Source of the DNA: Lama guanicoe
Taxonomy: Eukaryota
Assembly: GCA_013239625.1 (NCBI GenBank)
Contig: MU056063.1
Coordinates: 523,360-587,359 of the forward strand
Length of the DNA: 64,000 nucleotides
Reading direction: 5' to 3'
Both the position numbers and the translations under genes were made by a program. A model generated the notes under the pieces. That model was not told the DNA's origin, made no database searches, and saw only the letters and a list, made by a program, of their open reading frames with translations. Of the stretch, positions 1 to 64,000 are shown piece after piece (within the stretch, counting starts at the first letter, position 1; each line of letters opens with the position of its first letter).

Positions 1-2119
1 TGGACTCCACTTGCCCTGAAGGGCCGGCACCAGTGGCCCAGATACAATCCTACCCCAGTCCTGCCTCACCCAGGGCAAAGGCCAGGCCCTGAATGGGTGG
101 GGGGCCAGGGAGGGAGAGATTTGGGGTAAGAGGTTAGGAAACTTCCAAGAACCTTTCTCTCCTTCCATCAAAATACTGGAAGTGACTGGGAGTGTGTGTG
201 AGTGAGCGTGGGTGTGAGCGTGCACGCTGACCACCCCCACGGCTATTCTGACCGCCCTGCAGGAGCACGGGTTCCAGGCAGGGAGGCCAGGGGCCAAGGC
301 TCCCCCACGGGACACCAATGCAAGGCTTTTTATCTCCTTCAGGGAACACTGGCCCCTGAGGGAGAGATGAGGCCTCACTGACCCCTTACCTGGGGAACCA
401 GGGGGCTCCCTAGCTCAGCGGCTGCGCAGCCCTGCAGGCCATGGGCCCCAGGGGACAATCTCAGGGTGGCAGGAGACTGAGAGGCCAGCAGCTGGGAGAC
501 AGTGCTGTCCCGTCCCAAGGACTCTGAAGTTGGGGGGGAAGCGGGTGGCGCTCCAGTCTGGCAGACGGTGAGGCCCTGAAGGAAGCTTCGAGGCAGGTCT
601 GGCGCAGGTTGGAAGGGCGTATGAGTCCAGCCAGACCCAGGTCCCCCCCGACACCTGACAGAGACTCACACCTCCCCTCCCTGCAAACTGGAGAATCCAG
701 AGGGGGCGGGCAGCCACACCCCAGGGGCTGGGCAGGGAGAACCCAGGCCAGAGCAGAGTTCCGAAGCACAGGGAAGCGAGGGAGTCAGAAGTAGGGCATA
801 TTTCAGTACTATGTGCAGCATTTTCCTGCACATAAATCGATCCAGTCAGACACCTCACATTCACTAAGTACCCACCTTGTGCCAAGCTTGTGCTACAAAC
901 TGGGTTTAACACTATGAAGAAGAGTTATCCGCGTTTAAGCTGCTGTCGTTCCAAGAAGGGAGACAGAGAACACGCCTTCACAGGGAGCAGTGAAAAGAGA
1001 AAACTATGCCCTGAGGACCCCGGGAGGTCAGGGAAGGATTCCTGGAGGGAGAATCGTCCAGGCAAGGGCCGCCCCCAGACGTGCTGAGCAGGAGCCCGAC
1101 AAGCACGTGGGAGTCACAGCAAACAGGCCTGGCCAGAGTGGGGAGCTGGGATGTCAGCTGAGGGCACGCCGTGGCCGGCCCTGCAAGCCACACGGACGGG
1201 CTGGGGCTTTCTCTTGGAGGTGATGGATCACAGGTGAAGGGACGTAAGAGAAGGGCGACCTGGTCCCGTGTGCCCCAGGGCTGGATCTCCATGACTCAGG
1301 GGGGAGGAGGACACGTTAGAGGGGTTGACCGGGGGGCAGAGGCCAGTCTGGCGGCTGGGGCAGGGATGGGGTGCCTCCACCTGCTCTCCGAGGGAGCGAT
1401 GCTGTCGAGGAAGAGGTGGGGGAAACACTAGGAAATAAACCAGGCCAGCTTGCAAACTGATCGGCGGTGAGGGTGAGGGAGGGGAAGCAGAAGGGACTGA
1501 GCCCGTCTGTCTCTGCTGAAGGCACGGTGGGACCGCCGCTCCGGGGGTCGGGGGGCGTGGAGGGCGGCAGGGACGAAGCACGGAGGACAAGGGATGTCAC
1601 TCCCACCGGGCTGGAGTGGAGACACATGACCTAGGAATTTCAGCTGCTACTAGAAGATTCCATCACAGACTTGGGGCTCTGGGAGCAGAATTCAGAAGCA
1701 GGACAACAGAAGAGTGTGTGCCTCGCCCCAAACAGGCCTTTGTAGAGACGGGGCTGCTCTTGGCCTCAGCACCACTGCGGTGAAAACCCAGCCAACCAAA
1801 CAGCCCAGGGCCCAGCACCCACGTGGCTGCGTGGACTGGAACCAGCAAAGCCAGGGCAGCCTTCCACTTGCGGCAACCTTGGAGGCTCAGGGGCTTCCAG
1901 GGACAGCTCTTCACAGGCATGGGTGGCTTCCTTCGTGCGCCTTCCTGGTGACACCCCAGGTGGACCCCACATTCGCTCTGGGAGGTCCCTCAAAGGCCGC
2001 AGCTGTGGACCCTCCAAACCCCACAAGGGAGGCCCTCGCAGGTGCCTGATGGAAGCTGGAGGCTGAATTCCAGTGGGATCTGTGCCCGGCAGATTCACAG
2101 ATGCTCATAGACAGTCTCC

Positions 2120-2280
2120 CAGTCAGTGCTTCTCGAACCTTAATGTGCACGTGCATCACCCGGGAGTCTGGTTAAAATGCATCTTCTGACACAGCGGGTC
2201 CGAGCCTGCATTTCTAACAAGCGCACTCATCATCACTGGCGTGACGCCCATGGCACCACGTTTCAACAGCACGAGTGGTG
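2120..2280. mobile_element. MER5-type hAT-Charlie DNA transposon fragment
   Basis: CAGTGCTTCTCGAACC...GTTAAAATGCA...CTGCATTTCTAACAAGC. Confidence 0.65.
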
Positions 2281-5200
2281 CATTGGCTGGCAAGGCCGAC
2301 TCACCCGGGGAGCTTTACAAGCTCTGATGCGCCGGGCCAGGGCAGGTGGCGGCACTCAAGCCGAGAGGGGCCACGGCCAGTGCTCAGTGACCCTTCCCCC
2401 ACCATCTAGAGTCTCAGGCAGCTGGTCCAGGGTGGGACCTGGACAACGGACTTTGTTTGCTCCCCCGATGATTCTCACTTACAACAAAGTTTCAGAACCT
2501 CAACTTTAAAAAGCCATTTGACAGATCCAACCAACACTAGATCTCGTGGGTGAACGCAGACGCTGAGACCCTCACTATCCCAGGCTTTCATCCCTCTGGA
2601 AATATCCAGCATCTGTACAGAACTGACTAGGTCCTAAATTCATTTTCTCACTTGCTTCTCATCTCGGCTCTGCGATATAGATATTATTACTATTATTATC
2701 ATCCTCTTCTCTTTTGAAAAGGAAATGAAGGCTGGGCTGGGTTAAGGACTTGCTCTGGAACCCTTGGTCGTTCCCTGGGGTCTTCACCTGTCCTTTCACT
2801 GCCCCTCCTTGTAAAGGTCCGCCCCCACCACACACAACACCGCTGCCATCTCTGCAGGAAGACTGAGGGCTGGGAGGTGGGTGGGAATTCACTTCCTGCT
2901 GCTTTCTCTGTTAGTCTGCCCTTGGGTATCAGTCACCACCCCATCCTGGTTTGTGAGGGCAAAGGAGGGAGAGAGTCATCTCCCTTCTAGGTCAATTGGT
3001 CCCTGTTGCCCTGGCCCATTAGGCAGATGCAGGGCAGGGGTGAGAACAGAGACGCCCAGCAATTGCCAGGAGCTCAGCTCAAAGCAGACAGGAGTGGAGG
3101 GCAGGGAGGAGGGAGTCACATCCCAATGTTTCGTTGTCTGGCAAATCCTCTCCAATCCTGGCCAGGCCCCACATCTCTCACTGAATCAGACAGTACCTGT
3201 AGAGAGGACGGGACCCTGGCCACATTCCTAGAATGCCCACCCCTCCCCCACACAGTGTTGTGTCATCATCCACTGCCCCAAGGAAGTGAGGCTTCCCTTC
3301 AGAAAACCACGTGGTGTGTGTCCGTCGCGTCGTTAGAATGTCCGTTTCCTTTGAACCATCCCGTTCCGAGAATCCATCCTTAAAGAATATAAAAAATTAG
3401 AAAAAGTAAATACAAGACGAGGATTCATGAAAAAGCAGAGACCCCTTCAACGTCCAGTTAGAGAAAAGTGCCCCTGTTACTTTTAAACGATGACACCAAC
3501 TTTGCTAATGGTGGTTGAGAAGATGAACTCCAAACCTGAGAATACATTTTTCCCGTGTTGTGGGAAGGAAAAAAAAACAGAACACAAAATTATGTTTGCA
3601 CAGGCATGTCAACCACTGACACAATGCCTGCATGGAGGAAATAACTCTGGTGACTCAGCCGGGGGTCTGGGTAACATGCAGGACTGCATGAAACTTCTCA
3701 TCTTCAACATCTAAATTGTCTGGCATGTGGTTCAAGAATGAAATTCCAAGGACGTAAAATGACACAGAAACTTCCAAGAAGTGTCTATGTTAGACCGGGA
3801 CACTGTGCTGTACACCAGAGACTGTACTTCCATTTAAAAAAAATATTTTTAAAAGGAAATATTTATGCTAAATGAAAATAGCAGAACACAAAATGATATA
3901 TACATGAAGATTCTTTTTTTTTTTTTGAGTAATTTTTTTTTCTTTTTCTTTTTTGCATTTCCTGAGCACCTGCCCTGAGCCGGGCACGGAGCACTGGGGG
4001 TGAGCCCATCCCCCACCCCCCACCGCACAAGCCAGCACCTCACACCATGTCCTGAGCACAGCAGGGAGATGCCCCGACGTCCAGAGGTGGCCAGCCAGAG
4101 GGACAGGAGAGCACCTCTGCTGGGGTGGCGGGCAGTTCCAGAAGAAGGTGATGCCCACCAGCTTCTTTCAAAAAGTGAACAGGAACTCCCCAGGCAGAGC
4201 ACGGAAGGACTTCCTGGCAGAGCAGCTGCAGGTATGAAAGGGAGAAGGGGTGTGATGAGCCCATAACTGTTCCCGGGGGTGGGGAAGGGGAGCAAGACCA
4301 GACTAGGAAAAGCTCCAGTGTCCTACTGAAGACCTTGACCTTGAGCCTGTAGGTGGTGGGGCGCCCTGGCAGTGTTTTGAGCAGAAGGAGGATGTGATCC
4401 ACCTTATGTTAAAGCTGCCTCTGGTGTCGGTGCAGGGGAGGGCTGGCCAGCTAGGAAGAGGGGGGCTGAGGAGAAGCTACTGCAATGGCCCAGTGCCTGC
4501 TTCAGATGGGAAGAGGGCGGGGAGGGCTGGCCGGAGCTGCTGGGTTAATCAGGAGCTGGAGACTGGAGGGCATCCTGGAGAGGAGTGAGGCTGAGATGCT
4601 GAGGACCCCGGGGAGCAGGTGGCCACACCCAGAGATGCCAGCAGGAAGGGAAGGGGAGAGCACAGGCCCCACCCACGAGTGGGGACAGAGCTCTGGCTCC
4701 ACCAGCCCTGACCTGAAACCCCTGGGACCAGACATATTTGAGAACTCAGTAATTTCCGGGAGTGGGTAAGACAGGATTTGCTGCATTCGTGCATGATCAC
4801 CCGTGGTGGAGTCTAGGGCAACAGCCCATAATCAAACCCACTGACATTCCCGCAGCCAGCACATGAATATTCATTCACACGAAGGTCCGGAAAGACAGTA
4901 AACAACCTCACGTCAGGGCCGATCAGGGCTGCCACCGAAAGAGTTTGAAATCCTTTGGGTTTGGGGATCTGGGACTGAGGATGAGGGATGTCTCATCAGC
5001 ATCCTTGGTAGCCGAAGACCCAGCGGCAGGAGGGTTCCCCAGGGAGGCGGGAGCAGACGAGAGCTGAGGACAGAGGCCTGGGGACAATCACAGAGAGACA
5101 GAGCATGAGAGGACCCACTAAGGAGCCTGAGAGGGAGCCACCAGATTTGCAGGGGACACATAGAAGGAGGGGGCTGTCCCTGCAACGCTGGGAGGAAAGA

Positions 5201-5454
5201 GGGAGCCATGAGCAGGGATGGCACTACAGAAAGCCAAGTCAGAGAAACCCAAGGTCACAGGAGACCTGGACCCGTGGGACATCAGTGACAAGACTAGGTG
5301 GCAGTCAAGTGGGAGCAGAGGGCAGGGAGGTGGGAGCAGCGCATGAAGCTGCCACCCCACCCGTATCCCTGAAGGAGCCTTGGCCAAAAAAGCAATGAGA
5401 CTGGGCTACAGAGCCAGACTGGGGGAAAAAAGTGGGTTAAAAGACACAACAATA

Positions 5455-5995
5455 CCAAGCTGGAAACAACCAAAATGTCCATCAGGACCAGAATGGATAA
5501 ATAAACAGTGACTTACCCACCCAACGGAATTAGAAGAATAAACTACACTCCCCACGGTAACATGCGTGGATCTCACAGACGTAACACTGAGGGTAAGAAT
5601 TCACGTACTGAGTGAAGGAAGCCAAGAAAGAGAAAGAAAAATACCACATGATATCACTTACATATGGAATCTAAAATTTAAAAAAGGGGGAAGGGGACAC
5701 AAATGAACTTATTTACAAAACAGAGACAGACTCACAGACATAGAGAACAAACATGGTTACCAAGGGGAAAGGGGGTGGGAAGGGGAAAAGAGGGTGTTTG
5801 GGATATGTGGGTACTAACTACCCTGCATAAAATAGATAAACAACAAGGTCCTACTGTACAGCACAGGGAGCTAAATTCAGTATCTTGTAATGGCCTGTAA
5901 TGAAAAAGAATATACAAATGTGTAACTGAATCACTATGCTGTAAGCCAGAAATTAACACATTGTAAATTGACTATACTGCAGTTAAAAAAAAACC
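5455..5995 (+). mobile_element. L1 3' fragments (older L1M piece followed by an artiodactyl-type L1 3' UTR at about 5606-5995)
   Basis: GGAAACAACCAAAATGTCCATC, AAATGAACTTATTTACAAAACAGA, ACAGCACAGGGA and poly(A) are typical L1 3' ends. Confidence 0.85.
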
Positions 5996-6275
5996 TAAAT
6001 AAATGTGATCTATGTTACAAATAATAAAAAATAAAAGCTAAAAAACAAAGAACTCATGTACTTCACTGTATGTACATTATACCGCAAGGAAAAAAATTCT
6101 GGATGATGGAATGTAAGGTTTCCGACATGCAGCCATCTAGAGAAGGCAAAGCCTTGCAGGCTGAGGCAGAACCAGATGGAAGGGAGGCTGACGGAGTCGG
6201 GAAGGGGAGGCAACCGTGGCCCCGTGGGCATCAAAGTCACTCAGTAGTGTCCACGCGTGATTGTGAAACAGCTAT

Positions 6276-6390
6276 GGGGAGGGTAAAGCTCCAGTGCTGG
6301 AGAGCATGCTTAGCATGCACGAGGTCCTGGGTTCGATCCCCAGTACCTCCTCAAAAAATAAATAAACCTAATTACCTCCCCCTCAAAAAA
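6276..6390 (+). mobile_element. Camelid tRNA-derived SINE (Vic-1-like)
   Basis: tRNA-Ala-like head, ACCTAATTACCTCCCC tail, TSD GAAACAGCTA (6265-6274 and 6391-6400). Confidence 0.9.
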
Positions 6391-6869
6391 GAAACAGCTA
6401 CAAGAACTATTTTTGAAAGTGGATGTGCTGCACCAGCTTATTCACAGGCCCTGTTCCAGCGAGGCTGCCAGTCCCAGCCATCCTTTCCCTGTTTGTCCTC
6501 AGTCCTGGCCCTTCCTCTGGGCAACAATGTGGACCCCCGGACTCCCCCTACACAAACACACACACATGCACACCCTGACAAGGACCAAACCTGGATAAAG
6601 GCTTTAGTGAGAGCAGGTGAGGGGAGGGGCCCTGGCTGGCCCACCGACACCTGAGGCCCTGCTCAGGCTCAGCCTGGTTGTACTGGGCTCCTTTCCTTTG
6701 GTTTCAGCTCCTCCCTCGGGGACCTCCGGCTCTCACGCACATGAGACGTGCCCCATCCGATCCCCAGCCACTCCAGGGGCTCCATGTTTGTGACACAGGA
6801 CAGACAGACCAGGAAGGCCACAGGGGACAATGAACCACAGTTGCCTGGCATCTCATTATGCTGATTGAC

Positions 6870-7185
6870 TCTATGACATCACCTATATGTGGAACCTGAA
6901 AAAATACAACAGACCAGTGAACACATAACAAAAAAAAAAAAACAGACTCACAGATACAGCAAACAAACTAGTGGTTACCAGTCGGGGGAGCGGGGAGGGC
7001 AATAGAGGGTCTGGGATGTCCGAGTTATTGGGTGTAAGACAGGCTGCAAGGATGTATTGCACAGCACGGGGGATAGAGCCAATATTTTGTAATAACGGTA
7101 AATGGAGTGTAAACGTCAAAACTTACATTAAAAATATGTATGTTGGAAAACAAGTAAATTAAAAAAGAATAATAATTAAAAAAAT
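6870..7185 (+). mobile_element. L1 3' end fragment
   Basis: ATCACCTATATGTGGAA...CAGACTCACAGATACAG...GTGGTTACCAG with A-rich tail. Confidence 0.8.
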
Positions 7186-7241
7186 AGCTGCCTGGCACGG
7201 TCACTATTGTCATCAAAGATTACCCTCAAAAATGGTGAGGT

Positions 7242-7375
7242 GAGGGAGGGTATAGCTCAAGCGGTAGAGCGCATGCTTAGCAAGCACGGGTCCTGGGTTC
7301 GATCCCCGGTACCGCCTCTAAAAATAAATAAATAAATAAAACCTAATTACCTCCTTCTGCCAAAAGCAGATTTTA
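7242..7375 (+). mobile_element. Vic-1-like SINE
   Basis: GGGAGGGTATAGCTCAAGCGGTAGAGCGCATGCTTAG...GGTTCGATCCCC; AAAAATGGT flanks. Confidence 0.9.
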
Positions 7376-8454
7376 AAAAATGGTTAGAATGTTTACTTCA
7401 TGAGTCTCAATTTTCTCTTTAATAAAACAGCTGGGCCTAAAATAAATTTTTAAGGAAGATACATTAGAGAGGCATCAGGGTGACAGTTCGTAAGTTTCTC
7501 CAATTCAGACTAAGCAAGCGGAAGCGCAGGGCGCGCCTGTGAGGCTCCCGCCGGGCTGCGTCCCCAGGGTTCGGGGCAGCACAAGCTAAGCCCTGTGCAA
7601 AGATTCTAGGTCGCAGGAGAGTGACCTAATTAAACACACAGGCTTATTCTTAGACAAGGAGCCCCAATTAAGGCCCCTGGGCAGCCGCAGCGCAAAGGCG
7701 CAGCCCTAGAAGTGACCGGAATAATTCTTATTTTTAAAAAGCAGTTACTTACTTCTGATTATGAAAGTAGCACAGATTCATCGTAGCACGTTTGGAAAAT
7801 ACAGAAAGCACAAAAGGAAAACGCCACCCGTAGATAACCTCTATTTTTGCTTCTTTCCTCATGGTCTTTTTTTAACACATGTATCCACGTTTGACACTTG
7901 GGGGAAATGTTTGCTTGCATAGTGTAAGGGGGAAGAGATCCAAAATTATAAGCAGCCTGATCCCAAATTTGTTAGGGTTGGCATATGGGTCTAGTTCTGT
8001 ATCCCATTTCTTTCACTCAGCGTTAAAACACAAACATCACCTCCATCTCATTAAATATTCAGCTACTTGATTTTTAATGACCGGACGGTAACCATCATTT
8101 AGAATAACATATACACTCTCCCCCTGCAACGGGGCATGTTTCCAGTTTTTCAAATAACTCTACAGTGGAGCTCCCTGTCTACCTCTGATTTTTTTTCTTG
8201 GGCTAGATTTACAGAAGTAAAAATTATGTAGGACTCTTCTTATATGTGAGCTTTCTGAACGTGCAAAGCAATTGGCACCGCTTTGAGTAAAGCAGGAGGT
8301 ACGCTAGTGCCCTCGGCACATCCCGATTCCTGCAGGAAGAACCAGGAGTCCTTGATCCCCTGGTGGTGGATCCAGACCCAACACAGACGCCAGTGCTAGC
8401 AGGCACCAGGTCCTCAGAGCCACCCCTGGGACTGCGTGACTAAGCACAGCCACG

Positions 8455-8780
8455 GCATTAGTCAGCTTTCACTAGGTGAGGCTGCTGTAACAAATAGCCC
8501 TAGGATTTTAGGGGCTTACAACAGGGAAGCTTTGTCTCTCACACACATTACTCAGAAGATGTGAATCCGCTGTGGCTTTATTCCAGATGCCTTCTTGTTC
8601 TGGGACCCAGGCTGAAGGAGCAACCCCTGTCTCGGTTCTCATGGCTAAGGACCAAGAGACAAAGCAGAAGCCCACCCTGGCTTTTAACGCTCTGACATGG
8701 ACATGACAGGAAGGACCTCACTATTTCTGTTGGTCCAGGGAGGTGATGTGGCCAAACCTAATGCCAGGGAGGGGAGGCAC
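8455..8780. mobile_element. MLT1-type MaLR LTR
   Basis: ATTAGTCAGCTT...GCTGCTGTAACAAA...GGACCCAGGCTGAAGGAGCA. Confidence 0.6.
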
Positions 8781-11419
8781 CGCAGGTCACAGCCGGGCGT
8801 GCAGAATGCTCTACCGAGTGGACAGACAGTAACTGGGAGCAAGACGGTAACGGGACAGACAATAACAGCGCTGAGCTCTCCAAAACAACGGCTGGTGTCT
8901 GTTGTCACATCCTGGGACTGAACCTGACATCAGCAACGTTTGGCAACCAGAATCCCCCTCACGGTGGAAACCCCCATGACCCCAAATGCTTCCCCCGTGA
9001 TGAAGGGGGTCGCGTAGGCTTGCCTTTCGTGCAAATACAAGCGAACACGTATATGTTTCTGTGTGTGTGTGTTTATGTACATAAATGTATTGAAATAGTA
9101 AAGATGTATTGTTAAATTCTAAAAAATTAAAAGGAAAGCCTTATGTGCAGGCTACTATTTCTTTTACAAAGAGGGAGACTACAGACACTTAATACATACA
9201 ATGCACGCTTATACACGCCTAAAACAGTTCCCAAAAGTCAGTAAGAAGCTGGTAACAGTGGTTATTTAAGGAAAGTGAACTCCAAGGGACTGAGGGTGAG
9301 AGGGAGGCTTTTCACTCTGTACCCTTTTTCACAGTTAGAATTTTTTCTCCTGTGTTTGTATTACCTCCCTCCTCCAATTCTTTTTAATTAAAAAAATGTT
9401 AGCTGTCCTCTCTCACTCTGCTCTCACTCACATCACACAGTCTCTCCGTCTATGCTTCCTTCGCAGTTCCCACGCTGGGATGCGCCCTGATTCCCAGGCC
9501 TCGTGCCTTAGAAAGCAGGGTTTCCAGAAAGCCCTGGAAAACCCAGGGCTGCTAGGTAAGCCCCGTCGAGAAAGGTGAGCTCAAACCTTCGGGCTCCTTC
9601 TCTTGCATGGGTCAGGAGTCTTGCTCCTGCGAGGGAGGTGGGGAGGCGGAGGGAAGGCAGTAACGTGTGAGAAGGAAGCTCGTGGTGCCCCCAGGACAGG
9701 GCTCTCTAAAGACAGGGCTGCCTCCTGTGCCACCAGCTGCCAAGACCCCTGCTCTGTCTTCCTCACATCCCCACATCTGCTTCTAATCTTCAGAAGAGCC
9801 TCCTGTACCCCACATGCATGGAACAGGCCAGCACCCCTGGGAACAGGAGCTGGAGGCAGAGAAAAGGTGAGAACATAAAATCCCCAGGGAAACAGCGGGG
9901 ATCCTGGGGAGTACTTCAAATTTCTAGAAGGCATGGAATTTAGAGTCCAAATCAAGCCTGTGTCTAGCGAAGCCTGGAGCCCACAATGATGACTGGGTTA
10001 CAGATGCCAAGGTGCTGAATGTCAAATGTCCCTGCATGGATGGCAATGGTGAGGGCGGGCTGTGCCATTGGGAACAGGCTGCTGACACTGTCAGGGAAGC
10101 GGGAGAAGCTGGGCAGGTAGAGGCCCTGGGGAGTTGGGGAAGGGGGTTTCTGTGGTCACTGTTGCTGCCTCCCTGCAGAAGCCAGAGGTCAAGTTCAGGC
10201 TTGCTGTTCTTTAGCAACAGAGCCAAGATGGGCAAACTCAGCAAAACAAAAAGCAACAAAAAAGGCATTGATGAGAAGGTGGGATCACAGAAGGAAGCAG
10301 CAGAAACTAAAGTCAGACAAGCAGGAGTAAGGGTAGCTGTCGGAACCCAGGGAGCAAGAACTGAGCCGACACCCATCAGAATGCCTCAGGCATGGGTCAG
10401 CACCAGCCACATTTCTCTGGTTCTAGCCTAACACACAGGAGTCAAAGTGCAGGAGAGACGGTCTCATTGGCCCTGATGGAGTCCCATGGCCTCATACCCT
10501 GGCTAGCAGGGGTTGCTTTCCTAGAAGCCACCTGACCTTGGACACACATATCCCCAGAAGGAAATAGGGCTGTTGCATCCAGAAGGAAAACTGAGCACTC
10601 AGAGGCCAGGCAACCAAAAATCTTCATCCCAGTCTGAGAGTGGAAGGGCCAACCTCTGAATCTATCCCTCAGATTAAGACTTTGAATTGCTCAGTGTCTA
10701 TACGAATGTCCAAACAGTATTGTGCCGAATTGCCAAACAAGTCCCAAGCACCTCCTCTGATTTAGCCTTTCCATCGATTCTTACAGCTCCGGGTAATGGC
10801 AGCCACTCACAGTGGAACATGAAACGTAAAGCTCCGTGCACATCGTTACTGTCTGGGTTATGACATTTCTCCCTCGATTTCCTGCCAAGCCTCGCCCAGG
10901 TTTCTACATCCACCCACAAGGCGTATGCAGCCCTCGCTGGAAGCAGCCCCTGGGAGGCCCACCCTACCCACTGTAACTTCACACCCCGGGCTGCGAAGGG
11001 CTAGAATTTGTCCCCAACTAGACTTAGCCGTGTCCATCCTTACACAGGGGAGTGATACACCACCCGAAGACACAGCCAAGTTTGAATTCCCAAAGGCTGA
11101 CGACAACTCAGTCTCCATCAGGAGATGACATGAAATTAACCAGGGTTCATTCACCATTCAGCCACCAGAAAGCCTCAGGGGGTCCTCTGTCTGTACGGAA
11201 ATGGAATGATCTCAAGCTATGCTCTTAGAAGCAAGGGGCCCAACATCGTGCAGAGGACGGCATCGCTTTGTAGAAAAAGCGCAGGAACAAAATTATAGAA
11301 GTATAAGCATTCGGCGTTTCCCCGGCACCCCCTATGGAAGCAGGGAGCCCCGCAAGGCAGTAGAAGAGGGAGGAGCCAGACGGCGAGTCAAGGAGACAGT
11401 CTGAATTACCTGCAATACT

Positions 11420-11930
11420 ACTGTGTTGAGTTTTTAAGGCGTTTTGCAGGGTGGTATTGTAGAAGGCAATTTTCATTCCTTTGGGCCCATCCAGCGTCTG
11501 AACCTCTATGTTAAGGGAAGCCCCTCTTGAGCAGGCAGAATCCCCTTCACAGTAGAAGCTGAAGATGCCAGAAGCTCGTTTTCCCAGTTCGCCTCGCAGG
11601 TGGGGTATGGACACGGGGCTCCACCAATCAGACAGACTCAGCCAGGGTTTGAATCAGAAACTAAGAACATGAAGCAGCCGTCGTGGCGGGACGTTCAGTC
11701 TCCAGGATGGCAAGTGCAGCCAGGGTCCAGAGTGGTCATTGCAGTGTTGGCAGCTGTAGCTCCCAGCTCCTTCGACACAGTATTTTTACCAGAAGTCTGG
11801 GACATGATTTCGGGGTTGGTCACATCTGCAGAGCCTCCCAGCTGTGACTTATCCTAAGATTATGTGAGCAACCAATACTGCCTAACAGAAAACAGTGATT
11901 TCTGTTGCTTACAGCCAAGAATCCTGACTG
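11420..11930. mobile_element. MLT1-type MaLR LTR
   Basis: TTTCCCAG...GACACGGGGCTCCACCAATCAGA...TTTCTGTTGCTTACAGCCAAGAATCCTGACT. Confidence 0.6.
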
Positions 11931-12020
11931 AGACCCATGCACGTGTGCTGTGTAGCTCTCTCCTCAGTGCTCTCAAGAGACCTTCACTAAAGACCTAGAC
12001 TATTTTCAAGAGCGAAGCCA

Positions 12021-12160
12021 GGAGGAGGGTGTAGCTCAGTGGTAGAGACCATGCTTAACATGCACAAGGTCCTGGGTTCAATCCCCACTCCCTCCTTTAA
12101 AAAGTAAACAAACAAACTTAATTACCTTCCCCCTAAAAATGAATAAATCAAATTTTTAAA
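12021..12160 (+). mobile_element. Vic-1-like SINE
   Basis: A and B boxes, A-rich tail, AG(C/T)GAAGCCAG TSD. Confidence 0.9.
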
Positions 12161-12879
12161 AAGTGAAGCCAGATTTGTGTTTCTTGTGGACAGATCACTG
12201 TGCTAAGGCAAGGACACGGAGGCCAGCTTTATTTGGGTTACGTACAACATGCACATTGGACGTTGTAACTGTTGGGAGAAGATTCTCATCAACTTGTTCT
12301 CGGTGGCTGCCCTGAGAAATGAGAATGACTTTTTCTTCTCATTTTACATTCTTCTGTACTGTTTGAATCTTTTTTTAAACCATATTCATATATTATTTTT
12401 AAATTTTTTTAAGTTTAAAATAATTATTTAAGAAAAAAATGTGATACATCTACAAATATATCAGAATGTCTATGCAAGAGAAAAGATAAAGTAAAATATG
12501 CATTCTGGCAAAAAGCATAGCCTTTTGAGAAAGCAGGTGGCCATGTCGTCTGCTGAAGTCGCTGGGAATCTTAATTTGGTAGGCTGTCAGAACTACACAT
12601 TTGATTTTTTTTTTTTGTTTTTTAATTTGGCATCTCTTGATGTTACTTTATGTTACTTGTGCGAGAAATGGTTATTTCTAACACAATCTTAAGCATCAGA
12701 GGAATTGCTCTGCTCTGCAGCAGACTCAAAGCAAAGGGGGTGGGGGCAAGGAGGGGGAGAAAAGGCCCAGGTTTGCAGGAAGAGTTAGGAGATAAAAATC
12801 CAGCACAAAGAAGTAGCCCAAACGGTCACTCTCATTGGGTGGGGGCGCTGAATATCCCATCTGCTGCAAAGTCAAAAAC

Positions 12880-13270
12880 AAGAGAGCAATTAAAAATTGT
12901 GGTAAACTCATACAATGGAATATTGCTCAGCTACAAACATGAAAACGCTGCTGATTCCCACAGCAATGTACAAGAATCTCACAGACATTATTTTAGTGAA
13001 AAAGACACAAAAGAATACACGCTGCTTGATGAAGTTCACATGAAATTCAAGAAAAGGCAACACTACGGTGACTGAAAGCAGGAGCGGGAGAGACTGACCG
13101 CCAGTGGGCAAGAGGGAATTTTGGGGGCTGATGGTTATTTTCTCTCACTTGATTATACGATGTTTACACTGGTAGGTACATTTGTCAAAACTCATCATAC
13201 TGGAGCCATAAAATGGGTGCATTTCATTTTATGGAGAAGTTAGGGCTCAGGTTCAATAAAGTTGATTTTT
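12880..13270 (+). mobile_element. Old L1M (L1MC/ME-like) 3' fragment
   Basis: TGTGGTAAACTCATACAATGGAATATT...GTACATTTGTCAAAACTCATC...CAATAAAGTTGATTT. Confidence 0.7.
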
Positions 13271-14957
13271 TTTTAAATAGAGGAGGGGGTTTTGAGTGAG
13301 ACCCTGATATGCTGGGTTACACTTACAGTTACAGTTACTCCGCTGTGTGTGCTTGGTGCTACTGATGAATGAATGATGGAGGACTGTGAGCCCCAGTGCT
13401 GCCCATTTGGATTCAGGCCATGACTAGACGGAAGCCAGGTTTTCAAGCATCAGAGAAAAGAGCAAACCGGGCCTCTATCCATCACTCCTCATCCTTGGCC
13501 CAGGCACCAAGGGATCCCCGGCACAGGTGAGCAGTTGAAGTAACTCTCCTCTCCCTGCCCTCCCTGCAGGAAAGGAGGGTGAGACATTCTCCAGACCATC
13601 TCTCTAAGCAGGGCCTCCTGCTCAGCCTGGAGCTTTGGCCAACCCTGAGCTCAGGACATCTTCATCAGGAAAGCATCAGGTGTGCGGGTTGGCTGCGGCC
13701 TCCGTTTAATTTTCAAGATTTGGCGTTCATCCCAACAGGGAAATAGATGAGCAACATTGTGAAGAGCAGACCCGAGAAAGTAATGACCGTGACGGCCACA
13801 GTCAGCCCCAAGTTTCTATCTCATGGGACGCCCCACCCAGTAAGTGCCTGGGCTGCCAGCTTGATCTTGCTCTGGGGTTGGGAGAGGGGCCACAGGTGCC
13901 GCTGGACCTTGCCCTCAATCCACTCACTCTTCTCTCTGGGGCGGGAATCCTGCACCCAGTCCCTATACACCCTCGATTACCCAGCCCTGGGATGAGAAGC
14001 AGGGCTGCCCAGCAGGAACTGTCATTAACACCTGACTCCAAAAAGCAGGCGGGCTGTGAGGAAGACCTTCCTCACCCTGATTGTAGAAAGAGGAGAGTTA
14101 AAAGGGAGCTGTTACAGAAGCTTCAGCTCCTGCCCGCATCCAGCAGATCATAGTGGATTTGTGTATGTCGGAATGAGAAGGGGAACAGCCCTGCAGCCTC
14201 CGCCCATACCAGGACCCAGCCCACCCCCAGCAGGCCGGTAACAGCTCTGAGACACCTTGGACCCTCAGCTAGCTGCTCCGGGATCCAGCCCCACTCACTA
14301 GTGAGCTAACATCAGTTTGGGGACACCCCAGAACCTGCAGCCAGTGCTGTCAGGAGCTGGTTCTGCCCACCAGCAGGTCAATACTAGATCTGGGAACCCT
14401 GGCCCCAAAACTACCCAGTCCAGAACCCAGCTCTGCCCACCAGTGGCCCAGCACGAGACCCGGTACCCCTGAAGCCTTGCAGCCAGCAGCCTCATGAACA
14501 GGCCCCAGCAACCAATGGCAGACAGCCTCTGCACAAGGCAGGGCCTGGGAACCAAACAGACTGGAGGCTGCCAGACCTACCAGACCCTCCACACAGTCAG
14601 CCCACCACAACAGAAGGACCAACGCAGACCAAATAGGGGTACCCCTAGAGCACATGGCTCTGGTCACCAGAGGGGAGCACACTGTTGGGACACACAGGAC
14701 ATCTCATACAAAAGGCCACTTCTCCAAGGTTAGGAAACATGCCCACCCTACCAGATACATCCAAATAAAAACAGCAGATTAGGCAAAATGAGGCAACAGA
14801 GGAATATCTTCCAAACAAGGGAACAGGCCAAAACCCCAGAAGAAGAGCTAAGTGACTTGGAGATAGACAGTGTACCCTATGGACAGTTCAAAGTAATGAT
14901 CATGAAGATGTTCAAAGAACTCCGGAGAAGATTGGATAACAAGAGTGAGAAGCTAAG

Positions 14958-15090
14958 AGGAGGAGGGGATAGCTCAAGTGGTAGAGCACACGTCTAACAT
15001 GGATGAGGTCCTGGGTTCAATCCCCAGGTCCTCCTCCAAACATAAAGAAACAAATAAGCTAACTACCTACCCCACCCAAAAAGGGGAGGG
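14958..15090 (+). mobile_element. Vic-1-like SINE nested in L1 ORF1
   Basis: Head and tail consensus; GTGAGAAG(C/T)TA TSD. Confidence 0.88.
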
Positions 15091-15524
15091 GGTGAGAAGT
15101 TAGAAGTTTTCAACAGAGAAAACAAAAAGAAGAACCAAACAGAAATGAAGAATATAGCAACTGAAATGAAAAGTACCCTAGAAGGAACCAACAGTAGTTT
15201 AATGCTATAGAGGAACAGATCAGTGAGCTAGAAGACAGAGCAGCAGACAGTGATAGTGAACTGAAAAATGAAAAGAAATGAGAACAGTTTAAGAGACCTC
15301 TGGGCCAGCATCAAGCATACTAACATTTGCATCATAGGGGTCCCAGAAGGAGAAAAGAGAAAAGGGCAGAGAACACATTTGAAGATGTAATAGCTGAAAA
15401 CTTCCCTAACCTGAAAGAGGAAACGGACATCCAGGTCTAGGAAGCACAGAGAATCCCAAATAGGATCAACCCAAAGAAGACCACACCAAGACACACTGTG
15501 ATTAAAATGGAAAAATTTAAGATA

Positions 15525-15650
15525 GTGGGGAGTGTATAACTCAAATGGTAGAGCGCATGCTTAATGTACACAAGGTCCTGGGTTCAATCCCCAGTACCTC
15601 CTCTAAAAATAAAAAAGTAAACCTAATTACCACCCCCTCAAATTTTTTTT
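15525..15650 (+). mobile_element. Vic-1-like SINE nested in L1 ORF1
   Basis: 13-bp TSD AAAATTTAAGATA (15512-15524 and 15651-15663). Confidence 0.9.
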
Positions 15651-16569
15651 AAAATTTAAGATAAAGAGAGTCATAAAAGCAAAAGGGAAAAGCAACTAGT
15701 TACATATAAGAGAATTCCCATAAGGCTGTCAGCTGACTTTTGAGTAGAAACTCTGCAGGCCAGAAGGGAGTGGCCAGCTTGTTGGATACACACTGTTCCC
15801 CATATTGGAGGCCTTCCCCTAATGTTCCCGGGCCCCGTGCTGACCTCCAGGGAGCTGTCCCCATGCCAGGGTCCTGCTGTCCAGCTGGGGTCTCAGGCTG
15901 TCTTCCCCTGAGTGTGGCCAACCGAGAGACTACTCCATGTGACCCAGCCAGGGATGCTGGGGACACACTGCCCTGCAGGGGCAGAACCACGCCACCCTGG
16001 GCAGATGCACACTTTATCACTACAGTATTCATATGATCATTGCTGTCTTTATGGGTGCCTTCTCTTCTTTCTACTGGGCATTTTAAACCTCCCTGGAGGG
16101 ACCAAGCCTCATCAAAATTTGAAATGCCATGCACAGATGAACACCGCAGATCATGGGAGACTGGCCCATGGGTCCTCGAAATGGTCTCCGGGAATCTGTT
16201 GTCTGGGCAGCTTATCTGGGAGACCTACCCGGCCAAGACCCACAGCCCAGGCCGTTCTGTCGCTGAGAGATAACTTGGCGTGTCTCCCCCAGCCCTCACA
16301 GCCTGCTCCCGGCTCTGAACCCCACTGCACTATCTGGTGTGTCACCACGCTAGCCCTGAGTTGGTTCTGTCTCCCCACTTGTCTTTGAGCTCCAACAAGG
16401 CCAGGCTGTGTCTCGGGCCGTGGAGGAGGGTGGGGTGTAAAGGGAGGATCACTGAGGGGGACAGGGAAGGCTTGGGACCCTGTCCCTGCTCTGCGAGGTA
16501 CGCTGTAGACCCTCCAAGCCTTTCTTTTAAAAACCTGGATAAGGGGAGGAATAGTACCTGCCTACTTTG

Positions 16570-16860
16570 TAGCCAGTAGCCACGTGTGGCAGGTGAGAAC
16601 TTGAAGTGTGTCTTGTCCGAATGCAGATGTGCTCCAAGTGTAACGTACACACCAGACAGCAAAGCTTAATACCAGAAATAAATACAAAATCTCTCAATAA
16701 TGTTTATATTCATTACCTGTTGAAATAATATTTTTGATATATTGGGTTAAATCAAATATATCATTAAAACTACTTTCACCTGTGTCTTTTTACTTTTTAA
16801 AATGTGGCCACTGGAAAAATGACAATTACATATGGGCTCGAATTATACATCCATCGGAGA
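16570..16860. mobile_element. MER3/MER33-type hAT-Charlie element
   Basis: GTAGCCAGTAGCCACGTGTGGC...GATATATTGGGTTAAAT...AAATGTGGCCACTGGAAAA. Confidence 0.75.
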
Positions 16861-18368
16861 GCGCTAGCGGAGAAAACCAAGGCGGCATGGAAGAGAGCTA
16901 ATCGGATGGACAGAATAGTTTCCTATTCAGAAGCATTAGGATGCTTCCTCTGTTCCCCACTTCTGCCTGAACCCTGAAGAATGCGGGCTTGAAAAAATAC
17001 CAGTCAAACTTAAAAGTCTTGGAATATTTCAGCTGAAAGTTTCGGCAAGTCCAGACCTCCCCACCCCACCCAGTGCAGATAAAGAAATTGAGACTTGGAG
17101 CACATGAATAGATACCCTGAATAGATACAGCCAGCAGGATGATTCCTTCCCCAGGAGTTTAGGGACTTTTCTGTCCCTGTATCCATTTTTAAATATCTTT
17201 TTTAAAATTAGCTTTTATTTTGATAAAACTGCTTTTATTTCTGTCACTCATGGAGTCTTTCTCCCTGTCTCTGCCCGGGTCTCCTCAGTGACCTGGTAAC
17301 AAGGGAGCTCTAGGTTCCCAGTACATACAAAGGCCCTGGGGTCGACAGAGGCCAGTTCAAACGGCCCTGGACAGGAAAACACCAAGCCCAAGTGACGTTA
17401 TTCTCCCTGGACTTCAGCTTGCTGGGCTTGTAAAATGGGCCTCTCTTTACCTTGTGTTTACCTTGGGGCAAAGGCCCAATGAGGGAAGAGCCCTACATGT
17501 TAAGTTTTTTTGTAGGTTAATTACCTGTTGGAAACTTGTGAGTCTCACATGCTATTATTAATGGATAAGATGAATGAGCAAATGTTTGAGCATAAATCCT
17601 CACGGGGCTTGTCAGCCGGCAGCAGCAGCTGCAAACTAGAGGCATCTGAGAGTCTGAGTTCATCCAGCCCACGTTTTAGAGGAGAGAAGACTGAGGCCGC
17701 AGGGGAGGAGGGGACGGGGCTGCCCAAGCCCGGAGGCCCAGGCTGCAGACAGCTGGGACAGCACTCCGTCCCTGCTTAGCGTCCTCCAGCCACACTGCTT
17801 GGAAGCTTTGAATCTTCTTTTCTAATCACAAAGGAGTCTTTTAGGATGTTTCGAAAATACACAGAAAAAATACCCATCACCCAATCTCCTCCCCAACCCT
17901 GCAACCCGATATGATTCCATCAGTGGATTAGCACCTTTACTTAAGTTGTCTTTTTTTCTACTCATGTTAACATCTATGTACTTTTGCTCTTACAAAAATG
18001 TGACACTACTGCAACATTTTGTATTTTTTCCCCTCGGAATAAATAAAAAACATTTTTCCAAGTGAAATATCTTTTTACACTATTACTACATTATCATTAA
18101 TGACGACATGGTATTCCATGGAATGAACGTTTAACTGACTCCTCATTAGTGGGCACTGGGGGGTTTCTCGTTTTCCTCTATTATAATAATGCTACAATAA
18201 GCATTCTTGCAGATATTTTTTGCATATTTATGATTATTCTCTTTTTAAGGTTATTTGTAATGTTGACAATTGCCTCTTCAAAATGTTATAACTTCACATC
18301 TCTAGAATGGGAGAAAATCTTTGAACCATGGAATCAGATAAGGGGTTAATATCCAAAATGTACAAGAA

Positions 18369-18527
18369 GGGGGTGGGTTATAGCTCAGTGGTAGAGTGCA
18401 GGCTTAGCATGCACGAGGTCATGGGTTTGATCCCCAATACATTTGTTAAATAAAAAATATTAATAACAAATAAATAAGCCTGAAAATCTCCCCCCCAAAT
18501 TCTTTAAATAAAAAATAAATTTTAAAA
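18369..18527 (+). mobile_element. Vic-1-like SINE
   Basis: TATAGCTCAGTGGTAGAGTGCAGGCTTAGCATGCACGAGG head and A-rich tail. Confidence 0.85.
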
Positions 18528-18959
18528 ACCCCACATTGTATGCCTTAAATATATACAATGTTTTGTCACTCATACCTTAATAAATTTGGAAAGAAATCAC
18601 TGTAAAAGGATGTTTAATTTCTTTCAGTGATAGTAGAAGTGCGGGGAAAAGATGTTAATCTTTTGTCACACATATTACAACTCTTGCTGATGCTTTTTCA
18701 TAGTGCCTTATGGTGTTTTTCATGATTGTAGAGTTGTCTCTTAGTATTTCCTTTATTGTTCCTGATTTGTGTGGTTAACAAAGTTTTTACACAGTAAGGA
18801 CAAGAATTTATCTGTGTCTCCTTCTAAACCTTAGGAAAGATTCTACTTATTAAAATTTATATTGTATCTAACGTGGAATTATTTTGGCTGTGGTATGACT
18901 CAGAAGCTAATTTCATTTTTCTGTTCCTTCTGAATGATTCTTCCAAGTAACCCTTTATC

Positions 18960-19163
18960 CCAGGGCTTCTCAGCAGCGGCACTCCTGACATCGGGGCCGG
19001 GTAACTCTGATGTAGAGCTTGTCCTGCACATTGTAGGATGCTTAGCAGCATTCTGGTGTCTATCAAATTCCGGCAGCATTTCCCCAGTTGTGACAACCGA
19101 AAATGCCTCTAGACATTGCTCAGCATCCGTAGGAGACAAAATCGTCCCCAGTTGAGAACCACC
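18960..19163. mobile_element. MER20 DNA transposon
   Basis: CAGGGCTTCTCA...CCCCAGTTGTGACAACC...GTTGAGAACCAC. Confidence 0.8.
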
Positions 19164-19999
19164 GATTTATCCTTCCTCGGAAATGATACCATTTCTACCA
19201 CGAAGTACATTCTTATGGATCATGTACACTTGGGTGCGTTTCAGGACTTTCTATTCAGTTTCAATTATTTGATGTCTATTTGACATCTAGTCCCCCCTTC
19301 ATTATTGTAGTCTTGTATTAACCTGGGATCAGGTTACACTCCTGCTCTCCCAGTCTCTCATCTGCACGCCTTCACAGTGGATGCTTCATCTTACTGAAAG
19401 GAACAAAGGAGACCCGAGCCGAATCTGGAGCGGGGGAGGCCCCCCACTGCCTATCAGGGAGGCCCACAATGGGTGGAGCAGGCCGGTCCAGGGCTGCCTG
19501 AGGCCGATAAGAGAAAAGGCGCCTCTTAGGATCTGGGCGCCACCTCCCCAGGCTCATCTGGTGAGACCCAAAAGAAAGGAGCTACAGAGAAGAAAAACAG
19601 GAAGAGGAGGCAGGGCTTGGCACTGCTGGCATCACTCACTCAGGGGGCTGCGGGCAGGAAGCAGGGAACGAGATGCTTGGGGTGACTTACAGCGCAGCGA
19701 GGGACGCTGAACAGAGCCCTGCAGGGACTTGGCCCTTGAAGCCCGGTGGGCGGGTCAGATTTTCACACACATTACTGTTCGAGGTTCCCCCTCGATTCTG
19801 GGAAGGAAGGGTCTACCTCTGCAGGCACTACGCCTGAGATAAATAGGTCAGGGCTGCCTCCTCCCTCGAGCCCACAGCCCACAGCTTCTAGAATTCTCAG
19901 AAGAGCCATGGCCATGATTCTCCAGTTGTCTCCCTCGACGTTGGAGACAACAGCTCAGATCAAAGACTCTAGTGACAGGCTTCCCAAGGGTTCCAGGTG

Positions 20000-20420
20000 G
20001 CATGGTGTCAGTTCTAAGAAATAGGAAACCTGCCTCAAACTGGCTTAAACAATGAATGAAATTTATAGGCCCAGGTGACAGAAAGTCCACAGGGAGGCTG
20101 CCTCTAGCAGCTTGATGACATTACAAGGACCTGTTTCTTTCCTGAGCTCCCCACTGTCTTCCTCCTTGTTGGTGGCATCCTTGGTAGAGGCTTGGGGCCC
20201 CCAGATGGATACCTGAGGCTGCCCAGTTGCCTTTGGATTTGCTGATAATCACACAGCAGAAACCCCTTTGCCCCAGAATTCCCAGCAGAAGTCCTGACAT
20301 TCATTTTGATTAGACTGGTTCACGCGTCCATCCAGGAGGATAGAATTGGCTTGATTTGACCAGTTTGGAGCTGGGACCACTTGAGTCCCCAGCAGAAATC
20401 TGGGGCTGCTGGGAAGGGGA
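20000..20420. mobile_element. MLT1K/L-like MaLR LTR
   Basis: AAACCTGCCTCAAACTGGCTTAAACAA...TGATTAGACTGGTTCACG. Confidence 0.5.
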
Positions 20421-22259
20421 AGAGGCAAGGGCTGCTGAGACCCCCCGATGTGTCTGCTGCACCGGGCTTCCAGAAGGCACTGGGAGGGAAGCAGCCTGGA
20501 GACCGAAATCCGGAAAGAAATACTGTGTCATAGGGGAAAATTAGCCCCTTACCTCAAAGGTAGACTCGGAACATCATTTGCCTTTTATAACACCTTACCA
20601 CTTCTTCCCAAGCTCAGGATACAAAATCTCTGTCAGTCCCTAAAGGAATGTAAGCCCAGGAAATGCATGTGATCGAAATCAGGAGCGAGACCCCCAACAT
20701 CGGACAAAGTCAGGTTCTCACTGCCTGTTCTGTCCAGGGCCTCCATGAAGGGCACCCACAAGCTCTAAGCGACAGGGGCCACGTCACAGTGTTTCGTCCG
20801 GGAAACAATCTCCAGCTCTCATAGCAAAGTGCCCTGGTGATGCAGGCTGGCCCGTCGTAGCCACAGTCCTTCCTGAGATGCTCACCTGTGCCCTGGTGCC
20901 AGGAGGGATGTGCAGCAGGAAGCATGCGAGGAGCACGCCCCAGCCTGCTGTTAGCCCAGCGGCTTTGCAAAAGCAATGTCTGGAACAGCTTATCTTCTCA
21001 AAACGTGTTTCCCATCTGCTTGTTCCAGCAATTTTGTGTCATCAAGCAGATCAGTGGCTCCTACCCATGAACTTTGCTCTGTTCAACACAAAGTTCTGCA
21101 AGATGGCAGCGGGGGAGTGAGGGTAGGGGGCAAACCAAGGCTTAACCTGTTCTGACAACATGATGCCTCAGAGTTCCTCCTGCGGTCAGGGTCCACCACA
21201 CTGCCGTAGACCATGGGGTTGCCCCGGGACGCCAGAGTTGCATGCCAGGCATTCAGGAAAAGGCAACATTGTCAATGTCCTTGTAATTATGCCTGCAAAT
21301 CAGACTGTGTTTAATCCAACACTGCATCTTGGTTCATTGATATGGGCGATCTTACCAAGGGTCTAATATCCCAGCAATAAAACTCCAGAAGTGGGTGACA
21401 GAGGCGTCTCCACCATCTACAATGCGAACCATCACCTCTCTGTTCTGTATTTTCCCCCTCCATCAATCACCACTTCTCTTTATTGGCTTCAAAGACCCTA
21501 AAAGGACAGGTCACAGATTTCATGGTAAGGACTCTTTTCTCCGAGTATACGAAGAAGTCTCAATGGTGCTGTCTCTGTGGCCTCCAGATCTTCTACTGGC
21601 TGCAGATTCTTCTAAAGGAGCTTGTGCCAAAGCACACAGCAAAGGTTGTTTCAACGCTCCTTAAATAAGTTTCCTAGCGCTCATTTACTCAGGGAGGGGC
21701 AGTCCAGTGGACATCCTGCGATCTCATTTATCTCAGATTTGGAAACGCTCCTGCCTTACCTGTGGACTGTTTTTTCTTTGTACGGGCACAGCTAAACTGT
21801 CGTCCTTTGCTTTTAATGTTCTCCATTACAGTAACGACACATTCCCCGGTGTGCTGCTGCCTGTACGACCTTGGGTTGTTCCCTAACCTCTAGGATGCCT
21901 TAGTCCTTTCTCGGCTGTGACTTCCTGACTGAGTTATTGTGAGCATTCAATGAGTTACAGCAAACTGAGTGCTAAATGGATGTGAACTCTGACTAACTTT
22001 GCACCAACCTAATTATTGATTTTCCTTTGACCACATCCATCTCAAAATTATGACACAGAATACCCAAATTGTATCTATTTCATAATTACATATTTAATTA
22101 GAAACTAAACATGCAGCTAAAGCAAAGACTAGAACAGGACATGGAAAAATGCAAATAGGAGACTGGGAGTCAGGGGTAGGTGGTTTTATAATGTACTGTT
22201 TGTACAACATGGGAAAAGTCTATTCAAAATAGTCATATTTGTGGATTTAAAATTTTGAG

Positions 22260-22352
22260 CGGGAAAGGTATAGCTCAAGTGGTAGAGTGCTTGTTGGCAT
22301 GCACGAGGTCCTGGGTTCAATCCCCAGTACCTCCTCTAAATAAATAATAAAA
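22260..22352 (+). mobile_element. Vic-1-like SINE
   Basis: Head consensus plus AAATAAAT tail. Confidence 0.85.
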
Positions 22353-22439
22353 TATTTGAAATGAGTGAAATATATTTTGCCCATGAAGAATAAAAAAAAT
22401 CTTCCCTTCAGTTTCTGCCTTGGCTATAGTTCCAGGGAC

Positions 22440-22935
22440 CTACTGTCACATAGCAAATGACACCAAAAGTAAGCAGCTCAAAACAATCACCTTGTTTTGC
22501 TCACGGTTTGGAGGCTTGGGAATTTGGAGAGAGCTCAGCTTGACTGCTCTTCTCTGCTCTTTGGGACAGCGGGTCAAGTGTCTCCACTGAGGATGGAGAA
22601 TCAGCTCCCAGCGCGGCTCATCCCCATGGCTGACAAGTTGGGGCTGGCTGTTGAGGGGGAACCTTGGTTCCTCTCCGTAAACCTGCCCGGGCTGCCTCAC
22701 AACACAGCCGCCCCAAGGTAGTCAGACTTCTTACATGGCAACTACCTTTTCCCGAGACCAAGTGTTCTCAGAGACAGGAGGTAGAAGCTGCCAGCCTCTA
22801 AAGGCCTGGACCTGGAAATGGGCTGTCACTTCTGCCAAATTCTATGACTCAAAGCAGAGACAGCCCACCCAGATTTAAGGAGAAGGGACACAGACTCCAC
22901 CTCTATGGGAAGAGGGTCAAAGAATCTGTGGCCAC
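22440..22935. mobile_element. MLT1G/H-like MaLR LTR
   Basis: CAAAAGTAAGCAGCTCAAAACAA...TTGCTCACGGTT...GTCAGACTTCTTACATGGC...GACTCCACCTCT. Confidence 0.7.
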
Positions 22936-23289
22936 TCTTAAGAGTAACCCTTTCCTTAGGCCAGCTTGCATGCTGGTGCGACACACAAGGCATTAATTAC
23001 CATGTCATACCTGGTACACTTCCTCTCTTATTCCCTCCTAAGTCCTGGTCCTTTGCCCAGTTGTCATCTCTCACACCTGCTGATGCTCATCTCCAGTTAT
23101 GAATTCAGGAGCTCTACCATGTTGCAATGAATTCCTGTTAATCAAGAGCTTTGGCTTCTGGTAGACGTGCGTTAGAATCATGGCTGTAAGCCTGGACAAA
23201 TTACTTAGTATCTGACACTCAATTTCCTCACCGGAAATAAGAAACCTACTTCATAAGACTGCTGGAAGGATAAACAGATAATATAATTG

Positions 23290-24080
23290 GCAAAAATTTT
23301 AAAGTCTAACAATGCCAAGTGTTGGCAAAGGCATAGAAAGTGGAACTCTTAGACACTGATGAGAACATATCCTGCTTCAGAGGAGAGGGTGTAGCTCAAG
23401 TGGCAGAGCGCATGCTTAGCATGCATGAGGTGCTGGGTTCAATCCCCAGTACTTCCTCAAAGAATAAATAAAGAAGTAAACCTAATTACCTCCCCCCACC
23501 AAAAATAAAACAAAAAACCTATGGAGAATATTATACTGCTTCAATTTTGGAGACCAAGTTGGCAACATATGGTAAGATTAAACATGAACATATACCACAA
23601 TGCAACAGTTCTGCTCCACTCCTAGATTTAGACCCAGAGAAACTCCTGCACAGGTGCCCAAGGAAACCCATACAGGAATACTAATGGAAGCACTGCTTTT
23701 AAATGCTAAAAGTTGGAAACCACCTAAGTGATGACCAGGAAAACATAACAAAACTGTGGTATAGTCATGAATGAGCCAGAACGACATACTAACACGGAGG
23801 ACTCTCACGACCTCCATGCTAAGCGAAAAAAGCAATTTGTATGAAAATTCATGTAGTGTGAGATCATTTACATATAGCTTGAAACATGCAAAACAATGCT
23901 CTATATTATTTAGGGAAACACCAAACACTAAATTCAGTCAGTTGTTACTAGTCTTGAATGGAACAAGGGGGAAAACAGTCCAGGCCCTGGAATCTGAAAC
24001 GATGCGGTGGGTACAAGTGTTCATTATTTTATTCTTTTTATAACCTTCTCTATGTCTGAAATATCTCACATCAAATTTTG
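23290..24080 (+). mobile_element. Old L1ME-like fragment
   Basis: TCTAACAATGCCAAGTGTTGGCAAAG...CCACTCCTAGATTTAGACCCAGAGAAACTC. Confidence 0.7.
23380..23517 (+). mobile_element. Vic-1-like SINE inside an old L1 fragment
   Basis: Head and tail consensus. Confidence 0.88.
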
Positions 24081-25282
24081 AACGTTTTAAAGGCCTATTT
24101 TTAAGTATGTGCAAAGGCTCAGTAGGAACCGCTGTCATTTTCGCTCAGACATTTCACCCCTTGTGACTTTTCTCAACCTCAGGATCCTCTCCTTCACTCC
24201 AGCCTTAAGCTAGAACAAGGGCGTTTCCATTTTTACAGGAGCTCAAATGGGTGTGTGACTAAAGTCATGCGACACCGGATTTCTCTGGCTGCCTGAATCT
24301 GGACCAGCTGAGTCAGACTGGATTTTGAGAACAGTCAACTTTCCTCCCTCCACCCACCCCCTCCCACCCNNNNNNNNNNNNNNNNNNNNNNNNNNNNNNN
24401 NNNNNNNNNNNNACCCAAAGGGAAAGAAATCAAATTTACAAATAAGCCACGTGGTCAAACATGGAGATTGCTGAAAGTGCTGATTTGAAAGCAAGGGATG
24501 CCAATGTGCCTAGTTCGGCTCCTTCATTCCCATCCCATACCGTCCGGAAGGTAACAGAAAGCACCCGTTTACCCCCCGTGACCCCTGGGAGGAACCCAGA
24601 CCTCAGCTCTCCAGGTGAGTTCAGTAGGCAGCCAGGGTTGAGAAGCACTGCCCACTTGGTCCTCTCAAGAGAAAGACACCCCGAAACACCCAACACCACC
24701 TGCGCCTAAAACACTCATTCATTCCTTCTTATTCCTTCTACAGCTTTTATAATTCAAGTCAATCGTGGATCCAATGGCAGCGAAATGACTGCTCAGGCTT
24801 GGGACTGAGACAGAGTGCCACCTGCCTCCACCACCGTCAGCTCTGCCCAGTTCTTAGTAATCCAACTCCAACTTTTACCTGAGATGTGGCTACTGAAAAC
24901 CACACTTCCCAGAGCAAAGGATGAGGGAGAAAAGAAAGAACGCCAAGTAATAAATGTTCAGGGAGTAAGAAAAATAAGAAATCACCATTTTACAACCAGC
25001 TTGGTAATAACGGATGCAGGCAAGACTCTTTAAAGGAAACTCGAGCCATTGGGTGAAAGACAGCTGGGGCACAGGACAGTCCCCCAGTCTCAAAGTTCCA
25101 CCCCACAGATTAGGTATTCATCCCAAACATACTGTGAAAACGGAGAAGTCTGGCAGGCGCCCCTGTGTTGGTTGTTAAGCTGCCGCACCTCGGCCTCAGA
25201 CCAGCCCTCCGTGCTTTGTGGCGACTCTGGGGCTGGGACTCTCCCGACCCCATGTGTTTGCCGGCGGCTTGTCCTCGTGGTC

Positions 25283-25300
25283 TGCCAGTAGGGGGCGCTG
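25283..25300 (+). promoter_or_regulatory. CTCF consensus site TGCCAGTAGGGGGCGCTG
   Basis: Near-perfect match to the CTCF core CCAGYAGRKGGCRS. Confidence 0.65.
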
Positions 25301-26384
25301 TGAGGAGCCCGCAGGGAAAGGAACTAGTTACTCCTTGTTGCTTCCTCCTCCAGTGAAGGTCACTCTCACATTTTTTCACTCTGACAGCAGCAGGTCCCTC
25401 CCATACAGCAGTTGAATCCTGTCTGCAGTTTTTCAGTCCCACAGAATCTTTACACACCTCTTATGGTGACTAGGTGCCAGCAGGCCCTCCTCAGTGGTTT
25501 GGGTCCCAGGCCCATGGGACACGTCTACTGAGACACCAGCACCAGACCATCAGTGACCCTTCCTCAGAGGTCGGAGTTTCAACTCAAAGCTCTTCTCCCA
25601 GCTTCTTAAGTTTTAATAATTCTAACCTCCCGTCTTTGTTTCCCCAGCCTCTGTGGTTGCTACCTCCATGATAACTTGGTGTTGGCTTTTTGCCATTGCA
25701 GTCACCTGGTTAACACCTGGTGACGCCTAGTTTACAACTCTTATTAAATTCCCTGTGAAAACACCTATGAGGTCTGTCTTGACTGGAGTCTGACACAGAA
25801 ATTGGTACCAAGAGTGGGGGTCATCGCCCACCCTCCGACATGTACATTTATCTCACGGAGGCGTCTAAACTACTCGCTACTCATCAGGACTCTGAGCGAT
25901 CACACATAAAATTACCAATGAGACAACTGACGTCTTTGGGTCCTTGGGTCTTGAGGCAATAATCCCATGTTGAAGATGGAGTGAGACAGAAAGAGCCTGT
26001 CTATCCTGGCGACCAAGCAGCCAGTGCACCATCCCCTGGGCTTCTGTTACTTGGGGGAGAAGTAAATTTTCTTCTATGTTCGTGGGAATTTTTCTGTCAC
26101 CCACCGTTTCACCGAATTCTAATTTATGGAGCCTTACTACACTTTTCCTCAAAGGCAATGCACCAAAACTAAATCCTTCATTTCAGATTTAAGAAATACA
26201 GAAAGGTACAGTTTAGGAAAATTGCTTGTCACACCACCGTCAAGGAGAGATACCCAGGGAATCAATGCCAAGTTCAACATTACCTTGGCAAGGAAAGTTA
26301 CGTATATTTATTTGGAGGATGCGATCAATTAATAAACACTGCTTCAGAGGCACTTCTGAAGTCTCAGCACAGCACACTTGACAT

Positions 26385-26580
26385 GCATTATTTTATTGAA
26401 CCCTCACGAAAATCCTGTGACATAAGTACCATGATTATCACCAATCTTTGGACAAGGGAACTGAGGCTTAAAAAGGTTAAATGACCTCCAGGAAACACAA
26501 CTACAAGTGCTAAGCTGGAATTAGAACCCAGATCGGTCTCGCTCCAAAGCTTAGGTTCATAACCACTGCACCGTACTGCG
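26385..26580. mobile_element. MIR SINE
   Basis: GGGAACTGAGGCTTAAAAAGGTTAAATGACC...GGAATTAGAACCCAGATC. Confidence 0.75.
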
Positions 26581-28117
26581 CACAGGAGGTAACCACTGCC
26601 TTTAAGATCTGATTCCAATGGGAACTCTGAATTTAAAGCCAAGACCTTAGCTAAAAGAAAATTACCTCTCTTCTAAATCAGTAAGTTACGCACAAGACCC
26701 ACCACGTGACTGTTCAACTAACGGACAATGTTGACTAGATTCCCAGAATTTACTTCCCCTCAAATTTTTAATTGAAATTAAATTTAATAAAGGCTCCTAG
26801 AAAAAGGCATCAAATCAATAGGCACTTGGTTCTTACAGGCTGAAATTTGATCTCTAATGGTCCTGGTACACAGCAAAAGCCCTTGCTGGGATTTCCAAAG
26901 GTCCATTATCCTTAATGCTCAACTAAAAAGCACTATTTCACTTAAGGAACCAAACTGGCAACTCAGCTGCCAACTGTTATTTTGCAAAACAGGACACAGT
27001 TAGTTGAAAATTATATTTTTCCAATTAGCACAGTGGGAAACACTGCTGAGGCATTCAGTCCAAGCCTGCAATTAGGGAACATTTGCTCGCTGCTAGAAAT
27101 AGAATGAATGGGAAGTAAAAACCGACTATCTAGGTCTTCAGCAATAATACTCTGGGAGGGGACGGCTCTAATGTCAGCAGTCCCCAGAAAGTAAACATCT
27201 TGCTCCTCTGAATGAGTAGCATTCTGCACTGCACCGGATGAAACCCAGCCACATCTCTGAATATAACAAAAGGGGTTTACGCAAGAGCCCAGCCATTAGA
27301 AAGGCAAGGACCACTGCCGGTGAGCAGCTCTGGTGTTTTATTTTAGTATTTTAAACAACCTATTAATGAAGTCTTGGAAGTCTCCATCTGTCACAAAAGT
27401 AAGAGTTTGGTGTAAGGTCCTCAGCAATCTCCAGCTAGCTGACTCTTTCACGCTTTTCAAAGATCTCAGTGTGTCTCAGATTAAATAACGGCTGGTTAAC
27501 TAATGAGATCCCTCAAGCAGAGGCAGAGACAAAGGCACAGAACAGGGTTAACAAGAAACCCCTCACACCATGGAGCAGGCGTTCAGGAACCTTACTAATA
27601 TGTGGGACACTGAACGAGACCTTCGTGTGCGGCAAGGGAAAAGTGCGGGCAAACCAGGTATTTGCAAATCTCACACACGGCACACACGCAGGGGAGAAAG
27701 GGTTTTAGTAGACCAGGCATCTCCCACATCCCTAGATTGTACAGGGAACACCACAATCCAGCTTTTAACGAGCAAGTGTGTTAATGCTGTCACCTTTGGT
27801 CTCTGAGCCAATGTATGTTGCCTGAATGTGAAAGGAGGAGGCAGGGCGAGAACAAATCCTTCTATTTCCTGCCAGGCAGGAAATGAACTGTTGCAAGCGC
27901 TGGCTTAGCCTAGAACTTAGCCCAGCTTGCAAAGGTTGTGGCAATTTGCAAGCAAACAACTGCATGATTGTGTAACATCTAGTAACTTCTCAGTTACTCT
28001 ATTGTAGGTTAACCAGGTGACCTGTTTATACTGTGAATGATACACTGTTTACCTTCTAGACACCAAGGAGGCTTTACCAAGGAATAAACAACATCTCTCA
28101 AAAAGAGATTCCACAAG

Positions 28118-28146
28118 GGTGTGTGTGTGGGTGTGTGTGTGTGTGT
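28118..28146. repeat. Imperfect (GT)n microsatellite
   Basis: GGTGTGTGTGTGGGTGTGTGTGTGTGTGT seen directly. Confidence 0.85.
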
Positions 28147-30265
28147 ACCTACCTAAGAGACGCAAGCTACCGACAGTCACAATTTACTGATACGCAAGCT
28201 GTTGATAGTTACCTTTGGATCATGGGATTGGGAAAGGGGAAAGAGAGGTTCTTTCATCCTCTGCCCTCCACACTTAACATTTTTTCCGTTCCTACAAATT
28301 TTTCACTTCTTACTCACTTTTTTAAAAAGAATTACCAAAATATCTAGGTAAAGACAGATTCGCCTTCACTCCCTCGTCAACACCACCAAAATGGCAGGAA
28401 GGGACTAGGGTGAGAGACATGGTCAGCCGGCAAGGAGACAAGACGACAAAATTGCAGAAGCCAGACGGTGCTGGAGACAGACGTGGTGGACCCCGCAAAG
28501 GCTGAAGCTAAACTGGCCCCCACAGGCCCAGGATTGGAGAACAAGGTCCCTCGAGAAGAAACAAAGGAGGGATTAAAAGCAGACAGACTGTAAGTCTAAA
28601 TAACAGGGGACATGCTGGTGACATTTAAAAACACGACACTATGTTTTAGACACATCCTGAAGTGTTTTACAGGTGACGTGACATATCTGGGATTTGCTTT
28701 AACACACTCCAGTAAAAATTGTTTGGCGTGGGAGGAAAAGATGAAATGACAGCAGAATGCTGACTGCTCTCGGGGCTGGTTAAGGGGTATGAGTACACAG
28801 GTTCACTAACTCTTCTCTTTTCATGTGTATTTGAAAATCTCCATAATTAAACTCGTTTTATTTATTTTTTTTTTAAGTAGCAGCAGTTAAGCCCCCTACC
28901 CCTGTCCCCGATCCTTTGCCCCACGGTGCAGTCAGCATCTGTCTTCCATGCAGCATTCGACTGGAAGTTTATTTTATAAAGGGCATCATGGACGGCCCAT
29001 GGGCTGGACAATAGCGGAGTTAAGGGTAAGTAACATACAATGTTCAGCCCTCACCCTGCGCAGGAGGAACCAGTGCATTAAAACGACCATGACCCTGCTG
29101 AAAGCATGCAAAGTGATCTAATAATCAACAGGAAAAAGTGTGGCAGTCCTGTGAACTTTAAAATTCTTTTCTCAAATTTTTAGTTGTAAATGCATGCAGA
29201 AATGGAAAAAATTATAAAAATATTTATTTAGCACACTGTCATTTAAAACATTAGCAATATTGGGATTAAAATGTTCAGGGATCAGCTTCCAACATGTTAC
29301 CTTTTTTTTCCCTGTGAAGAAATTATCTCCGAGAAGTCCCTTAGTGTGAAGTTCCGGCCAGGCCAGCGTCGTCTCCTCTGGGACATGTGCATCCTTTCCT
29401 TCACAATCACTTTCCTCGTTTACGCCAACAAGCTACCTGCACCAAGGGCCCCTGGCTGCCCACCTACAATCCCTCACAGGAGCAGGGTCAACCGTCCCGA
29501 GTTCAAATGCAACTCAATTCGTGTCCAATCTGAATTCCGCAGAATTATTTGCAGTGTAGCAAGTTTCTGCCACCCTGCGTATTACTGCTATTTTCTGCCA
29601 TGTTTTCAATTTCTTCCAAACCTCAGCTGAAGCAATCGCAAGATGACCATCAACGGGCTGTCCAAATCTGTTAAAAGTTGAAATAACCTCTTTGCCCATT
29701 GGCTGGATCCATGAAAGTTGTTTCATGGTAAAAGGCAAGTTTGCACACTTTCATCCAAGCCCCCAAGAGAATCTGGAACGTAATCCAGCAGCGGTGCTGA
29801 AAAGCCTCCAGTATCTCTCTACCGCTGGGATCACCACCAAAAAGCTTTGCTGGGAGTGAACTGAACAGGCACACAGCAACCAGTCGCCAACAGGCTTTGA
29901 AAGGAGTGACCCGAGAGGTCACTCATCCGGTCGATGTGCATCTGTTCCTCTGTAAATGGGATCTGCGGACTGAAGAGCTAGCATTAAAGTTTGTACTTTA
30001 TGCAATTACTCCGTGAGTACGCCTCAGCGACTGACATTCGAATCGTGTTGTTCGGGGACTGGTGTTACCTAAAAACTGTGGTAACGAATGCGTGCATCTG
30101 GGGTCACGCAAATCAAGGACTGCAGGTACTGAAAGCAAGGAGACTGAAATATACAATGACCTCTTCGCCCACTGAGCCCCAGGACGCTGAGCAGTCAGGG
30201 CTGTACCTTCCTGATTCTTCTCTGGGATTCCCCGCAAGGAAACAGCCTAAGCAGATCACACCCGA

Positions 30266-30470
30266 CCAGGATTTCTCAACCTCAGCACTTCTGACATTTT
30301 AGATCAGATACCTCTTTGTTGTGAGGGGACAGCCGGTGCATGCAGGAGGTTTATACTCACATCTCTGGTCAGTAGCATCCCCCAGCTGTGACAACCAAAA
30401 ATGTCTCTAAAATTGCCACATAGCCCAGGGGGCTGGGGCAGCAAAAAATCACTTCTGGTTGAGAATCATC
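30266..30470. mobile_element. MER20 DNA transposon
   Basis: TTTCTCAACCTCAGCACTTCTGACATTTT...GTGACAACCAAAAATGTCTC...GGTTGAGAATCA. Confidence 0.8.
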
Positions 30471-33050
30471 GCCCGAAACAAAGCCCCTCCCAGCCGCCCA
30501 GTCCCACAGGTGCCACCCACACACTTGGAGCTTCCACCAGCATTTCAGCTCTGCCCCTAAGTGAGAGCTGTTGACCGGAGATCACCAGGCAGCTGAGGAA
30601 AGCCTTTGGCACGTGGGACTAGAGCGAAAAGCGCCCGTGAAAAGAAGAAAAATATTTTAGTAAATTAAAATGATCACTAATATCCTCAAAGAAGAGATAC
30701 TGACTGCATCCGTGAAATGGGATGCTATTTGTAAGATTTTGGAAATTAAAAAGGAGCAGAAATTTTCATAGCAGGACATCACTCAACAAACGACAAGGTC
30801 AGATAAACAGAAAAATGTACTGAGCAAAAAACTGGGAAATGAGACTAGTTCAGAAGCTTAGAAAGAGCCAAGGGAAGGGAGGGAAGGTATGGAAGATAGC
30901 AAAGTAATTCAGGAAGTTCCTCAAACTGAAGACTGTGAATTTCTGGACTTCAAAGAAGTTAAGTGCTCAGTTCACTGCAAGTAAACCGACTCTTCACTGT
31001 CAAGTTTCCAACACTAAAGATGAAATGTCTATCAACAAGCTTCCAGGGAGAAAGATGGGTGTCACACACATGAAGGATCAGTCATCAGAAAGTCCCCGGC
31101 TTCCTCAGCAGCTCCGAAAGCAGTGCCTTCAATATTCTGAAGGGAAAATTCTTCTGAACCTAGATTCTATATTCAAATGATCAACTAAATGTGAAGAAAG
31201 AATAAAACCACGTTCAGATGTCCAAGGTCTCAAGAAAAAAAACCCTCCCAACACTCTTACCCCAGAAGCTGCGACAGGCTGCTCTCCACAAAACAAGGGA
31301 ACGAACCAAGAAAAACAAACACACGCGCTATCTATAGGAAATCCAACAAAGGAGGTGAAAGAAATCCCCAGAATGGTGGAGCGAAGTGCTAGGATGCAGA
31401 TGTGAAACTTGTCTGAACTGGAACAGATCAGAAGCGGTGAGCGAGGCTTCCCTAAAATACTGGGAACCTTCCTGTTTCCTGAGAGCCCTAAAAGGGAATC
31501 AGACAGCTTGTGGAGAGTTTGGGGATGACTAGTAGCAAGCATCTAATTTAAAAAATGGGGGGCGGGGGGAGAAGAGGGGAGGAGCCAGCTTACTGCAGGG
31601 AAAACAAAGTCGTCATCACAATCTATTTACTGTGAGACTCAGCAGCTCAGTGATATTTTTAGTGACTTTACCAAAATTAAGTCCCGATTACAAGGCGAAG
31701 GTGGGAGATGAGGGTCTGTGTACGATCAAAGTTGGAGAGGACCAGAACTAAACATCATTTTTCACTTACGGGGAGAACCACAACTGAAAGAGCCAAGTAG
31801 TAATACAAACACAGAAAGGAAAGAAAGTGGTTTCTCAGCAAAGGGGAAAATGGTGGTGGGAGACCCATTTTCCTTGTAAGCCTTATTGAATCAGAGTCCT
31901 TAACATGCACACATAAACCTTGATTAAGAAAAAAAACACCTGGGGGGAGGGGTGGAGTAAAAACAGGACATCTATGCCCAAGAAAAACAGGCCAGGTTCG
32001 CAACAGCTTGTGCCCTGGCCCCTGGCAGGGATCACTATATACGGAAGCACGAATTCAAATTCCCTCTGGTCTCTTCCTAGTGCTTGGGGTTCTTCCACCC
32101 CAGACCTGGCTGCTCTTCCTAAAGAAACACATTTCTGTTTCAAGTACTCCCTCAGCTGTCCCCGCCTGAGCCGCGGGGAAACCCCTGCTTGGGGTTACTA
32201 CCCCCATTTCATCACAGGGCGAAGACAGGAGCTGGGCCTGGGCGAGGTCACGCAGCACCAGGTGAGGGCCTCCTGCAGACCCTCCAGTCCTGGGCTTAAC
32301 GCTAGGTCTACCCACCACAGCCCTCTTCTTCCCCTTCCTCAAGTGAGGTCGCCCGGCTGCTTTCAGCCAGCCTGGGGCTACAGGTCCTGTCCATTCTCAG
32401 CTAACTAACTACTGGGGAAGATACGGAAGGTCCCCAGGTCTGTTTTGTCATCTGCAAAACAATGGGAAGGCCTACTGCAAAAGGCCTGGAGGGCTGAATG
32501 TACATACAAAGCTCAGTGCAGTACTTGACACGGAGTGGGGAACACTTACTGAGAGGCTCCACGGTGAGCGCACATCCAGTGGTCTCATGTCCCTCAGGCA
32601 CAGGTCAGGCAGGCACAGTCTTAACCTTGTTACCGTCTTCCTAAAGCATCTTCCTGAAACCAACTCTTAGGGCAGGAGTCATCAACGTAGTTTGCAAAGC
32701 AATGCACTCTTCCTCAACTGTTCTGATCAAGCGTCAAGACTAAAGAACCCAGCGCTGCGAATTTTCCAGTGCAGCTGAGCTACACACACAACACACACAC
32801 AACACCCCCCTACTCATTTTAGCATTCTTAGTAGTAGCGATGCTGCAAACAATTTAAGTAAGGATCTGGTAAAATAAAAGTCCATTCAAACAGGAAAACT
32901 TTGTGGCTGCTAAAAACAAGTAGATCTCTGCATGTGACTGTGAAAATGTCTGGGGTGTGCTAGTAAAAGGAGAAATGCCAAACTGTTAAGAATAGTCCCC
33001 ATGGAGTAATGTCACGTACATTCTGGAATCACAAGAAACCTAACGGGGAC

Positions 33051-33206
33051 GGGGGGAGGGCGTGACTCGGTGGTAAAGCACATGCTTAGCATGCGTGAGG
33101 TCCAGGGTTCAATCCCTAGTACCTGTTAAAACAATAAACAAACCAACCTAATTACCGCCACCCCCGGAAACAACAAAAAAAAAGCCAAGAAAAAGTATTT
33201 TAAAAA
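33051..33206 (+). mobile_element. Vic-1-like SINE just downstream of the SLC20A1 polyA site
   Basis: AAGAAAC(C/A)TAAC TSD. Confidence 0.85.
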
Positions 33207-33349
33207 AAGAAACATAACAGGGAGGAGTGGAAAACTTTAAAAGCTAGAGAGCAGTTCTCATTTGTTGAGTCACACGCTCCTAAGAATGACAAACGGCTAA
33301 CTGATCAGGATATGCTTCAAATACGAACAAAAACCATGGGAACAAGTTT

Positions 33350-34149
33350 TCTAAAAACTGTAGGCTTTTTTATTCAGTTCAGAGGTAGACAGATGAACAT
33401 GGAAGGCTGGCCCATTATTTAACTCACCCAAAGTTCATACTCCACTTCCTTCATCCATCCCACACTGCCAGAAATCTTAAAGAAATAACCAAGACGGCCA
33501 GAGGGATTTTTCTTCCTACTTCTTCTTAGCAGTAACAGTCAACGAACTGCTTGCAAAGAAGTTACTACTAACTTAATTTTCACTGTGTCCAAAGAACCTC
33601 GTCCCTGTAAGAAGCTCCCACAAATGCCAAGAGAACCTGCCGCTACCGACGGGAGGGCAGAGGACAAATGACTATTTCTCTAAGAGACTATGAGGGAAGC
33701 TTCGGCTATGGTTTCTGTTAAGTCCCTGTGCGTGTTCGGGCAGAAGCTGGTGAAGCCAACAAAGCAGAGCGCACCCCGCCAAAGGGCTCTGAATGGTCGT
33801 TTAAAAAAAAAAAAAATCACACGTGATCTTCAGAGACAACATTATAACATAATGGAATTGAAGCCTGATACAAAAAGTAGAGAAGTATGTACAGGAATTC
33901 ACAGCCCAGAAGGAAAGGGACGTCAAGAGGAACCCGTGGAAACCTGGCTGTTATACGTCGCTAATTTTGAGACAAGTCATATTTAGCACAAAAGCAATTA
34001 ATTATAGCACGAGGAGCGCTTCCCTCCCACAGCTCCCTAACTTTACAAAGACTCCTGTCGGTCTCCTGTAACACTGTCATCATTCTTCCAAGGAGCAGGA
34101 ATGTCTAAGGTGGTCCCAAACATTGACCCGACTTTCATCTCAAACGGCT
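33350..34149 (-). other. SLC20A1: SLC20A1 3' UTR (about 800 nt)
   Basis: Lies between the stop codon and the first clear AATAAA; cleavage site approximate. Confidence 0.75.
33369..33374 (-). terminator. Polyadenylation signal AATAAA of SLC20A1
   Basis: Plus-strand tttatt reads AATAAA on the minus strand about 780 nt after the stop codon. Confidence 0.75.
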
Positions 34150-34311
34150 TCACGCTTTGAGGATGACATACTTGAAGACCGCCATGATAGCAGCACTGAT
34201 CACGCCAGAGATGGGGACTGTGACAAACCAGGCCATGAAGATGTTGCGGAAGAGTCGCCAATCAACAGCCTTTTTGGATCGGAGCCAGCCGACAGACACA
34301 ACAGAGCCCAC
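34150..34311 (-). CDS. SLC20A1: SLC20A1 exon 11 coding part ([53 protein letters not shown])
   Basis: cccgtag|GTGGGC acceptor; TGA at 34152-34150. Confidence 0.97.
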
Positions 34312-34555
34312 CTACGGGGGAAAACGATCGAGGAAACTGGTTACTGAAGGGCCGGTGGCATTTTGCTAAACAGACACATGACCGTGTGTAGGTCAGGAGC
34401 CCGGCCGTTCCAGGAGAGCTGGTTTGTAACAGGTCAGGGAGCTTACTCACGGGAAGATGAAGGCAATATAAAACCCAGTCACTGAATCTGTGCTAACTGG
34501 GGCAAAATACAGTAGGACAGGAAAACTTCCTTTTTCCTTTCTGAGCTGCTAGAAC

Positions 34556-34683
34556 TTTTTTTGAATTTTTTAGGGGGGGAGGTAATTAAGTTTATTTTAT
34601 TTTTAACGGCAGTGGTGAGGATTGAACCCAGGACCTCGTGCATGCTAGGCACACACTCTACCACTGAGCTATACCCTCCCCCA
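34556..34683 (-). mobile_element. Vic-1-like SINE (intron 10)
   Basis: Reverse complement of the consensus (GAACCCAGGACCTCGTGCATGCTAGGCAC...CACTGAGCTATACCCTCCCC). Confidence 0.9.
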
Positions 34684-34728
34684 GCTACTGGAGCTTAAGG
34701 AACTAGATTAACAACAATAAACTGCGTT

Positions 34729-34882
34729 GGGGGGAGGGTATAGCTCCAGTGGCAGAGTGCGCACTGCCGTGCGTGCTCAGCTTGCACGAAGTCCTGGGTT
34801 TGATCTCCAGCACTTCTATTGAAAAAAATAATTAAATAAATAAACCTAATTACCGCCTCCCCCAAAACAAACAAAAAAATAA
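34729..34882 (+). mobile_element. Vic-1-like SINE (intron 10)
   Basis: TSD AATAAACTGC (34716-34725 and 34883-34892). Confidence 0.9.
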
Positions 34883-34912
34883 AATAAACTGCTTTAAGAG
34901 TGTAATCCTTTA

Positions 34913-35031
34913 GGGGGAAGGGTACAGCTCAAGTGGTAGAGCACATGTTTAGCATGCATGAGGGTCCTGGGCTCAATCCCCAGTACCTCCCTTAAAAATA
35001 AACAAACAATTACCTCCCACTCAAAAAAATA
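34913..35031 (+). mobile_element. Vic-1-like SINE (intron 10)
   Basis: Head and tail consensus. Confidence 0.88.
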
Positions 35032-35333
35032 AGATATACTGCCCTTCAACAGTCCAACAAGCCTCACGGACTCACTAACTCTATATGAAAGGGCTTCTGC
35101 ATCATTTGGGAAGAAAACATTATCTGCTTAAAGTAACAGACACAAGAAATTGCAAAATGTAATAAGCCTCTGCATTCTTAACAGTCACTCATCCTAAACA
35201 TGTGAACTCATCAAGACTCCAACTGCATAAAACTTCTTATACCAAAGTATCAAAGTGAAAACAAAACCAAAAAAGCCCTCCACGTATCTACTAGAACCAT
35301 TGGAAAGATACGGGTCTGCGACATTACACTTAC

Positions 35334-35418
35334 TTTACAATGTGTTGTACTGATGGGAAGGCCAATATTTGATGCAATTACTACCGTGAGGGCAGACGCC
35401 AGTTCAATACTGAAGCCG
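35334..35418 (-). CDS. SLC20A1: SLC20A1 exon 10 ([29 protein letters not shown])
   Basis: tctacag|CGGC acceptor, AAA|GTAAGT donor, 85 nt, LPISTTH motif. Confidence 0.97.
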
Positions 35419-35969
35419 CTGTAGACACAAAAAGATCACTTATCAGGAACGGAATTTAAATTTTAATAAGCCAGCACTACCTCAAAGTTAAGTAGTTCTG
35501 TGCTCTACCTAGTGGCAAACCTCCACTGACACCTTTAGTTTGCTTTAACTCCTGAAATGTATTTTAATTTAGGCCATGAGATTCCTCTTTTCCAAGGTTT
35601 GAGGTTTTAAGGTTTTCTAGAAGCCCATTATTAAGGTCTGTGCTTTTATTTTGAAGATTCTAATAAATTTTGAAGAATTCAGTAAACAAAGGCCAAATAT
35701 ATGTGGCTATTCGGTCATGGCCCACACTTCTCAGAAAAGTCACTCTGTTAGAGTCCACTGGAGTTGAATAAATATTTAACCAAAATTATGTTTAAGGGCC
35801 AGACACTAAGTAAAATCTAAAACGTTCACACCAACACAGAGAATAGCATTGGGAACTTGCACACACTTGGTTACTGTAACCGAAGTGTGACTTACGTGGT
35901 CACGCTGTGCAGTATCCTCTCTCTTTGGAAATGAGCATTAATTAACCTGAGCCCTGCTTTACCGCTTAC

Positions 35970-36155
35970 CTAGAGGGTGTGATTGGCGTCAGGTCCTTCC
36001 CCATGGTCTGGATAACTCTCCGTCCCCAAACCCACAGGCCGATACAGATACCAACACCGCCATAGAGCAGAAGCCATATGGGTGTCGCTACTTTTGTAGA
36101 AACATCTCCCGTGTCATAAACAAGATACAGAGCAACCAGAGGACCAATGGCGTTG
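35970..36155 (-). CDS. SLC20A1: SLC20A1 exon 9 ([33 protein letters not shown]...DLTPITPS), includes retroviral receptor region A
   Basis: tttcag|CAAC acceptor, AG|GTAAGC donor, 186 nt. Confidence 0.97.
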
Positions 36156-36746
36156 CTGAAAGGAAAAAGAGGGCAAAGATGATTTTAGGCAGAACTAGAC
36201 CTTGGCAAGATCCTACTTGTTAAATGACCTACTACGCTGTCTGAAGTTAAGCTTCCATCAGCAAACTGGTCAATAAATAAAAGGAACCCCCGCACACACA
36301 ACAGAAGGAAACGAGAGCCCTTCTCAGGGGGAATGCCACACATTTGGTGGCCTGTCCTCCCTCCTACAGGCCACCTACAGCAAATCTGGGGTTCCAATGA
36401 ACAGTTTACAAAGCACAAAACTAAGATTAACCTACAAATTCATTCTGTGGAGCAGTGATTACTACCAAAGAAGCGGATCCCAAGTCAACAGACCAAAAGG
36501 CTTCCCCATGAAAGCTCTGTGTTGACATCATCTACAGGAACAGAGTTAAGCATATTCTTTGTAATCTCTCTGAAGAAAAAAAGATTTCTTCCTGTTTTAA
36601 GTCATTAACTGCGACTTCCTCATCCTCTCTAGATTATTCAGTGTCCCACGGGTGGTGTGAGTACCATAGCCACAAGCAGAGCCTCATAAAAGGACGAGGT
36701 GGTATAAAAATAAAACACGCAATGCCAAGAATCGTAACTGACTGAC

Positions 36747-37305
36747 CTGACGTCATTGCCACCATGGGCGAAGGACCCAAAGCAGGCTGTGAGGATCTGC
36801 AGGAACTGGAAGAGGAGAGACACTTCAGGTTTGTCCTGGTCATACCACTCCTCGAGAGAGCTGCCGCTGCCTTTTCTGTCCCCCAGACCCATCTCTGCCT
36901 TGACATTCATGTCGATCTCGGACGCCGAGTGGATGTCAGACACGGCGTTGCAGTAACTGGTGTAACTGTCCATTCGAATTCGCTTCTTGCTGTCCGTGTT
37001 CGGCCAGGTCAGCTTCTCCATCTCCTCCCCTTTCTGCTCGCCCTCTTTGGCACGGAAGGAGTCCAGGGGCATGCCGCAGATCGCCATGGTGTAGGAGGTG
37101 TAGCTGTTGTTACGCCTCAGGGGTTTGTCGCCCGAGTCTCCCATGCAGTCTCCCACCTTGGCCAGGTGTAACTTGTGGAGCAGCTCTTTGTACAGGCCAG
37201 AATCCTTGTGCACGGTGTGGTACTGATAGTGGCCGCTGGAGTTGATCTGGTTACTGACGGCTTGATTGAACTGAACCAGGTTCCCATTAGGCAACTGCAC
37301 TGTGC
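36747..37305 (-). CDS. SLC20A1: SLC20A1 exon 8 (TVQLPNGNLV...RRNNSYTSYTMAICG...FAHGGNDVS)
   Basis: ccag|GCACA acceptor, AG|GTCAGT donor, 559 nt; matches ORF 36638..37300. Confidence 0.97.
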
Positions 37306-37427
37306 CTGGCCAAGAACCAAAAGGTAACAGTCAACTCCAAGAGCACCAGGTCCAAACTATGAGCCGCCCCACAGCAGTGGTAACAAAGGGAACCCCGACT
37401 TCCCCCACCCGAGGGGAGCCCACTCAC

Positions 37428-37697
37428 CGTTCATGGCACCATCTATGCTGGTCTCCTCCTTCAGGTCCACGCTCGGAAGCCTCTCCCGCTCCGGGGCTTC
37501 CTCCAAGTCTCCAAGTTTGAAGGAGACCGTCCTCTCCTCCACCACAGCCCGGAGGGGTACCGGGGCAGACCCGGCCTCAGAAGCGGGGTTCCTGGCCTCG
37601 ACGTCACTGACAGACAGCTTTGTTTCTTCATGGTCTTCTTTCAAGCTGTTCTTTTTTTCCATTAACGGGCTTTCAGAAGGACTAGACTTGATCTCTC
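37428..37697 (-). CDS. SLC20A1: SLC20A1 exon 7 (EIKSSPSESPLMEKKNSLKEDHEE...IDGAMNG), large intracellular loop
   Basis: ttttctag|GAGAG acceptor, AACG|GTGAGT donor, 270 nt. Confidence 0.96.
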
Positions 37698-37889
37698 CTA
37701 GAAAAGAAGGATGTTTTGTTTGATTTTGACCAAACTAACTCGTTCTAGATTTCTCCGTTCCCCCATCTCAAAGTAAGAACACAGGTCACCTTCAGCCAAA
37801 GTTCAAGATACTTCTCCTGTCTGCCTCGTCATCTCTCTTACGTTTCATTTGGGTAGAAACCAGCAATGCAAATGCAGAACACCCTCTTA

Positions 37890-38008
37890 TCAGAGGTTGC
37901 AAACTTTTTTATTAAAGACCCAGACAGTAAAATATTTTAGGTTCTGTGGGCTGTTGTGTATTCTTGTTTTTTATAACCCTTTACAAAGGTAAAAACCATT
38001 CTAGTTCC
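37890..38008. mobile_element. MER58-like fragment (intron 6)
   Basis: CAGAGGTTGCAAACTTTTT...CCAGACAGTAAAATATTTTAGG..GTGGGC. Confidence 0.65.
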
Positions 38009-39126
38009 CTACTGACCCCATCAGTAGTGGAAGGCAGCTCAGACAGGGCTGACAGAGAACTGGAAGTCAGGCTGTACCTAGTTCACGTTCTTTTTATAAG
38101 AGGAATGTCCGCAAATTTCAGTCCCTGCATTCAAGCACAGTGTCACAGCTCAATGCAGGCAACTAAAGGCGACTGTAACTCCCACCGCTACAAAACAAAG
38201 AGATGGGCCTTCTGGTTCTAAATTCCATGACCCGTTAGGAATGTTTTCTGCCTTTCATACCAATGCCCAGTCTGTTTACATGTTCACTGAGGCATCACAG
38301 TCAAGCTACAGACTGGGACATAAAACATTAGCTAGACTTGTCTCATCGTCTCCCAGACGGAGGGGAAAAACGAGGTCACGAAGTCCTGAAGCCTCGTTCC
38401 CACTGAGCCGGGCCCGGTAGACGGCTCGGAGGCCGCCCAGCGCGCTGCATGACGCAGCACTCTTCCCCGCGCCACTGCAGCCTGGGCGGCCATCCGCTGC
38501 AAAGAGCAAGCTTAAATCACTACCAAGCATTTGCGGATGAAAACGACAGGAAAAGGGCATTTCAAGAGAGCCCAAGTACTCAGAAGGGAGTCCAAGATTA
38601 AATAAGACTGATACTAACCAAAATCCATGCAGGATTTGATTTCACTGTAATACTACGTGTAGTACTGGTCTAAGTGATTCCTTCACGACATCTGCAAATG
38701 TCTACCTCTAGAACATCTGCTCCAGGTCTGAGAATTAACCAAGTCTCAAGTCAGATATACACATTAACATAGCTCTGAACACCTGAACCTAAAGTTATAC
38801 ACAGTAGTAGCTTTAATAAGTGTTTCCTGTGAAAATATTTTGTACCTACCTTTTAGTTTTCATTAAAGGTATATCCTCAATCCTTCCCAAGTGATCAAGG
38901 CACAATAAAAAAGAGACTAAGTGCCTAGCCTGTCTGGCAGCCCACATCAAATGTCTTATGACTAGGTCTCAGATCATTTTAAGTCAGTAAAAACATATTT
39001 TGGACAATAAAACTACGTCCTTAAATTTCCATTTAAATTTTCTGGCTTTACCAATCTATCCAAGTAGCAATTTTTATAGGCGGCCAAACAAAAATCAAGC
39101 ACAACATTACTAAGTTAAAATTTTCT

Positions 39127-39314
39127 NNNNNNNNNNNNNNNNNNNNNNNNNNNNNNNNNNNNNNNNNNNNNNNNNNNNNNNNNNNNNNNNNNNNNNNNNN
39201 NNNNNNNNNNNNNNNNNNNNNNNNNNNNNNNNNNNNNNNNNNNNNNNNNNNNNNNNNNNNNNNNNNNNNNNNNNNNNNNNNNNNNNNNNNNNNNNNNNNN
39301 NNNNNNNNNNNNNN
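39127..39314 (-). other. SLC20A1: Assembly gap probably containing SLC20A1 exon 6
   Basis: The expected LGFDKLPLWG...MKRKIER exon is not visible between exons 5 and 7. This 188-N gap lies about 1.5 kb upstream of exon 7. Inference only; gap 41479-41786 is the alternative location. Confidence 0.6.
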
Positions 39315-41786
39315 GCAAACATGTGTAAACCCTCCTGTGGGGACTCGGGTTCCCCAAGCCAGCCCATCACCCTTTCCAGCTGCTGCCAGCCTTAGGTCCA
39401 CAGGATTTACGGTGCGAGCAGCTATAGCAGATCTGGGAGGAAAATCTCATGGCATCTGAAACCCCCACCAGTCTGGCCCACTGTAAACAGCTGCTAGACT
39501 GAAGTCTCCCCAGCTCCTTCACAGACTAGCCTTTTCCTTTTCTTTGCTTTAGAAGACAGCAAGGGTTACCACACTGAGGATCTGCAACTAGCTTTGAAAA
39601 AAAAAAATGGAAGTGTTCCATTCCCAGCCTCCAGATGGGAGCTGCCACACATTGTGTTTGCAGAGACTTCAGTCAAAAAAGGAAAGTGCCCCTGTCCTCA
39701 CATTTCTCAGACTGATACAATTAATTCCCTGTGGAAGTTATCACAGCCATTGTACTAGTAAAATCCTTTACAGTGAAGATTATCTCTTAGGATGCATTCT
39801 CAAAGTAAGATACAAAAAACTGGGACGTTATCAAAAGATAAGAACAGTTCAAAGGTCTGTCCTGCACGAAAGGACAACGTGTAGTGGCAACTGCACTAAC
39901 CAGCCACATCTTAGAGCCGTGCCTACTTCTCCCATGGCTCAGGGATCATGAAGTTAGTCATCCGGTTATCACTTAAATGCCAACAGGCTCCAAGCCACTA
40001 GACTATATTAACCATGGAGGCAAAGCACCAGAGAATCCTACTTAAGCCTGGGAGAGGTTATAATGATCCGTGGTTTACCCAAGAGCAGCTTGCTTACTTG
40101 TGCCCGTTTGCTTTATTTTGCTTATTAGGAACTGCTTATAAAATGGAAATTCAACTGCTCCTCAAAATGATTAATATTTAAAAATCAGATGTAAATTGAG
40201 GTCCCTTCAAAGCTAAAGTTCTATAGTGACTAAATCTTTCCATTTCAATTCCTGTTCTCCATCCTAATGCCGTTAAGTCACACAAACTAAAATATACATG
40301 AAATTTAATCAATCCCTATCACAATTTAAATTTGTCTACGTTCCAAGTCAAAAAGGGGAAATGCAACTGGCTTTTCTTGTAAATGATCCACCAAAGGACA
40401 GGACAAAAATATCTGTGTTCTCTTTTCAAAAATGACTGAAAATCATTCTAATGTCACTGAACTAGGAGCTTCGCTGCTGCCACATGAAACATCAGTGCTT
40501 ACAGCCTCATGGAGAACTTTTTTAGGCATGAAGAACCCAATTTAAAACAGAATGGAAATGTGGCAGGCGAGCTTTGTTTTGCCTGTACCATTTGTTAAGG
40601 AGCCTGGTATCTCCTAAATAAGATCAATATTCTCATAGAGTTGTCTAATTTCTTTCCTGATTATTCCAAGAATAAAGACAAGGTTAAAAATACTTAGCTA
40701 ACTCCATTTTTGGTCAGTGGCTTATTACTTCACTGAGGTTTACGAAGCAAGTTACCATCCATTAATTAGAAATGAAATCAATTTAGTGGGCCACAATGAG
40801 CATTTTAAAAAGCTAAAAAGAATCTTCGGAAGTATGAGTGCACAGCACAAAGTAAGGTTAAGTAGCTTCAAGACACTCTTCCAGTTATCTTTCTTCCTCT
40901 CCCCCTCCCTCTCTATACGCATGTGTGTCCTGGGCAGCAACGTACAATGTATTTCTTCCAGCGCATCAAAACCGTCGAAAGATTGAAAGCCACTGACTTG
41001 AGAGGTCAAAGGCCACCAAGCCAAATGAATCTAGACAAAAACTAACTGATCAAGGCATGTACTGACCTGTCTGACAAGTTACAGGTAATCAATCTTTTTC
41101 GGTTGCTAAATTAAACACGTACTGTCATAACTGAATCCGGGCTTTGCCTTCCTCCCAACATAAAAGTAATCAACATCTCAATCTTTATATTGTCACAAAT
41201 TATTTTTCCTCTTAGCTGCATGAATTCTTCTTCCAAGTGTACTTAGAGCAGGTGTTAAACATCCCAGCTCTTCTCATTCAAGCAGATTCAGGGGATTAAA
41301 TTTTAGTACTTAGAAACAAAAGTGGCTCCATTCGGGAGAGAAAAATCAGAGCATCCAGCAAACTAGTACTAAATGACCAATTACTGACAACCAAGTTTGA
41401 CTAATGACTCTTCAGTAGCCAGTCGTCCAGGTAAATACCAATTTCAGTATTTTTGGCATAGACAGGAGAGAGGGAGGGNNNNNNNNNNNNNNNNNNNNNN
41501 NNNNNNNNNNNNNNNNNNNNNNNNNNNNNNNNNNNNNNNNNNNNNNNNNNNNNNNNNNNNNNNNNNNNNNNNNNNNNNNNNNNNNNNNNNNNNNNNNNNN
41601 NNNNNNNNNNNNNNNNNNNNNNNNNNNNNNNNNNNNNNNNNNNNNNNNNNNNNNNNNNNNNNNNNNNNNNNNNNNNNNNNNNNNNNNNNNNNNNNNNNNN
41701 NNNNNNNNNNNNNNNNNNNNNNNNNNNNNNNNNNNNNNNNNNNNNNNNNNNNNNNNNNNNNNNNNNNNNNNNNNNNNNNNNNNNNN

Positions 41787-41835
41787 AGGCATAGAACACT
41801 GGCAAAGCTCTCAAACCATTAGGAACTGGATCTGC
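41787..41835 (-). CDS. SLC20A1: SLC20A1 exon 5, partial (ADPVPNGLRALPVFYA...), runs into N gap
   Basis: ttttacag|GCAGAT acceptor and matching peptide; the 3' part is lost in gap 41479-41786. Confidence 0.93.
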
Positions 41836-42399
41836 CTGTAAAATATCATTAAGATCAATATTTTAAAAGCTGTAAAAAAGTTAACCCATTTTCAAAGAAT
41901 CTTTTATAAAAGGGCAGCTTCCAGGACTATAGTGCCAAGAACTAGGAGTTTCCAAGGCGAAATAGCGTCTTTCTACATTTGCTCCTGGACGTCGTCCCAC
42001 CAAGGTCGATCTCATCTTTTACATCTATCTAAATGTAAGTTTATGTTTGGTTTTACCTTCTGCGGTTTGCTGGGGTTTTTTTGCTGCTGTTATTTTTAAC
42101 AAGGCTGCCTATTCTAGTGACTGGTGATGTTTGAACTTCCAGTGCTAAGGTACCTAGTGTCCAGATGTAAATCTAAGTACACACCTGAAGATGTACTACA
42201 TACATCTGTAAGAGATGTCAAGAAACAGACTAGGAGATATTACAACCTTTCTGACTTTATACTTGCATCTCTTAAAAATAAAACGGGCTGCAGAATACAC
42301 CTGCAACGACCGTCTTATCTAGACATTTGATAAATAAGCCACAACTAATGATTGACCAAAGTGCTAAGATCAAAATCAATTGTACACTTGGCCACTCCC

Positions 42400-42810
42400 T
42401 CATTCACCAGACTGTGCCAAGCACTATTTCCGGCACTAAAATATGGGAATGACAGACTAAGTTCCTGCTCTCACAGAGCTGACATCACATTCCAGTACAG
42501 AATAGTGCCATGAAAAAAAAAGGATAAGGAGGCAGTGATGGAAGGAGGAGCACGCTTTCATTGGGGTGGAGGGGGTCAAAGACTATCAGTGGAGCAAAGA
42601 CACAAATAATGTGTTATGTCAACAAGCCATGAGCCATGTACACACCCAGGGGCAGAGAAGAGCACGCCACAGAGCAGGCTATCTGGAGGGCAGGATATCC
42701 CAGAGACTTCAGCAAGTGCAAAGCCCCTGGGGCAAACACTTGAATTGTCTGAGGAACAGCAAGAAAGCCAGTGTGACTGGAGACAAGAGTTAGAGAGTGA
42801 GACACAGGTC
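42400..42810. mobile_element. L2 fragment (intron 4)
   Basis: TGTGCCAAGCACT...CCTGCTCTCACAGAGCT...CAAGTGCAAAGCCCCTGGGG...GAGGAACAGCAAGAAAGCCAGTGTG. Confidence 0.6.
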
Positions 42811-45579
42811 TGAATATACAGGAAGGCTAAACTTTAAAGGTGTTGTTAGCCTAAAGGTTTAATACAATCCTGGATCACAATCCGAGGGAAAATCTTGGGG
42901 AGGAAGAGACAGAGGGAAAGAATCATCAATATATCGGCAACAGTGCGTTAATGGCTCAAGATCAATGAAACGGAAAACAGAGGTTCCATTCCAAATCAGT
43001 CGAAATGGGCCCTCAGTGAAAACCACACTGAATTTTAGTGCTCTGTCCAGTTTAGTAGAATGCTACAGATAGAGAATTACCCAAAATAAAAATAGCCAGT
43101 AAAACCCAAGCATCCCAGAATAATGTAATGATGTGGGTCATACCCCAAGGGTAGTCAGTAAGGACAGGAAACTGAGGGGTGTGTCCTTTTCTAAGAACTA
43201 TCATGGCTTTAAGAAATTCTCCAAGGAACCTAAGACGCCCCCTCACCCCCAAAATCAAAACCCATTAGAGTTCTAGACATTACGTGGGGACTTCTCTTTC
43301 CTCCAAACTCCTGTCACTCCCAAGAGGTACCAGGGCTAACATTTTTATGAAATGTTTACCACAATTTGACCTATCTAGCACACACTTAGAACTACCTGAA
43401 GGTAAATGTCTCATTATCCAGGCATGTGGGATGGGAAAAGGGTCTTCATAAATCTCCCATTTTCAACTAGAATAGCTCATTTTTTATACATTGGACATTC
43501 CATAAACTTTTGTCTGAAGAAAAAGATTCCTCTGACTTGAAAAGATGCCCTAAATATATTTAATAATGTGATTCTTAACAGAAGGGAGAATGCTGAAGAT
43601 CCATTTTCTTTGACTAGAACTTAAACCCTCAACAGGCAATTTCCTTCCCCAGTCCTTGTTTATTCCATTCCTTAAGGGAAGTACCTCACCTCCACTGTTT
43701 TTTCCTACTAGACTACCCAGTACTGTTGGTATGTCCAGAAAATTGAACATATAAAAAAACAATTTTAACATTAATTTCCAAAATAGAATCTTTAATTGGG
43801 AAGTATCTTAATGGTCAAATATTCAGATTTTAATAGCCAGGACCCCAAAAGTTACCCGTCTGAAGATGTTTTCTTGAGATTTAAAACCTAACAGTAGCCA
43901 GAAATAGTCACACTCATTACCTAAAAATTCATGTTATTGATAGATTGGACAAAAGAGTATGTCGGTGGGGTGGAGATCCTCAAAGTCAGTACTGAATAGT
44001 TTTAAATACTATTCCAATCATTTTTGGTCATACCCATCCTCACACCCAAGTATAAGAAGTTAATATATTTAACTTAAGCTCTCAGTAATTGGGGGTTAAG
44101 TACGTGGCATGCATTCCCCAAAGGAGAGGTTCTGGGCACCTGAAACTCCCTCTCTGCACCCCAGAGCGCCACCATTCCCCCTCAGGAAATGAAGTTTGTT
44201 TTGGCTTAAGACACACAAAGCCTCTCCAGAATCAGAAGCACCTGTTTCCCAATAATCAACAAAGACGCAGTGTAAACCTTTAGGAGCAGGAACCCGTAAC
44301 AGGGGATCCTATTAATTCTCCCGGTTCTCTGGGAAGGAGCAAGTCTTTCGGCTCTAAAGATACTGAAAATTCTGATCCGTGAGTAGTCAGCCTCGAATTA
44401 AAGCATCATATTATCACAGTCTACGGTTGGGGGGAGGGGAGGTGCTAATCACACTGGATCAATGCTAAATCATTGCTAAAGGAGACAATGTCAGACTTTG
44501 AGTCCATTAATATCAACAAACTGTTTACTCTCAAATTGTACCAGGCTATAGAGGTTTTTAAGTTTCCAAAATGTTGCATTGCTATCTTTTGCCAGACTCA
44601 GGCCACGGTAAAAGATGACTGGGGAGTCACTTCACCAACCACAGAATTTCTATAGAAAAGAGGTACCAATTCTTCCTTAGAGAAGCTTAGAATGAGACCA
44701 AACAAGTGGGTCTGAACACATTCTTACCCCTTGGGATTAAGTCACCTATCTGCCTTCACTCAGATTCCTACAGTTAGGAGCATTTTTAACTACTCACAAT
44801 GGGCAGTTAAGAGTCATTCACCTCAGGAAAAGGACAACTTTGTTTCCTGAGAAAAATACATTTATTCTTGCTGTAACTCAGTCCAATGACAACATCCCTT
44901 GTTGTCTACATTTATTTTGGAGCCGGCACCAGACTTCTTGATAAAAGAAATGCTATCGGGTCCCTCAAAAGGGATTTTCAAATAGAAAGGAAATAAAAGG
45001 CTTTCTGGAGATTGTTTTTTCTTCCCAAGAAAAAAAGCAAAACAAAAATTACCCTTACTGGTTCCTTTTTACCTAGACTGAGACATTAGAGTCAAGTCAC
45101 TGTGAGAGGTAGAGTTCCCACCTAGAAGCTTATCAACTGGTTGGGACAGGTTGTGTCAACCAACACTACAGAAATAATAACTATGTAGAGACCCAAATGA
45201 CTCCATTTTAACCAGCAGCTAAGAAAAAGCCACCCGGAGATTGTGACTTGTTGAATCCCACTTACAAATCAAACTGGCCTGCAAATGACAGTGTTGTTAA
45301 AGCAGTACTCTGCCGACAGCTAGAAAAAGCCACTTCAAATACACCTCAATTTCTCACTTCCAGACTCTTCCGTTTCCGAGCACATCACAGTATTCATTCC
45401 ATTTTTCCTTCCTAAATGTCTTTTTGGGTATTGAAAACGTGCTTCTTTCAGTGAACTCCACAACATACAAGGTGCAGAACATAAAGAATTTTTCTAACTT
45501 TCCAAGGCCATACATCTACATACCAATCACATTTTTAAGAATGCTATTACAGGTCACACCAGGGGGAGAAAAGGATTAC

Positions 45580-45665
45580 CTTGCGGAGGATGAATGCACG
45601 AACAAGGAAGAATAAAATTCCAGACATAATACCAGAAAGCAGCGGAGAGATGAACCAGGACATCA
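45580..45665 (-). CDS. SLC20A1: SLC20A1 exon 4 ([29 protein letters not shown])
   Basis: ttccag|TGATG acceptor, AAG|GTAATC donor, 86 nt. Confidence 0.96.
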
Positions 45666-45834
45666 CTGGAATAGAACACAGGAAGGAAAAAGGTCAGCTC
45701 GTGAAAGTCAGGAATCAAAACACATTTTAAATTTTAGCTCTCCCTTTTCAAACCTTTAGTCCGTCCCTCCAACCTTACACCATATACTCCCACACACAAC
45801 ACAATGGTAACACAAGAAAGATAAAAAACCATTT

Positions 45835-45884
45835 AGAATTAAACATACCGGTTAGGGCAAAAAAAATAAAGAATTAAACATACC
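45835..45884 (+). repeat. 15-bp direct repeat AGAATTAAACATACC flanking a 20-bp A-tailed insert at the exon 3 donor
   Basis: Identical copies at 45835-45849 and 45870-45884. Confidence 0.9.
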
Positions 45885-46024
45885 AATTTTGATCAGTTCA
45901 GACCACTTGACACCCTCCTGCCCCTTTGCCACCAGGGAGAAGCCAATGGTTGCACCAACAATACAATGGGTTCCAGAAATGGGCAGCTTCAAAAACGAAG
46001 CCACCAGTTGCCACACAGCAGAAC
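45884..46024 (-). CDS. SLC20A1: SLC20A1 exon 3 ([47 protein letters not shown])
   Basis: tttcag|GTTCT acceptor, ATTG|GTATGT donor, 141 nt, contains LPISGTH motif. Confidence 0.97.
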
Positions 46025-46181
46025 CTGAAAGACGTCAAGTTTCATTAAGCAAACGGCAAGATTCCATTATGTACGCAGTGCATCCTGAAGGAAATAACCT
46101 GAAAGGCGGTGCACAAGAATGAACTACCCACGAGAGGGATTTGCTCACCCACCGTTATGGGGCCAATACATAAGAACTCAC

Positions 46182-46509
46182 CAAACATCGCACTGACGGA
46201 GCCGGCCATCAGCCGGTCCTGGGTCGTGTTGTACATCTCCACGTCAATTAAGCCCTTCCGGATCGTCTCGCTCACTTTGGCCCCCAGGAGGACCGAGCCC
46301 ACTGTCTCAAAGATACTAGCTAGAATGCAGGCTTGCTTCAGGGTCACTACACCTGACCCCACGGCTGTACCAAACGAATTTGCTACATCATTGGCTCCCA
46401 CGGAGAATGCCAAGACAAATGCAATAATGAAGCCCAGGATAAGCATCCATAGGTAGTCTACCAATGGACCAGAAGTACTGGTAATCAGCGTTGCCACGGT
46501 AGATGCCAT
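46182..46509 (-). CDS. SLC20A1: SLC20A1 exon 2 coding part ([23 protein letters not shown]...[11 protein letters not shown]...AMFG)
   Basis: ATG at 46509 in AGAATGG context; PHO4-family N-terminal motif; donor G|GTGAGT; 328 nt, phase 1. Confidence 0.97.
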
Positions 46510-46777
46510 TCTCTAGAGTAGTGGTTTTTTCAATTAATAGAATTACTGAGCGGTTTTCGAGATGTGTAANNNNNNNNNNNNNNNNNNNNNNNNNNNNNNN
46601 NNNNNNNNNNNNNNNNNNNNNNNNNNNNNNNNNNNNNNNNNNNNNNNNNNNNNNNNNNNNNNNNNNNNNNNNNNNNNNNNNNNNNNNNNNNNNNNNNNNN
46701 NGGTGTCTTTGGCTCTGGAGGGCTAAAAGCACGGAGCAGAATTCCATGGCGGAGAAGAGAAAGGACGCAAGTTCATC
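46510..46777 (-). other. SLC20A1: SLC20A1 exon 2, 5' UTR portion (contains gap 46570-46701 and uORFs)
   Basis: Acceptor ttctccccccttcctag|GATGAAC with AG at 46779-46778. Confidence 0.8.
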
Positions 46778-46799
46778 CTAGGAAGGGGGGAGAAAATGA

Positions 46800-48100
46800 C
46801 AATAGCGGTGCGCCCTTGGGGAGGGGGGCCCGTCCGGCACCCCGCGGGGCAACCCCCGGACTGGGGGCCCCCGGCCCTGCCCTCCACCCGCGATCCGCTA
46901 TCTCCCGCCCCGCGCAGGACGCGCCGGGAGGTGGGCACGTGGCGCCGGGGACCTCCTGGGCCCGCGCGCGCCCAGTCCGGCCCCCGCCCCGCCGCGCGCG
47001 CCCTCCCCGCGAAAACCGGAAAAGGGCCGTTCACACGCGCGCCGCCCGGGGACCGCCAAAAAGGCCCGCGGGCGGGAGACCGGGCGGGAGGGCGGGGTGG
47101 AATGGGGTAGGGGGCGGGGGCGGGGAGAGAGACGGGCGGCGACGAAAGCAGAATCCCGCGGCTACCGGCACACCCGGCCACCCCCCGCGCCGCTGCGTCC
47201 GCGCCGGGCCCCGGGGAAAAGAAAGAGCCTGTCCAAGGTGGCGCCGCCACTCACCAGAGGAAACGAGGGGCCGAGCGGGAGACGGGCAGTCCGGACTGCG
47301 GCGGCGCACTGGGTCCACGGACGCACGCACCTGCGGTCGGCGAGCACACGGCCCGGGGCGGAGGCTCTGGGGATGGCTCGGCGAGGCTGAAGACCCACCC
47401 GGGAGAAGCCGCGGGCGCCTCAGCAGCCGAGAAGGGCGAGCACGCAGCGCGCGCCGGCAGCCATCACTCTAGCGGCGCACGCCGCCAGCCGCTACTTATA
47501 GCCGGCGCCGCGCCCCGCGTGACCCGCCGCGCCTCGCGCCGGCCCGGGAGCCCCGCCCCCGGGTGACGCAGCCCCCGGCAGCCGGGCGCGCCCGGCCGGA
47601 CGAGCCCGACCGCAGCTCTCATTGGCCCGACCCGCGCCGGCGGCCACGCTCCCAGGGGAGAGCTGGTCCACGTTAGGAGGGCCAGCCGCGTCCCTGCGGC
47701 CATGCCCTGACGTCTCGGCTAGTCTGGGGCGCGGGGGACCGAAACCCTGCCGCCAGAGGTCGTCAGGCCCGGTTACAGAAACCACGACCATGGTCATAGT
47801 TCCTCGCGAGCCCCGTTTTACAGAACTGGCCAGGCTTCTAGCCGCACTTTCAGCGCACTTGTGACCTGCAGCATCCGAAGCCACACCTGGCCAAGTTCCC
47901 CTCCTCCCGTCCTCCTGGTGACGCTGCGGGGGAGCTCGCGCCCTGGGGCTCGGATCCAGTCCTGGCACGTTGCTGCACCTGTGACTTGCCCTTGGCCAGA
48001 CAGTCACTGTCCCTCGCGGGGAGGAGGAGGGAGGGAGAGGGCTCACGTGGTCACTTTGCTCCCGCAGTCATGCAGTTCGGTGAAAACTGTAAGACCGAGG
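46800..48100. promoter_or_regulatory. CpG island and SLC20A1 promoter: TATAAG (47495-47500, -), GC box (47551-47560), CRE half-site TGACG (47564-47568), CCAAT (47621-47625, -), E-box CACGTG (48044-48049)
   Basis: Very high GC and CpG density, with motifs in the canonical order upstream of exon 1. Confidence 0.88.
47255..47470 (-). other. SLC20A1: SLC20A1 non-coding exon 1 (5' end approximate)
   Basis: Starts about 25-30 nt downstream of the TATAAG box (47495-47500) and ends at donor CTG|GTGAGT (GT at 47254-47253). Confidence 0.7.
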
Positions 48101-49734
48101 AGTCACGAGAACCAGGCTGTCTCCCAGTTATGGCGCAGAGCCACAGGGTGGCTGTGGGTCATTAATTTTCCCGTGGCAGACCTGCGTTTTCTGCACTGCT
48201 TCGGATTCAAATCCTGACTCCTGCTTGCTGCAGTGTGTCACCTTGAGCGACTTAACAAATCTCTCTGACTGCGTTCTCAGGAATGTAAATTGGTAACAAT
48301 CAGTACCTATCCGGTAGCGAGAATTTAAAAAGTTAACGTGTGTGAATGTGACTAGAACTCAGTAGGTGTTCAGTGAATGCTAATTTCCATTAGTATTACT
48401 GTTTTAGGTTGTAGAAAAGGATATAAGGGATGGTCTCTGCATCCCAGAAGTTTTCCTATTCTGAGGTTAATTGATTTCTGGTCTACATGGTATCTAATGT
48501 TTTGACATTAGTAAGATTTCCTCTGCACATTTGGGGGCATTTCATTATTCGGCTTAAGATCAAGACTAACCAGTCATGCCAAGGGAGGGAGATTAAGGTC
48601 GTGGTCTCTTGTCAGAGTTGTAGTGAGATTAAACAATTCCGACCAGAAATACTTACCAGGCTTACAATGTTCTGGAGCCCTCCCCACCTTTTGCCATCTC
48701 TAGCATCTGGACACAAAATAGCAGGACACTGTAAGTCATTGCTATGTCTGGGTCATGTATGGAGGCTTAAACTCCTCTTGAGTATCCTCTGACCTACCTA
48801 GAACATCTGGTGGAGTTATATGAGTAATTTACAAAGCTCTAAGTCCCAAGGTCATATCCAAAAAAAAAGAGAGTGTATGCAGGGAGCATTGACCCTTGAG
48901 TGCAATTCTAATGTAATTCTGGCACCTTAAATTGTACCCCTCCCTCCACCTTTACTTCATTTCAAGGTTATGAAAAAAAATAAAGGACTGGTCTGTTAAA
49001 GGTCCTTCGTGTTCTGCCACTTAAAACAGTAATTTTCAAAGTGGTTATTTGTAAGGCTCTTGCCTAGAACTTTTCCCAGTATGTTTTTTTCATTCTGTCT
49101 TTGGCGTACTTTTGTCAGTCTGTGGTGTTAGCCCTTTAAGTTGGCAAACACTTGCTGGACAACCTCTGTTGGAGGAGGTGGTGTAGCTATGGTGAATATT
49201 CATCAAGGTGAGAACCCACAGTCCAGGCCCTTTGGGGTGGCTTTGAGGGAAGTGCTGGGGCAGAGATTCAGAGGAAATTCCCTTTGTGACACATATGAAT
49301 TCTGTAAACATCTTCAGGCTCTAGAAAGGTTTTACCCTTCCTCCTTATGGCAGCCCTCAGAGTTCCTCTGCCAACCCTGGGCTGAAAGGGGAGATGGGAG
49401 GCTGGGCTGGGACCTGGCCAGAGAGGATCAGTGGGTCTGGCCCTGAGAGACCTGGACTTGCCTTGATTGAGATGTCTTCATCCTCCAGTAGTGGAGGAGA
49501 GGTAGGGATCTCCCTGTGGAGAGAGTTACAGTGCCTTGAATATGGGAAGAAAGGGGGTATGAGGATTGCCAAGTCATACAGCTGGCACTGGTTGTGATCT
49601 TGTCACTAAGCAGGAGGAAGAGGGCAGACAGCCAAGGATAATGTTCCTCTCTTAGAATCCAGGCATTGGGACACCCACTCTAGGACCCCAGTGAGGCCGT
49701 TAAACACACAGACTGTTAGCTACCTGCACTGCTA

Positions 49735-49880
49735 CCCATTAGTCATGTGACCATGGCAAGTAAATTCTCTGCCTCAGTTTCCTCATCTGTAAAGGGGAGA
49801 GTTGAGAGTTGCTACTTCATAGGGCTGTTGTCAGGAGACTCAACCAATGTATGTGAAGCCCCTGGAGAAGGTGTCTGTGT
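49735..49880. mobile_element. MIR SINE
   Basis: CTCTGCCTCAGTTTCCTCATCTGTAAA core. Confidence 0.7.
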
Positions 49881-50050
49881 CTAGTCCATGGCTGGTGTGA
49901 TCTCCTCTCTTACTGCATTTAACAACTAGCTGAAGGCCTACTGTGCAGATGCCACATGTCTCAAAGGAAGCTTGTGTCACGTGTCAGAGCTGCCATCTGG
50001 GCCAAGCTCTTTCAGACTTCTCCCGTTGCTGATAAAGAATGGGGGGCCAG

Positions 50051-50152
50051 GGGGTAGGGGGTATAGCTCAGTGGTAGAGTGTATGCTTAGCACTCATGAG
50101 GTCCTGGGTTCAATCCCCGGTACCTCCATTAACAAAATACAGACAAACAAAC
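50051..50152 (+). mobile_element. Vic-1-like SINE
   Basis: Head consensus; AAGAATG flanks. Confidence 0.88.
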
Positions 50153-52344
50153 AAGAATGAGGGAGCTGCAGGAAATAGGCCTGCTGCTGGGGACCTGGAG
50201 GTGGGGGGCTACAGTGTGAGGCTCAGGGCATGTGCATGGGCTTGTTGGCCTTGGAGTGAGAGGCCTGGGCCTCACCCAGACACTGACTGCCCCCAAGATC
50301 TTTGGGGAGTCACTGTCTCTGGGCCCGTGAGCCTAGGGGTCCCTCACCTACCCTCACCTCGAAGAGAATGGAACAAGACAGCCAGCCTGCCATGTGCTGC
50401 TGAACACCAACGTGGGTGCTGTGGATTTGGAGTTTTCTTGGAGACATTTCCACCCCTTACTAACTCAGTGGGTGGAGTTAAATTGCTAAGAGCTGAGAAA
50501 AGCTGACCCAACAGGCCCTCCAGACCAGAGGGCAGGGAAATGCCTCTGAGGTCACCATTCACTGAGCAGGAAGTAAGCATCCTGGAAAGGGTCTGCCTGG
50601 GGGAGGCAGGGCTGCAGTGGGGAGTGGGAACACTGTGGAGCCAGACCAGGGTCCAAGGCAAGCAGTTTCAGAGGCCATCTGTTAGGACTTGGATGGGAGC
50701 AGCAAGGAGGAACATCCAGGGAAGAGAAGGTGGCAGCCTTTGAATAAAGCACCACCCCTTCCCCACCCTCCACTCCCCTCCCCTCGGCTGAATGAGGCAG
50801 CAGTAATATCTACGATGTTTACTGTGCACCAGACACCACTGCAGGGGCTCTGCCTGCATTATCTCACATGAAGCTCTCAATAAACCTCTCCTGACGTACT
50901 TTGACCTTACTTTACAGACGGAAACCAAGGCACAGACAATGCAGCCAGAGTTAAACCAGTGAAGAACCCAACAAAGTTGAGTCTGTAAATGCTTTTTCCC
51001 TGGCTGTCAGTAAGTGCAGGGGCAAATACGATGCCCTGAGACAGTGACTCCTATTTGCACTTAAGTTAACACATTCATTTCCCCCTTTTTCCCTCTTTAT
51101 TTTTATTAACTCTGTTGCTTTTACAGCCTGAATTTTAAGCCTTACCAAACCCCGTTGGAATAGAAAAGGGAGTTTCAAGGAGACCTGACTCCGAGATCGC
51201 CCCCATTTTCCCCAGAGGAAGAAGAGGCAGGAAGTCAAGGTACATGTTCTTCCCAGAAATAAAGTTTATACAGTGCCCTGACCGTGTTTTAGAGTTACCG
51301 CAAACTCTGTTCTCTTGAGATGTCACAAGAAAGGAAATCTGTCTTGTCAGTTCCTACAGAAATAGGTTTGAAATAATGCCTCAAGTAAGGACCACACATG
51401 GCCATCACCACCAGCAGTTTCCCACCTGCTGTGTCTCCAGACATTTCCTCACTCCCCATCAAACAGGACTGGCCACCCAGCGTCCAGGGCTCTGCCCTCA
51501 CTAAGTCCTGGGAAAGCGCCAGACAGAGAGGCTGAGTAGGAACGGGACGCTTTCAAGCACCCACACAGCCAAGCTCTGACGTGGTCGCTGCTTGAGAGCG
51601 GCCTCGGGCCAGCGTCCTGCAGCAATAAAGAGCTGGACTTACGTTGTGCCAGGCAAACAGGTTGGACCCTTCCTCCACCGCCACAAGGGGTAGGGACTGG
51701 CCCATCCACTCCAGACCTTATGTGCCTCCTCCCTGGTCTCTCCCCTTTGGTTTTGAGTTCACACACTTGGGCGTGAGGTGGTGCCAGACAGAGGGGGCAG
51801 AGGCACAGTTCTCAGAGCTTGAAATGGTCCTGAAGTCTCTGCTGCTCCTTTGAGCCAGCTTCTGGACAGCCCGGGGATCCTGAATGCTTCTTCAGAGGGG
51901 CCTCCCTGGGGACCTCACCAGGGACTTCATTTCCCTCCCCCGGGGCCCAGCTCTCTCAGCTCCTCCCAGGAAAGTGGGGAAGAAAGACAACTTGCTGGAA
52001 ACTCAGGAACTGTGTGTCATGAAGATTCTGTGGCAGAAGGGAGGAGGGGGCAGCTCATTGCCACCACACGCCGGGACATGTGGCTTTAGCCCGAGAAAGT
52101 GAGTGGGCAGCCGGACATGAGTCATGCACATGGCCATTCCACAGAGGAGGTGGAGGGCAGTGACCCTGGGTGCCCTGATCCTTCCCCAAGCTCTTCATTT
52201 CTTCACTCATTCAACAAGTAGTCTAGTATGATTCTGGCAGATCAACAACATTGACCATCACGTGTCCTCACAAAACACAAACTCCTTCATCTAGAATTTC
52301 ACACTGAGGACCAGCCGTGAACACAACAGCCAAGGAGGCAAGGC

Positions 52345-52450
52345 GGGGAGGGGTATAGCTCAGTGGTACAGCGCATGCTTAGCATGTATGAGGTCCTGGG
52401 TTCCATCCCCAGTACCTCCATTTAAAAATAATAATAAAAACTTAAAAAAA
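52345..52450 (+). mobile_element. Vic-1-like SINE
   Basis: TSD AGC(C/T)AAGGAGGCAA. Confidence 0.9.
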
Positions 52451-52909
52451 AGCTAAGGAGGCAAAGTCAACCTTACACTGGCTGCTGCCAGAACTCCCAC
52501 TCCTGTCCTGACCCACACAGTCCATGGCCCAGGTCACTCTTATTTGTCCTCCTTCTCTCAGCAAACATTTCCACCCAACTCCGCTCGGCCTCCTGCTCTC
52601 CGTGGCCACCCCTACCCCCACCCCACCCCCAGCCGGCTCAGGACCCCTCACCCTCTTCGAGAAGAGCCTCCTCAGAGCTCAGTGGGTAAAGCCAGAGAAA
52701 AAGCTACCTGTCAGGGGAGCAGCCAGAACCTGGGCCTGCACCTTAGCTTCACAGGCCCAGAAATGCAGGTGTTCAGGGGCTCAGAGGGGCTTCAGCTGTT
52801 GGGAGCTGCCTCACAGGAAACTGAGGTTCCAGAAGGAACCCAGTTGCTTTGTTTATCAGTGGGAAAATCCATTGCTAATAATGGAGACCCTCCTGCCCTC
52901 TCTGCATAG

Positions 52910-53050
52910 AGCCTGGCTCCTCAAAGTGGGGTCTGTGGACCAGCACCGAGGCCACTGGGTAGTCTCAGGCCCCACCCAGACTTGCTGAACCAGAATCTGC
53001 ATTTTCACAAGGTCCCCTGGGGTCCATGGGTGCCTTGCAGTTTGAGAGGC
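52910..53050. mobile_element. MER5A
   Basis: CTCAAAGTG...TCAGGCCCCACCCAGAC...AGAATCTGCATTTT. Confidence 0.75.
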
Positions 53051-53074
53051 AATTATAAGAAGAATAATGACCTT

Positions 53075-53465
53075 CATCATTCTAAGTGAAGTAAGCCAGA
53101 GAGAGAAAGAAAAATCCCATATGATACCACTTATATGTGGAATCTAAAAAAAAAAGACACAAATGAACTTATTTACAAAACAGAAAGACTCACAGACATA
53201 GAAAACAGGGCAGGGAAGGGGGTGGGAAGGGATAAATGGGGAGTTCAAGATTTGCACATACTAACTGCTATAGATAAAATAGATAAAGAACAAGTTTCTA
53301 CTGTGTAGCACAGGGAACTATATTCAACACCTTATAGTAACTTGTATTGAAAAAGAATATGAAAACAAATATGTGTGTGTATATGTATGACTGAAACATG
53401 ATGCTGTACACCAGAAATTGACACTCTCTTGTAAACTGACTGCACTTCAATTAAAAAAAAAAAAG
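53075..53465 (+). mobile_element. Artiodactyl-type L1 3' end
   Basis: ATCATTCTAAGTGAAGTAAGCCAGA...poly(A); AAGAAGAAT flanks. Confidence 0.88.
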
Positions 53466-53599
53466 AAGAATGATCTTGTTATCTGGGAAGTTTAGAAACA
53501 GTATGTGAATACATTCTTTTTCCATCAGATGTGGAAAAACCACCGTTCTTTTCTATTTTGAATCTTACTTGCCTGAGGAAGAACTCCTACCATTTTAGC

Positions 53600-53800
53600 T
53601 AAGGAGCAGTTCAGCACGGAGGCTCTGGGGTCAGACCATGTGAAATTAGAATCCTGCTCTGCCATTTCCCTGCTATGACCTTGGGCAACTCACTTCTCTG
53701 TAACTCACGTGCCTCCTCCGTAAAGTGGAGATAATAGGGTTGTTACAAGGATTAAATGAGTAAAGTGCTTAGCCTGGCATTTAGCAACTTCTCAATACTC
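53600..53800. mobile_element. MIR SINE
   Basis: GGCTCTGGGGTCAGAC...TGACCTTGGGCAAC...GGATTAAATGAG. Confidence 0.7.
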
Positions 53801-56170
53801 TTAGATACTAATTGGATTAGGGTGTCCCCCAATTTTCTACACACTGCACTTACCATCTGTTAGGATGCAATGCTTCCAGAGTTGGTGGTCTCTGCCATGA
53901 GGCACAGATTCCTCCCAGTTTTATTTTCCAAAAGTGACTTTATTCCTGGGGGCAACCTACTGGTTAGCCCAAAATACATTCATTTCAGGACTGGCCATTT
54001 AATTGATTCCATACCCACCATCTACAGGGAACTGGACTTTTTAACTGAGACCTTGGATCACGCCTCTGAAGATGAACTAGAAAAACCTGAAATATGTGCA
54101 TAGGGCTCTAACCTGGTTCCAGGTACCTTCAGAAGGGTTGTTTCATTTCATCTTCACACCTGGGTGATGTAGGCAGAGCAAGTATCATTACCCTACAGCA
54201 CAGGGAAATGCCAGGGAGCGCCCAGGACCACACGGTAGGTGGGAGAGCAGGGCCTGGAATGCTGGCACAGAGGCCCCCGCAGGCACAGGATGAATGAGTG
54301 ACTCCAAACCCAAAGTTCTTCCCACCACCCTGGGTGGCCTCCGATGTAAACCAGACGAGCGACTTTCAGGGGTGCAGTTTTCAGGCCAGATGAGGGAGAA
54401 AGAGCAAAAGGAGAGACCTCTATTGCAATGCTCTGTTCCATCGACCCCATAAGAACTCATATTTATCAGATTTGCGTTCTGACTATTTAGTTCACAAAAT
54501 GTGGTCACTGAAACCATTAGGCTAAATAATATGTACTCATGTCAGAAACTGCACCATACAGAAGAGTTTCGAGTTAAAAGTACCCCTGCTTAGAACCCCA
54601 ATTTTCTAATCTAACTCCCCAAATTGTTATTAACAGTTCCTTGTGAACTCATCACATCACTTAATTGTAAATTTTATATGCCAATCATACCTCAACAAAG
54701 TGATTTTAAAAAGAAATTCCTTGTCATACACACCGTAAACATAGAATTATTTCTATTTTTGTATAATATAAATTTATACCATTTTTCCTTTTTTTAAAAT
54801 CAAGTGAAATCCTACCACGCAGTTTCACAACGTGTTCTTTTCATGAAACATTGTCTTAAATACTTTTGCCTGTCGTTGCATACAGAGCTCCCTAGTTGGT
54901 TTCTTTTCAAATCTGCATAATATTTCTTTTAAGAGCTGCGCAATAGTCCATCATAAGGTGTGTGTGTGTCCTGGTAGGAGTTGGGACACTGGCTACAAGA
55001 ATGTTCTCATTTATACGATGTTGCCCGACTGTACCAGTTAAACGCCCACCTATCAGCCTATAAGAGAAAATGGCCATTTCAAGACTGGGGACGTTTTAGG
55101 TCTCCTTCCAGTCACACGGGGTCAGGGGCCTCACGGCCCACCTACGCCTCCTTCATCAGTATCCACCTCCCTCTTTAGCATCACTCAAATCCCAGTCAGA
55201 TAGAGACCCTTTGACTCTCATCCCCAGCAGGCTTTTTTTTCTCCCCTTCCCCTTCCAGCTCTTTACCTGTCATTCCTGCAGAGACCTGACTTTCCCTTCA
55301 CACTGTCCCTCCCAATCTAGCCCAGTCCTATCTCCTTCATCCAGCCCTCGCCCCTTCCCGCCCAGCGCTCCCCAGAACAGCCTCCCCCGGCCCAGCTGCG
55401 AACACAGCTCCTTCCCCTCGCGGTGTTTGCTTTTCCAGTGGCGTCATCATCATCCTCAGGTCACCTCCTGGCTTGTTGATGTTCCTACTTCCGTAAGGCC
55501 CGGTTGGCTGGGTTCTTGCCACAGGATCAATGTGGGCAACCAGCCCCTGAAGAGATACACACTGCCACGAAGAACCTTAAATCTGTAGTTACTGCCTGCC
55601 TCAGCCAAGGCTGGCTGAGAACTTGCTGCCAAGGACTCTGATGATTAACCCGGTCCTCGCCGCCCCCTCCCTTCCTCGTGGTTACCCACTTTTACTTCCT
55701 GTCTGTCTGCTTGTGCCTGGGGACCAATCAGAGCGCTTCACTGCTGTTGACAACCCTCTGGACAACATCTACTACCAGTTCTGATGGGGGCCTCTGATAG
55801 GGAAGGAGCGAGGAACACAGGACAGAGGAAAAAGGGATGAATGCTGGTGCTGTGGGTCCCAACCCTGAGCTGAGAACACCCTTGCTGTTCCCAGAGAGTG
55901 CCTCATCTGGCCAGCTCCCCGATTTCCCTCTGCTGCCCAACCCCAAGAATGAAGATGACAGACAGTAGGGGAACCCAGGACCGGGCACAAGATGAGGGCC
56001 AAGGGGATGCAGCTGATGTGAAATCCAAGATTAGGATCTCCGTCTACCACTCCCACCTCATCTGGGTCCTTCATTTTATCTTCTCTCCTTCGCAGCTTTA
56101 GAATATCTCTCATCACTGTCTCCTTTCCTTCTTTTTGCCATCAAATTTTCACAAGTTTTCTTTTGTTAAC

Positions 56171-56825
56171 TGTCACTGAAACCCAGCAGGACCTGCCAGG
56201 TCTCCTGGGTATCAGAGCCCTTCTGTGTCCTCATTTGTTGTTTGTAGAAAATGGCTTTAGTCTCCTAGACCTTCCCTGAGTTCCAAAAAGCAGGAACTGG
56301 CAGTTACTTATTAGGGAAGTGAGGGAACAAAAGGAAAAAGAAAAGCAGTTAACAAGAAAAGTAATGACAATAGTTCAGCGATAAAACACAGACCGAGTTC
56401 GTCCTTGAGGGATAGAATATCCATGACAATCTGACAGTATCTTTGAGTTGTTCTACAGGAACTTAAACACCCCCACCCCCGCCCAGGCAGAGGATGGTGA
56501 CTACAGGCTGAACCCAGGCATGTAGATCCCGGACTGGTTAGAACCAGAAGGTTGATGATCAAGACTCCTGAGACATCACCCTGTTACCTCACCACCAACC
56601 AATCAGAAGAAAGTCACCACCCTGCAACCCTCACCCCAAAAGTTGCCTCTAAAACCCCCTCCCTGAAAGCCATCAGGGAGTTCAGGTCTTCTGAGCACGA
56701 GCCGCCAGCGCTCCTTGCTTGGTGCCCTGCAAGTAAACGCTGTACTTTCCTTCACCACAACCTGGTGTCGGTAAATTGTCTTTGCTGCCTGGCAGGGGAG
56801 CTAAGAGTTGACGTCATTTCCAACT
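56171..56825 (+). mobile_element. Solo ERV1-type LTR
   Basis: Starts TGTCAC; contains CCAATCAG, a TATA-like CTCTAAAACC and a polyA-like AGTAAA. Resembles MER41-like artiodactyl LTRs; the 3' end is uncertain. Confidence 0.7.
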
Positions 56826-59217
56826 ACTATGGGCTCCTTGAGATAACAGTCTATACCCCCTTACCTTCCTCTCCACCCATGCCATCTTCTTGACTCTGAA
56901 ATATGTGGCCGACTTCTCCACACCTGCCAAAATCCCTGCCACTATCTCACTCCAAATCCTCTGCAGTCGATGATGTCCGTGGACCTCTTTCTGAAGGTTG
57001 TCCTCCCTGCTGACCTCTCTGTGTTCTCCCCCTCTCCAATTCCACATCAGTCTTCTTCCCTCATTTCTCTTTCCCCTTTCCTGTCTGCATCCCCACCCCC
57101 ATCTCCCTTGGGAGTCTCCATGTAATCCACTGCTGCCCTGAATCACCACCTCCGAGTCCACAGTTCTAAATGCCAGCTGCTTATTTTTTCCATCACATGT
57201 ACCACATTTAAACCAAAATTTCTCAACTTCTCAACCACCCCACCCCAAGCAGCCACCTTCTCATGACTTCCCCATTTCCATCACGTTAGCTTAGTCTCTG
57301 AGATGCTCAAGCCTAGGGTCTTGGATCCTTCAGTATCCACACTGCTGTCTTTACATCTTTCAACCTTTCTCCAGAATTGGTTCCTCTTTTCAGCCCTGCC
57401 CCCCAACCCCACCTTTCCTGGATTGTTCTCCACCTGCATCATCATTCCCTTATGCAAACATCTCAGAGGTGCCCCCTGCTGCGTGTGGAATGAAGCCCAG
57501 CCTCCCAAAACTTCTCCAGGGTGTTCCCTCCTGTCCTTCCCCATCTAGAACATTCTTCCCTAGTCTCCATCCCAACATTCCTCTTCCAGCGAGGCTCAGG
57601 GTGCACCTCACCTCCACACATTCTTCTAACATGACCTCTGTGGGCGATCTCTCATCTAAACTCCAAAATAGAATGTCTGTCCAGTCCACACGCTGGGTGA
57701 GTCTGGCGCGCTTAGCCCTCTCAGCCTGTGTGCGTGTCTTGTTTTCCCAGTGATGTTAGAAGCTCCCGGAGTATCTTTCTTCATGCCTTGCTAGGATGTG
57801 GCTGGTAAATTCATAAGCTCAGGGGGAGTCTAGGAAGACAAATACATGAGGTAGAAAGGGGACCAGGGAGGTGTGCGATGTAACAGAGTGAGAGGTCCTG
57901 TGTGGGCCAACCAAAACCCTTTGCAGGGGGGGTGGCCCTGGGGGCCACCAGTTTGAGACCCTCACCCAGGTGTCTCGCCCTAGTGAGCTAGTCCATGATT
58001 TCCTCTTTGACTCCCCAGAGATCGCAGTGGGGCCCTTAGCATCTGGCAGAGGGAAGAAGGGCAAAGTGACCTGATTTCCAGGGCCTGGAGTAGAAGGAGC
58101 AACCGGTCTCAGCCGCCCAGAGGTGTCACCTCCTCTTCTCACCCAGCCGGCTGTGCGGCTCCTGATGTCAGGTGCTACCCCCTGGCTCTAGCTTCCTGTG
58201 AGATCTAACCAGCAGCTTTTCTCACTTGCATACTAAAGAGCGGCCGGCACCTCCCGCTCATGACCCAATCAGAACCAGGCAGACCAAGTTCACCCAGAGA
58301 GCACCTGCTGCAGGGCTGCACCTGCATCCTCTGACGCACTGGCTGAGCCTCCTTTATGCACTGACTTGGGTGGTAGAAGGACACAGGGCTGACGGGCGAG
58401 GAGGGAGTGGGGTGGAGACAGAAGGACCGGGAGGAGAAAGGCAAAGACAGAGAGAAAGATGTGGGGGCGGGCGGGGGCTGGGGGGCTGGTTGTCAAAGAG
58501 CATATGGAAACCCAGTTTTGACTCCTCTTGTGGCCACTCTCCCATCCCTGCCCCTCCCCTCACTCCCTCATCCCTAAGTCCAGCCACTCAACCTCAGCCT
58601 CACCCTTATTCCCCAGCCTCCAGCCTCACCCCACGTCCAACCCGCCCACACGGGGGCCCAGATTCATCTGCTAGACAGTGGCTTTCGGGAAATCTTCCCC
58701 CACGGTTCCCTACAGGACACAATCCAGATGGTTCTGGGTGGCGGAGGCCTCTCCACGACAGGAGCCCTCCTCTGTCCATCCAGTTTCATTTTCCACTGAT
58801 TCACGACAGGGAAAAAAAAAATCTCTGTCCACTCTGGCTCTTCACCACCACCTCCCTTCCAAGCTCAGAAGGCAACAGCCTTGCTCGTCACCCGAGAAAG
58901 ATACCAACTTCTTTACCAGTGTTAGCTGCCCCGACACATGTCCCCTCATTTCCCTCCTCATAGCAGGCCTGGGTGCAATTCGGTTATCCTATCTCCACGG
59001 CTGAGAAAGAACCGGGGCTCAGAAGGAGTCAGCCACGTCCCAGCCACGGGGCTTGTGAGCAGAGGGCCACTGTCTCGGTTGAGCCCCCTCTGTGGTCCCA
59101 CGCCTTCCCGCTTTACCGGACTCAAATGAACACCAGGAGCTCCCGGTGAACAAGGGCCAGGTTCTCTGTCTTGTGTGACAAACAGTGAGACAATTTAGAT
59201 ACACAGTGAAGAGCAGC

Positions 59218-59428
59218 CTTAACTTAATTACCTCCATCCCCCCAGCAAAATCAAACAAACAAACAAAGAAAAAGAAGGGGGAGAGTAAAGCTGAAGTGTA
59301 GAGCTCATGCTTAGCATGTAGGAGGACCTGGGTTCAATCCCCAGTCGTTCCATTAAAAACAAACAAACAAACAACCAACCTAATCCCCTACCCCCTGCCA
59401 AAACCCACAAACTTTAAAAAAAAAAAAA
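59218..59428 (+). mobile_element. Vic-1-like SINE (59277-59428) preceded by an orphan SINE tail (59218-59276)
   Basis: CTTAATTACCTCC...CAAACAAAC tail followed by a second, diverged head and tail. Confidence 0.8.
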
Positions 59429-60049
59429 TCAATGCCGGGCCAATCTGATCGGTGCTCCAGCAACTCCAGTCCTCAGAGCCTGCTTCTAAACACACCTCGA
59501 AGTCCAGATTTAGCATCTTGATTTCTTCAATTGTGAGATTTCTGTACAAAGTGAAGAGATAACTGAGTTTGGGAAATTCACTATGGAATTCCAGTCCCTG
59601 CTCCCTGCACCTGGGCAGCTCCTGCCATCCCGGCTGGGCCCCCAGCAGCCGGCGCTGGCCCGGCCCCACCTCTCCCCGCAGCAGCCCTCGGCCACTCCCT
59701 GCCCGGTGACCACCAGGAAGAGCTGACCCCCATGGACCCCCCCCAGAGCAGCCCTTCATCTCTTCCATCTGCACAACGCACTCCTGCGGCCGGCTTTTCC
59801 CGGCCAGGCTCCCTCCAGCACTCGGCTGAGCAGCCAGCAACACGAAAAGCAATGCGGTCAGTGGAGTGAGAGCGATCACAAAGGTACACACAGCGTAGAC
59901 CTGAGGACATCTTCATGGGGGTGGCCATGTTAAAGGAATGAAGAAAAGATAGAAAAGATTGAACTAGGAAGCTGCAAGGGGCAGGCCTGGGCTCAGTATC
60001 GCTCAGAGCCTGACAGCACATAGTCACTAAGTCACTAAGAGTTTATTTA

Positions 60050-60138
60050 AAAAAATTTTTAAATGGGGTACTGGGAAATGAACCCAGGATCTTGTGGGTA
60101 CCAGGCACATGCTCTCCCAAGGAGTTACACTCGCCCCC
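60050..60138 (-). mobile_element. Diverged Vic-1-like SINE
   Basis: GGGGTACTGGGAAATGAACCCAGG...GGCACATGCTCT (reverse head). Confidence 0.75.
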
Positions 60139-61551
60139 TCTGCTTCTTATCAAGGCTAGGACCCTCGTGGTCTGCACTTCCGAGCTGGCCCAGGCCCTCA
60201 TTTGCTTACAGCGTAATCCTAATTGGATCCTGGCTGGAAGGGAATCTCTTCTCCCTTTATATGTTCAGACCATGACTTTCCACCTGCAAGTCCCAACAAA
60301 ACCCTTAGGAATCAAATGGAATAAAATGAAACAAAAGAGAAAATACCAGAGTGCTTCCATCAGAGTAAGTATTATTTTTTGAAACCCTTGACTCGGTTAT
60401 ACACGTGTGTAGATGGGTCATAATGTAAAAAAATATTTCTTACTGAGGGTCGTGGTTTTGAAAGTTTAAGAAACATGGCTTTAAGGGAAAACACCCATCT
60501 GTCAACTATTAAACAAAAACTGTCAAAAGTTGCATCTTGTTTTCAAGGTAAAGAAAAAAGCAAGACTTGGCTCCTACGCTTAAGAAGCTTCGAATCTGGG
60601 GGTGAAGAGACAAACACTGCACTGGGACAGGATGTGAAAAACCACACTGACAGAGGGGTGTGCCCAGTGCCTGCAGAGCCGAAGCCTTGCCCAGGGTCCC
60701 AGGGCTCCCAACTGGGGGTTGGGGGTGGTGAACACAGAGTTGCAGGGGCTGGTGTGGCTTCCCAGGGCAAGGGGCAGGGATGGAAAGATCAGAAGGGGCC
60801 AGCTGAGGACTTTACCCTGAGAGAGATGTAGGATTATTCCTGTTGTATCAAAAGGGGATGACATGGGGTTGGCTGCGGGGGGGTGGGACGGGACTATAGG
60901 AGCTTGAGGACCAGATGCTGTGTTTGTTCCTGGTTCAAGGATTTTTTGGATTTACCTGAATATGGTCTTGATGAAAACTGAAGATACAGTTAACCACTCA
61001 CTAGACTGATACAAATATCCATATTTTGCTTTTCTTTATGATTCCGTCTTGCTGTCCAAGTGGACCCAGCGTTGTGTCTGCCCACCAGGCGCGGCATCAG
61101 CCTGTTTTCCTCTCACTGTGCCCACCAAACATCCAACCCTCCAGCCCGGGAGAGGACAAGAACCCAGAGAAGTGCTTTCCTCAACACCTCCCTTTACACT
61201 CCCTGAGAGCTGCCTGCGAGCTGGCTGAGAATGACACCGCAGAGCTGACAGCCCAATTTTCAGCTCAGCAAACAGGGAGCGATCTCTCTTTCTGTTTGTA
61301 AAAGTAGAAATGGAAGAGAAAAACAAAAGCAACCAAAGGAGCTAGGATTTTATTTCTCCTTTATGCAAAACAGTTTTTGTCTATAGATTCAGAATATAGT
61401 GCCTGCCTTTTCCTAGCAGTCTCTCTGAGCCCCTCAATTGGAAAGGAACTGGTAAATATCTACCAAAGGGGCTAAATTTTAGGGGCTGGGAATTCACTCT
61501 TCTCCCATGATATTCACCTTGACTTTGAATTCTTTTTAAGAGGTCCCTAAA

Positions 61552-61680
61552 GAGGGGGTGAAGGCATAGCCCAGTTGTAGAGTATGTGCTTAGCATGCAT
61601 GAGGTACTGGGTTCAATTCCCAGTACCTCCATTAAAAAAAAATTCACTAGTTTCCTTTAGAAAATAAATAGAAAATTTAA
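61552..61680 (+). mobile_element. Vic-1-like SINE
   Basis: AAGAGGTCCC TSD; head consensus. Confidence 0.88.
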
Positions 61681-62679
61681 AAAGAGGTCCCCAGGACAAT
61701 TATAATGTGTCCTTCTGTGTTGTGCATTCTTCTGCAAAGGCTGGTCTTCTCCTTGGCTCCCCATACACCAAGCCCCTCTGCTCCCAGTGGGTTCTGCTGC
61801 CTGGAATTCCTCTGTCCATGCTCTGCACCGGCCTGAATCCTACCTATAAGGTGTGGTTCAAATCCCATATCCTCCAGGAAGCCAACCCACAAGGAATGCT
61901 TAGTTAGAATTCCTTAAATCTTTATCCTGTTCAGTCTTTATGAATAAAGGACTCATTCATTTCCCTGCGTTTACAGAACTCATAGTGTTAAAATGTTTAT
62001 CACTGAGATCGCTGATTCCTGGAACCCAGGGACACTCATACTCACTCCATGTCTGGCGTGGAGGAGTTGAGTATATCATAGGCTCTCAGAACTGAGCTCT
62101 AATACAAATCTGATACAAAATCTGAGTTCCGGTCTCTGGGACCTTGGGAGCTTCCTGAATCCCATGAAGCATGACTTCCTGTCTTGTAAATTTAGGATAG
62201 TAATAAGACCTACGATTTAGAGCCATTGCAGAGGTTAAGTGAAACTACAGGAAAATGTTTAACACACCGGAAGAGATCAATTATTTTTACTATAAACTCG
62301 CAAAAGACATTCTTTTTTATTTATTTCTCTATATATTCAATTTTAGGGTATTCCCCATCCTTGTGAGTTTTATTGTTTTATTTTATTTTTTTGAAATATG
62401 AAACATTGTGATGGTCCCAAAAGTCAAGTCAGAACAAAAGGCTATTTCAGAGAAGTGTCATTCCCCCTTCATTTCCTTTATTCTTTCCATTCTGTTCCCA
62501 CTGTACCCTGAAGGTAACTAATCTCATTAGTCTCTGGGTTTTTTTGTTTCATTCTTTTTCTGTTTCTTTCTCGTTGCATAAATAGGTAAATGTCCTTATC
62601 TTCTCCTCTCAAATGATATTCTTAAGACCATGTTCTTTTGAGACTGGATTCTCAGGACCCTAGTCATCTTTTTGTTTAA

Positions 62680-62812
62680 GTTTTTTTTATTGAAGTATAT
62701 AGTTGATTTACAATGTTGTGTTAATTTCAAGTGTACGGTGAAGTGATTCAGACATATATAGATAAATCTATTTTTTTTTCAGATTTTTTTCCATTATAGA
62801 TTATTGTAAGAT
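62680..62812 (-). mobile_element. L1 3' terminal fragment with CCCTAGTCATCTTT flanking duplication
   Basis: TTTTTATTGAAGTATA...TTGATTTACAATGTTGTGTTA is a reverse L1 3' end. Confidence 0.8.
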
Positions 62813-64000
62813 GGCCCCTAGTCATCTTTGCACCTGCTGCTTGGGAGCTCCATGACAGTGGAGTTACTGGGTACTATTTCTCAAGGAGTTAATCAAGGCG
62901 AGAATGAGCTGACATTCTTCACTTACCTGGCTCTATGGTAAATACTTGCCCCAGGTCCCAAAGATGTCTCTAGGACTGGTAATGAGGCCACAGCCCCATT
63001 CCTGCTACTTGGGAGTTCCTGTTACTGGAAGACTGAAGCAAAAGCTCTGAAGAATCCCCACCCAGCCTATCCTGGCCTGCCGAGTCACCTGGAGATGGTG
63101 GCAATGCCAGGTTGCCCGAGTTAAAGTATAAGGCTAGATGTTTTAAAAATCACGCTTAGTGGTTTGCTTTCAAAGCCACTGTAAACACGGGCGCCATCAT
63201 CCCTGGGGCCTTCACTCATGATGGGAAGGCAGTACTTTATGCTTTTAATCCGCATTTCTTGGTGAGATCTGAGGAATGAAGGTTGAAAGGCTCCTGGGTA
63301 CTTCTCGGTAGGACCTCATTTCAAGGTGGAAAAAAACCTGAGCAAATAAAAGCTCCCCGCCACCGGGAGCTAGCCAGAGGAAGTGGACGCCACACTCGGA
63401 GGTATTCACTGGAAAAAGCAGTGGGAGGAGAGGGTTCTGTCTCGGAGTCAACTTGCCCGCAAGGCAGCTCAGAGGCTGTGACTCACCGCGAGGAAAAGGA
63501 GTGCCCTGTATTCCGGGGGAGGCTGCTTTCTCCAAAGCGGGGATCGGTGGCCAAGGGAGGAAATGAAGCAATCCAAGACGAATCAGCAGCCGCGGGGCAA
63601 GGCCGGGCTGGAAGCCCGAGTCCCCAGCTATTGTAGCTGGATTTTGACCCTGTGCCCCCAAGGTGCAAACAGCGTGAGGGCGCGGATTCCGGTGAAAAGA
63701 GGAGTTGCGCCCAATCTTGGGCAAGTAGTTCCCCTCCCCTCCCTCTGCATCTTAGTCTCTCACTGTAGGATGGAGGGAAAGATCTGGCAGCCAGCTTCCC
63801 AACCCAGCCCAGGGCCATGTTTGATTTTATTCACAATTAGAAAAACAATTGAATGTCGGTGCTTCTACACACGGCTGGTCTTCCCAGTTCACCATCACTG
63901 GTATCATTCCCCACCGTCTCACCCTGAGTCAGCTTCACAGATTGAGGCTCCCTACCTGCCTCTGCAGTTATTTAAAATGGCAGTTCCCAGACCAGCAGCT

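Follow-up and report, generated by a model that had tools for sequence, protein, structure and literature searches.

In this study, we describe in the SLC20A1 (PiT-1) gene of Lama guanicoe, within a stretch of 64,000 nucleotides analysed as a whole (the window), an apparent 35-base insertion at the start of intron 3 whose target-site duplication copies the splice donor of exon 3. The reading that we favour, and consider probable, is that the insertion arose by LINE-1 (L1) target-primed reverse transcription (TPRT), that the donor at the original position is dominant, and that the second donor, 35 nt further into the intron (+35), contributes at most a small leak of NMD-bound transcripts. The type of insertion is commonplace and its location is what is unusual; any regulatory role is that of a candidate.

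The duplication and its place in SLC20A1

The 15-base word AGAATTAAACATACC occurs twice around a 20-base spacer, GGTTAGGGC-AAAAAAAATAA, which is composed of the 9-base body GGTTAGGGC and a tail of the form A8-T-A2 (Table 1). Re-reading of the letters and a repeat scan confirmed both copies and the spacer where the preliminary description had placed them. The pair is the window's only non-simple repeat of at least 15 bases with a spacer below 60 bases, and in a shuffle scan of 261 kb (repeats of at least 12 bases, spacers of 8–60) repeats of at least 15 bases appeared in one of eight block shuffles and A-tailed repeats in none of the eight. By genome search the insertion locus is single-copy. 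An assembly artefact was rejected as an explanation, since the RNA contig of a diverged relative has both copies, with no gaps.

SLC20A1 lies on the minus strand, where exons 2–4 join into an open frame via the proximal donor, and in the encoded PiT-1 protein 283–285 of 299 residues are identical to those of the nearest proteins compared (horse, seals, whales). A CpG island marks the promoter (window 46001–48000; GC 0.615, 185 CpG in 2 kb). The two donors had been described as identical, which holds from position -1 to +14; at -3/-2 they differ, TTG in the proximal and CCG in the distal one. Translation bore out the in-frame stop that follows use of the distal donor: in the window the +35 form stops at codon 167, in the relative the corresponding triplet is TCA instead of TAA, and the stop comes two codons on at TGA, the first codon of exon 4. 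NMD acts on premature stops that precede a later junction by more than about 50 nt, and in the window 89 nt separate the stop of the +35 form from the exon 4/5 junction, which exceeds that distance.

Table 1. Features of the insertion and of the surrounding part of SLC20A1 (window positions)
Feature	Position	Strand	Remark
L1-endonuclease-type site TT/AGAA	45833..45838	+	bottom strand 5'-TTCT/AA-3'
Target-site duplication, distal (+35) donor copy	45835..45849	+	original intron-side context retained; frame as in other mammals' single-copy site
9-base body	45850..45858	+	fourth base G in relative; no match to a repeat-family end, local template or telomerase RNA
Eroded A tail, A8-T-A2	45859..45869	+	on gene strand, U tract at +15 to +25 of proximal donor
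Target-site duplication, proximal (canonical-position) donor copy	45870..45884	+	exon-side context retained
Exon 2, coding part	46182..46509	-	328 nt
Exon 3	45884..46024	-	141 nt
Intron 3	45666..45883	-	218 nt; 183 without the insertion
Exon 4	45580..45665	-	86 nt
Proximal donor TTG/GTATGT	45878..45886	-	yields open PiT-1 frame; ends of relative's contig match its use
Distal donor CCG/GTATGT	45843..45851	-	35 nt downstream of proximal; use not seen in relative's RNA contig
In-frame TAA of +35 form	45852..45854	-	TCA in relative

Ancestral state, age and origin of the insertion

The empty site was sought at the peptide level, among gene-caller predictions that continue past the end of exon 3 into the intron. 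A screen of 203 listed proteins (83 from one listing and 120 of 609 from another) gave 19 that read through a mammal-type exon 3 donor; of these, 18 score nearer to the window's distal-copy frame than to that of the insert, and the remaining one, P0086, agrees with neither. P0001, GMFNSKRLFILLVVLPWRCVW, tracks the distal frame of the window, GMFNSKWFFIFLVLPLCCVW, for about 25 residues, and P0085, a Rhinopithecus bieti model and the sole named taxon among the peptides, reads GMFNSKWLL, that is, the single-copy site. The insert-frame reading, LFFLP or NSLFF, is absent from all 203 proteins among the matches listed. Several clusters of peptides are near-copies of one another, with independent taxa therefore fewer than 18. 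Since 18 of the 19 fit the single-copy frame, comparison of these translated readings indicates that the single-copy site is ancestral and the 35-base stretch a derived insertion, and the one-copy empty site of other mammals thus upholds, at the peptide level, the earlier claim of an insertion with a target-site duplication. The primate gene model P0085 passes the exon 3 donor and goes without exon 4, which is likely a model error.

The features at the insertion edges point to the L1 machinery. The cleavage site of L1 endonuclease is given as YYYY/RR, and TTCT/AA is listed for a FAS Alu and two poly(A) insertions (PMC4859970, Table 1); the bottom strand at the edge of the duplication reads TTCT/AA and fits 5'-YYYY/RR-3', so that the L1-like site earlier noticed at the start of the left copy stands. 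Target-site duplications are described as typically 7–20 bp long (PMC3219598), a range that includes the exact 15 bp found here, and the tail, short at 11 bases, adjoins the nick-side copy, which is the side that priming requires. Of five marks of an L1-mediated truncated insertion, four are present: empty site, duplication length, nick site and tail; the fifth, a body that matches the 3' end of a known retroelement or RNA, is taken up below. Together, the YYYY/RR nick, the 15-base duplication and an A tail on the side expected make LINE-1 TPRT the likely source of the insertion. A pure poly(T) insert has been classed in the literature as an Alu, L1 or pseudogene copy with severe truncation (PMC3219598). 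The SINE duplications of the same DNA make a weak control, with candidates of 8–13 bases in 6 of 13 scored copies, some likely due to chance. Two tRNA-type SINE copies in the window (15512–15663 and 59252–59374) lie between 13- and 15-base repeats.

The body is harder to place. Followed by A7, it occurs three times in the 2.05 Gb genome with its own letter and twice with that of the relative, against one and one for controls, 9 bases being too few to place. An abundant repeat-family 3' end was rejected as its source by these genome counts, the four other matches lying in unrelated flanks; a local template was likewise rejected, the longest local match of 4–7 bases being within the random range. 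A body of 9 bases whose source was not traced, next to a tail of 11 bases, would also suit an origin outside retrotransposition, in which a staggered break is repaired by end-joining, its overhang duplicated and the gap filled in without a template or from a local one. We regard this course as decidedly unlikely, because the nick site, the length of the duplication and the side of the tail jointly fit TPRT, and the random-range local match also speaks against it.

The preliminary description had proposed a heavily 5'-truncated TPRT insertion with a telomere-like TTAGGG unit in its body. The nick site, the duplication and the side of the tail sustain the first part; the second had to be given up. 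It would call for a telomerase that, in repairing a break or running beyond its template, left such a unit behind, in keeping with the presence of GGTTAGGG in the window and with the T run that precedes the template in the genome's own telomerase RNA (gene at L005, G000:C6476:3156598-3157024; 333 bits to RF00024). However, there is one unit only, with no tandem TTAGGG, the relative reads TGAGGG, and the alignment of the telomerase RNA to the spacer is matched in quality by 65% of 1,912 random 450-mers from the genome. As TTAGGG is not kept in the relative and the match to telomerase RNA is no better than chance, the telomere idea fails, and telomerase origin was rejected as exceedingly improbable.

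The course of a TPRT event at this site can be proposed as follows. A first nick by L1 endonuclease, placed at TTCT/AA of the gene strand 14 nt into the intron, would have begun the process; the T-rich end thus exposed may have primed on a poly(A) RNA, with synthesis halting 9 bases past the tail; and a second nick, presumably at the last exon base, would then have led on repair to the duplication of positions -1 to +14, which is itself observed. At the level of the peptides above, other mammals kept the single copy.

The event appears to be old. Four runs were compared over 45646–45884, and the locus was recovered from one of them, the RNA run X15, whose record 1 comes from a relative about 4% diverged and spans the whole locus with 9 substitutions in 239 bases and no gap. 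Both 15-base copies are unchanged in this contig; position 45853 is G, which turns TTAGGG into TGAGGG and the gene-strand TAA into TCA. The other runs were set aside as uninformative on presence: X22 and X24 gave only a 38-base match with 7 mismatches from another locus, with the same loose ends as X15 record 2, and X13 gave no contig. The insertion is therefore common to the species of the window and a relative about 4% diverged, and it predates this intronic divergence, having been tolerated since; the suggestion that it might belong to this lineage only does not hold in the narrow sense. Across six organism labels, 14 DNA runs showed a word share of 0.98, a figure that is no proof of the insert by itself, since only about 5 of 95 words are expected to be insert-specific and each of the runs may be the source. 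At the local rate, the chance of finding no change in the 30 duplicated bases is 0.23–0.28, so that the unchanged copies are no sign of constraint.

Small insertions of this kind seem to be frequent. In 797.5 kb of hand-picked blocks from the same genome, we found four short A-rich-ended inserts between exact repeats, three of them with duplications of 16–18 bases, and shuffles of those blocks gave 0–2 such inserts in each of six. Taking the three, the rate is 3.8 per Mb (95% range 0.8–11), or some thousands per genome, for candidates defined by repeat and tail alone. At L019:3241-3303 (G000:C4216), an 18-base exact repeat surrounds 27 bases that end in an A run and follow a T-rich flank; two further A-rich inserts occur near position 9465 of L030 (16 bases, between exact repeats of 16) and near 7342 of L057 (14 bases, almost pure tail, between exact repeats of 17). 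A short GC-rich minisatellite with units of 7–8 bases was also seen in L014, near 9264–9430.

Choice between the two donors

The geometry of the X15 contig bears on which donor is used. The contig is 277 nt long and runs 9 and 29 letters beyond the interval 45646–45884. With 31-letter words, an unspliced path branching from a canonically spliced path is predicted to cover 45637–45913, 277 nt, and the observed contig agrees with this prediction at both ends; a +35 branch would have shortened it to 242 nt. No +35 junction was found in the contig graph of this one RNA run, where assembly into contigs loses rare forms and NMD would thin out the product. Since its ends match the canonical prediction, RNA spliced at the proximal donor appears to be present in the X15 run, and we infer from the contig geometry of this one run that the proximal donor is used in the spliced RNA of the relative. 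It is likely that the donor at the original position carries most of the splicing and that the +35 donor is a tolerated minor leak, whose product is predicted to be frameshifted, to stop at codon 167–169 and to be sent to NMD.

Agreement with the U1 complement extends to 8 of 11 positions in the distal donor and 7 of 11 in the proximal one, and folding revealed no RNA structure masking the distal donor (z = 0.58). TIA binding 10–28 nt downstream of a donor is reported to promote the upstream of two alternative donors (PMC2964331). The antisense tail places a run of 8 U in the 10–28 nt window behind the proximal donor, and this run, together with two U1 sites close enough to interfere, may favour the proximal site. 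In the downstream 19-nt tract, U makes up 13 of 19 positions for the proximal and 11 of 19 for the distal donor; the distal site being U-rich as well, the TIA1 argument discriminates weakly. The spacing of 35 nt sits inside the transition zone of 30–45 nt for duplicated donors (data of Cunningham 1991 as cited in PMC3413131).

That spacing, the better U1 match of the distal donor and the original intron-side context that it retains would all suit a stronger effect of the same insertion, in line with the alternative 5' splice site routing PiT-1 mRNA to NMD that the preliminary description had proposed: 10–50% of splicing would go through the +35 donor, NMD would conceal the product, and the donor would serve as a brake on PiT-1 dose. 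A stop follows the +35 splice in both lineages, both copies are unchanged in the relative, and in human, blocking NMD raises the level of minor donors that disrupt the frame (PMC8055015). On the other side, the RNA contig contains no +35 branch, the reading of the insert is in none of the 203 proteins among the matches listed, and the absence of change in the copies is, as calculated above, compatible with chance; human tandem minor donors are moreover described as mostly noise (PMC8055015). The requirements of the gene also bear on the question. Mice lacking PiT1 die at E12.5, and those with 15% expression show anaemia and growth delay (PMC2818845); with loss lethal and such a reduction harmful, fixation is hardly to be expected of an allele that forfeits most of its transcripts, but could have occurred with a modest leak. 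All in all, we hold a brake of this size to be unlikely, though it deserves consideration.

A different effect would be that the second U1 site chiefly slows the removal of intron 3, through U1–U1 interference, with more retention and no shift between donors. Intron 3 is indeed present as an unspliced contig in the RNA run, with a mean word depth of 51.3, and steric interference between close sites has been proposed in the literature. Yet this contig could be a retained intron, pre-mRNA or DNA, its depth cannot be ranked against that of the exons, and the word share of the run, 0.57, suggests that intron 2 is also unspliced there. We thus think a predominant effect on retention quite improbable, and a dominant proximal donor with a minor +35 leak remains our preferred account.

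Known systems and significance

The closest relatives of this insertion in the literature are the L1-dependent poly(A)/poly(T), severely 5'-truncated insertions of human disease genes (the NF1 exon 25 poly(T) and the 'pA' rows COL4A6, AGA, BRCA2 and NF1 in Table 1 of PMC4859970), which share the YYYY/RR site, AGA and BRCA2 having the same TTCT/AA as SLC20A1. Like the SLC20A1 insert, those entries include an antisense tail, a position beside a splice site and a source that is untraceable. They are, however, new disease alleles with tails of 35–120 bases and broken splicing (PMC4859970), whereas the insertion described here is old and common to two species, its tail measures 11 bases, and the gene remains intact. 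The copying of a donor by a target-site duplication has a precedent in the BTK Alu/SVA site (PMC4859970, Table 1, row 4), if we interpret the listed letters correctly: the duplication there ends in GAGTAAGT, which is readable as a splice donor. The two BTK copies are separated by a 281-base Alu and the allele causes disease, in contrast with the 35 nt between the SLC20A1 copies. Our literature search found no paper on the SLC20A1 insertion locus; a mention in a supplement, a database or a subscription journal is possible.

As regards splicing, the pair resembles tandem minor donors, in which two donors lie close together and one shifts the frame and is NMD-bound. Tandem minor donors typically arise by a 4-nt shift from the consensus, whereas here the second donor is an exact copy 35 nt away, of retro-origin, with its use as a minor site predicted. 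It also resembles engineered duplicated donors, which are near-identical and have a spacing in the 30–45 nt transition (Cunningham 1991, in PMC3413131); unlike these, the SLC20A1 pair is natural and fixed in an essential gene, and the upstream site appears to win.

For now, the insertion ranks as a curiosity: tiny TPRT scars number in the thousands, and this one has by chance copied a donor. Its value lies in being a natural test of donor competition, with near-identical donors 35 nt apart of which the downstream one is a slightly better match to U1: the spacing data in the literature predict real competition, yet the essential gene stayed intact. A far-reaching version, which we consider very improbable, would make the second site a poison donor across the family, where regulated splicing at +35 would consign a considerable fraction of PiT-1 transcripts to NMD, with the antisense tail as a TIA1-type switch between the two copies; if true, a single retrotransposition event would have given rise to an entire unproductive-splicing module. 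Should use of the +35 donor turn out to be both large and regulated, this locus would indicate that a target-site duplication alone can create NMD-coupled dose control, and it would represent a family-specific control of phosphate uptake.
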